Shown here: positions 1 to 64,000 of the stretch, piece after piece
How the letters are laid out: each line of letters opens with the position of its first letter
Position numbering within the stretch: position 1 is the stretch's first letter
From: Dimorphilus gyrociliatus
Lineage: Eukaryota > Animalia > Annelida
Assembly: GCA_904063045.1 (NCBI GenBank)
Contig: CAJFCJ010000028.1
Coordinates: 811,230-875,229, forward strand
Reading direction: 5' to 3'
DNA length: 64,000 nucleotides
Notes under the pieces: model-generated
Seen by the model: only the letters and a program-made list of their open reading frames with translations
Told to the model about the DNA's origin: nothing
Database searches by the model: none
Position numbers and translations under genes: made by a program

Positions 1-258
1 AGTTAAAGATTTAGTATTACTCATAATAATTATTCGCTTTAAGCCTTAAGAAGCTTTACATCAATAATATATTATTAATAAGTAGTATAAAAATATATAA
101 TCAGAGGGCTTTGAACCCAAGTGCAAATACAGATACGCGTGCAAACATAACTTTTTGTTTACAAAGAAATATTAAGTTTATATAATTTTTTATAATATAT
201 GCAAGCGTACTGCAATATATAGAGCACAATTTATTGTCTCGTTTCGTCTATTTAATGA

Positions 259-1008
259 ATGAAAATGAAGATTTTAGTTGAAGTTTTTATCATTTTTTTT
301 CTTATATTTTCAGTTGAGTATTGTACTACTTCAATATCTGAAAAAATAAGTGAATTTCAATCATATAAGACAACTTTGAAACGTATTCGAAAATCAACTA
401 CTATTAAAGTTTTTAAAGTTGCATCTTTGCTATCTTGTAGCCATTTATGCGTTATTGAAAGTTCTTGTAGATTTTTTATAAAAGTTGAAAAAGTATGTAA
501 ATTATATCACGGTGGTTTCCCTAGACCTATGGAAGATAACAATGGAAAATTTAGAGTATATACTCTGTCAAATAGATGTTTAATTGAAAAATTTAGCAAC
601 AAATGTTTACCTGCAAAATGCGGAAAAGATCAAAAATATTGGGAAGGATCTTGTTATTACTTTCAACGAACTATTAAAATGACTTGGTACTATGCTAGAA
701 AAAATTGTTCGAAACAAACAATGACATTGATTTCACTTGAGACTGAAAGAGAGTATGAATTTGTTAAAAAATCATACTTTCAAGATAAAAAATTCCCTGT
801 TCTAATTGGTTTAACAGATGAAAATCAGGAAGGGGAATTCTATTGGGAAGGAACTGGTAAGATATTAGGAAGTTTCACCAGCTGGCAACCAGGTGAGCCG
901 AATAATCAAGGATTACGAGAGAATCAGGTGCACATTAACATAAATGGATGGAATGATATTGATAAAAATTTGCCAAGTTATTGGGTTTGCGAAAAGATAC
1001 TTATTTGA
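259..1008 (+). CDS. Secreted C-type lectin with N-terminal PAN/apple-like Cys module (intronless, 249 aa)
   Basis: Hydrophobic signal peptide; Cys-rich segment SLLSCSHLCVIESSCRFFIKVEKVCKLY resembles PAN/apple; CTLD hallmarks CYYF, WYYARKNC, LIGLTD, FYWEG, WQPGEPNN (EPN), WND, WVCE. Confidence 0.9.
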   Translation: MKMKILVEVFIIFFLIFSVEYCTTSISEKISEFQSYKTTLKRIRKSTTIKVFKVASLLSCSHLCVIESSCRFFIKVEKVCKLYHGGFPRPMEDNNGKFRVYTLSNRCLIEKFSNKCLPAKCGKDQKYWEGSCYYFQRTIKMTWYYARKNCSKQTMTLISLETEREYEFVKKSYFQDKKFPVLIGLTDENQEGEFYWEGTGKILGSFTSWQPGEPNNQGLRENQVHININGWNDIDKNLPSYWVCEKILI

Positions 1009-2890
1009 ATAACTAGACTCTTTAATTACCTTTCATTAATAAATTTGGAAAGCATACTGCAATAAACAACTGGTAAGATAAGTTTTTGATCAATGCTTTC
1101 ATTAGAACGTTATTCTTAATTATTACGTCATATCCTTCTACTCATCCTTTGAATTAGTATGAACAGCCATCATCGCTAATTAGTGCAATTTTCATCTAAG
1201 AGTCTTAGATAAAAGTTTCTTTTGTTTAAACTTCACACCTCTTATTGTTATCTTGATTGTTTAAGGCCTATTTTATCTTCGTTCATCTAAAGTCTCATAT
1301 CAATTAAAATTACCCATTGATGGATTTTATATAGCGTCTGACCTAATAAAAATTTTCTCTTTAAATTGGTTCATATAAGCTAATTGTTAAAGAAAATTTC
1401 TCTTTTTGGTGAATTCAATAAAAAACGAGGTTCAATGATAAAAAGTTTTTTTGCAAAATAATTTATTAACAAGCTCGAATATGTGAAATATTAAAAAATG
1501 AAGGGAATTCTTATTCAATAATTTGTTGTAAAAGTTCTCTTTTCCCTTTTCATTTTAAACATAAATAAAATAGAAAATGATGCCTAAAATCTTTTAAATA
1601 AACTTTTGACAGTTCATATAAATAAATAGAAATAGTACAATTATTTGAAAGGTTAAGATAACCCAGTTTTCTTTTAATAGTTTATTGTTATTGTTTTAAC
1701 TGTCGATGTTCTTTCATATGTCAAAATAGTCCCTTATTCCAATTTATAGTCCGTTTTTCTCTTGAAATTTTGGGTCACAGGCCAATAAAACGTAAATTGT
1801 CATTTCGTAACCCCAAAAGAACTTCAAGAGCTACTTTATTGTAAAACTTAAAAGGAATAATAGGACTATTGCAAGAAAAAAAAATACTTTCCAATTAAAT
1901 TAACTATATTACGATTTTCAAATAGACTCGACTAGACGACGGTAATTTTAGTGATTAGATGGCGGTAAAGATTGCAGATTACGTAATATGGGTAAATTCC
2001 TTGTGAATTTCTTTGAATGGCTTCTACATAAGTAACTAAATGACCTGAATTGAACTTGTTTGCATATGAAACGCTTGAGAGGTAAATTGTCTGAAAGGAA
2101 GAAATAGAGTATAACTATAGTTTTTTAACAATAGGTAGAAATTGCTCCCGCTTTTTTCCATTCAATTCTTTATCTCACAATCTAGAGTCCCACAGCGTTA
2201 TCGCCTTATCGTCGAGTGCTGTTAACAAGGTAGACCCTTAAGGCTTTAAAGCTTATTTCTGCTCTGAATAATTAAGGCGTTAAGGAAAAGCTCGAATCTT
2301 TTAGATAATAAAAGAAAATTTTCCCCTTAACCGAGCTCAGTGAGAACTTGGTCTGACACGATAAATCTTAAGAAAATGATATGTTTGACGAAGACTTTCA
2401 TTTATCCCTACATAACTTACAATTTACATTGTTAAAATACCGTTGTTGTGATCGATGTCTCACTTTTAAAACTAGGGCGTGCGAGGGGGGAGAATGAAAA
2501 AAAGAAAGAAGAATAGCATTGTTACAATACAATCATAATCAATTTATTGGCACTTAAAGATTGAAACATTATACATCATACGATAACCATACTGTATTTT
2601 ACAATAAGTGATTGATATTAGTTCGAGTTGTTACTAGTGAATTAATATCATAAAAAGCGTATTTCTTTAAGACTTGTTAACTCAACAATAAATTATAATA
2701 TCCTTAGAAAATTTATCAAATAAATTATATATCATTAAAAAGAGGAGAAAACTATAATTAGCTTAGTCTACTTCTTTGTTAAGTAATAAGTGTCAAAATT
2801 TTTATTCAAATAATAAAAGAACATAAATTCTTTTTATATTATTTTCTCAGTTTCAATACAACGAATTCTTTTCTTTTACATAATATACAG

Positions 2891-2914
2891 TATATATATA
2901 TATATATATATATA
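2891..2914. repeat. (TA)n microsatellite
   Basis: Perfect TA run directly visible, preceded by TACAG. Confidence 0.95.
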
Positions 2915-3313
2915 AATATAGTCATAAGAAATATGCTTTTTATTATTATAAAGAACAAGGAAAAAGAAAATTTAACACTAGTTATTAAGTAACAAAGTAA
3001 TTATTATTATTTGGCTTGTTTTTATTGATGTTTAGAAAAAATTCATTTCCTATTTATTGATCTATTTTCATTGAAATTTGCATAATATCTGCAATGTAGG
3101 CATTATTCTAATTAATTAGCGATGTGTAAACTTTCATTACAAATCAGGCTTCGTCACCGCTTTGTTTACATTGTTGCTAAGACAGCCGAGCCTATAGATG
3201 AATAGTGACACTTGTATTGATATATGGCAGACATGCGCAGGGCTCAGACGCCATTTTTAAAATCACTTGTCATTCGGGTTTCTTTTCATAACAATAGAAC
3301 GCGCAAAAAATAA

Positions 3314-3365
3314 CCAATCAGAATAGGTTTTGCAACTTAAAATTTGAGAACTAGCACCGGATTGG
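3314..3365. promoter_or_regulatory. Inverted CCAAT boxes upstream of Frizzled
   Basis: CCAATCA near 3314 and GATTGG near 3360 in a GC-richer patch about 200-250 nt before the Frizzled ATG. Motif match only. Confidence 0.4.
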
Positions 3366-3569
3366 CTAGTTTTCTCAAAATAAGTCACTCTTGGAAGAGA
3401 TGCAGATCGAAATGAATATTCTTGAATTGTACGCGAATCCTCATGTGCTTAATACAAGCTGATTTAAAGAGTTATTCTATAAAGACCGTTTCCTCTTTTC
3501 TCTGATGTATATCCATTGGCCGTTATAACAGAAGAGCCTCCGTGAAACTTCCACCGTGATCGATAAAGG

Positions 3570-5201
3570 ATGAAAATAGTACTTGTAACTCTAATATTCT
3601 TTGAATTTCTGGTGTCATTACATTCATCGTCCTTTGGATCGAAGAAATGTGAACGAATAACAATAAAACTATGTAAGGATATGCCTTACAATGAAACACG
3701 ATTGCCAAATATCTTGGGACATACAACACAGTATGAAGCAGGTAACGAACTACATCATTATTATCCGCTCATCAAGATGGGATGTTCACCATACTTAAAA
3801 GTATTTCTATGCACTTTACTGTCGCCTGTATGCTCAAACTACACACAAACTTTAAAACCTTGTAAATCATTATGCTTGGCGGCTAAAAGAAAATGTGTGG
3901 ATGTAATGAAGTCGTTTGGTTCAGATTGGCCCAGCTATATGGACTGTTCATTGTTCCCTACTCCCGATAAGGAAGTGTGCGTTAGTCAAAATGAAACTAA
4001 ACATCACTATCAGCCGAATACTCCTAATATGACATTTGGCGGGAGGAAATTTCGTTGTCCTCCCCAACTTACAGTACCACCAAGATTCGGTTACAAACTA
4101 AGAGTAGGAAACATAGAGGCAAAAGATTGTGGTCTTCCATGTTCACAGGAACAGGACTACTTCTATGGAACAAGAGAAGAGTCAATAAGGAAAAGAAACT
4201 TTGCTAAAGTTTGGATTTTTGTTTGGTCTATTCTCTGCTCTATATCCACGTTGTTTACAAGTTTAACTTTTGTTATCGATAGGGCTAGATTCAAATACCC
4301 TGAGAGGCCGATTATATTCCTATCTGCTTGTTATTTTATGGTATCGATATGCTATGTTATTGGTTTTTTTCTTAAAGATAAAGCGGTTTGCTCTGGACCT
4401 TTTAGGAACAAATTAGAGGAGATCGATGAAATTCAATTATCTCTTCCCTTGATTACTCAAGGAACGAAGTTGGCAGGTTGCACCATTCTGTTCATGATAA
4501 TTTACTTTTTTAGTATGGCAAGCTGTGTCTGGTGGGTTGTTCTGGCTTTTACATGGTTCTTAGCTGCAGGATTAAAATGGGGGCATGAACCAATAGAAAG
4601 CAACGCGCATTTCTTCCATATACTAGCTTGGGTGGTTCCTGCTGTTAAAACTATTGCAATATTGGCGATGGGCCAAATAGACGGTGACATACTGTCAGGA
4701 GTTTGCTTCACTGGTTTGTCAAATCTAGATACTCTTAGAGGGTTTATTATAACACCCCTCTTGGTATATTTGGTATTAGGAACTTCTTTTCTACTCGCTG
4801 GCTTCGTTTCACTTTGTCGGATACGAACAGCTATGAAAGCGGACGGTAGCCGTACAGACAAACTCGACAAACTAATCATGAGAATAGGTGTTTTCAGTGT
4901 GCTATATACTTTACCGGCTGTAATTGTTATTGTTTGCCATTTCTACGAACATAATAATAGACTAAGCTGGATGGAATCTTGGCATGCCAGAGCCTGTCAG
5001 ATGGGTTTCTCCTGTCCTTTAACAAAGGACAAGTTATCAAAACCTGAATTTACTTATTTTATGCTCAAATATTTAATGATGTTAATAGTAGGTGTAACCT
5101 CAGGATTTTGGATATGGTCAACAAAAACTCTTAATAGTTGGAAAAATGCTTATCATAAATTGTTTAGTGGTAGAAAATTAATAACTGAAGCAAATGTTTG
5201 A
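3570..5201 (+). CDS. FZD1/2/7: Frizzled receptor, Fz1/2/7 class (intronless, 543 aa)
   Basis: Signal peptide, 10-Cys CRD (CERITIKLCKDMPYNETRLPN...), YPERPIIFLSACY, TQGTK.GCTILFM, WFLAAGLKWGHE, MRIGVFSVLYT.PA, KTLNSW (KTxxxW Dishevelled motif) and C-terminal EANV PDZ-type tail; these match the Fz1/2/7 subfamily best. Confidence 0.97.
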   Translation: MKIVLVTLIFFEFLVSLHSSSFGSKKCERITIKLCKDMPYNETRLPNILGHTTQYEAGNELHHYYPLIKMGCSPYLKVFLCTLLSPVCSNYTQTLKPCKSLCLAAKRKCVDVMKSFGSDWPSYMDCSLFPTPDKEVCVSQNETKHHYQPNTPNMTFGGRKFRCPPQLTVPPRFGYKLRVGNIEAKDCGLPCSQEQDYFYGTREESIRKRNFAKVWIFVWSILCSISTLFTSLTFVIDRARFKYPERPIIFLSACYFMVSICYVIGFFLKDKAVCSGPFRNKLEEIDEIQLSLPLITQGTKLAGCTILFMIIYFFSMASCVWWVVLAFTWFLAAGLKWGHEPIESNAHFFHILAWVVPAVKTIAILAMGQIDGDILSGVCFTGLSNLDTLRGFIITPLLVYLVLGTSFLLAGFVSLCRIRTAMKADGSRTDKLDKLIMRIGVFSVLYTLPAVIVIVCHFYEHNNRLSWMESWHARACQMGFSCPLTKDKLSKPEFTYFMLKYLMMLIVGVTSGFWIWSTKTLNSWKNAYHKLFSGRKLITEANV

Positions 5202-8200
5202 TTGTAAAAAGAAAGACAATATTTTTCATATTAATATTTCCCTGTTCAAGTTAGGGTTTTGTATTTTTTTAATATATTAAAGAGACTATCTTTTTCTACA
5301 AAACTAGGTTTGTTAAATTATTCTTTCGTCTCGTTCAGTGTTCGACGGCTTCTCTTAAAGTTTTTTTTATATTCAATTGTTTTATTGATAATGTATTCAA
5401 TTTTAAAAGATATAATATTTTTGTACTTATATATTAATCATATCTTTTTATATATGTTAAGATTTTCTTGTTATAATAATTAAAGAGAATTGAGAGATGA
5501 AATGAAAATATAAATTAACGTTTATATTATTCTTAAATGATACAGGAGAGGAATGTTATATACTGCAAAGTATACTCAGCTTATCTACACGTGTACGACA
5601 TATTTTTTTAAGTGTTGTTAACACTAAAATTCTTAGGAATGTATATTTTTCGAGTAAGACTATACTGTAAAAAGAGAATGTATACTAATATATAACATAT
5701 AGGTAGGTATTGCGCAGATATACTACAGGATTTTGTTGACGACTAGGCGTAATCCGCTCTTTTAAAATCATTCTATTTTCTTTTTACAGAGAGATATACT
5801 TGTGAATAAATGAATAAATTATGTAAATCATTTGGTTGTTTTTTAAATATTATATAATATGCATGAGTTTTGTTTGTTCTAGTGTCACTTGTTAAATTTA
5901 CGATAGCGAAGAATGTTTTATTTATTGTTTATACTTTCACTTTATCGAAAGAGTTTACTATTTCAAAACTAAATGTCATCTTGTGTCTTTTTTTACAATT
6001 TTAAAGCTAATACACACTGTAGTTGTGTTTAGCTCAGGGTGCTAAACTTGTAAAAACATTCTTCAATAGGCTATGCATTATATCCTCAGAGATTTTTGTG
6101 TTTAACTATGCAAGTGGAATTTTTTATACGATCATTGTGTAAAGAGTTTCTTTTTCTTTTATTTTTTTTCCATATTCTTCTCTTTTATTTCAATGTGTTT
6201 CAAACACTAAATAAAACAAGCCAATTATTTATAATTATTATTATTTATATTCTATATTAGAAACAATAACGTAAAAACTTGTTAGTTCAAAACTTTACTA
6301 TGGATTTTTAACGAGCGTTTAATCTCTTTTTAATGGTATACATCGCCCAATACGCGCCTTAAGTGTAAAACATATTTCTTTCCTACTTCTATACTCTATT
6401 ATCTTACAATTTCTTTCCACTTGTTAATTCGTTAATATCTATTCAATTATAATCAAGTATATACCTTTTAAAATGCTTGATATAACTCCCTTTGTAATTA
6501 AAGTATTGTTTATAGTACATTTTCTTAAAGTTGTTAATTTCTTATTGACACTTTTACATGTATTTGTTATAAACAATATTATTTAACAACTTTATACCTC
6601 CTTCATTCAGTTATTGTCGATTATATAAATATTATGTGTAAATATTACTTTATGTTAATAATATAATATAGAATTAATTAATATTTATTTGAAAAAACCG
6701 ACTATAGAGCAATCGTCTCTCAAAAAACTTGAATATAATGTTTTTAACTATACACTTTGTCTTTTTAACTTACCTAGGTATTATTTCCGTAGATGAAATT
6801 ACTGCGTTTCTTTCAACTTTTGAAAGAAATATATCCATTTCCTCTCACCGTATAAAATTTTATATATAGTAAAACTATTACTAAGGTATATGCAATTTAT
6901 TTCTTTCATCGTTGAAAAACTCAACGATTTGTATAAAAGTCTTTAATAATCGTATTTTTTAAGATTATTTCTAGGTGTAGATTTAAGTGTTTCCCCTATA
7001 CCGTATAATGTTCCACAGGTTGAGTTTATTTTAGATGAACCTTTTAGAAATTTCCAACTTTTGCAGAGCGTGATAACCCCTAGGTGTATATTTATGACCC
7101 TCAATATAAATAAAATTCTCTAGCGCTTCTCATTTTACCCCCTCCCCCATTCTGTACCTGTGCTTCCTTGTGTCTTCCTTGCAAATGGGGGTTTAGTAGT
7201 CAGAGTGTAATATTTATATTTTCGTAAGGAAGAAACTTTCGAAAAAAGTCTGGTTTGACTTGACATTTAGACTGTCGATATTCTTATTTTTTGTTATGTA
7301 ATAGCATTCGCTAAATTGAATATGTTTTCTAATAGTACTTTCTTCTCGGATATGCTCTTATGGTTAGCAGATGCCAGCCCAACGAAATGGTAAACGAGTT
7401 AGAGCAGAAGGGCGAGAAGAAAACTTCTTCTACCTGAACAAATTACACATCACGCAATATTTATTGAATCTCTAAGGAAACTATAATTATCTTCCTTTAC
7501 CCCCATTGAACTCTTCATATTGATTTGGTTTGCTTACGACTTTGCTGCTATTAACAAAACCAAACCCCGTGTAGATCTTATCTTATTATCTCCACTTCCA
7601 ACTGTAAAATATTACAACATATCAGTGATTGACAGTTTCCAAAATAACACCTTATCGTTGGTTTCTTCCTCCTATACTTCAATCAGAGCAAATAATCCGA
7701 TTAGCTTATCTGCTAGCCGTCAAGCGTTACGACAGTTATCGATTTTTTAACAATTCCTTTATAGTTTGACCATTTGAAAGACGCTATTGTTTGGTAAAAA
7801 ATGTAATACAAGTTTTTCTTTTAGCCTACTTCCGGATTCTTTCTAGATAACAAAAAGCCAACTCTCATAAAGCTAAAGCGCAGTTGAATGATACGGGTAT
7901 TACCTTATCGTTTTCGTAAATCGCCTCGTTAAATGATAATATTTTTACGTTTGTTTTATTTTTCTTCCCGAAACTATGTATAAATATTTAATATTGTTTA
8001 TTATCTTGCAGAAAATATGCAAACACACCAACAGAGGAAGAGAAAAGTTAATGAAAAGAAATTTTTACCCACTTGAAAATATCTTTAAAGTTAATTTAAC
8101 AATAAGCTTGAAACTCTGGATAACTTCACAATTAATTGGTTTTTTATTGATCTTTTCAATTGACAGTTTTGATAAAAGAAAAAGATTTAAATTGAAAATT

Positions 8201-8777
8201 AGTAAACATAAATAGCCGCTATTCCATGGTAAAGAAAAGAATGTAGATGGCACTAAGATAAAGTAATGGATGAGAAGCGGCATCTGGGGAAAGTTTAGAG
8301 GTTTACAGTGAAAAGATGATAAAAGGCAATGGGCCTTTGTTGTTTTAAAATAAGGTTTGTATTAAACAAACAAAAAAGACTTTTATTCTTTTATATAGTT
8401 TTAAAGTACATAGCTCAAATTTTATAAAACTATTTCAGCTGTTTATTACACTAACCGTCTTTTCTATTATCGCACTTTTTTTAATGCTCCTGTACTAATT
8501 TTTTATTGGAAAGTTACTGTTTGCAAAACACTCCTACGCAAATCACTATAATCGGATTTAGTTCATTAAACTAACGCTTTTTCTTAATTAAACGCCCACC
8601 GGGTACAATCAACTCACTCTATCGCTTCAAACGACGGCAGCTTCTGTCCGTGTTAAAGTTTTTTTAAAATTAAACTTAATTATACAAGTTAATTGGCGGA
8701 AATCAATAAAAAAAATTTCAAACAAGATAAAGAAGAATAAGTTTATTTTTAACTATTAATTAGGAGAATTCAAGAAA

Positions 8778-11700
8778 ATGGATCATATTGAACGTCAATA
8801 CGTAACAAGTGAATCGAGCGATGAGGATGACGACGACGTAGAGAGTAGGGTATTTAAAACAGTTGACGAGTTTATTAGGTAAGTCTCTTTTAATATCTCA
8901 TATATATATATAGTATAGATACCTTTTAACGAAAAATCAAATATAAATGTTTATCATAGTATTTTAAAAGAACAAATAATAAACAAACTAACATCACAAA
9001 ATATGATGTCCAACAGATGGCGGTGTATTAAACAAGCTTATTTTTTTCATTTTAAAGAATCAATTGGTCAACGAAAAGAAATAGAGCGTACAATTTGATT
9101 TATAATTAATGTACAGTATTTAAATTAAACAAAGTGTTTTTTTACAAATAGTCTATTACTGAAATTACTGATTTTATTACATAGAATTCAATTATTCACA
9201 TTATGTATATACAGTATGTTATATAATATTACAATATACAGTATTTACCTTTTTTTAATTGGCAGCATTGATGTATTTGAAAATTATATATATATATATA
9301 TATGATTAAATCAATGCATGGCGACCTATCTAACGGTATTTGAGAACGCTGTAACATATGAAATCTTTGTATAGGGATTAATTGCAAATTGTACTTTTTA
9401 ATGCTTTCTAATAACTCAAATTAGAATAATTTTAGTTTACTTTTTTCAAGGCTATAGTTGGATAATCAGAATTTAGATTTTTTTACTAGAGACTAGCAGC
9501 ATATACGCTTATATACATTTTATATTTAGTGCTAATATATTAAGCTTATAGTTATATGGCTCAAGTATAGTAGGTAATTTAATAAATCTTCAACGTCTCT
9601 TAGTAACGAAAGGAAGAGGTAGGAAACTCTTTTGGACTTTATCTTAGTACATCTGTTTTATTAGAGCAATTAAGCAAAGTTATAATTTATAAGTAAAAGA
9701 AATATTGTCAATCAATACATCTATTGTTTTTAGAAATAGACTAGCCTTGAAAAAGAAGGAAATTATATTATAGTCAGTTCCTGAAGGATTAAACTTATTT
9801 TATACATCGTGAGAATAGAAATATCCATTTTTCATTGTTTCAATAAATATATTAAGATTTTATTTATATATAATTTGTCTTGTTTATGTAAAAATTATAA
9901 AACAACTATGTTATTTCCAACAGATATACAATCCGCCGAAAAACTATTAACTCGGATCTTGCTAGGAAAGCTGCTGAATCTGTTCATGAATTAGTTAATA
10001 TAGATCTTGACACTGATAGTCGAACAAGATTGGTTAGTTAAGATCAATTCTTTTATCAAATATAAAATAATTATTATCTAGTTTTTTTTATGTTTTTAAC
10101 GAATTTAAAGACTTTTTTATTGATTAAAAAAAAATTCTCTATATTTTTTAATATAATTATTAAATTAGAAAAAAGAGAGAAAAAATCATTTTTTATTGAC
10201 AATCTCTCTTCCAATTTAAATATATATTTTTAAAAAAATACTTGTATACTTCACTATTCATTTCTTAACTATCCCATTGGTTTTACAGTCTATAGTTGAT
10301 TTTTTCCCTTGTTAATCTCTCTTCCCATATCAGATGGTATTTAAAATGTATGCGCTAATTTATATATATTAGACATTAGGAAGATATGTTTTTCTTATCC
10401 AGTTCGAACTATTTTCTTATATCTTTTCATTAAATGTATAAATATTTCATTAAGCGCTGAAGAGCTATATGAATAACTAATTGCATAAAAGCAACTGTAA
10501 GCTGTATAAGCTGTTAATAAGATGTATTTTATTCTAGAAGAAATTTTTGCAGATTTTATAAGAAATAAGCAAACTTTTAACTATAATAATCCAACATCAG
10601 TTACAGTTGTTTGGAGACAGTTAGGAAAATTAGAACTATTTTAAGAGAACAATCGTGCAAGAATAAGTACATAAGAGTGAAAGCCATACCTGATCGTCGC
10701 AGAATACACATTTACAACACAATTTTCACTCCTAATGAAAATAACTATAGCTCAGATGATTTGTCAGACGTATGGCAGAATCTTAAATCGGAAAAAAATA
10801 GTTTTCTTTTAGGGGCACTCTGAAGAGAGACAGTAGAGAAGAGTTGTCTGCGGAAGAGAGAAACAGAGAAATATAGTTTGAGAAATAAAGAAACATTGAT
10901 CCTAATCCTATATTAAGAGTATTGTGAAAATTTCTTTTTTTTTTTGTTAAAATGCTAATTAAAGAAAAACAAGGATACATTACAAAAAAATAAGAATTTA
11001 TTGTTTACTCTTTCAATGAAATATGATGGTAGTATATGATATGCTCTCCTTAATTTTATATATAAGACTATAAGCATCACAAAAGTGTTTAATGACTACA
11101 TTACTGTTCATGCTGAATATTAAAAACGTTGTATTATTTAATTATGATTTCTATTTAATAGAACAAACAAAATATTATACACAAGAGTTTACAGTATCTA
11201 TAATTTCTTTTCTCTATTGTACAAGTAGTCCTACATTTAAGATAATATATAAAGCACAATAAGTCCATTTTAAAGGCACCAACCATCTCATTTTTATTTC
11301 AAGTAAACCATTTAGATATCTTATTTTCTATTAATAGTAATAATAAAAATATATTATATCTTTTTTCAAGGTATATTACCCCAGTTTAGAAGATTTAGGG
11401 GTAAGATTATTAGCATAGATTCCTATTTTCAATAAGAAATAAATGAGCTGCTTAGCTGCTTAGCTAAAAAAGAAAATGGAGCCTAGTGTAGTTTCTATGT
11501 GTCAAATAATTAAAAGTTATTGATATGTATTCTATGGCTAAACCATTTCGCTTGGTTTTTTATACACAATTTCACGTAGGTATTGCTTCTTCTCGTATTA
11601 TTAGGATATACTACGCAATTTTAATTATAAATATACTATATACTTCCTCAGCACTCAACGAAAATCATCAAAGTTGAAGAAATATTATAATAATTAGAGA

Positions 11701-14682
11701 AAAAAAATGAGATTTCATTAAATCTAAAACCCGCTACATACTTCTTCGAAATTCTTGATTAAACAGAGCTTAATTAAAGGATAAAAAATCGTTGCATAAG
11801 ATTTATTGAATTTCCTGTATAGGAAGTGCCTTTCCTGATATAATATACAAAAAGAAAGATTGCAAATTGATGTGAAATGTATCCGCTAATAACTGTATAA
11901 AATGTTGTAGTATTAAAGTTATTTATATAATGCTACCTGTTCAGAATAGTTAATTTTATTCTATATACAGAGACTAATAACTCAAATTGTTATTGCGTAG
12001 TATGAAAAAAAAATCACTTTTTTATTTAAACATTATGGGAAAATGTTTCGTTTAGCTTTTACTTTCTTTCATAGGTTTTATGGTTAAGATCTGAATTAGA
12101 AGAAGAACGTAGACAAGCGTCTTTACAGATTGAAAATGCTTACAAATACGTTGAAAACGAACGTTTAAAAGTTCGAGAAATTTTTGATATTTTATACGAC
12201 ATTGAAAGTTTGTTTGGCGGAGATGAGACACAAGATGCTCTCACGACAGCAAGAAATATTTATGATAAAATTAAAAACATGGAATACGTGACTACTGGAG
12301 TTGGTAGACGTCACGAAGAAGATCTAAAACTACTAAAAGATGAGTGTGAACAGCTTAAAAATAAACTATTAGAGGAAAGGAAAATTAATAGTAGTCAAAC
12401 AGGGAAGTTAATGTATGCTTTAGGTGTGGCAGAAAGAGCCGCAACGAAGAGAAGGAGACGGTTACTGAGAAATGCCAGTGTTCAAACGGATATTCAAAAA
12501 CACAGGAATAAGGGTATTCAATTTTCTGGAATGAGTTGTATATCAAAGGCTGTTCAGACAGTTGGTTCATTCGGAGGTATACAGCAAAAGAAACTAGCTC
12601 TTTTAAATTTAGGAGTAGGCGATGAAGCAACTCCAACAAGACGGAGCACAGGGTTGCCTCAATTAAAAAAAGGCGTGAGTTTCAGTCTTCATGATGATAA
12701 TTATCAACTACGAAAGAATATTCATATGGGTGAAGTTTTACGAGAAACAAAGAATATGTATTGCTTATCTGATGAATTTTTACAAAAGAGATCATTACTC
12801 TTAAAAGATAGTATGAAATTAAAGAAAACGTCTTTAGCTGAATTAAAGAACAGTTCCTCAAATCATTGGAAATTATCATCTACAAACTTATCATTAAGCG
12901 AAGATATATCAGAAAATCGTAAATCATTTATACCACCCATTGAGGAGACGATAAGGAAAAGGTTTACATTATCAAGTGAGGATCAAAACGTAAAGAAAAG
13001 TAAGTTGATAGTCATAGCTTTTCATTTAACATTTATCTTATATAAGTATGCATTAATGGTATATTTAAATGTAAAGAAGCCATATTGTGTATATCATACA
13101 TATAGTATACATATTACTTAAATTGTGTCTAATATACATTGGTTATTTATTGCGAAAACTCATATCTCTAAGTGTTATAGAGGAAATTTGGACTGAGAAT
13201 TTTTACCTAAAAACTATTTATGTTACATAGATTATCATACAGCTGACTGCGTACTGTTCTGTAATGGTATAAAATATTGATAATCTGTCTGAACAGAGGT
13301 TAAAAGAAAAAAAATATGACATTTAAGAAAAGTACTCATTTATTCCACATCAGACGACAAATTACTAAAGAACTAACAATTATTTTGCTGTCAAATGAAA
13401 CAATCCAATATATTTTCTCAGAAAATTATTACTGACCTAAAATGTTATTAAATATATTATAGATGATTTCATATCTTTTATCTTTACAGAATAAAAGATA
13501 TAGTTGGAGAGGGAAAGAAATAGAGAGAAAGAGAGAATTAGCGGATAAAATCTAGCAAAGAGAATAGGTGTAAAAAATAATTCATCCCTTTCTATTTCTG
13601 TTTCTCTTCTTCCCTACTCACATCCTTCAGCTATTTCCTAGAAATTCTCTTTTTAACTAGATTATAAAGGACGAATCAAAAAGCAATAGCACATATGGCT
13701 CATTCTTCAAAAATTAGCCTACTTTATTGCAGAATATTTAATAAACTTCGGTAGTTAACGCTTGAATCTTGAAAAGTTTACAGATATTTTAAACTATTTT
13801 GTACAGTGAGAAAGTCAAGGGCATCATATATTTATGGTTATGACGTTTTATTATGACTAATGCATCAGAGTTGTTTCTTTCTTGATATAGCATTGACAGT
13901 AAACGTAAATTTCATAAATGAAAACTATCCATCTGATAAAAGAAAATTTCTTCCTAATTTAAACTAATACTGCTTGGATATTATTGATCGCTAGCGTTCC
14001 TAATAAGTATTAAATTCTTTTAAGCTATCTCTCTTTTCTATATTCTTTTTTTAAATTGATAGATGTCGCTTTATACAAACTAATGAAAACAAACTTTGAA
14101 AAAAAATTTCTTACTTGACTTTACCAGGCTGATTCGTAGGTTTTATCGATTTAGTCATTAAGTCTAATGTCTGTCGCCTTTCAAGACTAAAGGAAAAAAT
14201 ATGGGGTAAAGGCGTGCAATGATAATGACTAAAAATTAAAAATAGTCTTCTTTTTCATTAGTTTTTTCTATAAAAGAAAAAGATACTTTGTACCCTATAT
14301 TTGTATAATTATTACTTCCTTTCATTGTACCAGTATTTAAATAATATTCTGTGATTTTGTTTTCAAATAACCTATTTACAATTACGTTTTTATTGCTCTT
14401 TTCTTAGAGGAAAACAATGAAAAGAGTCGCCAAAAGAAGATTATGTTTTCCAATGGGATAAATACAAAGGATATAAAAAAGAGAACTACGAATGAAATAT
14501 GTTTACGATGTGAACGCCCCCTGACGGCTCCACCACCCTGCCGCTTTCATCCGCGTTCTAGATGCAAGCTTGAGCAATACGACGTAGCGCGAGGTAAAAT
14601 ACTAAAGGTCGTTCAAGTTTGGGAATGCTGCCTCCGCGAATCGACGGCCTCTGGTTGCTGCACGGCCGTCGACCACGTTTAA
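8778..14682 (+). CDS. Uncharacterised coiled-coil protein with C-terminal Cys/His zinc-binding motif (4 exons, 469 aa)
   Basis: Exons 8778-8878, 9924-10032, 12075-12999, 14408-14682; all GT-AG, phases 2/0/1 match, total 1410 nt. Acidic N-terminus (SDEDDDDVES), coiled-coil (LRSELEEERRQ; LKLLKDECEQLKNKLLEERK), C-terminal CLRC-x9-CRFHP...WECC-x7-GC...HV. Confidence 0.8.
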
Positions 14683-14688
14683 CTGTTT

Positions 14689-17600
14689 ATGGAAAAGAAG
14701 CGTCTATTTGGTATTATCCTTGTGACGCCGTTGATGGCAGTCACTTGGGCTTGCGCAACTAGACTTGCTAAGAGTATTTGCTTCGAAAACGATGAGACTT
14801 TTAAGTCGCCTTCCATGCTTGTATTCATAACGTCGGCTTGCCTATTTCCAGTGTTTCCAATTTACCTTATTATTGCTAGAAAAGGATTATCAACCGTTAG
14901 GGATTATATGAAGGATGAGAAACCTCTAAGAATGCTAATGAAATTTTTTATGTTTTGTTTTTTGTCATGGATTTCGAATTATTCTTATATTAGTAAGTTC
15001 TAAATCCTATTTCACCTAAAACTTATTAAGACAAATAGTATAGACTTAAATAAAGAACAATACGTAACAACTTGTAAGATAATTATGTAATTAATCATTG
15101 AATATTGAAGTAATATTTAATAGAATAAAGAAGTTGTCTTTTATCAATTAAAGCACTTTTTATTCAGAATTTCCATATTCTTTTCCCTTGGTTATTTATT
15201 TATTTATAATCAAATATATATTCTTTAATCTTTACTTTTTTGACAATTCCAGGACCTTTTTTCTGTTTTTATTTATTTCAAGTCTTTCTAATATGTTTAC
15301 TGTATATATTTTATATTTTCTAGACTTTTATTATAGCAATACTTCTATCGTTATGTAAGCTAAAATAAGTTATGAATATTACTATTCAACTATTCTTTGT
15401 TAAGCTTTATAATCATTTCTAAGTATCCATTAACTTAGTCCTTTTTAATCATTTATTGGTTGTAGGTAAATAAGAGTTTATCCTGCTAATTGGATGTTAT
15501 CTTTAAGATTGTTTTGTTAAATGAGTAAGAAATGGAGACAAATGCAGTGTTAGTCTGCTAGCAGTCTTAAAAGAGTTTTTATATTATTCTCGTACGGGCA
15601 TAAAGAAAAAAAACTAATTCATATTATTCCGCCTACTTTTTTCCCCTCCACCCACCTCTTATCTGCGAAATAAAAAAAAAAGAAACAAAAGGAAAGAGGA
15701 TTGATCTCTATTGATATTTCCAATAATATTTCAATAGTTAATACTTGAAGAACAGTTCGTTATTGAATTAATAGGAAAAGTAAAAAAGGCATCATTTTCA
15801 ATGTCGTTTAAGAATTTTTTTTAAACAACTCATATATTATTTGGATTTTAATTTGTAACCTAATTACTTAATCCTCTACCAGGAGCATTGAGCATGCGCA
15901 CATCAACCGAGGTTACAACATTATTTGCTGTTAATCCAGCTTTGGTCTCCTTATCTTCTTGGATCATCCTACATGAAAAGTTTGTTGTTACAAAGGTTAG
16001 TTAATGGCTTAACATTATTTCTTTACAATTACGTAAAGTAAACGAAAACAAGACGGAATAAAAGCAGATTAAGACAAATTGACTATTAGTCGCGATAATC
16101 GTTATCATCTTTATTTTTCGGTTAATGAACTAAAAAGTTTGTAAATGATTGGTGACTATTTGCCAAACGCTCCTCACAAAGACGATCGTTTGTCAATGAA
16201 TAATAATCCAGATCGATAGTGTACTCTTGGCTTTTATTTTACTTTATTATTTTATTAGGCCTATTTATTACCTTAGGTTGTATTTTATGATGAATAAACG
16301 ATTTCTTAATAAAAGAATTAAAAATATTTTATGGGTAGATATCAAAAGAAGACTACTGTTTTAAAAAGACTGTATTTTAAAAAATTTACGTAATTGAAGA
16401 GATTACTAAAATAAAGTAGGTTAACCGTAAGAGAAAGCCAGACAGAGAGTGAGAGAGAGAGAGAAAACTATGACTTCTCGCAGACAGTATCCACTTGACT
16501 AATAAAGATTTTATAAACAGAGTAGAAGAGTTTATTGGCATATTCTAAATTTAAAAGATGATTGATATTGTTGACGTTCATACTTTAGGTTTTCAAAAAT
16601 TTTTAATAGAAAACATTCTGATGAATGATTTCCAATTTAGGATCAATTTACATCTCGGTTTCGATTGAATAAGAAACAAATAATAAACATTACATTAATT
16701 AAAGATTGCCTATCCTATAAAATTAATAATTAAGGCCAAGTATTGTATTTTTTTATAGCTTTTCCCCTGATTTCAACCAAAGGAACTGATAAAAAATAAC
16801 TTCGATTCTTAGTTTCCTGTTCCCTTTGAAGTATATACATCTTATTTATATACATAGTAAAACTAATGTCAATTTTCTTCTCTAGTAAACCATTAACTTA
16901 TTTGAAGAAATAAGAAAATTTCTTTATTATTGTAAATCGATCATCTTGCTTATTCGTCTACAATTCAAATAGGCTTAACTTATTTGTTTTTATTTAGCTG
17001 TAATATGTTAATTTTTTGTGTTTTTTTTTTCTGATTTAGTTTTATAAGTGAGGTTCGTGGAATTATTCACTCTACTGATGATTTCCCCTAGATACGACTA
17101 ATTTGATAGAAAGTCATTCATTAGAACCAATCCGACCCATCAGAATATTTTCTCCATGCTATTCACAGTAAAGTGATGCTAGAAATGACTCAGTAGTTGT
17201 AAGATATATTCATAAAATATGATAATGCCTAAATCATGATATATTGATACTTCCAATCTAAATTACAACTATTAGTCATCCGCTTTTTTTTTACTCAGTG
17301 TTTACAACCTAATTTAGCCGATTGTCTACTTTTGATGTTTAAAATTAGAATTTTTTGTTTTAATCCTCGAATAATATATTTTTTTATAGAAAGTAAGTTT
17401 ATTTTAGTAGTATAAGTTTAAATTAGAACATGTAGACTTTATCGTACATTTATGAATCACATATGTTTAAATGCATGAAATTTTCTGATTTTTCTTCATT
17501 AATTATAAAAGAATAGCTTGAAATCTTGTATTTCTTATTCATTATCATATTTCAGTAATTTTTCTTTTTATAGAAATATTATTCTTTTTTTGCACAAGTC

Positions 17601-19578
17601 AGCTAAATTAGTATTTTGAATAATTACTGATCTTTTTAAAGGGTAACACCCTTTTCTAAGATTATTCTTGATAGGCGAAGTAAATATGTGGAAGCAGTCG
17701 ATTAATTAAGGCCTTATAACAACCAATTCAATCATGTGGATTAATAGATTGGCTTCAATATAGTTATTATATCAGATGTCAATCATTTACGAATTTAATT
17801 AATTCATTAACATAATTACTTTCAAAATTTATATTTAGTTATTGAATGACCGGAAATTGTTTAAATATTTCAAGAAAAATTCGTATAGAGAGTAAGCAGA
17901 ATGAGTATAGTTAATGTTTTAAACACTACAAGTACAAAAGGCCTACAAATATTAAAGAAGAAAAAAAACAATCGAAAACGCTTGTTCGTAATCTATAAGT
18001 AATAAATACTGTAGCTTAATCTTCTTGAACAGCTATTAAAAACAGAAACAACATCTTTGATTGGTTTAACAAAACTTGATTAAGACAAAGCTACAAGAAA
18101 CACTGACTAGTGAAAACGCCTGTTTTTCGTTTTTAATGTATAACAACAACAAAAACAGAGAGAAAGCTTATAAAAATACAAAAATTCTTTACACGAAATT
18201 ACACTATCCTCAGTATAAATTAATAAATATTTTCCTATTAGCTCTATAAGTAGTAACATCAAACCTTTACTTATTATAACACGTACTGTTTCAACCAGAG
18301 AGATAGAGCAAATCAATCTAATTTGACAGTAGCCCTTTTTTCTGCACTCGTATCGTATTTTAATTATTAAAAGTTTATACAATCAATGTATAAAGTACAT
18401 ATCTCACTCTTAAAAATAACTTCATGAATTTGTTTTTGCGTTTGAAGGGGAAACAACTACAATGAGCACAAACACAAAATGAGTTAGAGAGAGACATTGA
18501 ACTTGGGAGAAACTTGTTTAGTATATAATATACTTGAATAATACCTATGTTATCCCATATTGTATTCAGTTAGAAACATTGAAAGTAACGATAACTTACC
18601 ATTCGTAAATCGCTTATTCATAACTTGAGCAAATTTAGATCAATAACATCCGTAATGGGAATTGGTAAGACATTTATTCGTCAGTATTTCAAATTTAATG
18701 TTTGACGCTTCATTATTCTGCCGACTGTTAAATAGAGCATTAACTTAATTTTGAAATTATGTTAAATATGCATTTGCAAAATGTGAAAGTTGATATTTTC
18801 CATTTTCTATCTAAATAAGAATGAAGAGAAATTAACTATTTTGAATAGAAAATAAAACCTAATATACAAATAATTCAAAAATAATAACTGATTTTAATAC
18901 TGTTAATGTTCACGATCATCAATACTTAATATCTATAAACTAAATGGATTTACTATTCATACTTTCCATCATTTCCAGGTTATAGCTGTAATAATCTCGA
19001 TGACAGGAGTTGCAATGTTGGCCTATATGCATAAGTCACCTTCTAAAATGTGGGCGGCTTTGTTAGTCGTTTTTAGTGCTGCTATTTCATCAACCTATAA
19101 AGTTTTATATGTTAGATTTTCATCTCCTAATTCGAAGTCTGTTGGGTCTGTGGCGTTCTTCCTCAGTGGCGTTGGTTTATGCAGTTTACTATCAAGTTGG
19201 CCTATACCTTTGACTCTAGCTTTAACCGGGGTCGAACCACTCAATAATCCTCCTTACGGTTTAGTGGCAGGGACTATTGCGTTGGCTGTTGCCGCTACGC
19301 TATTTGCCAATATAGGATCAACTTTAACTTACAACGTTGCTGTCCAAGCAGGTTTAATTCTGTCGATAGGCGTTGCGATAATCCTTGACGCCTATTATGA
19401 ACAGTTGGATTACAGGCCAATGCAAATTGGAGCTATGGTGCTGATTGCTTGCAGTTTTATTTTCGACGCATGCATTAATATACTATTTGAATATTGTAAT
19501 AAAGTTTATTGTAAAGATAGAATTAAGAAAAAGCAAGAAAAGACAGAATCCAGAAATGGACTTTCATATAACAGATAA
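14689..19578 (+). CDS. SLC35F3/4: SLC35F3/F4-like drug/metabolite-superfamily transporter (3 exons, 338 aa)
   Basis: Exons 14689-14992, 15883-15995, 18979-19578; phases 1/0 match. Motifs TWACATRLAK, SNYSYIRAL, TTLFAVNPALVSLSSWIILHEKF, SAAISSTYKVLY and multiple TM helices align with the SLC35F3/F4 pattern from memory. Confidence 0.88.
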
Positions 19579-21075
19579 CATTTTTTCGTATATCTTGAAC
19601 TCTTCTCTCGTAGATTAACAATTGGAAAATTTTACATTTTTATCAAACTCTTTTTTAGGTTTTCTGCAATTTTTTCTACTTTTATTAGTATTCAAATTTT
19701 ATTCAATTTATATATAAAATATACAGAAATTCAACGAAAGAGCGAAAGAGACAAATAGGGAATGAAAGAATAGAGCCTCATTTTCTGTTTCCTTTTATTT
19801 TTGCACGTACACGTACGCCATCTACTTTTCTATTTTCAAGTGAATTACATAAACATTTTGAAAACTATCAAAACGACGATTTTATCAATAATATATAAGT
19901 AATAACAAATACATTCAGATATTACACTCTCCTCTATTCATTTATGTAATAAAAGTGTTAATATAAGCAAGTTATACACTTTTTTTTAATGTAAAATCTG
20001 CATAGTTTCGTCAAACTTGAATATATTGTTTCTGTTCAATAAATACAACTTTTTAAATATACTCTTTCATCACTGAAGACAATAAAGACTATATTCATTA
20101 GTTCTTTCTATATAAAATTAACTAACTCAAAAATATAGATACGAATAGAAAATGCTAAAAAAAGAGATTTTATTGCAGTTTACTCCATCTGGTGTTTGAA
20201 AGAAAGATTTTATAAGAAGAGAAAATAACGTCGACTGATTGAAAGAACGAATGCAATTTTTTTGTGTTGGTTGTAGATTTATTAATAAAATGTTTATTCA
20301 ATATAATCAGTCTGCAAACTGTGCTTTCAAAAGTCTGTTGAAGTCAATTTGCTCACCAACTATATTATAGAATTCCTATTAAAAAAGCCGAATATTCTGT
20401 TTGATTACCTTTACTTAATTATAAAGAACGAAGTAATTATCATATGCTCGGTATAGATATTATAAATATAAATATAAAGTATATATTCAATTAGTATTTC
20501 ATTGCATAATATTTCTTTTCATTCAATAGACTGACTGATAATACTGTACAAATGATAGTATTATCTTTACCTCTCTTCTATAATATGTAATAATCAATTA
20601 AAGTGATACCATTTTGTTTTTATTTCCATTATAGTTTAATTTTGCGGGACTATCTTAATCATCTCTTTGTAATGTTATTATAGTAACTTTTTTATTACAA
20701 TTTCAGTTGTAGCCATTCAATTTTCAAGGCAAAAAGTCAATGCTTTATATTTTAAAAGTCAATAATACAACACATTTACGTTTACAAAAGATGTATATGC
20801 ACTAGGCTCTCAATGTATATTCTGAACTGTTTTACTACTTATATTTGACCTTAGTGAACGTTCTAAATAAAGAAAAATATAAATTAACAGTGGATTTCAT
20901 GTTGCTTCTTTCCCATATACCAATTTCCATCTTTTTTCGTCATTTGATTATTTCTATTTTCCTTTCTAAAATATGTTTCTTTATGCAAAACCACGATTTT
21001 TTATAATTAATCAATATTAATACATTTAAAATCAACTGTTATGTAATGCTTCTCTTTTTGGTTACTCTCGTGTTT

Positions 21076-21080
<5 letters not shown>

Positions 21081-21108
<28 letters not shown>
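21081..21108. repeat. (TA)n microsatellite
   Basis: Perfect TA run directly visible. Confidence 0.95.
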
Positions 21109-23387
21109 CTAATATATATCTTTTTTTAACCTATATTCTTTGATTATTCCTTTTGACAAATAATTAACGTCTTAAGGATTCCAACTTAATGATTGTAGTG
21201 CGGTAGGGAATAGACGACAAGCGTAAAAGGAAAGAATAAATAACGTAGAGAATAATTTAAGGATTTAGGAGGAAAGTTACCGAGATTTTGTGGGACTGTG
21301 GTAGAAAAAAAAAGGAAAGATTCTTTTGGCTAGTCTACTAGTAATTTCTTACTGCTGGTCTGTCATTGTAAGTATCCTATTAAAAAAAGTATATAGAGAG
21401 AGTGGGAGCTGACAAAGGTTTTCAGAGAATAAAAAAAGAGAAGAAATCTCAAAGTCCGAAAGGATGAAGAAGTATATAATCAATTTAGAGAAATAATTTT
21501 ATGACATTTAATAACGTGGGCTACTTATAGAAAATGACGAAATTATTAAGACAGTATTTATATTAAATATTCCCAATTCTTTTCAGTGTGTCCATTTATG
21601 GGCAAATATCTGGGTGAAACTAATAAACTCTATGCAGGGAGAAAAGAAGGTCAGGTGGCTTTTTCAACAGTACGAAAGAAACAAGCGTATAAATGATGAG
21701 CAAAAGAAAATATGAAGAAAGAATAATTTCGTCCTGTACTGACGATTAATCAACCTGCACAATAACTTTCGTACTATTTATTCTATCGATAGCAAAAGGT
21801 AAAAGAATATGGATTGCTGCTTATATTTTAGTCTAAAGGGAAGCATACATTTGAATAGAATTTCAGTCTATTTCTAACTAAATCTAGTAAATTATTCTTA
21901 AAATTTTGAATAATGTAAATACTTCTAGAGAATATCAGATCTATCTCTAAGTCAATCAGTTATTGAACAACAATTTTCAATGTAAATAAATTATTAAAAA
22001 TATAAAGTACTGGGTAAACGTCCTTTTCAATATCTTACTATATTTCTCTTTATTTCTTTTTAGTTTAATACTTAATACTTACTTCATTGACTTAGGATGA
22101 TCCTATGATGTACTTGACTGTTGTATTGTTTTTGAACAAGACAATCGATCAAGATCATCCTATGTCAATGAACGACAAATAATAATGCATGATTTACAGT
22201 TCATACGTCTGTGTGTGTGTATGACTTATAATTCGTGATTCATGTTTATAATCTATGATTTGTGACTCGTAATGGATGAGGTATGAAAGTTAAGATGTAA
22301 AACAGTAGACATGAATGGTGACACAGTTTTGAATTTCGTTAGCTATTGAGTCTTGACCGATGTCAAGCATTCAGATATGGGACAACGAAATAAGTCAAAA
22401 TGATGTATACAACTGGCAAATTTCAGTAGTATACAGTCAACGAGATAAAATAAATTTGACGACGTATCGTACCGACATGTTGTATGACAGAAAACCTATA
22501 ACCAGCTCGATTTAACGTTAACAATTCTGAGTAGTTTTAATCACTTATTGATAATGTATATACTTCTTTCTCAACAGTTAATAATTTAAAATCTACTGCA
22601 ATGTCAATTGCATTATTATTTACAATTAAATGAACTGAATAATACTTAATAGACTCTGTATTTATATTATTATATGGACAAGGTCTATTGTCAAAAACTT
22701 TTACCTATATAACCATATTAAACGGTTAATAAAGTTAAGAAATATATGAAGGAGTCAATGTAGCGATATATCTCTAAATCTAAGTAAGGGATATGAAATA
22801 AGATGATCCGAAAGTAAAAAAGAAACGTACAGTTACAAATGAAGAGGGGAATTTGCCAGATGAAGTAGAGAAAGAAGATGATGACAACAAGTGTTGATTG
22901 AAAATCAATTATTAAAACCGAAGAGTGTCAATTGCCATTGAATTTTGAGGGTATAAACTTGTTGAAAAGAATAGACGAAGTAGTTTAAATGTTTAATTTT
23001 AGGAAGATGAAACAGTCGAAGAAGAAAAAGCCATTATAGTGAAAATGTTGAATGTCTTTTTAAATAAAAAGAAACAATGCTTATAAAAATAGATATATAA
23101 ATAACTAACTAAAGTATGATGTACTATCTTAGACAATAAATTTCTTCATATCAAAGGAATTGAATAAATCAACTCTTGATTAAGTCTCTTCACAACTCTT
23201 GATGTTTATATATTTTATAGGAATCTTTTTTTTTTAGATGTCCCATAAAGCGAATGAAAAACTAAAAAACATGTTAAACAAGAACAGATAAATGTACAGA
23301 CTTTCGTATTGCATACTCTATATACTATATATATACATATATATATATGTATGTTAGCATGAATGTTATATTTTTTTTGTTACTTGG

Positions 23388-26300
23388 TCAATTTAAGGTC
23401 AGATAATTGATAAATAATAAATTTATAACAATTCTATAAAAGGGATGCAATATCTTTGATCGCATAGCAAAGTTTCTACGGGAAATATTTATTTCCAAGT
23501 TATCTTTCGAGTTTGTAGTAATGTTATACTTATAGTTTGAATCGTCACCCCAATGAATCCACCTTCTGGAATAGTAGATAGGCCATGAACGAGGCTCTGA
23601 ATTGCGATTTATTGGCTTGATATATCTATTGCTAATCTTCTCAAACCTCAACTTATTTAACATAAACTTCATTATTTTTTTATTTTCGTTAGCTACGTTT
23701 CTCCGCTCGCAAGGATCCGATTCAAGATCGAATAAGCAGCCACCGTTATTGCACGTTATGTTATTTGGTTCGATATTTTTGCAATCAATTAAAAGGGGAC
23801 GCATTTCGAATCTTCTGCCAATTAAATGTAAACATTTTGCCGCATCGCTTTCTAGTTCGTTCATATCAGCGAAAGGTGCATTCCTTTTGAAAATTTGTCG
23901 TAATTGTTTAAGAATATCTCTCAATTCAGGTTTTGTCGAGTTCAAAAATTGTGTATAATTATTAGTGACCATTTCGAGCACACAGTCGACTGTTGGCTGA
24001 TTAAATTCTTCTACTAAAGTGCTTAGACTAGATCGCACTATCGTTCCATTAAAGCCTTCAAAAATTCGTTGACGACCACGATCATTTCTTTTTGATGTAC
24101 TTTCAGAATTGGTATCCAATAACAATTTCCAATTTTTATATCTATAACCCGATAACTTTGTAATCGGGTCAATATTTAACAGAATAAATAAGCGTTTATC
24201 AGATTCTTTACCACGCATTAAGTCCCACCATTGCTTAAAGCCATCCAGTTGACTTTCCAAACTAAAAAATTTGATATTTGGATATTTTGCCACTTGAAGA
24301 AGAGTTGGTAACCAATCTGTAATGTGCATTAATTGGTTAGATGTGTATCCTTTTTTTCGTTCCGTTGTCCAAATAAAGGCAGTTCCTCGGATCGAACCTT
24401 CCCATAGTTCATTCTGCTTCCCTCTAAATGAAATAGAAAGCAAAACTCTTAACTCTTAACTAGTTAAATCAAATGTAATACAATAAAGTGCTAACTTGAA
24501 TGGATGATTATTATGAAATTGATCGTGTGCTCCGTTGTCAGTTGTGAATACTATGAAACTATTTTGTAAAATATTATTTCTTTGTAGCTCTTTAACTAGC
24601 TTTCCAATAGAATCATCCAAAATTGCCATAAGAGCAGCAAACTTTTGTATATTCGTTATAGTACTATTATGGTAAAAATGTTTAAATCTTCTTAAATAAC
24701 TCTTTGGTATATGTAAATCAGTATGGTATCTTGTATTTGCAGCATGATGTGATATATACATGAACATAGGCTATTTTAGAAGAAATAAACGATTAATTTA
24801 ATGTATAGAATATACATAATATATGTTTACTTACCTTCGATTTATCGCGCTTTTCAATTAAATGTTTAATTCTCTTATCAAAGAGATGTGTGGTGTAACC
24901 AGATATATTAATAGGTTTATCATTTTCAAAGAAATCTATACCCCAACTTTCTCTCTATTCGAATTTATTACAAAACAAAACAAACAAAAATATAAAAATT
25001 TAATTAAGCTTTACAGCTAAAAATGCTGATATCAAATTTCTACTAACTTTGCTCTCATTCTTTGCATGCTCGTGGTTCAGATAATCTACATATTCATTAT
25101 AGAATCCAAATTGGCTATCAAATCCACGTTTTGTTGGGCAATACTCTTCTTTATAATAACCCAGATTCCACTACGTAGGGGATTCAAAATATTTATTAAC
25201 CCTTGTAATTTTTGGTTTGTGATTAGTAGTTTATTAATAATCAATAAAGCATCATTATAAACACAGTATTTTAAGTTGACTTTCTTCACGGTTCATTAAA
25301 TGTTTACTGGTTTTACTAGCAATTTATTCGATTTAGGTTGATAAATAATTCAAACTATTCTCCTTTATTGAAAGGAAGACAATAGCTTTATCTATCTCTG
25401 TTTGCAAATATATTCAGCATGTAAGAAGAGACTATTAACTTACTTTACCAACAAGATGAGTACTATATCCAAGTTCTTTAAGATACTGGGGTAATATCTT
25501 TTCTTTTAAGGGTAAGCCGTATGGTTGATCGGCTAGTATATCTCCATGTTGCAAGCCTATAATAATTCAAAAAGTAGAGAAAAATGAATAATAACGTTAA
25601 CGAAAGATTAATTTGTAAATATTTAGTGTTACTCCTCCAGCTTCCGTGATTATATTTACAATACCAGAATTTTCTACTACATTTTTAAAAAGTTTTTTAT
25701 CTCTTAAAGGCGTTTTCAATCAATTTGTTTGCTATAAGTCAACATGATATAACGCTTAAGGTAGTATAAGCACCACACATGAATATAATGTATAAATATA
25801 TATTAGTATAGGTATACGTAATATATATTCTGCTGTTATACTGTTTATACATATATTGTATATAAAACTTTATCCGTTGTTAATTTCTTTAATATTTCTT
25901 ACTTATTATTGATAAAATCTTACGTAACACTCAATTTATCGCATATTATTACACTATATAGCAATCTCTTATGAACGGAGTGTAACTTTCTACAAACAAA
26001 CTGTTGATTAACAACCCTAAAATAATATTAGTCAGAGAAACAAGAGAGATGAAAATTTCTACCCTAAAATGTGGATATTCATTCGAGTAAATTAGTTTGA
26101 TAGATAAAAGTAGATCCCAAAACTAAATCTTTCATTATTTTCACTATTTATCATGTACACAAAATACGGGATATATATAAACATAAGTATATATATTTAA
26201 ATAGGTATCAATAGATATAGATCCGTGAAAACAACTCTTTATCTTTAAAAATATTATATTATTAGGACTTTAAAATAAAACTATCAGCCATTCTATTCTC

Positions 26301-26915
26301 ATCTAATATGGATGTGTTAAAATTTGATATGTAACTCTATAAATATATAATATTATTTATAAATGTTTTTCGATAATTTAACACAATAAAGAGGTATTCA
26401 ATGGCGTTAATTCGAGCTTTGGGTGATAGCGAAATTGATATAATCATATTGATTGTTAGTAACATTTTAGAGCATCTATTTACCTAGGTGTATAGGGTAC
26501 TTCCCAGTCATTAAGGCAGCTCTGGAACCAGTGGATGTTGGCTGGACATAGTAATTTTTTAATATAATACCATCATAGGCCAAAGAGTCTATATTAGGCG
26601 TTGGTATTTGCTTGGATCCGTGAAAACTGACGTCTTCCCATCCCTTATGGAGAAATAAAGCAAAAAATATGTATTAATCCCGGCTGAGTGTCAATAGAAA
26701 ATCGAAAACGCTAAAAGCTATATAAGTATTGAATAAGCGTCACTTTCACAGCTTCGGCAGTTATTTAATCGATTATTATGAATAAATAATCCAAGAATTA
26801 AGTTACAGGTGTGAAATTAGTAAACTGTACCAACCAAATCATCAACGACTATTAAAAAAATATTTGGCCTTGGACTGCAAAATTGCAAAAGTGATAATAG
26901 CAGTATGCTCCTCAT
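23388..26915 (-). CDS. Arylsulfatase B/I/J-like protein with degenerate active site (7 exons, 635 aa)
   Basis: Exons 26915-26835, 26643-26484, 25556-25444, 25170-25048, 24954-24835, 24770-24496, 24423-23388; all GT-AG and phase consistent (1908 nt). Signal peptide, [77 protein letters not shown]. Confidence 0.93.
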
Positions 26916-29900
26916 CCTCTTTTCTGTTAAATGCAAGATTCGTCTAACACTAGACGGCGCTTACCAGATCTAGATTGATTGATGTAGAGCAAAAAATTGT
27001 TGGCAAAGAGCAATTGTTCAGTATAACGGACATAAAACACGATGTTCAAGCGCTAAGAACATGCTCTTTCCTCCAGATGCTAATATATCGAATTTTAAAA
27101 AGACTGTAAAACTTTAGGGGAATCTGCACGCTGTAATCACTAATCATGGCTAGTCACCCCTTTCAACTCAATTAATTACAATTTCGACCGTTTCTGGACT
27201 ACTCGCATATTAATTACATTAATTAGACGTTCTTCTGGCTCCTTTCTTCATTCTTTGCGATAAACTCCCCCTTTTTTAAGAAAGGTATTTAGCATTCTGG
27301 ACGCCTTTAAATTAAGAGTACATCTACAAATTCCCTCTTCATAAAAGTAGTACAACTCGTTAGTTAGAAGAAAATAATTATTAATTTAATTAATATTAGG
27401 AAGGTGATGCTATGACTTGATTATTCAATACGATTTTTTAATTGAAAAATTATACAGCTATATAAAGTATATATAGAAATATATATATATTTATATACAT
27501 TTTACACTTAATAATTACCCTTATGGTAATACATCTATAAGATTTTATTCTGAGTTTTTTAACACCGTTCAACAATAGTGAAAATGTAAATTTGACGTTT
27601 TTCGTAGTAACACCAACATATTAATCAGAATGTATAAATATATTAGTACGGTATTTAATAATTAGTACAAAAATAAATTCTAACTCTGTTTTGTTATGTA
27701 AATGTAACATTAGAGGTCTAGTTTTCATTCCCTTTCTTCCCTCAATACTTAACGCCTACAACATTTAATCATATAGGAGTGACATCTAGTTGACTATTGC
27801 TAATTTTCGACGATAGGGCTAGTTTCATTTTATTTGCTGTATATATTGTACAACTCTATATCTACATTATACGAGGCATTTACTATGTTTAATAATGCCA
27901 TCTATCGGTTAATTTCTCAACATCAGCTCTGCCTTTATAGAGAAACAATAACCTTAAGAATTTGTAAGTTCTTTTGAAATTTCGTATTCGATTTCTTTGT
28001 TCGTGATATTAGTTAAAATTTTGAAGCTATCCCATTACAGTTTGTTTTAAAAAGGAATAAATTTCAATAAAACAACATTCTTAGAGATATATAGAACAAT
28101 AACAATAAGCCTTCTACATGAGTAAATATTAATAGTTTATACTCTTATAAGTATATTAAACTATTAATAAATATTTCAAGATATTTATATAATTTCTGTA
28201 TCTTTTGTTAGTCTATTCCCAATAGTTTCGGTCTGCCAAACAATAGGACTTAATACTACAAGATTCTTAATAATATATATTTTGTTAGTTATCGATCGAT
28301 AACATATCTTAATGAACGTGAAAAATTTAAATTTTCTCTTTCTTCCTTTTAGTTTATAGAGAGTTATAAAGTCTGTAGTTTATAAAAACTAGAAAAAAAA
28401 GACAAACAACCAGATTCTATCTTGTAGAATGTTTGATGAATTATATTCTATACTAAATATTAACAAGTAAGAGTTTAGCATTTAATTAATATTTATAAAA
28501 CATGAGCTTTTTTTGTTTGTTGTCATTTAGAATGGTTTTTATATAAAATTTCAACAATCACTATCGTATGATTTCTTATGTTTTAATCCTACAATATCGT
28601 CTTTATCGTCTGTAACACTTGATTCGTTATTAACGGTTAAGTAAATTAAATTCTATTAATAGTGTGACGATACCAAAAATCCCCTATTACGATAGCCATT
28701 CAAAGAGACACTGTTAGAAAATAATTGAATATTAAATGTTTGTTTAATAGTGTATTATAAATATATCTATTAATATATTAAATAAATACATAACTCGAAT
28801 TACTTTGCAGTTTTATAAAAAGAGACAATAAATAGTTTCTTTAAACGTTTTAGTCTATTGAAGAGGTCAACGAAAGTCTTAAGCAAAAATCCCTTCCCTT
28901 GTTTTTTCCAGTCACTATTAATTATTGTAACAAAACGTATGATTAATAATTAATCATCTAGTTATAGATCACAAAAGGACAAAATTAAAATGTTACTTAA
29001 TTGCTATTCGAAAGGTAATAAATAAAATTCTTCAAAAAGAAGACTTTTAGAATTTTTTATTTTCACTGCAAAAAAGAGAATGTTCAATCATCGATTCGTG
29101 TAAAATACCGGCTTAATAACTCCCAGAGAGATTGTCTACATTGCTTCTTTCATTACTTAGTTATTTAATAGTCAGGTATATAACATTTTATATCATCATT
29201 CTTTGATAATTTAGCTTAATTATATTTTGTATAACTGACATCTTTTAAAATTTTCTACCAATAATAGATGTTGATTTTTAAAAGAATTTTTACTAAGAAT
29301 TCAATATCTACTATTCAATATGGTTGCATTTAGTTTGTCAGAAATATCAACTTTATTATCTCTCGAAGTTTATTCCCAAGTGATGGATGAAAATTCCCAA
29401 CATATAAAAAAACTATGTCTATATATATTCTAATATAAATTTTGTACTTGTAAATCTTTTCTCCAGAAGCTTTTTTCTAGTAAGAAGGAAGTTTTCTCTT
29501 CTCTTTCTTTTTTTTTGTTTACTTGTTTGTTATTCTAATAAAAATGTTGCAAGTAAAATAAAATGAATAGAAACAAAAGGAAAAGAGAGAAATAAAAAAT
29601 AATAATAAAAAATATAGAAAAGCATGTCTTTATTAACCTAGAAGTCGATGGTTGGATAAAATGACAAGTAACAATTTACCAGCTGGTAACTGAGAGAGTT
29701 CAATCACTTTTGTTACTGTTAATAATATGGACTGCATACAGAAAGAAATTATTCAGAAAATTGTCACTATATAAACTATATATACTGTACATGCAATAAT
29801 AAACTATTGGCAAACAAAAGAAAATCTTAAACTAATGGCAGAAATGAAATTATTCAGATAAGGATTTTATATATAGCGTATGATAGATTATTCAATGTGC

Positions 29901-32809
29901 ATTGCAGATAGGACAATCGCTTTTTCTTAAATTGTTAATAAAGAAATATATAGACTTATCCTTATTTAAAATACATCAAAAGTAATATTGTACAGTAATT
30001 TATAATTAATTCTTCAACTGTAAATACATTGCAGTATTTTCAAAGTTCACATTTTAAAATTTAAACACGCAAACAGTGACCCAAACATTTGGGAAAAGCA
30101 TCCTGATAAATTAATTCACATTGAATGATATAGATCATTTTACTCTAACTAAACAATCCCTAATGACCATGACTTACTTAAAAGAACGAACTGTCTAAGT
30201 TTTTGTTCTTTCTCTTCTTCTATTTCTCTATCTTCCTATTTTTTACATAACCCAAGATGATTATAAAAGGAAGAAAATGATCATTTTAGTATTTTATAAA
30301 TCTTCTTTTTTTCCTATCAATCATATTCGTCTTACGTTGTTAATTAGTAAACTATAATTGACATTTTGCGAACAAAATATCCTAAAATAATATATTAAAC
30401 CAACAATCTTGGAATTGTTATATTGTATTGTTTAATAGTTATTCAAAGATAAGTCCTGAATAAAATTTATAAAGGTAAAGGTCAGATAAAGAGAAAAATA
30501 AATATGTAATTGATATACTATATAATCATCATATCTTATTTTTACACTTTTCATGCCAATTACTTAAATAGCTACAAGCCATTTTCAGTATTTTTATTAA
30601 GATTTTCATAGTTGAATAACATATCTGAAGTCTGAAGGAGAGGAAAGAGACAGATTTTTTTTATTCATGGCAGCTTTTGGGAAAGAAATGTCACAAAATT
30701 TATAACAAAGGGAGAAAGAATTGAGCTTTATCTGATGATTTCCAAGATTTCGCTAGGGACATATTCCAAAAAGACATTTGTGCTGTAGCATGTCCCTCTG
30801 TAGAATTGAAGAAATTGCTTCAAATTATTTACTTCTTTAGGTAAACTTTATGCCAAATGAAAGAAATACATCAGCAATATGTCTATTTAGCAATATTCTT
30901 TCATCTAAACTTCTTTTATTTGGCCCGCGAGAAGGCTACAAAAGTTAGAATGAGGCTAATACAAATAGATGTTGCAGGTAAGAGAATCAAAGCCATATCT
31001 ATAAAAAACATTGCAAACAAAAATTTTAATTATATCTCAATATTTAACTTTCCTATTTCAATGTATTTAGCTAATTTTTATGACAAAAGGTAATTTTAAA
31101 AATGAATAATTAGATATTAATTGTAAATAGCTTAAAAGAAACGTTTTATAATACATAAAATATATAATATAAATACAAATTTTTGTCAAGTAACCTCTTC
31201 TAGTCCTAACAGCAAAGTCAAGCAGCTATTTATCCTCTAGTATCAATAGTATTTTTGAAAGCCAAACTAGAAAATTTCTCTACTAGATGTCTCTATTGCA
31301 AATGGACTGGAACTTTTTTTTTCTTTTCATATAATATTCTGGGAAGATAAAGAGACGTTTTCAAGATTTCATTCTACATGGCATTATAAGTTGTTATCGT
31401 TACTCTTTTATGCTTAATAATAGACAGCATCAAAATTTAATGGAGCAGGAAACCAAGATTATATATTATTTCGAAAATTAAACCTATTATTCGTATAAAG
31501 CAATTTAAACAGCTTTAAACCTGGTGATAATATCGCAGATTATTCTTTTTCCATCCATCATGGTTGAATAGTAACAGCAATTTACATTGAAAGAGATAAA
31601 GATAACAATAGTAAATATACTGTATATATATATATAGATATATTATTATTATTATTTTCTAAAGAAAACAAGCTTCCTACTATCGGAGTTCTTATCTATT
31701 TTGATAAAATGGAATTACTACATATTCGAATATTTTTTTACTTGAATAAGCAATTGGTTTTTTTTTAAATTATCATAAAATATTTAATATAATATATTAG
31801 TATATATATATATAAAACTGCTATTATTGAATTTACTATAATAAGTTAATGAAGTTTTCATTCATTTTAGACTTTATTGATACTGATGAGTTTTGAAGTG
31901 GAGATCATCAAGTTTACATAGACTTAACAGTGTTTGAGTAAAAGAATTGAATATGTCTATAAATAGATTTTCTCCATATTAATGAATTGAGTTTAAAAAA
32001 AAGGACTACAGTTTTGGAACAAATAACAAATGCAATATTACAAATGAGAAATATTAAATAATTAATTCTACCTCTCCATATAAACACAGTTATACGCAAT
32101 AAATCAATAATTATAGTTTCAATTATGTTAAATTAGTATTATATACTTTTCTATGGATATATAGATATACTGTATATATATATATATATTATAATTTATT
32201 AGTATATACATCTATATTTATATTTGCATACTTTTACATAAAAAACGCTTGTACTACTTTATTAACACCAAGAAATTGACCTATTTTACTCGAGAAAGAA
32301 AAAGAAGAAATAGACAAGCTGATACTCCCAAAACACTATTCGGATCGATTGCGATCTCCTACCCCTTGTAAGCCCTATCATTAATATTAAAGCGTTAGAA
32401 ATTTTTTGATTAACAAAATGGGAATGTAGCATAAACATTAAATCAATTAAGCAATAATTACAATATATTAGATATATATATTTTAAAAATTCGTATTATT
32501 ATAGTACCATATTGAATAATTATTAAAATATTTTCTTTTATTACCTGCTTTAATTCCTTTGCAATATCTCTTCAAGATTTGAAAATGGCTTGCTACTATA
32601 TCACATAGCAAGCAACTAAAAATTAGCTTTAAGTGTTATACTTTCTATGACAACTCTAGCTGCGCCCCCTATTTTTTAGTAGTGGAATCGTTTTAAATCA
32701 CTTTTTTTTCAATGTATTTTTTTTTCTTTAGAGTCTTTTTGTTAGATATTCACACGATTAATAAAGGTTTAAGGAGTCGGTGAGAAGATATATTTGCATA
32801 GTTTTCATA

Positions 32810-33085
32810 TACATGTATATATGTATATATTAAAAATTATAGCACATAGATATACCGTATATACAGCACATATATAAGCATATATATATATATATAGATG
32901 TAGTATATTTATATATTTTTATGATACTGTATTCAAAAATTAATATAAATATATGTATGTGCTGCATACTATATATCATATATTCATATATCTTACATTA
33001 TATATACTGTATATACATATATATATATATATACACACACATACAACATACAGACTGCATATATACTGTATATATAATTATATAT
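32810..33085. repeat. Degenerate (TA/CA)n low-complexity tract
   Basis: Interrupted TA, TACA and CA runs just 3' of the C2H2 gene. Confidence 0.85.
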
Positions 33086-33132
33086 AAAGTACGAAATTCG
33101 TCTACAAGAGTTCCAAAAAACGCATAAAAAAT

Positions 33133-36100
33133 TCATATACTAGGTTGAATCTTTTTTTCGTGAACCTTGTTATAATGTTGGGCCATTGCGGTTTGTGTAT
33201 TAAATCTTTCACTGCAGTTGGAGCAAGTAAACTTCATCATATTCCAATGTTTGGTTTTCTTGTGAAGACTCATACCCTAATTAATAAATAATAAACACTT
33301 AATAAATAGATATATATTTATATATTGAAATTTTGCTTATTTTTCTTTCTTTTTATCACTTACTTGAATTGTTTGAAAGTCTTGACCGCAATAATTGCAG
33401 GTATGTCTCAAACCGCAATGCGTCTAGGGCAAAAAAAGACAATTAAATAAATTATATAAATGATAAAATGCTATGATTCTAGCACTAAATCAAGGTTTTT
33501 ATTGAATAAAAAACCTTTTATAAGAATTTTTTCCCTTAAATTCGCCGAGTTTTTTTTCATATTTTATCGGTAATTTTCCAATATTTTACTACTTTTTCCA
33601 ATGCGATAGATGGCGATATTTATTATATTTAAACATTTACCAAAGCAACATATAAGAATTTATTGTTGTTGTTTTTTAGAGATACCGAAAGATGGCGTTA
33701 ATTCTACTTCGCAAAGTTATTACTATATCTCTTTCGTCGTGTTTTTTTTTAATAATAGGTTATATGCAATATGAGATTTAAATACCTGTTGAACGTGATG
33801 TTTCATTGTTCCGTAATGTTTATAAGAAACGTCACACCCTTTCCAAGGGCACATATAACGCCCATTTCCTGACATAACTGGCCTTATCCTTATCTTTCCA
33901 TCCCGTATCTCAGAAACAGTCTGTAGTTTGTCGGCAAACTTGGCCGAAATTTCAGCACTATTATTTTCTGAAGCTAGAAGAGCGAAAAGAGAAATCATTT
34001 ATAAAAAAATCAATAAATCAAACATGTTTTTCTTTAATAACAGTCATAGTAAACTTTGTACACTTTAAGTGAATAGTAACAAATCACTCCTTAAGCCAAT
34101 CCGGCATCATTACGAATCAAGGAATAGGCTTTTTAAATAACATATTTCATACAAATTGCGATTACTTTAGAGCTTTGAATAAAAAGTCCAAATGGCCCTT
34201 AAATGTTACCGATACTCTACAAGTAAGATGAAACTTTAAGAAATATTATTAATCTCGTATAAAAAAATGGCGGGAAAAGGAGACTAGTAATAAGTTGAGA
34301 CTAGGGACAATTCAGAAATTTGATACTTCAATAAAAGTCACATATGCTTTAGATTGATGACAAACAATAGAGTGACGTAACCGAATACTAGTATTCTTTC
34401 ATCCTAAACAATGTTAATATTCTCCCTTTAGTCACAGTTTAATCTGATAACCAAATCCCGCATTTTTCTCTATCTGTGTCTCTCCTTTCTCATATTATTA
34501 GGTCTACTAGCTACAAGAGCTTATTTATGCAAACTATAACTTAAAAGATCTTATTAATTAAAGAGCTTTGATAGGTAAATATTTGTTTTTACGATTAGAT
34601 ATAACATTCTTGTTACTATTTACTTCAAAAAATATTGCCTATGTAATGTATATTTTCGTCTTATAAGTCGGTTTCCTTTTAGTTTGCGATCTATTTATAG
34701 GTTTTAGAAGAAAAAATATAAATAAAATTGCCAAACTAGTATAGAAATTCTACTATAAAAGTTAAAGCATATAGATATCTAGGCTTAAACTCTCTAAACA
34801 TTAATTTAGAAAATAAAAATGAAATAAATTTCAACAGGCTATCAAGGTCGAGTATTGTTCTAAAAGTTACAAAATTGTTTTCCTCGATAGATGGAGTTGT
34901 TAAGCTGCCAGGTTTGATATTCGACGAATGCGTGAAATAAGAGGGAAAGGGGATGGCTAAGGCTAGAGGAGAGATATAGAATGCAAAATTGGATAGAAAT
35001 GGTGTCAGAAAAAATAGTTTAAACTATAACAAAAATAAATAAAATCTAAAAATATACTGATATGAAGATCGAAAAAGATGAGAACTATCTTGGTTTATTT
35101 GGCCGTTGAATGCATAATCTATCAAGAAAGAGATGATAAGTCTGTCTTTCTCCTACTCATTCTTCCTCATTGCTTTAAAGTCAGAAGTTTTCCTTTTTTT
35201 TTTACTTTTAAGAAAAATCTATAAACATCACGTGATAGTTTATTCAGAGCTGTTGTTTAGTTGTATAACTTACATTGTTTATAAAAAACGGTACCATTTA
35301 CTTTTGGTATATCGCTTGACTTTGATTTTGAAGTTGCTTATCTCTATAAACTCAAGGGCTTTAAATTTTTATTTGAATAAATAAAAGAGTTATATAAGAT
35401 ATTATCCAAATCGAAAGGTTTCAGTGCTTTGCTACAAACTGCAAAAATAATGAACCAGTCATGGACTTTTACGACAAAAATTCGGTCGAAGTGTAAAAAG
35501 GAATAAGATAAATGGCTAAGCGGATTTAAAGAATTCATGTGCAACAAGTAACCTCTCAACCTCTACTAAGATCACTTTCAGCTTGACCTCCTAACGGTCT
35601 CCCAAGCTCAAAACATTTGTTTTCTTTTACACATACAGTTTTTTTAGGCGATGAAAAGTCGAATTGGCATCGATTTCCTTCTTTTTATAAAATGAAAACC
35701 TTTTGAGAGCCTTTTTCCTAAAATTCTATTTATAATATTAAAGATGGATAGTAAAAATTGCAAAAGGAGACGGAGAAAGTGAAAAGAATTAGGTTGTTAC
35801 TACATGCAACAACAACCTAAGAAAATAGGCCTTTACATTATATATGCACTATATATATATATATCTTTATATATAAATGATATAGAACACCATCGCCTCT
35901 TATTATATTTTAACATATAATTTGTCTTAAGCCACTAGATTATTGTAGGCTGTTTTTTATACAAAATGTACAACAAACATAAGATCACTTACGCTATGAT
36001 TCAATCAACATTTTCTTTTTTATATAAAATACATTTTAGTATACAAACGATAAATAAGTTTATCTCACGATTTGCGCTATTTTTACATGATATTTTAATT

Positions 36101-36981
36101 ATGTAAACTTATCTTGTAATAGTTAAGGCTTTTAGATGATTAATAAAATGAGAAAATTATAATATATGAATAAGAAGAGAATTGAAAACAAGAGATGATG
36201 ATTAGGATAAAAGCTAATTGTTGTATAGGAAAATTAAAAAAAAAAAGAAAAAACAGTTACTGTACGCTATTCTTAAAATTCTTAAGAATAAAGAATGTCA
36301 TTTGGAAGAGTAATCATAAAATAGGGAAATTTGAGTCGCTTAAAGAGTGATTGTAAATAGTTTTAAGATTCGATTAAATTAATTTATACTAACCAACTTT
36401 TACTGTCAGTAAAATCGTTAAAAAAATATACAAATGGGGGCAATGAATCTTTATATTGCCTTTCTACCCTTCCTTTCCCTTCTTATACGCCTTCTCTAAT
36501 TATAAACAATGTACAATGTCACGTGACTTTCATCCTTCAAAGTCAGATGTATTCGAAAGTCGTGCTATAACAATAAACAGATAAATTTTTCAGCTTCTTG
36601 CTTTTGTTTCGGCTTGGACAAACAATTATAGCTTTTGGAAAACTTCTAAGTTCTGTTCACATGACTAGCATTGTAAATTCTAGTGAAATTGACTTTTCTT
36701 TGAGAAATACCAGATTTAAAAAATTACTAATTTTCGTTTAGAATGACATTGCAAAAGATCCATAAGAAATTCCATATGTCATGTATTTATATTACATATG
36801 TATATCCATCTCCATAGAGTGTACAGATAGATTTATACAAGTGGGAATGGATGGATTGTTTAAATGTATAATTTTATGATATACATACGTATAAATCATG
36901 TATTATATTGAATATTCCCGTTTAAAATACCTATTTATGTATACACCTAATTATAGATAATATACAGTAGAGATCTCTTAA

Positions 36982-37017
<36 letters not shown>

Positions 37018-37862
37018 TGTATATATATACATATACATATATATATGTCGCAAGTTTTGCTCTGAATTTTATCAGGTGACTTAGAAGGACGAAATTGTAA
37101 AAGTCACACACGCCTCTAAAACAATTTACAAACAACAGACCGATTGTCCCCCGCTAACTCACACAACAAACTTTCCCATAAACAATCTCCAGATGTTTAG
37201 CTTAAACAAGATGACTTTAAAGTGTACAAAGAAATAATGGGAAAAAAATCTCGGGCGTAAGAAATTGAATTAGAAATAAGGCTTATCAACTTACGCTTTT
37301 TCGTACGCTTCTTGGACCGTTCTTCGTCGACTTTAACTTTTTGTTCAATAGTGAGATCCATAGGTAGGGCATCCTCATCGTAATTAGCATATTCATATGG
37401 TGGTGATACCATACTAGGACTATCGAACATGCTTACATCGATCGCTCTTTTTAACGGTTGACAATTCTTACTTTGCAATAGACTCGTCTTAAATGTCATA
37501 CTTGATGTTGTAGTTCTTATTTTGTCTCCTGAACTCTCTTCATTCCATTCCTTTTGGAAATCACTTCCATCATCTGCTTCGTCTTCTGTAGGTGTTTGGG
37601 AAATAATATCATCCTCAGTTTCATCTTCTTCATTATCCTTAATATAATTATTATTATTACTGTTATTATCATTATTATTATTATTTAGCTTGAAAGTCTG
37701 ATCTAATTGAACCCATGCCAACATTTGTGATTTTTCATCCGAAACACAGAAATTTCCTTTAATACATAGATTCTTTGCGCTTGAACTGGAATTGGTCGAC
37801 AATACCTTTCCGATAGTATTGAGAATACTTCTTTCCAAATCATTCTTTAAATCTCTCTGCAT
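33133..37862 (-). CDS. C2H2 zinc-finger protein, three C-terminal fingers (4 exons, 319 aa)
   Basis: Exons 37862-37295, 33973-33786, 33423-33364, 33276-33133; phases 1/0/0 match. Fingers CPWKGC...HVQQTH, CNYC...HKKTKH, CSNC...HYNKVH are each completed correctly by splicing. Poly-Asn/acidic linker, PMDLT motif and basic KKRTKKR NLS-like stretch. Confidence 0.85.
36987..37046. repeat. (TA)n microsatellite interrupted by CTG
   Basis: TA run, then CTG at 37017-37019, then further TA/CA units. Confidence 0.95.
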
Positions 37863-38229
37863 GATTGTTGAGGAGGCAAGTAGGATAGAGAATAGAGATA
37901 GAAGAGCGGGAAATGTATAGATAGAAATTTAAGAGAGAATTTTACTTGGTCGAAAACTTGAGATGAAATGACAAACATCTGCGCAGCATCGCCAAAGTTC
38001 GAGTCAAGCCAAACTTGACAGACGTAGTCTAAAAAAAAGTGAAATTTAATACGCTATACTGCCGCGCGACCTACTCACAGTGAGAGTAATGACATACGAT
38101 AGCAAACGCGCCTTTTTCCCTATTTTTCAGGTCCGATAAAACCTTATCGCTTGGATAAAGCTGAAAAAGGGACTTTTTCGCCTAAGGTATAAAACTGTTG
38201 TAGAATGAGCGACTAGGGGAGAAGGGAGC

Positions 38230-38233
<4 letters not shown>

Positions 38234-38270
<37 letters not shown>
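38234..38270. repeat. (GA)n microsatellite
   Basis: About 16 GA units, 370 nt upstream of the C2H2 gene ATG; potential GAGA-type element. Confidence 0.95.
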
Positions 38271-38271
<1 letters not shown>

Positions 38272-41200
38272 GGATGGACGAAGACAATTATTTGATGAGA
38301 AGTTATTTCCAACAGACGAGGAGATATGATTTAAACTTTTAAGAACAAATTTCCAAAAATCCTCTTTAATCTTTCCAGTTGTAGTTAAAGTTATGGATGA
38401 TTTGTACGTGAACAGGTAGAAGTTTTTCGAAGTGGTCCGATTGTTTCGTAAAGGACACCAAGTCCGTAGGCCTACTTAAAACTGATAAGTAAAGTTTTTG
38501 AGCGGGAAAACAAGCTCCATCTATGGGATTTGGATTGTAGAATTTATATATTATATAGGGAGACAGAGCTGGAGAGACGTAGAACGAGAGAGAAGGTGAC
38601 ATCTGCCGACAATAGCTTTAAATGTATTCAAGATGTAGAAGTAAACAGTGCAAATTCAATCCTAATTGAATGTTTTCTTTTGTCCCAAATGAGCGAGGAC
38701 ACGTTGAGAAAACTTTATTAAAAATTAAAAGAGAAAATAGTAGCTTAAATTCTTAACCTTCATTCATTCATTCATTTATTTATTTGACGCTTTTTTTAGT
38801 GGAATATCTTAGAAAAAGGGCAACAGAATGACAGTGACGACGAATCCAAGGGAAATTAAATATCTGATAATTCATTAAGTTAAATTCTGCTTAAGCATTT
38901 CAGGCTTACAGTTCAATACAATTTCATTTAAAGGGAGAATTATTTTTAAATGTTTGTCAATAAAGTAATTAAGCCTATTTAAGGGAATGCAATGGCAATT
39001 TATTCATTATCCCTTTTAAAAAAAGTATTGAAAGACACTCACACACCATTTAAATTATGGGATCAGAAGATGTACTTTTAAAAGAAAATTCCAATACGTC
39101 GAATCCCTCTAAGGTAATAAAATTTTGATTTTTATGGCTTTAATTAACAGTTCTAAGAATATTCGAAGACTGATTTACCTTGTTATTGTATACATATAGT
39201 ATTTAACAGGAGGATTAAATTGTCAAAGGGGAATATCTTTCTGAATGCCATCTATTATTTAAAGATTTTGTGAAGCCTAGTTTGACAGATTTAATTATTC
39301 TGTTATATTTAGGGAACTAAAGTTAAAGTTAAGCAGTGATGCCATCTGTTAGCCTTTCAGCTGACAAAATAAAGGGACTAACGAAAAGAACGAATTACAA
39401 TCATTTACTTTTAGTGATAAATTGTTTAAAATTATCCAGAAATAGGCGTAAAATTAGCATACACTTAACAATTTTTTATTGAACTGTGAATGTGGTTTCT
39501 CCTATCAGAATTTTGAAACAAAAACCAAAAAGTTTTTTCTTCATTCTTTCAATGAAATAAACCATACAACTGGTTTTTTTTTATAAATTAAGAACCAAAT
39601 GGAGAATATGTGACGTTGAAAATTTATTGCTTGTCAACGTCAATTTTAGTAGTAGTGACATCTACTTAGAAAATTCTAAATGCATAAGATGATTTATTAT
39701 TGAACCTAGTTTACTTATTAATATAAAGTAGATACCCCTTTGTGTTATTAGACTTGTATAGCGCCTTTGATATTTATATAATTATTTGCAGATTTGCAGT
39801 TTTTATCATGTAAAATTTATGTGAACCTTTCTAATTTGCGTAAAATTTATAACAAAACTACAGCATACTGTCAGTGATAAGAGTTTGCGGTAAATTTTCC
39901 GTTTTCTCAAATTATACGAGGCCTTTCATTTCACTCATCTTCTCTTTTTTTATTATTATGAAACTATATAAAATTCCTTTAACCGATGAATTTTACGCAT
40001 TAGTTTATACGTTTGATAAATAGGTATAAATTTTCAATAAAAACACTCTAAATACCGCAATTTTCTGATTTTCTTCTTCCTGTACGATTTGTTAGAACCG
40101 ATCAGAAATGAAAGAAAAAATAGGTTAATAACTTTTCCCCTTAATTGAGTTTATAACTATTTTATAGATGAATTAGCTGACGACGATAGGTAAACTTCAA
40201 ATCTGTCAACTACAACAAAACATTTTAATAGAGAGTTGTTATAGTTAAAGTATAAATGTAGATGTATGTTGTATCAATATTGTAGAAATGTATGTTATTT
40301 GATGGGGAAAATTTGGATAAAAGAGGTGTATTCGCCTCTTATTTGGCTTTATCCTTTTGCAGTATTCTTATCTTGTTAAAAATTTTGTTACAATTAATTG
40401 AGTAACACTGTCTTATTTGTCGTCATGTTCGTTGCATCGAAGTATTTTTGTCTTGTTTGATACAGGAATTTATAAGATGTATAATGTTTTCGTTGTCTGT
40501 TTGTTTCATATATAAAATATGCGTTTGTAGGTATATTTATTCTAAGAGAAAGAAACTTATTCTACACAATTCATTCTGTCACTGGTGAAAATATGCAAAA
40601 GTTGTATACATCAATCACGTTGATTGCTCATAGGACTACGTCGTAATAAAGTGTAGCGAGCCGAGTTTGGCATGTGACGCCGCGCACGTCACTACTAATT
40701 GAGCGACGTCAATAGACGTCTGACAGCTGCAGAGACGCTAGCTGTATAGTTTGATTGACGGGAAATGTTTTAAAAAGGATGGGGGTGGCGTTAGAATGAG
40801 GTAAAAAAATAGTCTGCAAACGTTCCTTTAGAAATAGGAATATATTTTGCAGTATATTCCAAATATAAAAAACGTAATCGTTTATGAACAGTTTATCTAA
40901 GTCATTATGCAATTATGCTGCATATATATATGTACTAATATAATCTTTATAAATCTACAGATCAATATACCTACACAGAGTATTTTTATAAATACAACGT
41001 ATTATAAATATCATACTTTATCAGACAACGTATGTGTAAATATACATAAGGTATGTATTGTATATATTGGATATTATAAAGTATGCAAGCTTGTATTCAT
41101 ATAATTTTCACTCATATTTCTCAAAAATCCCTTTCTCTTTATTAAATCATAATTCATAATTTCAACTATTCATTCTTGTAAATAAACTAAGTCTTTGAAT

Positions 41201-44200
41201 ACTTTAAAGTTAATTATGCTGTGCTCTCTTCTGTTTCGTTTACGATTGTTATGATATTATATTCCATATACTTCTTTATAACTATATCCTTATATATATT
41301 CATTGCATGGCAATAATACAAATTTATATATATATAATCTGTAAATATATGCTCTTCTCTTCGATCTCTTCCACTTTTTACTAAGCACTGCCTGACCGGG
41401 TACTGTCTCATAAATCACCTTTCATAATGGCAATCTGACATGCCGCATCTCTATAGTATATACGGTCGAAAGTCATTTAGAAAGTACAGCTACCTTTTAT
41501 TAAATACAACGTCCTGTATCGAACTTATTTTATTCAATGTAATTTATAGAGCTTTTATGGTTTTTTCTCTCTTTCTCTTCCTTTTTCCCCTTTTTCCTTT
41601 AGGTTGTTCAGTATGAAACCTGTTTTAAATTTTAGACTAAATTTATAACCTCTTTTTTTGATATATTATACGAAATTTTACATCCAGAAATTATACTGTA
41701 GATAGTTTTTAATGCATTCTATACATACAAAACATACTTGAAAACAACACTCGCTAGAAATGTATATAATTTTACCACACTCTACTCAATATCGATGCTG
41801 TTTTACCGTCCTAAATCCTCATTATCTCTCTTTTTCATAGGCCTATTTATATAGCCAATCTTTTCCTTATAGCCTTCTCTATTATGTAGATATAGGCTTC
41901 GTTGGATTCCTATTGCTTAAATATTGTGGAAAAAATGATAAAGAGAAATAATCTTATAACAATCTTTAATAAATTGAATTTATTCGAAATTGATACGATT
42001 CAGTCTAGTGATTCAGCTGTTTTTGCACGGTTGTCTGAATTCTCTATTTATATCCTGTTTAGCCCCTCTATTTTAAATTCAATCTCGCAATTCATTATAT
42101 TTTGATAAGATTTCGAATATACTGTATATGCAGTATCATTTCATTCTTTATAAAAATTAATATAAGGAATTGTCTAACAGGATTTCGATTATTTATTTAA
42201 TCAACTAATTGAAAATAAAGAGGCACTTTTTTTTATAGAAGATATATAAAGTATATAATACTAATATATATTTATATATATAATTGTATAAATCTTATCT
42301 GTTGAACGATGATGTCGCTTTATTTGTCTCTGCGTTGTTTGTATAGTGTATAAAATCAAGTGAATTTTATATAGGGTCTACAGTTTAAACCTTGTTGTAT
42401 CTTTACTGCAAAAAATTAATCATACCTTTTTTTCTGTTAATTACATTTTGTCCTATTTTCTTTTCTTCTACATGTATTTTGCTTTTTACAGATTCTTGAC
42501 CTTTGACCACTAAGCTTATACGACTTCCTCTCGTCAAAGGAAGACGTTGTTTTCTTTTAGAAAAAGTCTACTTCTTTAGAAAATTAGAAGAAAAAAGAAC
42601 TGGATATAGAGTGAATACGAAAGATGCCTTTTGTTTATTAAAGAACAGTAAAAGGCGAATTGAATTAATTAGCAAGCGTTTTATTAAAGGAACTTACAAT
42701 TTTGTAGCGTTTGTCATTGTTCTATTTATAAACAATTAACGAACTTGTAAGTAAATGTGTCATATTGAATATTGTTGAAATTAATATGTATATTTCATAT
42801 TTATCATGCCATCTAGCGGTTAGAAATAGCTCTGGGTAGTAGTGATCCATTAGTATTATAAATGTGTAATGCTATACATATACTATGATATAAACATATA
42901 ATGTATAGATATCAATATACATGCATGGGTGGTCCAGCATTAAGCTCGCGTGTTATATAGTATATGGCTCTTATGAACATATTTTAGCTTGAAGTATGCT
43001 AATTAATGTAAATTATCCATACATAATCATATACTGTATATACATTATGAACGTAAATATTCCTTATTTACACTCCTTCAAGTGGGCTTTGTAAAAGATT
43101 CTATTTCTAATTAAAAATCGAAAGGAGACGTTAAATAGTTATTGAAAAGATGAATCTAAATTTAAAACAAAAGCTACGAAGGGTCTTCACCTGTTCTATT
43201 TAAAGACAAACGATAGAACAGAAAAGAAACAAGCGTGCAGAGAGTGAAAGAGAAGAAATAACTCATATTTTTTCTTTTGTTCTTACCTGAACGAAAGTAA
43301 AAAAAAAACGACAGATGGGGGTACAAGTCAATAATAATAGTATTTCTATGCATTTATCTATATCTTGTTACGAACGGGCTCGCACCTGTTTTACGTGTTA
43401 AGCACGAGTCTAAACGGAGATGGTTGTCGGAGGGGATATGATCCAACTTCAATGGATGTCATGTCAAGACAGCCTGTACCTGCGGCAAACTGGATCTCTA
43501 TCGGTTCACTTTTTAGTTGCTTTATTTCATTATTTACAGTACGGAATATTCGTTTATTTCATGAGTTATTCATTTGTAAGGAGTTTTTTTTGGTCATAAA
43601 TTCTGTTTTGTCAGGACCCGCACGGAATGGTGACTGACGGCCCGCGTGTACTCATAATTTATTAGCTTTTTTTATTATCAGCGTTTTATTCATAAATCAA
43701 AATGAAGTATGGGGTCAACTTTCGAGCTTACTATTTTATACACACCGACGATTGACTGGTACTACAGGGTTTTACTCCTCTTTCATTCCAAACCTCTTTA
43801 GTCTGGTATCTTTACTTAAAAACGAGTCTATTGAGAATATATTATTCAAATTTTGAATATTAATTAAACCATTGAAGCAGCTTGCTTTGGTCTAATAGAT
43901 GAATTGTTAAATAATTTTAGAGGTTTACAATTTATTAAAGCTTTGTAAATCTATACTGAAAAAGGTTAAGTATTAAATGGAAGGAGATAGAAATGGATAG
44001 GATCGAATAGCAGTAATAAAGAAATATCTAAACGAACAAAAATTAACCTATTACTATGCTGTTTATAGTTTTTAAACGACTTAATAACAATTTAAGATTT
44101 ATTATTGTTTTTTTTCCCCGATATTAGCCTCGATTTAACCAAAAAGATCGGCTTTATTAAGTACTTTTATCAAAGAGCTGAAATAAGGTTGGATCGTTTA

Positions 44201-45016
44201 ATAACATATGTTTAAAGACTTCCCCCTGACAAGCTGTTTTATTGTGGTAATTCTTAAAAATTGCAAAGTTCAAAATTACCTGTTTATAATTATTATTATT
44301 AGTATAATTAATCTATTTTAATTAAATGATTAAATAGATAAACTGTATAAATAATTTCAGTTTATTGAAGTAAGGATGATAATTAATTAGCATAAGAAAT
44401 AAGTCCTTTTAACTTTTCAATCCTAGATTCTTATCTTTGACATCTTCGTCATTATGAAAAAAGTAGGGCTTTGTTCCGTTCGCTGAATTGCGTTTCGTAT
44501 CTTATTGATAATCTGCTGATTGTTATTAACAACGTCGTTATAAGATCATTGTTTATTTTCGCCTATGTCTTGGCAAATATACGCCTACAACCCGTAACGA
44601 AATCCTTGAAGTTTGTCTTCCAAAATTAATCAATTATAGATGGTATATCCCTTTGAAGAGAGCGTAAGAACACAATTTATTATTGCGTAATAGCTACTCT
44701 TTAGAGTCCTTTTTTATCATTTGATTTATTTCGTGCATGTATTGACGATCTTAAATAGGGTGGCCGTGGGAGTAGTGTGGCCCAAAAAGATGTGTCTGAT
44801 TTAAATGGAGAGGCATATTACCTTTCAAAGGTTTAATAGACCAGAGAATAACTGTTTTTGATATTTTGGCGGCGAGTCTTTTAGGTTTCCCAAAGGGAAT
44901 TCGTTACGCAACATTTTTCCATTTATACAGATTACTATTTTGGTCTATTGTACTTTTACATTTTAAAATAGCTAGTAAAAAAATATTGATACGGATTCTT
45001 TAGACAGTTTGATTAA

Positions 45017-45131
45017 GTAGATAGATAGATAGACAAATAGGTAGACGAAGAAATACAGTAAAGAATAAAAGAACGAGATAAAGAAAGAGAGCGAGAGAGA
45101 CAGACAGACAGACAGACACATAGACAGGCAG

Positions 45132-45171
<40 letters not shown>
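45017..45171. repeat. Compound (GATA)n/(GACA)n/(GA)n microsatellite
   Basis: TAGA, CAGA and GA runs directly visible. Confidence 0.92.
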
Positions 45172-45172
<1 letters not shown>

Positions 45173-47100
45173 ACGAAATGAGGATGGAAGTTAATCATAA
45201 AAAGAGATTCCTCTCGAAGAAATAACAAACCAAATATTAGGCCTACTTGATGTTAAAACTGCGATAATTTATTGCAATCATCTGTTGTTTTGCACTTCAT
45301 AAATAAAAATACAATTTTCTGTTTTTATAATAATTATTAAAAGCCAACAATGGCAACAACATTAAAATATTCTTTAATTTCTTTAAGATATTCCTAGAAT
45401 CAGAACTTTTAATATAAAATGATATAAATATTAATGTAGTGTTTGCAAATTATTCAACTATATTATAAATAAATTATTATAACCTTTTCTTTATAGAATC
45501 TTTTCCTGTACAATTCATTTTTAATGTCTTGTTTGTAAGTAAAGAATAAGATAACTAGGATAAATTTTTAACTAATGATCACTGGTTTATATGACAAACT
45601 TATTTTTCTAGATTACTAATGAAGATAGAGCGATAATTATTTATTAACAAGTATTATAAATTTAAACTATTAACTAAGCAGAGGGGAGACGTCGCGTTTC
45701 TTTCCTTGGACCACACACTGCGCACGTGTTCATTCTTATCTCTTTCCTTGATAAATGATAGTGAAAGGCGAGTGATGTAGGCGCGTCATAAATCTGCCAA
45801 ATGTACACTTCTAGTTGTACATTTCTTTCCACTGTGCCAACTTTTTCTTCTTTAGTTTTTATTACTTTGATTCTTACCAGAACTTCAACATTACTCTTTC
45901 TCTTTAATTCGAACATTTATCTATATATACAAAAATACGAAAATAATTTTATTTATATTAAACTTATCAAAAAGTAGCACCAGACTACGCGTTAGAAACA
46001 AGTTATTTTCAAACTTTTTGCTTTGACAAATGGGAAAGAGATCGGCGAGGCACGGATTTTAATTCTCTAGTCCATTGATTGTGAAGAAAATAAAGAAGAA
46101 TAATCTACCTGTATTAGGCTTCAAAGAAAGACAGAAAAGAGAACTATACAGGGGGTAAAAAGACATAGAGGGTGGTGAAGGTGAAGAAAGGGGTAATAGG
46201 AGAGAAAGTTTGGATAAAAAAAAGTAGTTTATTAGAAAAAGTACTAAAGGAAAAATGAGAATATACTTTTTAATAGGCTTAGATTGTGTAAACCCAAGTT
46301 ACGTGGACAGTTGTACAAGCTATTCATATTTACGTAAATATCAAATGTTCTATTTAAATTAGGAATTTAACAGTTTATTTTCAATATAAACGTGCTATGA
46401 ATAAAGTAAGAAAGAGAGAAAAAGACTAAAAAATGTCATTAAAATTGTATTAGGATTACTAAATGATTAATTAATTAATTATATTAATAAGAAGATTAAC
46501 ATAATAAGAAATAATAATAAAAAACTGACATTTTTTACTGATTTCCTATTTATTTATTTATATATCTTTACCAATAAGTTAACTAAACGTTTTCAAGCTA
46601 TAAAATATTGTAGAACTATAAAACCTACTCTATATAAAACTGTTCAATTATAAAAGGCAAGAAATGCTAAGGGAGAAAGAAGTACTATAATTAAAAAAAT
46701 ATGTGAACCTAATCAATTTATCTTACTCTTTTTTCAAAACTCCGGACACCTTTCGTTTTAGGGGTTCAACTAGCTATCAAATTCGTTTTGTGACACTTCC
46801 CTTTGTAAATGAGTGAAGGGAAGTAGTTTTTCATTAACCTTTTGAATTTTCAATGGCATTTGAAAAGCCTAACAGAAGAATTTCAATAGATGTCATTCAT
46901 TCATTTTTTTAAGTTAGAATATAATATAAAGTAGGTGTAATTTGTTATTTAAAATAAATTTGTGAATGAAACAAGAGTAAATAGAAGATCATAGTGATTT
47001 TATTAATATATTTATTATAATATAATGGCTGATATACGTACATACAGATGAACAGTATATAGATATAAATCTTTTTACACAGGATCGTTCCAGTTCGTGC

Positions 47101-49053
47101 TTATTTACTGGATAATTCAGCTGCTAGTTTGTAATAATTAGTCAATTTTTCTCCGATTTCACCTTTTCCATCCATTTTTCGTTTACCAGGTCTTACGTGA
47201 CACCTGCTTACGTGATATCTATAGGAACCTTTTGAAACGTAAGCCCTTTTGCAAACGGGGCATGTAAATTCAGAATTTTCCTTTTCAATTGGGGGAGTTT
47301 TTTCAGAGGGCGAGACAACCGTTACAATAGGGTTTACAAGTATGATATTTGGTGTTGACGAAGATGTTGTTTCGGTATTTTTAATTAATCTTTGTAAGGA
47401 GTTAAGGGGATGTTCATTGTCTTTCTGTCGAACTTCTTCATCTTCAATGTATTTCCTTTTCGGACTTGTTGAAGACGATCTCGAGCTAGGTAATGAATTT
47501 TTTGGAGTAGTTGAAAAGCTACGTTCAATAAAGCTCTGCATGGCCTTTAGAGCGCTTGGTGCGTCTTCGTCGGCAGGCTCAACCAAAGGTAAAGGGGAAG
47601 GTTTTCTCTCAATTTCAGTTTCTTGCTGTGGAGATTTTGAATTATCACGTTTGACACATTGCTGAGCGTGTGCTCCAAACTTCGAACACTCGACGTCTTG
47701 ACCACAAACTTCACAATGTAGAGTTCCTTCTTTCTTGCCAGACGATGACTTAACTTCGTGCAAGATATTAGAATAATGTTTAGTGTGCATCATATGGACC
47801 GTCAATTCTGCAAGACTACTAAACGATTCGCAACAGGTGATGCATCGAAGAATTTGTCTTGTTTGTTCAGAGCCTAAAATGATAGAAGAGAAGACAAGAA
47901 TTAATCAGTATTGACTTGAAAATCGTATATAACATGCAATAAAAATCTAACCTAGTGTTAAAAATTGATAAAAAAAAAACAACAAATGCAGCAGTTAAAT
48001 ATAAGTTGTATATTTTAAAATTGTATAATTAATGATAGCCAGCCTCTTTTATTATTTTATACTTATAATATGATAGGAGAATATACATAGGAATAAGAAA
48101 GAAACAAAAGAATGATTAACGAGTTACGGTGGATAAACTAAGGAATATTATCAATATTTATATCTGTCTTAAAGGCGGCGTTTTCCTGTTGCATACACTT
48201 GGTAATATATGATCCAAGACTATTCAAGTGCTCTCTTGTTTAATATAACATATTCTGCTCATAATTTATTGCTGATCAATCATAACAAGCCTTTAATAAG
48301 AATATTATTCTCATTTTTCACTCCTCCTCTTAAATTTTTGTATACTTATTATGTAAATTTATTCAAATCAATTCTAATTTGAGGGAATTTATCTTTTTCG
48401 CAGTCTGCGGCAAAAATTCCCTCTTGAAGAGACTTAGGTCTGATTTGCATAGATTATATTCCGAGTAAATACTTTTAACGCCAATACTTGAATATGTTGA
48501 CCGACCTTGACATTTGTTTTTACATATTAATGATAGAATATCACTGAACAAGAAAAAAAAGAGTAATTTTTTTTACCTTGACTCAACCACATGTCCTGAC
48601 CTCTGACTAGTTTTGGTAAATCTTCCGTGCCTTGGTTATTGCCATATGTCGGTTTATGTTTTGTCTTTTGCATATGGACGGTCAGATCATACAGACAATC
48701 GAAGGTGGCACCACATTGGCAAGTATAACTTGTGAATTTGTTTGCTAGAGCGAAGAACTTTGAAGGGCGAGGAGTAGGTTGGCGTAGAGGCACTGTTGAT
48801 GGTAGACAAGAACCATACAGAGCAGCATGGTAAACTTGACCGCCAAAAGAGTTTAACGTTGAATTTAAAGTTGAGGATTTAATTGGTTTTGGTTTATTAT
48901 TTTCTGCTGTCAGGAAGGCGTTTCCTCCAAATTTTTGTTCTAAGCTCTTTAAAGACGAGACAGACGAGTCATTTGCCTTTTTCTTTGTTGTTAGGTCTAA
49001 AGCCGAATTACTCTTGAGGGACAAGTCTAGAGGCTCGTCAGAAGACTCTTCGA
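47101..49053 (-). CDS. tsh: Teashirt/tiptop zinc-finger transcription factor (last two coding exons; first exon not located)
   Basis: Exons 49053-48577 and 47873-47101 (phase 1/1). PLDLS CtBP motif, LTVHMQKTKH finger, KLVRGQDMWLSQG|SEQTRQILRC...LTVHMMHTKHY signature, C-terminal CPVC..YVSKGSYRYHVSRCH finger and YYKLAAELS tail typical of tsh/tiptop. Confidence 0.93.
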
Positions 49054-52000
49054 CTGTTGAAAATTTTATAAATCAATAAATAATTAGGAATGGAAATTTT
49101 TTAATTCGTATAACCAACATATTTTAATCCGTATTAGTTTATATTATACCTTTTTAAATAAAATGAATAAATTAAACTGATAAATATGCTAAATTTATAG
49201 ATTTTCTTTTTTCATTGAATCTTTAAAGAACACTGATCAACAAATGAATGTTATAGTTTATCTATAAAAATCTTTTCAACGAATTCAAGGTGTTTAATGG
49301 CTTATTTAATTAAGATAAATCGGTTATAAAATATGAATTAATTAGCAGACATTTGAAGTAAATAGAATAGAATAAAGAGATGTTTATTTCCTTTCTTCTT
49401 CTATTTACGTTTCTATCTTTTTTAACTCTTCTTATTATGTTAACAAAAAATCATGAGAAGATGAAAAACAGGATACTTATAAGTAAGAATTTATTTATTC
49501 GTACTGGTTATAGGGAGAATAAACTTTGATGTATCAATAAAAAGGCATCTGGATATATTTAACGGATGCCAAATTACAGAAACTGCTACAGCACACACAA
49601 ATCGAGATATGTTTAGTCAAATGAATATAATGTATTTACTTTAAAAAGTTGAGCCTCTTTTCCTTAACTTAACTATAAATCATGATAGTTTTCTTTTATG
49701 TTCAGTTAGACATTTTCAACTTTTATTTTTTTTTAAAAAAAAAAAGCCACTTTGAATTTGTACAATCAAAGATTTTCACTATTTCTGATGATGAAAGAAT
49801 GTAATTTTAAAATTGAATGAATCATTTTGAATACACTCAACTAAATTTAGTAGAAAAAATGTATTATTGAAAAATATCAATATCCTTTATTTCTTTTTAG
49901 CTGATAGTTTTTAAGGTCTGTTTTTCTTTAAAAATAAAAGTATTGACAAGATAATGAAATTTATGGGTGAAACATGATTCTGAACAATAGATTTTCAATG
50001 ATAAAGTTCTTTACGTAGTCAGAAAACTTTTTGTAAGTATATTTGTGTGTGATAAGAAATCAACCTTAATAAAATAGTTACTAATTGATATAGAAAAGGA
50101 TAATGGCAATGAGAAATACTAATTATCTGATTACTTTTGCAAAAAATAAATGACTAAAGGAGAATAAGGAAGGGAAAGAGAGAAAAGAATTTTTGTAACA
50201 GTACAGTAAAACAATGATTGTAATTGCTTTGTCAACCAGTGGGAAATGAATAAGAAGCATTAGAATGGTACATTCCATTTTCAGAATAAAAACGAAAAGG
50301 AATCATTACTTAGGGATTTATAATTACACTTATATGCTAATCTCTATTAAATTGTTAGTACTATCGTTTACTTTATTTCTTCCTGTCTCTACTTCAAATG
50401 AATACAAAAAAAAAGAAAAAGACTAAACGGGATGCATTCAACAGTAATGACAACTTAAGTAGTTTTTCCGCACCAACTGCAAAGTGGATCAATGTTTCTG
50501 CAAAAAGGACAAACAAGTAGATAGGCCTGCAGCGACTATAAATCACCGAGGAAAAGATAAAAAAATTGGTAAGTAATTTTACTAAACATTTATCGGCTTT
50601 CTGTAAAACTACTCTCTTTCTTTATAAAATGGCGAAGACATACAATGTTAGTGAATCAATAACCACACAGCAATGACAAACAATTAGAAACGTCTCTAAT
50701 GGAAAAAATGACAAAAAGTGGCAATTACTCATCACGTTCAATGAAAATGACAACTTGATTTCACTGAAGGCAAAGAAAATCGATGCGTATGCAACAGTGA
50801 TAGACAATACAATGCGAAACACTTTGTTAAAATGGCGCCGCATTCAAATTTAATGAGAAATCAAATTAGGCCTACAAAAATCCCTGCTGACGAATACGGA
50901 CGATCGATTTGGATGGAAAAATTTCATTGTTCATCAAGAAACGATGATAAAGAATGATGACAGTTAGCGTAACGCAAATGGCTTATAATATTGATTAGTT
51001 TGCCCCAAGGGCCGTCGGTTACAAACAAAATCACAAGTTTATAATGACAAACCTAAAAACACAATTCAATTTAGCCACAAAATATAAAAGACAGAAAAAG
51101 GAAAAATAATGGAGAAGCTGCATGATATCAATTTTAAATCAAATCCAATAGAACAGCGACAAACAATCAATGTCGCATTCAATGACAAACTATGTGCTAT
51201 CATGCGCAGTAAAGATGAATATATGAGCGGTACTCAAACGAAGTGACCCAATTGCATCATTTTCTCCGATAAAAGTAGTTCAAGCGGATAGTTTATTTTT
51301 ATTGTTGGCTTGTATATCTTAAGTGATACTTTCAAAGAACTTCTCAACCATAAAATTACATCTAACTAAATAAGTAGAAAACTTTTAAAAGAAGAAAAAA
51401 ATCATCATCTTCAATATTCTCTTCACCTACAATTCTATCCTCTTTTCCCATTATAAATCCCTTATGATCAATTGGATCATAAAGTCAAAAATATTATCTT
51501 GTACACTGCATAAAAATCACTCTTTCAATCTCCTCCCCCGCTTTCTAAATTGAAAATAAAAGTAAATGCATTTAACCAGTAGAGCTTGTGGTGAAAAGCT
51601 TGAAAAACAAAAACTATAGTCTTTTTATTGATTATTTTTTATTAAAAATCACTAAAATCTATAATTTATAATGGTCTGTAATACAAAAAATTATGATAAT
51701 ATTTCCAGGGACACAGTTCAATAGATGTTATTGACATAATGGATAATTTTTTTATTATATAAACTATAAAATATCATATTTAACTCTCAATGCCCTTCTT
51801 CTGAAGGCAATTTCTTTAATCTTTCAACCGTACGAACTATTATTTAGGATATTCTAATAAAATAAAACCTTATAAACTGTTGATTAATTAGCGTAAAGTT
51901 AAACAGGACAACTCGACAAACATACGTAGAAGAAAACGAATTAGACTAATTGCAAAAAAAAATAAAAGAAATAACTAAACAGTCAGTTGACAAAAGACGA

Positions 52001-52632
52001 AATGTCAAAAGTGAAGGGTAGGATAAAAATTGACCTGGCACATGGCAATTGAAAGGTAAAAGTAAAGATAGTCAGAAATTGAGTGTGCAAACGTTACAAT
52101 TGAATAAAAATTGGTATTGTCTTTTAGATGAAATGGAGATATTAAGTTAAGGTTAAGCTTTTGATAGCAAAAAGTTACTAAAATACACATTATCATTAGA
52201 TTTCGTATCAAAGGAAGAGTAAAAGAAGCGGAGAATTACAAATGACAAACACCCAGTACTATAGACTAAGGAGTATAACAAGAAATGAGTCACGCCCGAC
52301 CGAGCAGATCGCGCATCAACTACTTGTGACAGAGTGACGTGATCTGCTGTGGCAAGCCGTCACAAGGCGTCACTCGCAGGCACGTCCAGTCGCACGCAAC
52401 ACGGCCCTAAGGGCAAGCGACCCTTTTTAGCGACCTGTTTGTCGCGCCTTGGCACAATCGAAGAGATTACAAAACGGGTACAAAAGCTTGTCGGAACCAA
52501 TCTGACAAACATGTGCCGTTGACAGGTACGGCGACGACGTTGCGCACAGTCTATAATTATAGAAGGGCGTTCTTTTTCCCTGCGGGAGCGACAGCTAATA
52601 TAGTCTTTTGCGCCCCGTTCGTGTTGTACATT

Positions 52633-52652
52633 TATATATATATATATATATA
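52633..52652. repeat. (TA)n microsatellite
   Basis: TA run bordering the GC-rich island at 52280-52625. Confidence 0.9.
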
Positions 52653-55600
52653 AAATAATTCTCAACAAGGAGGATGGGACGCTTGATTCCTAAATATTTT
52701 AGGTTTATTGAGGATGTAGCACATATCTTTGAATTGTTAAATGGTTAAATAAGTCATGAGAGATTAAATTAACAATGTGATTTATTAGTAAATGACTGAG
52801 TTCTGAAAAAAAGAAGGTAATGGAATCCTGTCCAATAAGGGTTTCGATCAGTCGTTGACACAAAAATTTCGAAACAGGGTCACAGCGTCTAATCAATAAG
52901 TAATAATATGTAGAGTGTTTTCTTCTTGCTCTTTACATTTTTTACTGATGATGCCCTCATCAACAATTCAGATAATATTAAGGACTGCCTGTAGATGATA
53001 AACACCCTAGGCAAAAATATCACTTTTACATTATGACGTGTCATTCACATACACAAAAGAATGACTGAAGTAGAAATGTCAAATGTCAGCTCATAATAAA
53101 AAATGTTTATTAGTAACAAGGGATTATGTCCCTTTCTATTCTACTTTTACTCTCCTTTTTTTCTCAGTTGATTAATTTACTAAATAATTAAGTTTTCTTA
53201 TACGAAATTGATAAACACGAGGAAGGAAACAGAAAGGACATAAGAAATATACTTAGGAAAGGTTAACAGTTACATATAATCTCTTGATAGCGTAATTATA
53301 GAAATATTTCATATAGAAAATAGCTGATAACGTTAAGTGAATTACGTATCTAAGATATTTTAGATGACACGAAAATTGAATATAAATGGATCCAAAAGCG
53401 ACGCCCATCTTTTGTACCCTATTTCTTCTTATAAGTCCTTAATTATTACCCATTTTGCCATGGTATGCGTAAGCTTGGTATTGATAACATCTTGAAGTAA
53501 AATTAACTGTCATTTATTACCGCTTATTTAATATCAATGAGAGTATTAGAATTATTAGTGTAAAGAAATTCCTCCCATTTTGTATATATCGAATTTTAAC
53601 GGCTAATTTTGACTACGAAATACTTCCGCTTATAATAAAAACTATTAATGACCATAGGAAGCATTAGTGAACACGATAAAATGAAAATATAAACATGATA
53701 CATAAAAAGTTACAATGAAAAAAGTAACGGAATAAAAATGTCAGATGCCAAGTCGAATATAAAATACAATTTGATTATTTGCATAATTTCTCACGGTTAT
53801 TCGCAGTTGTCTTCAAGTGATTACACACCCCGAGGCCATAAAAAATCAACAGGTATAATAAATAAATATAAACGACACTTTAACTTATAACATTTTTCAA
53901 TAATTTCTTATATTTGCCTGCTTTAAGGAGAAATGCCATAATAATTAGTCTTTTTCTATCTTTCGCGGTCTGATCTCATATGTTCTTCTTTCTTCGCAAT
54001 AAAATATATGTTTATAATATACCTTTCCTCTTATCTTTAAGTCTCTCTATCCTTCCTTATTATTGGACAAGAGCGATGGAAAATTAACGATTTTTAGAAT
54101 ATTTCATGACATGTATGGTAAACTATAGTCTGCTATCCTTCATTATTATCTGCTGGAAAAGATGAGAAATTTGCTAATTTACTTTGATCTTACTGTTCTC
54201 TATCTTTAGACTGATAACGTCTGCTCGAGGGTAATAACATCTAAGTGATATCGTAGCCTATGGGTTACAACGTCAACGAAAACTAACTATGTAGATAATG
54301 TCACAATATGCATCGTGTGTGAAAATAAGCAAATTGACGTTCTACCAATAGCCCTTTTCTTCGTTTACTCTTTTTTCGCATTTCAAAGACGAAAATACGT
54401 AAATTGGTTCGATATAAAACTATAAAACATCAACAGTACAGGAACGTTAAAACATATTAAACAGAGCCACTTTAAAATCCCTTATAAAAAAGGAATCTTT
54501 CATTCCCTAAATAAGATGGAAAAGCACTATTGCATTTATCCAATTCCGAAAGTTTTTTACTCTTTTTATTACCATTAGGGAAAATAAGGCATAAGCTAAT
54601 AATTTTTCTTCAAAGGTCTGTAGATGATAACAAAATTCTGTTGGGACAAGAATTTTGTAATTCTACCTTAAAATGCGCAGATGTTTTTACAACTGAATGA
54701 ACAGACATTACGCTTGTAAATATGAATATAAAAAGGAAATATAGCCTCGTTCGAATGTTTAGCTTATAGCATAAATACTGAAACTTTTCCCTTTTAGCTA
54801 GCTGAATCTTTACAAGGAAAATAAGAATTTTTGTGCTCCATTTTGTACTCCGATCATGGTTGACACACTCGATTGAAAGAATTGTCAAAGGGAGTAATTA
54901 GTCAATAATTAAGGGTATGTGTTTGTCAACTCGAAAACAGAATTACACAGAGCTGATATCGTCTATATGTTAGAATGGCGTCACTGATATATTCTATTAT
55001 AATAAGTTAACGTCACCTGCAGACTCGAGACTCAACGTCAACGTCTATAAAGAGGCAACGGAGTCCTGTCAGCTGCAGACAAGCTGACAAACTAAATTAA
55101 AAAGTGGCGCTTGATTATGTAATTTATCGAACTCACTACTTAAAATTCAGCCTATAAAAACAAATTTACAAGAACAAATACATTTTGTTTGTTTATTAAG
55201 TATTGATACTCAGTGATAGTTTTTTCTGATTAATTAATTGATGATTTAATTAAATACTTAGTATAATCGATAGCTAATGAAGTTGCTAAAAATAGATATG
55301 CTATATAAATTTTCTATATTTAAAATGTCACAAATGCACAAGTCATTCTCTAATTAAAATTCAGGTAATTTTTTGCATTTAAATAAATAGACGCTTGTAG
55401 GCTTGAATACTATTATTGTTGAATTAAAATATTCTTGATTATATAACTTAACAAAACCCTTATTCAGTCAATAATAAGGAAAATTTAAATGTAAACAAGT
55501 TTTAGTTAATAGGAATTTTCGTCTTTTCCCAAAGTCCCTTAAGTTCAACAAAGACTTCGGGCCAATAATAATTCAACTACTAATAGGCCTATTTAGTTGA

Positions 55601-56345
55601 TAAGAGCCCTATTTTTTCGTCAAATGACCATTGGATTCTGCATAGTAACAGCAAAATTGACTTGTCAAGCAATACGAGTTTGAGATCGTTGATTTTTTTA
55701 TCACTTATTGTATATTATTTATGTTTACTAAAACAAGATTCTAAAAGATTACGCAATCAACGTTGCTGATAGATAACTAAACACCAAATTGTAGTTATGA
55801 AGTTATAATTAGTCTACTTTAAAGCTTATTTTAAAGCAAAGGGTTGATTTGGAACAAAGAATGTTATAAGATCCCACGGGAACAAACTTCATATAGAATT
55901 TGTTACAAAAGAAGAAGAGCGCGCGAAGTATTTTATATAGACGCCAAGTTGCACGTGCAGTATGAACGCACAGAATGTAACAATAGGAACAAATATATAT
56001 CTATATATATATATAGAACAGATTCTTCACGCAATCTATCATGAGCAAGTACCCAACTATTACATTTCTAGGATTTGTTAAATGCATAAATAAGTGAATA
56101 AACATTATAAATATTTATAAATTAATATACATTTAAAGTATATAGATATTAATATTTTTATTAGCATTTATCATGTAAAACGACAGTGTTGAAAAGCTCT
56201 AATATAGAAACGCTACCAATTTGACATCGGATTTATTAATGTTGAATGGATCAAAAATATCGCTGTAGGTAATAGTACCGACAAATATAACCCTGTAGCA
56301 AATCTTTAACAAAATTGATGCCCCCTACGCGTATACTCTATATGG

Positions 56346-56368
56346 TATATATATATATATATATATAT
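56346..56368. repeat. (TA)n microsatellite
   Basis: TA run directly visible. Confidence 0.9.
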
Positions 56369-57377
56369 AAATGAAAAAAGGCAAACGAGAGCAAGAGAAA
56401 AAATACACCACGTGACCAAGAGAAATGACAAGCCTAGTCATCGGCCGCATTACCTAGCTCGATATAAAGTGGAGTTTGAGTGATAACAGTCACTATCCAT
56501 CACTCTCGTGCAATTACCAACATGCTGCCCGACTAGCCACTCATAAATCTCTCAAGCTTTGTTTGGGCTGTTTGATGGATGACGGCGGCAACAAAAGCCG
56601 CTTTGACAGCTGATTGACACGGGGATATGAAATTCTTGATAGATGTCTCTCCAGATGCGTGTAACACCACTAAGGCAACGCGCTGCAGAGAACCCTATTA
56701 TCCCAATATAGATACTTTCGAAAGAATTTTTATATCCAAAACTCTAATTTATCAATGAAAATGTGTAAATATACATTGTTTACTAAATATTCAGGAATAC
56801 AGTAGACATTTTAATATATACAGAATATATATATATATATATTTATATACTAATATATATGTATGTATATGGCTATTTTTTAGCAATTAATCTCTCTTTC
56901 TTCCTTTCCTATTCTTCACAAAGATTTATATCAACTATTTCACACGTAGCAAAGAAAACATATCCTTATTAGAATAACACGAAAATCATAAATATAACAT
57001 TATGAAACATATCCTCTAATAACTGAATAATAATAATTTACATGCCTAATCGTTGAAAGGAACCACCGATTAAATCTATATCGCTTGTTTTAGTCTTATA
57101 ATCTTCTTTTCAACTACATAACTACAAGCTCATATATTATAACGGGCTTTGACAGCGTAAACAGGCATCGAAAAATTTTTCTACTCAACTTACATTTAAC
57201 TTTCTTAGGAGCTTGCTGTTTTCTTCTTGTCATTAGGATATCATATCAATAAATGGTAAACAAACACAAAAGTCCGAGTTTCTTAAGATGTCAATTGTAT
57301 ATAAACAAGTTTTTAATTTGCTCAATTAACTTTTGATTCCCGTTGTACGCGCGCTCTCTAGTCTTCGTAACGACTGA

Positions 57378-57424
57378 CGGAAGCAGACCGGGTTTCTTTT
57401 TTTCTCGCCGTTGGCGCATGCGCA
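57378..57424. promoter_or_regulatory. ZNF407 proximal promoter: NRF1/Ewg-type palindrome plus ETS core
   Basis: GCGCATGCGCA at 57414-57424 and CGGAAG at 57378-57383 in a CpG-rich patch about 210-250 nt upstream of the ATG. Confidence 0.55.
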
Positions 57425-57630
57425 TTGTTAATATGTCTTGCTATATCGTTCACTACTTGGATATTTCTATTTTATGATTTGCATTAGTTAGCAAAATTGC
57501 CATCACCTGATGCTTATAAATAATTTACGTATTTATACATAAATTAGTTTATTATTTTAAGTAGCAAATTGTCATGGATTAGAAAAACCTTAAAAATGAT
57601 TGTACTTTCGTGAAGTTCGCTAAATTCGTT

Positions 57631-60600
57631 ATGGAAGACGAGTACGATGTGCATCTTTGTCTTGTTTGTAAGCAGTCTATTACTGGTTTAGAAGAATATA
57701 TCAAACATAAAAGAGAAGAATGTGTTAAACCAAAGGAAACGGATCAAAATACAATTGATTTTCTGTCCTCCCTGAATCTTCAGCAAAACTTGAAGAAATT
57801 GGATCCGTTGGATTATGATAAACTTATCCAAAGTGTTGTGGAAGATGTAGAAGTCTTTGATACACCTAAGCGTACAGGAATTGGTAAGAAGATTTACGAA
57901 GATGAAATAGAAGAATCGATGTAAGTTCATCATCCAAATATAATGCTCCTTCAGATAAAAGTAAAGTCCTCTTTAAACTATAGAATATTCATCTTAAGGC
58001 TTATATAAGTGTCATTTCTATCACCGTAAGGGAAATTGTGTTCCATTTCTAACAATAAAGAACAGCGATGTACTAATCTGAACTTGTAGCATCCTTTCTC
58101 CTCAATAAAAATTATATTTTTTTATCTATTTCTTCATTTGGTGTATTCTTTAAAAGCTAATCATAAAGAAGTGCTATGAAAGATGTTGAGGAAAGGCAGG
58201 GAATAGTTAAATAGTTTCATTACTTGTTAAATAGTCTTATTTTTACATACAAATTAGATTATTTACTGTATTAAAACTTCTAATTGATTAATTAAATATT
58301 AAAGCGAACACTATTTTAATTTTATTATAGTAATGAAACTCCTGCATATGCTGGCGGTAAAGGAAAAAGTATATATATGTGTCATACAAGGAATCCAGAA
58401 AATCTAGGAAACTCTCTACCTCCCGAACCAACTAATAAATTGAGTAAAACAAACGCTGATAAAGCTCGACCAATATACCATTGTGGTACTTGTAGAAGGG
58501 ATTTACTGTCAAAGTTTTCGTACGATGCACATTGCAGAACTAGTTTACATAAAAAAAGACTCGCCAGTATGTCTTTCGACTGTGACGTCTGTCAAGTGAA
58601 ATTATCAAATAGATACACTTTTGAAAAGCACATGAAGAGCGCTATGCATTCGAAAAGAAAAAATTTTCTATTCAGCTGTAGAATTTGTTCATTTTGCACC
58701 GATAGTAAAGAAGATGTTGATGGACATTTGAAGGATGATGGGCACTTGAAGAGTGTGAGCGGAATTGAAATTATTTGCTCTTGCGGAAAATTAGTAGAAA
58801 AAGATCATTTTGAGGTAAAATTTCAATTATTATCCTTTAATTTTAATCCCTTTCTATAAGAATAACTTTTTTCTTAGAGATATTATAAACATAAATGATT
58901 TTCACAATCTTTCTAGACATTAAGTAGGATATGTTAATAGGTTGTAAAGTGCTTCTTCTTATTTGATTAGTATGGAGGCTTTATGAATATTTGAAGTAAA
59001 TTTGCTACTTATTTTTTAGGCGCATCACTCAGCCAATGAAAGTTGCATTCTCAGCGTAAAATCACCTACCAAACCGTCAACACTTAAACGCTTTTCCCAG
59101 CAGTCGAAAATCTGCACGGAATGCGGTTTAAAATGCCGATCGAATTTCGCATTAAATCTACACTACGTCCGAAAACATTCGGAGGATAAACGATTCAATT
59201 GTGCTAGCTGTAAATTATCCTTTTCTGATAAATATTCATTATTCTCACACGAAAATAGTAAAAAACATCATCGCTCCAAATCGACGAAACCTCGTAAATT
59301 GCAAAAACCTTTCGAAACTTACAGATGCAATCGCTGTGAATTTAAAGTAATTCCGAAGTGATAGTAAAGGAAGATAGGCCGAATAACGTAGAATCTTAAT
59401 CAGCTTTCACTTGCAATTTTTCTGTTTTAAACTAATTTCTAGTATTTCAGTCACGAATAGTTTATACGAAACTGAACGAAAATCATTAGATAAAACGTTT
59501 AAAACGATCATTGAAAAGTCGATAGAATCTTGGGTTGATATTATTTGATAAAGCTTTATCATTTACATAAATATCTAACAATAGTTTAGAGAGATAAATA
59601 TTACAAGAAATTTACTCAATTTGCTTCCTTCTCTGCCATTGCATTTTCTATTTTAAAATATTTTTATTTTATAAAAGAAGATTTTGTTAAATAATTGTAA
59701 ATATTTTATTGTATTTTTCTTTATCTAAACAATTGAGAAAGAAAAAGAAATATATTCTTTCCTCATTGTAATTTATGATACTTACTTCCCTTTAACATAA
59801 GTGTTTTAAAATAGGAAAGAAAAGGAGCAATAATGATAATTTCTTTGGAAAAAATACAGATATCTCATTTACTAGCAGTTTATTTTTACATATTATTTTT
59901 CATAATTTACAAGTTTTGTAGTTAAGGTAAAACTGTATTTTATTCCTAGAGAGGCTTGATCCCTAAGAAATTATTAATGATCTCATAAGAAGTTATAATA
60001 TGAGTAATAAGAAATTGAAGATTTATTGCTTTTCTAGTCATTTTATCTATGCTACTTTGATTTATTACCTTTGTTAGGAAATTTTTTTTTTCAAGTTTTT
60101 ATCTTCGTATAACTTCGGAAATACTTTTGCACATAAAAAATTAAACGTAGACTGAAAAATGCACAATTTTAAAAGACCATTACAAAAGGATCCATTCTAT
60201 TGACTTCTTATGCGAAATTTGTAAGGAGAGTTTCTTGGATGATCTGGATTTAAAGGCCCATAAGTCAACTTGTCACAATCCAGAAGCTAATGATACGAAC
60301 TTATGGGCTTGTACTAAATGCCAAGCTACTTTCGATAAAAGGGAACCGAGAGATGAACATATGAAAGAAAAGCACGGTATTTTCAGCAAAAGCGGAACAT
60401 TTAATTGTGGAAGATGCGGTTTAAAGTTTTTTACCGGATGTCTGCTCAGGAGGCACGTAAAGGTTATACCTTTAAATCTTACTTTAGTTATTTTACTATT
60501 TCGGATCTTACTTGTTGCACTAATATAATGTTTTTTAATAGATGAAACATACTCAAGATAGTAAGCAGTATATTTGTAAACATTGCTCAAAAGCTTTCCA

Positions 60601-61834
60601 TTTTAAATATCAACTAAGTCAGCACGAAAGAATTCATTCTGGTGATAAACCGTTTACGTGCTTCCATTGCGATTACAAGGCGAGAACTAACGATTTATTG
60701 ACGAAGCACGTGAATGGAGTGCACTTTAAGCAAAAACAATATCCGTGTAATTATTGTACGTTTAAGGCGAGTTCTGGTTCATCGTTAACTCAACATATGC
60801 GAATTCATTCAGCCAGTAAACCATATCAGGTATGATACTTCTCTTTTTACTTAAAAGTTCTGGGATCTATTCCTTCATCTCCTATTTTCCTAATTGCCTC
60901 TATGATTCAGAAATCTCATTTAGATTCTACTAGAGCTTGCGTATCTAATTATTGTTTCTCCCCTTCCATGAACCCATTTAATCATCTGACTATAAAACGG
61001 AAATAATTTCACGTAAATGCTTTTACGTATCAGTCTATTGTTCGTTCTGTCAATCCTTTTGAATGTTTTCATAATAGCATTTTTCTTACTTTCTGGAGAA
61101 AAATTCAGATGGAGTAGGGAAGGGTAGGTGGGTAAGGGGATGGTGTAATAAGACATGGGAAAGAAAGGAGATTGGGAGGGGAGAGTGAAAAGAAAGAGAA
61201 CATAACTACTAATAAAGGGTTGACCCGTTACGAAGATGCGTCTCTGAGAGTAATTACTTTAGGGAAAATATCTATTATAGATATGCATTTGATGAGTTTT
61301 TCGCTTTATGAACATGTCCACCTAGGCCCATTTCTCATTTCAAGAATCATCAGGGCGTCGGTAGCAGTCTTCCCGACGTATTTTCATTTTTTCTCTGTCA
61401 TTTCAATCTCTGAGAACTTTTTATAAGAAAATATTTTTTTATCATCTGTCAACGACTTATCACGAGTTTTTCCCTTGGAGTTAATACTGCTGCCATCTAT
61501 AGTTGAAATTTAACTAATTTGAATATTTTTTTGCCGTTTTTCTTTCAAGTGTCCCTACTGCGATTACAAGGCTCACGCCTTCAGCAATATACGTCTTCAT
61601 ATACTTAAAACAGCAAAACATGCAGGGCTTAAAGTTTATCCTTGCCCGTATTGTTCTAATTTTGCATCAAATTCTGCCAATGATTTTAAGAAGCATCTGG
61701 AAGAAGAACATAATAAAATTGGAGATTCAACATTATTGAGTGGACTATATCAACCTCAAATGGATATTACTGTACCCAGCGAAGGTTCTCTAATTCAACC
61801 AGTAAAAAACAGATATATTTACCTTCGTAAATGA
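57631..61834 (+). CDS. ZNF407: ZNF407-like multi-zinc-finger protein (6 exons, 661 aa, about 15 fingers)
   Basis: Exons 57631-57920, 58331-58814, 59020-59346, 60151-60462, 60542-60829, 61550-61834; phases 2/0/0/0/0 match. Terminal pair YQCPYCDYKAHAFSNIRLHILKTAKHAGLKVYPCPYC resembles the ZNF407 signature as recalled (YRCPWCDYRSNCAENIRKHILHTGKHEGVKMYNCPKC); U1/matrin-type fingers (H-x5-H) upstream. Confidence 0.8.
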
Positions 61835-63292
61835 TAAATAGGCATCTGTTTTCTTAAAAAGTTTCTTTTAAAAATTCCACGCATATTTTCAATGAAATAA
61901 GACAAAAGTCTTTATTATGTTTTCTTGTTTTTCTTTTTATTAATTTATAAGATATTGATAGTTTCTCTATCCTGTTTATTTTGATACTATGTGATGACGT
62001 GTTATATTAAGTTTGGTTATTGAATAAAATTCGTTCAAAATATAATAATGCTGCTTTGTTGATTTTATAATTTATAAACTCTACTTTTCTATAAATAAAT
62101 GTAAAAATTTAAATATAAACATAAATAATGAAACTGTTTGTTGGATGATGATGTGCGGTAGTGCCCTCTGTTGGAGTATCAAAATATAATAAACGTATAG
62201 TTCTTATATTATTGTTTCAAAATGTATTGTTAATTTTGTTAAAAAAGGGACAGGAACGTTAAAAATTCAAAACTGCTTAGAATTAATAAGCATCTGCAAA
62301 AATAACTTCTTTTTAGGTACTATTCATACTTTCTCTTTGGCTTAGATTAAGATGAGTAAGACACAGAAGGTCTGTAACTTTACAATAGATTTCATAGAAT
62401 TATTATAAATTAATCAAAAATACATTAATTAACTCTTTGTCCTTTATTACAATTAGAGGAAAGTGCTAAAGATTGTTTAAGGAAGACACAGGAAAAGTAA
62501 AGAAAGAGCTCTTTTTTTTCTATATTAATCAACTCTAATGAAGAAAGTAATTGTAAAGCAAATAAAACCCAATAAGTTGATCAGTCTATCTTTATGTCTA
62601 TCTCTTTCTCTTCTCCTTCCAAGTTCGATAAAGCGATTCAGTAACCAGGGTAAATTTTGTAAATAAAAAAGATTAACAATAAGAGATCTTACTGCTTTTG
62701 TATATTTTTTTCATTACGAAAGTATATTCTATCCTTCAGTAAATTGAAAGTAAATAAGATTTCTTTTGTTCAAAAGGTTAGAAAATCATAAAATAATTCA
62801 TTATTTATTAGATAATCATTTAGGATAAAAATTTATGAGTTCCTCGAACTCTTAGAGAGATAAGGCACAACACATTCTTTATCCAAGCTAAATATAAATT
62901 ACTATTACATCTAATTATGAATTTCTTCTGTATGATAAATTTCATCTGGCTGGTTGATGTCTTTCACGAAATGTTGTCATCTGGATTAATAGCTTATTAT
63001 TACTCTTTAAATCTATTTATTGCTTACTAAGAATGAAATTGAAGTGATACAATTATGAAATTCAAAACGATCTTCGTTTTTTTTATTTAATTATTGAATT
63101 AAATACATAAATAGTTTGTTATAGTAAACCAAGATGAGACCTTTACTATATTTATTCTTATTTTCTTTGTAGAAAAGCTTCTACAGATTATGCAGTATAT
63201 GATTCTTGTTCTTTTGGCTTATAACTCTTGTAGAAGACAATCGCATATAGAAACAGTTTTATCTCTTCCACATTGATTATATCTTATCGTAG

Positions 63293-63375
63293 ACATCTTT
63301 ACGAGGCCTATTACTAACGAAATGGTCGAGAGCAAATCAACGGATGCCCATCTTAGAGTAGGCAATGACAGAAAG
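63293..63375 (+). CDS. Possible isolated coding exon of a gene not resolved in this window
   Basis: Acceptor cttatcgtag| and donor AAG|gtaat flank an 83-nt open segment (IFTRPITNEMVESKSTDAHLRVGNDRK); no recognisable family and neighbouring exons uncertain. Confidence 0.25.
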
Positions 63376-64000
63376 GTAATATCGTACTTGGAATATCATA
63401 TTAACAAACCAACTTACTGATAAAGTAGTCGTAAGGAAATTGAAATGGTGACTTAAAGCGAATATTTCTTGTCTGTTAAACATAAACCTTCCTTTAGTCC
63501 ATACACTAATATATTTGCCTATTTTCTCTTGGTAATATCTACATATACTCTGTACATATTGTTAATGCACTATGCAAAAGAAACATTTCTACAGTATATA
63601 CAATATAGGAGTTGTATATAATGTTTACACTTGAAAGAGATGCATATCTTTGGAGATAATATGGGATGAAATCTTGAAAAAATAATAAAAAATATAAAAT
63701 GTAAAGAAAAGAAAGAATAAAAAATATAAAACAGCAAAAAAATAATAAACGAAAGAGGTATTATCACACCTCAAGTAAGATATATATTTAATTAATGTAT
63801 ACCGTGTTAGAGAGACAAGGCTAAAAGGTAAAAAAAGATTTAAAATAGACATTGTAAATTATAAAATACAAAATCCTTGACAATATTTCAGAGTTATTAT
63901 CTTTTTCTTCATTTGATTGTATATGGTTGACGATGTAATAATAAAAATAGAGAAACTTTTCAGAAGTATGAATATATTATATTCAAAGAATACCTCTTGT

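What the first reader, a model, noticed from the sequence alone, without database searches (positions are those of the whole stretch)
14408..15054. Two unrelated genes separated by 6 nt in the same frame: candidate bicistronic mRNA, stop-codon readthrough or overlapping transcription units
Seen: ...GAC CAC GTT TAA CTG TTT ATG GAA AAG... The coiled-coil/zinc protein stops at 14680-14682 and the SLC35F ATG is at 14689, in the same frame, leaving no room for a polyadenylation signal or promoter. The spliced upstream frame (12999 to 14408) and the SLC35F ATG (just before TM1) are both well supported. The nearest AATAAA (15049-15054) lies inside SLC35F intron 1. Inference, alternatives: (a) a bicistronic mRNA with re-initiation; (b) UAA-C readthrough giving an approximately 810-aa zinc/coiled-coil-transporter fusion; (c) overlapping units in which intronic polyadenylation yields the upstream mRNA and SLC35F uses a promoter in intron 12999-14408, turning the zinc-motif exon into a uORF. 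Any of these is unusual for an animal locus.
Basis: partly seen in the sequence, partly recalled or inferred. Interest (0 to 1): 0.8.

Follow-up and report, generated by a model that had tools for sequence, protein, structure and literature searches.

The report
Two worm genes six bases apart
In the miniature annelid Dimorphilus gyrociliatus, reported to have no operons, a zinc-motif protein gene stops 6 bases before the start codon of a membrane-transporter gene; the junction is conserved in a related worm and both genes lie on one spliced RNA contig, so this is probably a rare two-protein (dicistronic) gene unit.

Summary
TAA 14680-82, spacer CTGTTT and ATG 14689 lie in one frame. The window is Dimorphilus gyrociliatus (GCA_904063045.1).

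- **Upstream gene:** DgyrCDS13971, 479 aa, 5 exons. It ends at the C-terminus conserved in all 17 distant relatives found (a CHORD-like Cys/His motif).
- **Downstream gene:** a complete 3-exon, 338-aa, about 10-TM EamA/SLC35-like transporter. The reference annotation holds only its last exon (192 aa).
- **RNA:** one contig joins 12091-12999, 14408-14992 and 15883-15999 with GT..AG joints and no mismatch.
- **Conservation:** a related worm (Logan SRR23372228/29/31) keeps TAA, a 6-nt spacer (one C>T) and the ATG.
- **Signals:** neither species has AATAAA or ATTAAA between the stop and the next splice donor. ORF1 is not depleted of AUG.
- **Constraint:** the junction lies in a GC-rich island with reduced synonymous change.
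- **Other annelids:** four other loci show no transporter downstream, so the adjacency is derived.

Best reading (about 0.4): a dicistronic mRNA without a spliced leader, with the transporter translated by termination-coupled reinitiation. Close rival (about 0.33): a second transcription start inside the shared exon. Readthrough fusion, SL trans-splicing and an intronic promoter are disfavoured. Single-molecule and TSS data are missing.

The scan's first readers noted more than 10 similar tight pairs elsewhere in this genome. Those notes are unchecked.

The parts
8778..8878 (+). Upstream gene DgyrCDS13971, exon 1 (ATG at 8778, context AAAATGG)
   Evidence: the exon sum reproduces the 479-aa P0001; GT donor at 8879.
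9924..10032 (+). Upstream gene exon 2
   Evidence: AG/GT flanks; the translation matches P0001.
11371..11400 (+). Upstream gene exon 3 (30 nt)
   Evidence: AG/GT flanks; encodes VYYPSLEDLG of P0001.
12075..12999 (+). Upstream gene exon 4 (308 codons, coiled-coil-like, two RVxF-like motifs KGIQF and KGVSF)
   Evidence: 100% match to P0001. RNA contig covers 12091-12999 and is joined to 14408. 75% nt and 73% aa identity to the relative's L001.
14408..14682 (+). Upstream gene exon 5: CHORD-like C-terminal Cys/His motif plus stop codon
   Evidence: 8 invariant ligands (C21, C24, C34, H37, C63, C64, C73, H79 of A1), and every relative ends at ...H-[VIM]. Weak CHORD hits.
14680..14682 (+). TAA stop of the upstream ORF
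   Evidence: no mismatch in RNA; TAA conserved in L007.
14683..14688 (+). 6-nt intercistronic spacer CTGTTT (TTGTTT in the relative)
   Evidence: same length, one C>T at 14683. It holds no AG, so no trans-splice acceptor.
14689..14992 (+). Transporter exon 1 (ATG at 14689, context TGTTTATGG with U at -3; TM1 starts at residue 6)
   Evidence: 88% aa identity to P0025 of the relative. GTAAGT donor at 14993.
15883..15995 (+). Transporter exon 2
   Evidence: joint 14992|15883. EamA, E=0.0016. 91% nt identity to L007 2616-2728.
18979..19578 (+). Transporter exon 3 (last; TAA at 19576-78). Only 19000-19578 is annotated in the reference, as a 192-aa protein (P0026).
   Evidence: the loose end after 15999 is found at 18983-19006.. 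Atlas structure matches to EamA/SLC35F3-like clusters, TM 0.71-0.72.
14460..14840 (.). GC-rich island straddling the junction (GC 0.48-0.56; GC3 about 0.5 against 0.25-0.33 in other exons) with reduced synonymous divergence
   Evidence: one of the two GC-richest 200-nt patches in 64 kb; synonymous change 16% in the first 50 transporter codons against 43% in exon 4 (Fisher p=0.0006); 14662-14762 is 97% identical.
14620..14626 (+). UGGGAAU, which contains the UGGGA core of TURBS motif 1, 56-60 nt upstream of the stop
   Evidence: One search gives the position; PMC3035654 gives the motif and its usual place. It is encoded by the family-wide W-E of WECC, so it may be a by-product. A lead only.
14625..14762 (+). 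Alternative-frame ORF (45 aa) spanning the junction. It would be an inhibitory overlapping uORF for any transcript starting upstream of 14625.
   Evidence: kept open in both taxa, but 8 of 45 residues differ. No sign of protein-level selection.
14115..14252 (.). Conserved non-coding block in intron 4 (86% identity over 139 nt)
   Evidence: A possible cis-regulatory element; function not tested.
13808..13864 (.). Second conserved block in intron 4 (78% over 63 nt; holds TGACGT and TGACTAA)
15049..15054 (+).
   Evidence: Present, but no RNA contig covers 15000-15399 and it lies in sequence that does not align with the relative. About 0.5 chance expectation in 100 nt of such AT-rich DNA.
19948..19953 (+). 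First AATAAA after the transporter stop: candidate shared poly(A) signal (others at 20038 and 20081)
   Evidence: Use not tested.

Best explanation
This is a genuine dicistronic gene without a spliced leader. Transcription starts at the upstream gene's promoter (before 8778). The upstream gene has no terminator of its own, so polymerase runs through the transporter gene to a poly(A) site near 19950-20100. All six introns are removed, giving an mRNA of about 3 kb that carries ORF1 (479 codons), 6 nt, and ORF2 (338 codons). Scanning ribosomes translate ORF1. A fraction of the 40S subunits that terminate at UAA stay on the mRNA and restart at the first AUG, 6 nt downstream, which gives a low, fixed ratio of transporter to ORF1 protein. 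The GC-rich island around the junction, constrained at synonymous sites, would be the cis element that favours this restart.

Shown: the anatomy, the co-linearity of both ORFs on spliced RNA-derived sequence, the absence of AATAAA/ATTAAA between them, conservation of the junction, and purifying selection on both ORFs.

Inferred: that single molecules carry both ORFs, that there is no second start site, and that ORF2 is translated by reinitiation.
For: - **RNA:** one 1611-nt RNA-derived contig covers 12091-12999 | 14408-14992 | 15883-15999 with GT..AG joints, 0 mismatches and no branch at 14408 or 14992. There is no coverage of the flanking introns next to the shared exon.
- **No terminator:** neither taxon has AATAAA or ATTAAA between the stop and donor 14992.
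- **Conserved junction:** stop, 6-nt spacer and ATG are kept in a relative whose four-fold sites are about 50% diverged. Positions 14662-14762 are 97% identical.
- **Spacing:** the AUG is the first after the stop and lies within the 20-nt or smaller stop-start distance of known termination-reinitiation systems (PMC10275272).
- **Start context:** the -3 U is conserved and is poor for scanning. TURBS-type restart does not depend on Kozak context.
- **Both ORFs functional:** most substitutions are synonymous.
- **Natural C-terminus:** ORF1 ends where all relatives end.
- **Annotation:** the reference pipeline, which was given transcripts and CAGE, produced no separate full transporter model.
- **Local spacing:** the 6-nt gap is not local compaction, since neighbouring gaps are 2.5-3.8 kb.
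Against: - A de Bruijn contig across two genes does not prove a single molecule. Overlapping transcripts would assemble in the same way (tool caveat).
- Only one small run of unknown library type was available.
- Reinitiation after a 479-codon ORF is normally inefficient.
- No unusually stable RNA structure sits at the junction (z = -0.7 and -0.07).
- The UGGGA motif is explained by W-E codons.
- The strongest synonymous constraint lies downstream of the AUG, not upstream as in TURBS.
- The exon 2-3 junction contig has depth 72.7 against a mean of 27.8 for the two-gene contig. That could mean extra transporter-only transcripts, or simply 3' bias.
- The genome paper reports canonical promoters and no operons.
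Confidence: 0.4

Rival explanations
1. Overlapping (nested) transcription units. The read-through two-gene RNA exists, but the transporter is translated from a shorter, capped mRNA whose start site lies inside the shared exon. It would have to lie between 14628 and 14688, after the last upstream AUG. The GC-rich island would then be a core promoter embedded in coding sequence.
For: - The GC-rich island with synonymous constraint straddles the junction. The genome paper reports GC enrichment downstream of start sites.
- The only other comparably GC-rich patch in the window (52280-52620) is non-coding and looks like a promoter.
- Conserved non-coding blocks lie 440-880 nt upstream, in an intron 20 times the genome's median length. 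The paper links long introns with open chromatin.
- Depth is higher at the exon 2-3 junction than the contig mean.
- Cap-dependent translation needs no special mechanism.
Against: - No recognisable conserved TATA box or initiator: the TATA-like strings at 14473 and 14596 are not conserved.
- The start site would be confined to a 61-nt window by the overlapping uORF at 14625.
- The poor -3 U is conserved.
- This reading does not explain why the spacer is as short as 6 nt.
- The promoter would have to coexist with a protein motif conserved across annelids.
- The reference annotation, refined with CAGE, has no such gene start.
Confidence: 0.33
2. The transporter uses a promoter in intron 12999-14408, which turns the zinc exon into a 79-aa uORF. 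The upstream mRNA ends by intronic polyadenylation at AATAAA 15049.
For: Conserved blocks sit in the intron. AATAAA lies 57 nt into intron 1, and the relative has ATTAAA at +8 and AATAAA at +94.
Against: - RNA contigs show depth 0 at 13000-14399 and 15000-15399, and the main contig is unbranched at both exon edges. Short tips can be clipped by the assembler, so this is not proof.
- The hexamers lie in sequence that does not align between the taxa, and are expected by chance about half the time in such AT-rich DNA.
- The GTAAGT donor at 14993 is a perfect consensus.
Confidence: 0.06
3. Programmed UAA readthrough that gives a zinc-motif-transporter fusion of about 820 aa.
For: The same frame and a 6-nt spacer are kept in both taxa. 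The one spacer change (CTG>TTG) is synonymous in that frame. The window has C at +4.
Against: - UAA, the least leaky stop, is conserved, and +4 is U in the relative.
- All 17 relatives end exactly at ...H-[VIM], and none of the four other loci examined carries a transporter downstream of this gene.
- Being in frame has a 1 in 3 chance.
- One substitution carries no statistical weight.
Confidence: 0.04
4. An operon of the nematode or tunicate type, resolved by spliced-leader trans-splicing.
For: The very short intercistronic distance resembles Ciona and Oikopleura operons (own knowledge).
Against: - The spacer holds no AG. The nearest AGs (14606, 14616) lie inside the coding exon.
- The RNA contig is unbranched through the junction.
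- The genome paper found no over-represented 5' leader.
Confidence: 0.04

Closest known systems
Dicistronic genes of animals without a spliced leader (for example Drosophila stoned and Adh-Adhr, mammalian SNURF-SNRPN and RPP14-HTD2; named from own knowledge, not tested here)
   Same: Two complete, unrelated ORFs on one strand share one set of transcription and 3'-end signals and have a short intercistronic gap. No trans-splicing is involved.
   Different: Here ORF1 is long (479 codons, 30 AUGs), the gap is only 6 nt and in frame, both cistrons share one exon, and ORF2 is itself interrupted by two further introns. A single-molecule RNA has not yet been shown.
Viral and retrotransposon termination-reinitiation (calicivirus and influenza B TURBS; SART1 UAAUG). 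Sources: PMC10275272, PMC3035654
   Same: Restart follows a long ORF. Stop and start lie within 20 nt. A UGGGA string lies 56-60 nt upstream of the stop, inside the 45-87-nt TURBS zone. Sequence around the junction is constrained.
   Different: The codons do not overlap. No motif 2/2* stem was found. The UGGGA is accounted for by conserved W-E codons. The strongest constraint is downstream of the AUG. This is a cellular, spliced mRNA. Nothing functional was tested.
Polycistronic nuclear genes of green algae (PMC7896298, PMC11291117)
   Same: Nuclear loci whose transcripts carry several ORFs with short inter-ORF gaps, found when full-length RNA was examined.
   Different: There the downstream ORF is reached by leaky scanning (abstract of PMC11291117). 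Here ORF1 has the expected number of AUGs (30 seen, 30.1 expected), which excludes leaky scanning.
SL trans-spliced operons (nematodes, tunicates, flatworms)
   Same: Tight same-strand gene pairs that are co-transcribed.
   Different: No acceptor in the spacer, no leader reported for the species, and an unbranched RNA contig.

Membership tests
Non-SL dicistronic mRNA | Two complete, non-overlapping ORFs on one strand with no poly(A) signal or room for a promoter between them | tested here: met
   6-nt gap, and no AATAAA/ATTAAA between the stop and donor 14992 in either taxon. ORF2 has 10 predicted TM segments (9 clear, 1 weaker) and starts 5 residues before TM1.
Non-SL dicistronic mRNA | A single mature RNA molecule carries both ORFs | tested here: inconclusive
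   one spliced contig spans both, but contigs cannot prove one molecule. No raw reads or long reads were available.
Non-SL dicistronic mRNA | No separate monocistronic mRNA for the downstream ORF | not testable with these tools
   Needs CAGE or long-read cDNA (PRJEB37657 holds CAGE data).
TURBS-type termination-reinitiation | Stop and restart codon within about 20 nt | tested here: met
   6 nt. Criterion from PMC10275272.
TURBS-type termination-reinitiation | Motif 1 (UGGGA core, complementary to 18S helix 26) towards the 5' edge of a 45-87-nt upstream element | tested here: inconclusive
   UGGGAAU at 14620-26 is in the right place, but it is encoded by the family-wide WE(CC). About 0.08 chance expectation. 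The worm's 18S sequence was not examined.
TURBS-type termination-reinitiation | Motif 2/2* pairing or another defined RNA structure | tested here: not met
   Fold z-scores are -0.71 and -0.07. The 8-bp stem 14640-14672 is broken by two changes in the relative with no compensation.
Programmed stop-codon readthrough | Leaky stop context conserved, and the extension under coding constraint as part of the upstream protein | tested here: not met
   UAA in both taxa; +4 is C in one and U in the other. All relatives end at this residue.
SL trans-spliced operon | Trans-splice acceptor before the downstream cistron, and a spliced leader in the species | tested here: not met
   No AG in the spacer, unbranched contig, and no leader found by the genome authors.
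SLC35F (Pfam PF06027) | Significant match to the SLC35F profile | tested here: not met
   Exon-by-exon Pfam scans give only EamA at E=0.0016 for exon 2. The joined protein was not scanned because it has no reference.
Drug/metabolite transporter (EamA/SLC35-like) fold | 10 TM segments in 5+5 arrangement with structural similarity to EamA/SLC35 proteins | tested here: met
   9 clear hydrophobic segments plus 1 weaker. The Atlas model of the last exon matches EamA and SLC35F3-like clusters at TM 0.71-0.72 by query.
CHORD domain (PF04968) | Match to the CHORD profile above threshold | tested here: inconclusive
   10 of 19 family members hit CHORD only weakly (best E=0.078). The profile against PDB gives RAR1 CHORD2 at E=0.11 and CHORDC1 at E=0.36. 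The AF2 model has pLDDT 62 and was not searched.

The most novel reading that the evidence does not exclude
A cellular, spliced animal mRNA uses dedicated termination-coupled reinitiation after a 479-codon ORF to make a second, unrelated membrane protein. The conserved GC-rich junction element, including the pre-existing WECC-encoded UGGGAAU, has been co-opted as a ribosome-retention signal. This locus would be one of a class of tight stop-start gene pairs in D. gyrociliatus, and that class would overturn the published statement that the species has no operon-like units.
Probability: 0.15. Interest if true: 0.85.

Novelty: new member of a known kind. Interest (0 to 1): 0.6.

Why it matters
D. 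gyrociliatus is the textbook case of conservative genome compaction. Its genome paper explicitly excludes operons and trans-splicing. A conserved two-gene unit with a 6-nt spacer, in a region that is not locally compact, shows that co-transcribed gene pairs can arise there without a spliced leader.

It also raises the question of how the second protein is made. Either answer is informative:
- A natural cellular case of reinitiation after a long ORF. The 2023 review says the rules for this are unknown for eukaryotic mRNAs.
- A promoter embedded in a deeply conserved protein-coding motif.

There is a practical result too. The reference annotation misses two thirds of the transporter gene, most likely because the pipeline allows one CDS per transcript. 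Similar pairs flagged elsewhere in this genome may hide further unannotated genes.

Tried and rejected
- **Leaky scanning:** rejected. ORF1 has 30 ATGs against 30.1 +/- 5 expected.
- **Stable RNA structure or IRES-like fold at the junction:** no support, z = -0.7 and -0.07. A local 8-bp stem is not maintained in the relative.
- **Dual coding by the alternative-frame ORF 14625-14762:** the ORF is open in both taxa, but 8 of 45 residues differ and every nucleotide change alters it. It is a by-product.
- **CTCF-like and TATA-like strings in the island:** seen by eye, not conserved in the relative, dropped.
- **Rfam:** no family in the window.
- **Pfam, PDB sequence and word-index protein searches for the upstream protein:** nothing beyond its own relative. 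The exhaustive HMMER search then found 17 distant relatives.
- **AF2 of the zinc motif:** pLDDT 62, too poor for a fold search.
- **Synteny in other annelids:** no transporter within 10 kb downstream in Capitella, Paralvinella, an ENA assembly or GCA_029979845.1. Two further ENA loci gave no DNA. One of them has an unidentified 365-aa ORF 2.4 kb downstream.
- **Metagenome scan for a third taxon:** nothing.
- **Paper supplements:** no CAGE table is held.
- **Further RNA contigs by exact protein look-up:** none on record.
- the joined 338-aa transporter and the read-through product were not searched or folded, because they have no reference. Exons were searched one by one.

Full report
**Observation.** The sequence reads ...GAC CAC GTT TAA CTG TTT ATG GAA AAG... 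TAA is at 14680-14682 and ATG at 14689-14691, in one frame.

**Organism and upstream gene.**
- The 308-codon exon 12075-12998 is 100% identical to DgyrCDS13971 of the annelid Dimorphilus gyrociliatus (P0001, 479 aa).
- The window corresponds to CAJFCJ010000028.1 of GCA_904063045.1.
- Five exons (8778-8878, 9924-10032, 11371-11400, 12075-12999, 14408-14682) reproduce the 479 residues exactly. All have AG/GT flanks.
- The deposited annotation ends this gene at the same TAA.

**Downstream gene.**
- An RNA contig's loose end placed the third exon at 18979. The gene is therefore 14689-14992, 15883-15995 and 18979-19578, which is 338 codons.
- Hydropathy gives nine clear hydrophobic segments and one weaker one. 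The first begins at residue 6, so ATG 14689 is the natural start of a complete 10-TM protein.
- Exon by exon, Pfam gives only a weak EamA hit (E=0.0016, exon 2).
- The ESM Atlas model of the last exon matches EamA and SLC35F3-like clusters at TM 0.71-0.72.
- I therefore call it an EamA/SLC35-like transporter. Membership of subfamily F is not shown.
- The reference annotation holds only the last exon, as a 192-aa protein (P0026). The gene is largely unannotated.

**RNA evidence.**
- Only one public run was offered (X1; 2017, 60 Mb, kept as Logan contigs, library not on record).
- It must be RNA-derived, because its contigs are spliced.
- One 1611-nt contig lies on 12091-12999, 14408-14992 and 15883-15999, with two GT..AG joints and no mismatch.
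- The TAA, the spacer and the ATG are therefore present in RNA, on sequence spliced on the left to the upstream gene and on the right to transporter exon 2.
- No contig covers intron 13000-14399 or 15000-15399.
- At 15999 the path splits into a spliced continuation to exon 3 (depth 72.7) and a weak intron-retaining one (depth 4.1).
- Caveats apply. A contig is not a molecule, short tips may be clipped by the assembler, and depth is a single figure per contig.
- The higher depth at the exon 2-3 junction and the contig's fade-out at 12091 fit two readings equally: 3' bias on one long RNA, or extra transporter-only transcripts.

**Conservation.**
- Genomic Logan contigs from three runs of a related taxon (SRR23372228/29/31) carry the orthologous exons. 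The identities are 73% aa in exon 4 and 88% aa in transporter exon 1.
- In L007 the junction reads GAC CAC GTT TAA TTG TTT ATG. It has the same stop, the same 6-nt spacer with one C>T, and the same start.
- The 585-nt shared exon aligns without gaps at 85% identity. Positions 14662-14762 are 97% identical.
- L001 and L007 abut through a 24-nt A-rich overlap, and the intron blocks are collinear. The whole arrangement is therefore shared.
- Substitutions are mostly synonymous in both ORFs, so both genes are under purifying selection.

**The stop is the ancestral one.**
- An exhaustive HMMER search found 17 distant relatives of 413-563 aa. They include Capitella ELT95906.1 and Paralvinella KAK2165202.1, both uncharacterised.
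- All carry the Cys/His motif at the extreme C-terminus and end at ...H-[VIM].
- The motif has eight invariant ligands. It resembles CHORD only below threshold.
- None of the four loci with DNA (Capitella, Paralvinella, an ENA assembly, GCA_029979845.1) has a transporter within 10 kb downstream.
- The juxtaposition therefore arose in the dinophilid lineage.

**Signals.**
- Neither taxon has AATAAA or ATTAAA between the stop and donor 14992. The first such hexamers lie in non-alignable AT-rich intron sequence, where they are expected by chance.
- The spacer holds no AG. The genome paper found no spliced leader and concluded that operons and trans-splicing do not occur (PMC7854359).
- ORF1 has the expected number of AUGs (30 against 30.1), which excludes leaky scanning.
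- The transporter AUG has a conserved U at -3.

**A constrained GC-rich island.**
- Positions 14460-14840 form one of the two GC-richest patches in the 64 kb. GC is about 0.5 and GC3 about 0.5, against 0.25-0.33 in other exons.
- Among codons with a conserved amino acid, 43% changed synonymously in exon 4, 30% in the zinc motif (p=0.09) and 16% in the first 50 transporter codons (p=0.0006).
- Selection therefore acts on the nucleotide sequence itself.
- It is not an unusually stable RNA fold.
- It is not explained by the alternative-frame ORF 14625-14762.

**Mechanism.**
- Two readings survive. In both, the upstream gene's transcripts must run into the transporter gene, so the two-gene RNA is real.
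- I favour, at about 0.4, that this RNA is also the transporter's mRNA, with restart of post-termination 40S subunits at the AUG 6 nt on.
  - This explains why the spacer is so short and so conserved.
  - It explains why the Kozak context can be poor.
  - It explains why no separate gene model exists.
  - It matches the stop-start distance of 20 nt or less in known termination-reinitiation systems (PMC10275272, PMC3035654).
  - A UGGGAAU lies 56-60 nt before the stop, where TURBS motif 1 would sit. It is encoded by the family-wide WECC, so it is only a lead.
- The rival, at about 0.33, is a start site inside the shared exon between 14628 and 14688, with the island acting as an embedded promoter.
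  - It needs no unusual translation.
  - It fits the GC enrichment downstream of start sites that the genome paper reports, and the conserved blocks in the long intron.
- Lesser alternatives:
  - The literal intron-promoter plus intronic-poly(A) model (about 0.06).
  - Readthrough (about 0.04).
  - SL trans-splicing (about 0.04).
  - Each is contradicted by at least one result above.

**Context in the scan.** First-reader notes on other windows of this genome list more than ten further tight same-strand pairs. Examples are FABP-TRPV 9 nt apart, UQCC5-UQCC6 joined by TAA-A-ATG, and an IGHMBP2-SPIDR AUGA overlap. They are unchecked and are not evidence here. They do suggest that a genome-wide test is worthwhile.

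**Verdict.** This is a real, conserved, RNA-supported stop-6 nt-start junction between two unrelated functional genes, in an animal said to lack operons. It is a new member of the known, rare kind of dicistronic gene without a spliced leader. How the second protein is made remains open. Existing CAGE data and a long-read run would settle it.

Noticed in passing
window 14689-19578: The reference annotation of D. gyrociliatus holds only the last exon of this transporter, as a 192-aa protein starting at an internal Met (19000). Exons 1 and 2 are unannotated, probably because the transcript was given a single CDS.
   Followed up: yes
window 11752-11967 vs L001 625-842: A 218-nt non-coding block in intron 3 of the upstream gene is 83% identical between the two taxa, more than the adjacent coding exon (75%). 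It holds a TTCC-N6-GGAA palindrome. A low-depth RNA contig lies just beside it (11652-11805).
   Followed up: partly
window 15996-16326 vs L007 about 2729-3085: The alignment around transporter exon 2 runs about 330 nt on into intron 2 at 77% identity. This is another conserved intronic block.
   Followed up: no
P0001 and relatives P0003-P0019 (alignment A1): An uncharacterised animal protein family of 413-563 aa; the only two members with a taxon on record are annelids. It has a C-terminal 8-ligand Cys/His motif that is distantly CHORD-like with an inserted beta-hairpin. The two dinophilid proteins share RVxF-like strings (KGVSF; KGIQF/KGVQF), which might indicate PP1 binding. No Pfam family covers it.
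   Followed up: partly
L006, L010 and the loci of P0004/P0009, against window 8778-14682: In several relatives the family gene is a single uninterrupted ORF. In D. gyrociliatus it has four introns of 0.7-1.4 kb, in a genome whose median intron is 66 bp.
   Followed up: no
window 52280-52620: The other GC-rich outlier of the window is a non-coding patch of about 340 nt (GC up to 0.56) with TGACGT-type strings. It lies upstream of the minus-strand teashirt-like gene and is likely a promoter or 5' exon.
   Followed up: no
locus of P0004 (ENA ERZ26222911, no DNA served): A 365-aa same-strand ORF without any Pfam hit lies 2.4 kb downstream of the family member. It could not be compared with the transporter.
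   Followed up: no

What the first reader, a model, noticed from the sequence alone, without database searches (positions are those of the whole stretch)
23388..26915. Intact, secreted arylsulfatase-fold pseudoenzyme: Ser replaces the formylglycine Cys and three further catalytic residues are lost
Seen: the CxPxR motif reads S-T-G-S-R (26535-26521); GKWHLG reads GKWNLG; the His at the end of the YLAHQAVH-type motif is Asn (ISHHAAN); the Lys in RGxKxxLWEG is Gln ([10 protein letters not shown]). Metal ligands (VVDDL, TDNG), the motif Arg and the GK Lys remain; all seven exons splice in phase, with a signal peptide and a hydrophobic C-terminal tail. Established: eukaryotic SUMF1/FGE converts only Cys in CxPxR; Ser-type sulfatases are bacterial and need a radical-SAM maturase; Cys-to-Ser ARSA/ARSB mutants trap a covalent sulfo-Ser intermediate; other alkaline-phosphatase-superfamily members use Ser/Thr nucleophiles directly. 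Inference: a selected non-sulfatase function, such as a binder or trap for sulfated glycans or a repurposed phosphoesterase, possibly GPI- or membrane-anchored.
Basis: partly seen in the sequence, partly recalled or inferred. Interest (0 to 1): 0.75.

Follow-up and report, generated by a model that had tools for sequence, protein, structure and literature searches.

The report
Conserved dead arylsulfatase-B-like protein in a worm
The tiny marine worm Dimorphilus gyrociliatus expresses, and has kept under selection, an arylsulfatase-B-like protein that has lost four catalytic residues but kept its metal site; similar Cys-less copies are already recorded in insects, so it is a solid but not unprecedented pseudoenzyme.

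Summary
**Observation: confirmed.**
- Window 23388-26915 (minus strand) holds a seven-exon, GT-AG, in-phase gene of Dimorphilus gyrociliatus.
- Its closest solved relative is human ARSB (1FSU).
- Against 116 animal homologues, CxPxR reads S-T-G-S-R, GKWHLG reads GKWNLG, H242 is Asn and K318 is Gln.
- The metal ligands D53/D54/D300/N301, plus R95 and K145, are kept.

**It is not a decaying pseudogene.**
- RNA-derived contigs of one public run splice exons 2-7 exactly as modelled. No letter differs from the window.
- An orthologue in another species (Logan contig L001) has identical exon lengths.
- That orthologue lost the same four residues, with other replacements at two of them (H147 is Q, K318 is G).
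- Neutral DNA between the two species is saturated, yet dN/dS is about 0.03 in the STGSR exon and about 0.1 for exons 1-6.

**The family context lowers the surprise.**
- 22 of the 116 homologues (Hymenoptera, beetle Sulf2, a termite) also carry Ser at the FGly site. Ahn et al. 2019 described this.
- Membrane-anchored ARSB-like proteins are also known.
- The worm clade arose independently and is more degenerate than the insect ones.

**Gaps.**
- The function is untested; I favour a non-hydrolytic binding role.
- The public model (435 aa) lacks exons 1-5.
- Exon 1 has no RNA support.
- The scan has not reported this gene before.

The parts
23388..26915 (-). Whole coding region of the ARSB-like pseudoenzyme gene: 7 exons, about 635 codons. 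The public model DgyrCDS13972 covers only its last 435 codons.
26835..26915 (-). Exon 1. It holds the ATG, a 14-residue hydrophobic leader (26915-26874) and the first strand, with metal ligands D53/D54 (VVDDL; 26843-26838).
   Evidence: It is 78% identical in the L001 orthologue with the same length and donor. Substitutions are biased to synonymous sites, p = 0.0003. No RNA contig lies here.
26484..26643 (-). Exon 2, carrying the degenerate sulfatase signature.
   Evidence: Pfam Sulfatase E = 6.9e-8. 1FSU E = 1.3e-13. 91% identical in L001 with dN/dS 0.03. RNA contig has no differing letter.
26521..26535 (-). S-T-G-S-R in place of C-T-P-S-R. Ser sits at the formylglycine position, Gly replaces the Pro, and R95 is kept.
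   Evidence: The orthologue has the same residues with a synonymous Ser codon (TCC versus TCT).
25444..25556 (-). Exon 3. It ends with K145 (25446-25444), which is kept.
   Evidence: Spliced to exons 2 and 4 in RNA contigs.
25048..25170 (-). Exon 4. It starts W-N-L-G, with Asn (25167-25165) at the H147 position. The orthologue has Gln.
24835..24954 (-). Exon 5.
24496..24770 (-). Exon 6. Asn (24737-24735) sits at the H242 position (ISHHAAN). Metal ligands D300/N301 are kept (T-D-N-G, 24539-24534). The near-invariant Arg equivalent to ARSB R263 is replaced.
23388..24423 (-). Exon 7. Gln (24416-24414) sits at the K318 position. It also holds the rest of the core, a low-confidence insertion of about 100 residues, the C-terminal subdomain, a roughly 50-residue extension with N-x-S/T sequons, and the stop (23390-23388).
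23391..23441 (-). Hydrophobic extreme C-terminus (last 17 residues). It is a candidate GPI signal or membrane anchor.
   Evidence: Mean Kyte-Doolittle 1.2 here and 2.4 in the orthologue's last 15 residues. Position is conserved; sequence is not. The AF2 model ends in a helix, 396-434 of P0001.
26916..27359 (-). Conserved non-coding block upstream of the ATG (about 77% identical to the orthologue). It has TAATTA-type motifs and a palindrome CGTCTAGTGTTAGACG about 35 nt before the ATG. Probably promoter or enhancer.
   Evidence: No Rfam match.
26644..26834 (-). Intron 1, 85% identical to the orthologue where aligned. That is more conserved than most exons.

Best explanation
This is an expressed, selectively maintained pseudoenzyme derived from an arylsulfatase-B-like (S1 family) sulfatase.

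**Shown.**
- The fold-defining and metal-binding residues are kept.
- The formylglycine precursor Cys and the Pro that the maturase FGE reads are gone. So are the three residues that bind the sulfate and protonate the leaving group (H147, H242, K318).
- The same set was lost before the worm and a second lineage diverged, and the gene has been under purifying selection since.
- That selection is strongest on the exon that carries the altered signature.

**Inferred.**
- It no longer hydrolyses sulfate esters.
- It enters the secretory pathway through its N-terminal leader.
- It is held at a membrane, by GPI or a tail anchor, through its hydrophobic C-terminus.
- It acts without turnover, most likely by using the preserved Ca-type pocket (D53, D54, D300, N301, Ser91, R95, K145) to bind an anionic ligand. 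That ligand is probably sulfated, and it sits on the cell surface or in the matrix.
For: **Family and fold.**
- Pfam Sulfatase on exons 2 and 6.
- Best solved relative is 1FSU, by sequence and by fold of the exon 6-7 model.

**Residue pattern.** (Fisher p = 0.003).

**Expression and splicing.** Contigs of run X1 join exons 2-3, 3-4 and 4-5-6-7 at the modelled borders with no differing letter.

**Orthologue L001.**
- It has seven exons of the same lengths, all GT..AG.
- It has STGSR, AHHAAN, GKWQLG and a Gly at K318.

**Selection.**
- Introns 4-6 and the flanks are at shuffled-control identity, so neutral sites are saturated.
- pS is 0.63-0.87.
- dN/dS is 0.03 (exon 2), about 0.08 (exons 1 and 3), 0.24-0.30 (exons 5 and 7) and 0.10 over exons 1-6.

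**Loss of activity.**
- H125N abolished activity of the beetle homologue PcGSS2 (PMC6823443).
- Cys-to-Ser sulfatases are used as inactive substrate complexes (6psm and 7pth).

**Tail.**. Beetle ARSB-like proteins with a C-terminal membrane segment are membrane-bound (PMC6823443).
Against: - No ligand, location or phenotype is known, so binding is inferred only from what is conserved.
- Two of the three usual sulfate-binding side chains (H242, K318) are gone, which should weaken sulfate binding.
- The K318 loop differs at four of five positions between the two orthologues, so that part of the pocket is not constrained.
- A conserved His four residues after the H242 position could have taken over its role.
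- Exon 1, and thus the leader, lacks RNA support.
- The worm's tail is only moderately hydrophobic, and no GPI or signal-peptide predictor was available.
- The full-length model could not be folded, so the pocket was not inspected.
- RNA evidence is one run, contigs only.
Confidence: 0.6

Rival explanations
1. It is a repurposed enzyme. Ser91 acts as a direct metal-activated nucleophile, as Ser/Thr do in other alkaline-phosphatase-superfamily members (alkaline phosphatase, NPP, LtaS/EptA). The substrate would be a phospho- or other ester.
For: - Ser sits exactly at the nucleophile position, and the four metal ligands plus R95 and K145 are kept.
- The segment around it is the most constrained in the protein (dN/dS 0.03).
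- Exon 2 and exon 6 give weak Pfam matches to Phosphodiest and DUF229.
Against: - The metal site keeps the Ca-type Asp-Asn pair rather than the Asp-His or Zn/Mn ligands of the Ser/Thr enzymes (established knowledge; sequence).
- No general acid or base is left at the three lost positions, and two of them carry different residues in the two species.
- The weak Pfam hits are far below cut-off.
Confidence: 0.13
2. It is still a sulfatase. Ser is converted to formylglycine by an unknown route, and displaced residues (for example the conserved His four positions after H242) replace the lost ones.
For: - His is conserved at RYH/KHH, and HMMER pairs it with ARSB H242.
- The review PMC10211241 records 'migrated' catalytic residues in other pseudoenzymes.
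- Insect Ser-type homologues keep all other catalytic residues, which hints that some Ser forms may work.
Against: - The Pro of the FGE recognition motif is lost in both species, whereas the insect Ser forms keep it.
- No Ser-type maturase is known in animals (PMC6823443; PMC5066984).
- The H147-equivalent change alone abolished activity in a homologue.
- The K318 loop is unconstrained.
Confidence: 0.06
3. It is an ordinary pseudogene or an assembly or annotation artefact.
For: The public annotation calls only the last 435 codons, and exon 1 has no RNA contig.
Against: - Spliced RNA contigs link exons 2-7.
- The seven-exon frame is intact in two species whose neutral DNA is saturated.
- dN/dS is far below 1.
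- The chance of an open frame is about 2e-24.
Confidence: 0.02
4. The gene is retained mainly as a bystander. Its 5' half hosts conserved regulatory DNA for itself or for a neighbouring developmental gene, and the protein's own role is minor.
For: - The 444 nt upstream, intron 1, a 122-nt block of intron 2 and intron 3 are conserved, while other introns are saturated.
- The flanks are ORF-poor.
Against: Regulatory conservation does not explain the strong excess of synonymous over non-synonymous change in the exons. Nor does it explain the intact frame of exon 7, where no non-coding conservation is seen.
Confidence: 0.05

Closest known systems
Human arylsulfatase B (N-acetylgalactosamine-4-sulfatase, PDB 1FSU; SulfAtlas S1_2)
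   Same: - Best sequence and fold match.
- Same core, same metal ligands D53/D54/D300/N301, and same R95 and K145.
- An N-terminal hydrophobic leader for the secretory route; for the worm protein the route itself is inferred.
   Different: - Cys91 is Ser, Pro93 is Gly, His147 is Asn, His242 is Asn and Lys318 is Gln.
- It has an insertion of about 100 residues and a 50-residue C-terminal extension with a hydrophobic end.
- It is about 635 residues. 1FSU chain A has 492 residues.
Insect Ser-type and Gly-type arylsulfatase-like proteins (coleopteran Sulf2 clade, lepidopteran SulfB; Ahn et al. 2019, PMC6823443), plus the aculeate Hymenoptera Ser clade seen here
   Same: - They are animal ARSB-like proteins with Ser (or Gly) at the formylglycine position and a predicted secretion signal (PMC6823443).
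- Function is unknown.
- The Hymenoptera clade also ends in a hydrophobic tail.
   Different: - The insect forms keep Pro93, H242 and K318, and mostly H147.
- The worm clade lost all of these.
- In the tree it lies apart from the insect clades on its own long stem, so it is an independent origin.
Beetle Sulf4/GSS membrane-bound arylsulfatase-like enzymes (PcGSS1-5)
   Same: - They are about 615-635 residues, with a leader and a C-terminal membrane segment.
- PcGSS3-5 carry the same His-to-Asn change in GKWHLG and have barely detectable activity.
   Different: - They keep the Cys, H242 and K318, and some are proven glucosinolate sulfatases.
- Their hydrophobic segment is followed by a short tail, whereas the worm's is at the very end.
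Laboratory Cys-to-Ser sulfatase mutants (for example PsS1_19B C77S, 6psm; choline sulfatase C54S, 7pth)
   Same: Ser sits at the nucleophile position. The proteins bind substrate without turnover (titles).
   Different: They are engineered single changes with the rest of the site intact. The worm protein is natural and has lost three further residues.

Membership tests
Type I (formylglycine-dependent, S1) sulfatase, ARSB-like subfamily | Sulfatase / alkaline-phosphatase-like fold | tested here: met
   Pfam PF00884 on exons 2 and 6. 1FSU is the best hit by sequence and by fold of the exon 6-7 model.
Type I (formylglycine-dependent, S1) sulfatase, ARSB-like subfamily | Signature C/S-x-P/A-x-R, with Cys in eukaryotes | tested here: not met
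   It reads S-T-G-S-R in both orthologues. Among the 116 homologues the Pro column holds Pro in 109 and Ser in 3 (4 gaps), never Gly. SulfAtlas gives Pro 87%, otherwise mainly Ala.
Type I (formylglycine-dependent, S1) sulfatase, ARSB-like subfamily | Catalytic His147, His242, Lys318 (ARSB numbering) | tested here: not met
   N/Q, N/N and Q/G in the two orthologues, against 108, 116 and 114 of 116 homologues. There is an alignment caveat for H242.
Type I (formylglycine-dependent, S1) sulfatase, ARSB-like subfamily | Metal ligands Asp53, Asp54, Asp300, Asn301, plus Arg95 and Lys145 | tested here: met
   All are kept in both orthologues.
Type I (formylglycine-dependent, S1) sulfatase, ARSB-like subfamily | Formylglycine present and sulfate-ester hydrolysis | not testable with these tools
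   This needs mass spectrometry and enzyme assays.
Insect Ser-type arylsulfatase-like clade (Sulf2 of PMC6823443) | Ser at the formylglycine position with the other catalytic residues intact | tested here: not met
   Ser is present, but H147, H242, K318 and Pro93 are lost.
Insect Ser-type arylsulfatase-like clade (Sulf2 of PMC6823443) | Falls inside that clade in a tree | tested here: not met
   The pair sits on its own stem of 1.18 among Cys-type chelicerate and hemichordate sequences. Starred branches force at least five separate Cys-to-Ser changes. The tree used only the exon 6-7 region, a quick search and skewed composition.
Pseudoenzyme (fold kept, catalytic motif lost, gene maintained) | Loss of catalytic residues together with purifying selection and expression | tested here: met
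GPI-anchored or tail-anchored surface protein | N-terminal leader plus a hydrophobic segment at the extreme C-terminus after a polar spacer | tested here: inconclusive
   Both features are present and conserved in position. The worm's tail is only moderately hydrophobic. No predictor was run and no omega site was assigned.
Ser/Thr-nucleophile alkaline-phosphatase-superfamily esterases or transferases | Ser/Thr nucleophile with Zn/Mn-type ligands (Asp-His) | tested here: not met
   A Ser nucleophile candidate is present, but the ligand pair stays Asp-Asn. The ligand rule is from established knowledge, not tested here.

The most novel reading that the evidence does not exclude
Animals have repeatedly turned ARSB-like sulfatases into membrane-tethered, Ca-dependent readers of sulfated glycans. 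In effect these would be a lectin class built on a dead sulfatase pocket. The dinophilid protein would be the most stripped-down example, and the Ser or Gly forms of Hymenoptera, beetles, moths, ticks and a snail would be parallel cases.
Probability: 0.2. Interest if true: 0.7.

Novelty: new variant of a known kind. Interest (0 to 1): 0.4.

Why it matters
Sulfatases are absent from the pseudoenzyme review I searched (PMC10211241), and a search for papers combining sulfatase, pseudoenzyme and formylglycine found none. No function is known for any animal Cys-less sulfatase-like protein.

This gene is a clean case:
- Four catalytic residues are gone.
- The metal site is kept.
- Constraint is strong on the altered signature.
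- The host is a culturable worm with a tiny genome.

It could therefore serve to find out what such proteins do. It also corrects the public gene model, which lacks the five exons that hold the active site. And it shows that the statement 'eukaryotic sulfatases always use Cys' fails repeatedly in animals.

Tried and rejected
1. **Ordinary pseudogene or artefact.** Rejected by the spliced RNA contigs, the intact orthologue and low dN/dS.
2. **Member of the insect Ser clade.** Rejected by the tree and the residue pattern.
3. **A full-length transcript-derived protein in the databases.** None was found. The word searches with exon 7, P0001 and P0002 and the exhaustive HMMER search gave only the 435-aa public model and the orthologue's exon pieces.
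4. **More members of the dead clade.** None appears among the best 150 representatives of 1.84 billion proteins. The next hit is a canonical Cys-type ostracod protein.
5. **Paralogues in the window.** None. tblastn with three homologues hits only this gene.
6. **Conserved intron or upstream blocks as RNA genes.** No Rfam match and no covariation.
7. **Neighbouring ORFs.** No Pfam match.
8. **Notes of this scan on SUMF1 or arylsulfatase in this genome.** None.
Not possible, because no paralogue was in hand. The orthologue was used instead.
10. **The species behind L001.** It could not be named (Logan assemblies of SRR23372229 and SRR23372216).
Full report
**What is there**

- Reading the minus strand of 23200-27100 gives a seven-exon gene.
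- The exons are 26915-26835, 26643-26484, 25556-25444, 25170-25048, 24954-24835, 24770-24496 and 24423-23388.
- Every intron is GT..AG, and the phases fit a single frame of about 635 codons.
- Pfam finds Sulfatase (PF00884) on exons 2 and 6.
- The best solved relative of exons 2 and 7 is human arylsulfatase B, 1FSU; for exon 6 it ranks third.
- The window is Dimorphilus gyrociliatus. The deposited protein DgyrCDS13972 (P0001, 435 aa) is 100% identical to the product of exons 6-7 from an internal Met. The public model therefore lacks exons 1-5, the part that holds the active-site signature.

**The residues**

I placed each exon translation as a separate fragment on an alignment of 116 full-length homologues.

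- Kept: D53, D54, R95, K145, D300 and N301 (ARSB numbering).
- C91 is Ser, at 26535-26533.
- P93 is Gly; 109 of 116 homologues have Pro.
- H147 is Asn; 108 of 116 have His.
- H242 is Asn; all 116 have His.
- K318 is Gln; 114 of 116 have Lys.

Of 86 columns that are at least 90% invariant in the family, the worm keeps 76. Seven are changed in both this gene and its orthologue. Four of those seven are active-site or motif positions, an enrichment with Fisher p = 0.003. The others are an Ile-to-Phe change, the Arg equivalent to ARSB R263, and LWEGG becoming LWEGS.

One caveat concerns H242. A pairwise HMMER alignment to 1FSU opens a four-residue gap and pairs ARSB H242 with the His of RYH. That His is conserved in the orthologue (KHH), so a displaced His cannot be excluded.

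**It is expressed and spliced as modelled**

- The only public run that holds the locus (X1; kind not recorded, kept as contigs) has contigs that skip introns 2, 3, 5 and 6 exactly at the modelled borders.
- Those borders read CT..AC on the plus strand.
- One 1617-nt contig joins exons 4, 5, 6 and 7.
- No letter differs from the window, including over the STGSR codons.
- A lower-depth contig retains intron 3.
- Exon 1 and the upstream region have no contig.
- This is a single run with contigs only, so it shows presence and splicing but not expression level or strand.

**An orthologue shows selection**

- A 6.4-kb Logan contig from another species (L001, run SRR23372229; also seen in SRR23372216) encodes a 44%-identical exon 7 (P0002).
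- tblastn of each window exon finds all seven exons in order.
- Exon lengths are identical (81/160/113/123/120/275 nt), and every border is GT..AG.
- It reads STGSR (Ser codon TCT, against TCC in the worm), AHHAAN and GKWQLG, and has Gly at the K318 position.
- The four losses therefore predate the split. Two of the positions have since drifted to different residues.
- Neutral DNA is saturated: introns 4-6, the 3' flank and the far upstream align no better than shuffled controls.
- pS is 0.63-0.87.
- dN is only 0.04 in exon 2 (dN/dS 0.03). dN/dS is about 0.08 in exons 1 and 3, 0.24-0.30 in exons 5 and 7, and 0.10 over exons 1-6.
- Because dS is saturated, these ratios are upper bounds.
- Exon 1 lacks RNA support but shows a coding pattern: 11 synonymous against 7 non-synonymous differences, p = 0.0003.

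**How unusual is it?**

- 22 of the 116 homologues carry Ser at the formylglycine column and three carry Gly.
- These are aculeate Hymenoptera, beetles (including Psylliodes sulf2) and a termite, plus a ladybird and a tardigrade for Gly.
- They keep Pro93, H242 and K318.
- Ahn et al. 2019 (PMC6823443) already described the beetle Sulf2 Ser clade and the moth SulfB Gly clade, with function unknown.
- The same paper described His-to-Asn in GKWHLG of PcGSS3-5, and showed that H125N abolishes PcGSS2 activity.
- It also showed that ARSB-like proteins with a C-terminal membrane segment are gut-membrane enzymes.
- SulfAtlas lists only two eukaryotic Ser cases (PMC5066984).

A tree of the exon 6-7 region puts the worm pair on its own long stem (1.18 changes per column). 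It lies among Cys-type chelicerate and hemichordate sequences and away from the insect Ser clades. At least five independent Cys-to-Ser changes are needed. The tree used a quick search, covers only part of the protein, and the two worm-clade rows (P0001, P0002) have skewed amino-acid composition.

The exhaustive HMMER search found no further member of the worm's clade among the best 150 cluster representatives of 1.84 billion proteins. It did find other, separate degenerate copies in a sand fly, a tick and a snail.

**Architecture**

- Both orthologues start with a short hydrophobic leader just before the first strand.
- Both end with an extension of about 50 residues that carries N-x-S/T sequons and a hydrophobic extreme C-terminus.
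- Mean hydropathy there is 1.2 in the worm and 2.4 in the orthologue.
- An AlphaFold2 model of the deposited 435-aa part has mean pLDDT 71.
  - It is confident over the sulfatase core and the C-terminal subdomain.
  - It is unconfident over an insertion of about 100 residues.
  - It ends in a long helix.
- Its best structural match is 1FSU.

**Mechanism**

Shown: the fold and metal site are kept, the catalytic set is lost, the gene is expressed, and it is under purifying selection that is strongest around the altered signature.

Inferred: it does not hydrolyse sulfate esters. This rests on four points.
- The Cys is gone.
- The FGE recognition Pro is gone.
- The H147-equivalent change alone kills a homologue.
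- No Ser-type maturase is known in animals.

My preferred reading is a secreted, membrane-held, non-hydrolytic binder that uses the remaining Ca-type pocket. Laboratory Cys-to-Ser sulfatases hold substrate without turnover (6psm and 7pth).

Three things weigh against this reading.
- Two sulfate-binding side chains are lost.
- The K318 loop is unconstrained.
- There is no functional test of any kind.

The rivals are a Ser-nucleophile esterase (about 0.13), residual sulfatase with migrated residues (about 0.06), a bystander of regulatory DNA (about 0.05), and a pseudogene or artefact (about 0.02).

**Left out**

All searches used single exons by reference or the deposited 435-aa model. The pocket could therefore not be modelled.

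**Verdict**

This is a real, well-supported pseudoenzyme and a new, more degenerate variant of a kind already noted in insects. Interest is moderate.

Noticed in passing
window 25037-27359 (also L001 1712-4339): A cluster of conserved non-coding DNA lies over the 5' half of the gene. The 444 nt upstream are about 77% identical to the orthologue and intron 1 is 85%. A 122-nt block of intron 2 (26106-26223) is 87%, and intron 3 about 67%. Introns 4-6 and the flanks are at the shuffled-control level. The blocks are rich in TAATTA and GGATTA motifs, so they look like enhancer or promoter sequence. There is no Rfam match and no covariation.
   Followed up: partly
window about 26941-26956, minus strand: A palindrome CGTCTAGTG(T/G)TAGACG sits about 35 nt upstream of the ATG, inside a 25-nt stretch that is nearly identical in both species.
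   Followed up: no
window 24496-26915: The deposited model DgyrCDS13972 (435 aa) starts at an internal Met of exon 6 and omits exons 1-5. RNA contigs link exons 2-7.
   Followed up: yes
window 25141-25473: A lower-depth contig of run X1 (8 against 20-31) retains intron 3, one of the conserved introns. Retention would stop the frame just after K145.
   Followed up: no
homologues P0027-P0146: All 13 aculeate-Hymenoptera Ser-type ARSB-like proteins that end in a hydrophobic tail have a GPI-signal-like ending, and so do their Cys-type sisters. Separate multiply degenerate ARSB-like models occur in a sand fly (P0206), a tick (P0207), a snail (P0153) and a JGI metagenome protein annotated arylsulfatase A-like (P0248).
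   Followed up: partly
window 27400-33700: A stretch of about 6 kb upstream of the gene has no ORF of 90 aa or more. This is unusual for this compact genome, and nothing was identified there.
   Followed up: no
window 24653-24651 (exon 6, Ile of T-N-I-Q-K): The near-invariant Arg of the family (ARSB R263; 114 of 116 homologues) is replaced in both orthologues by different residues (Ile, Glu). I do not know its role.
   Followed up: no
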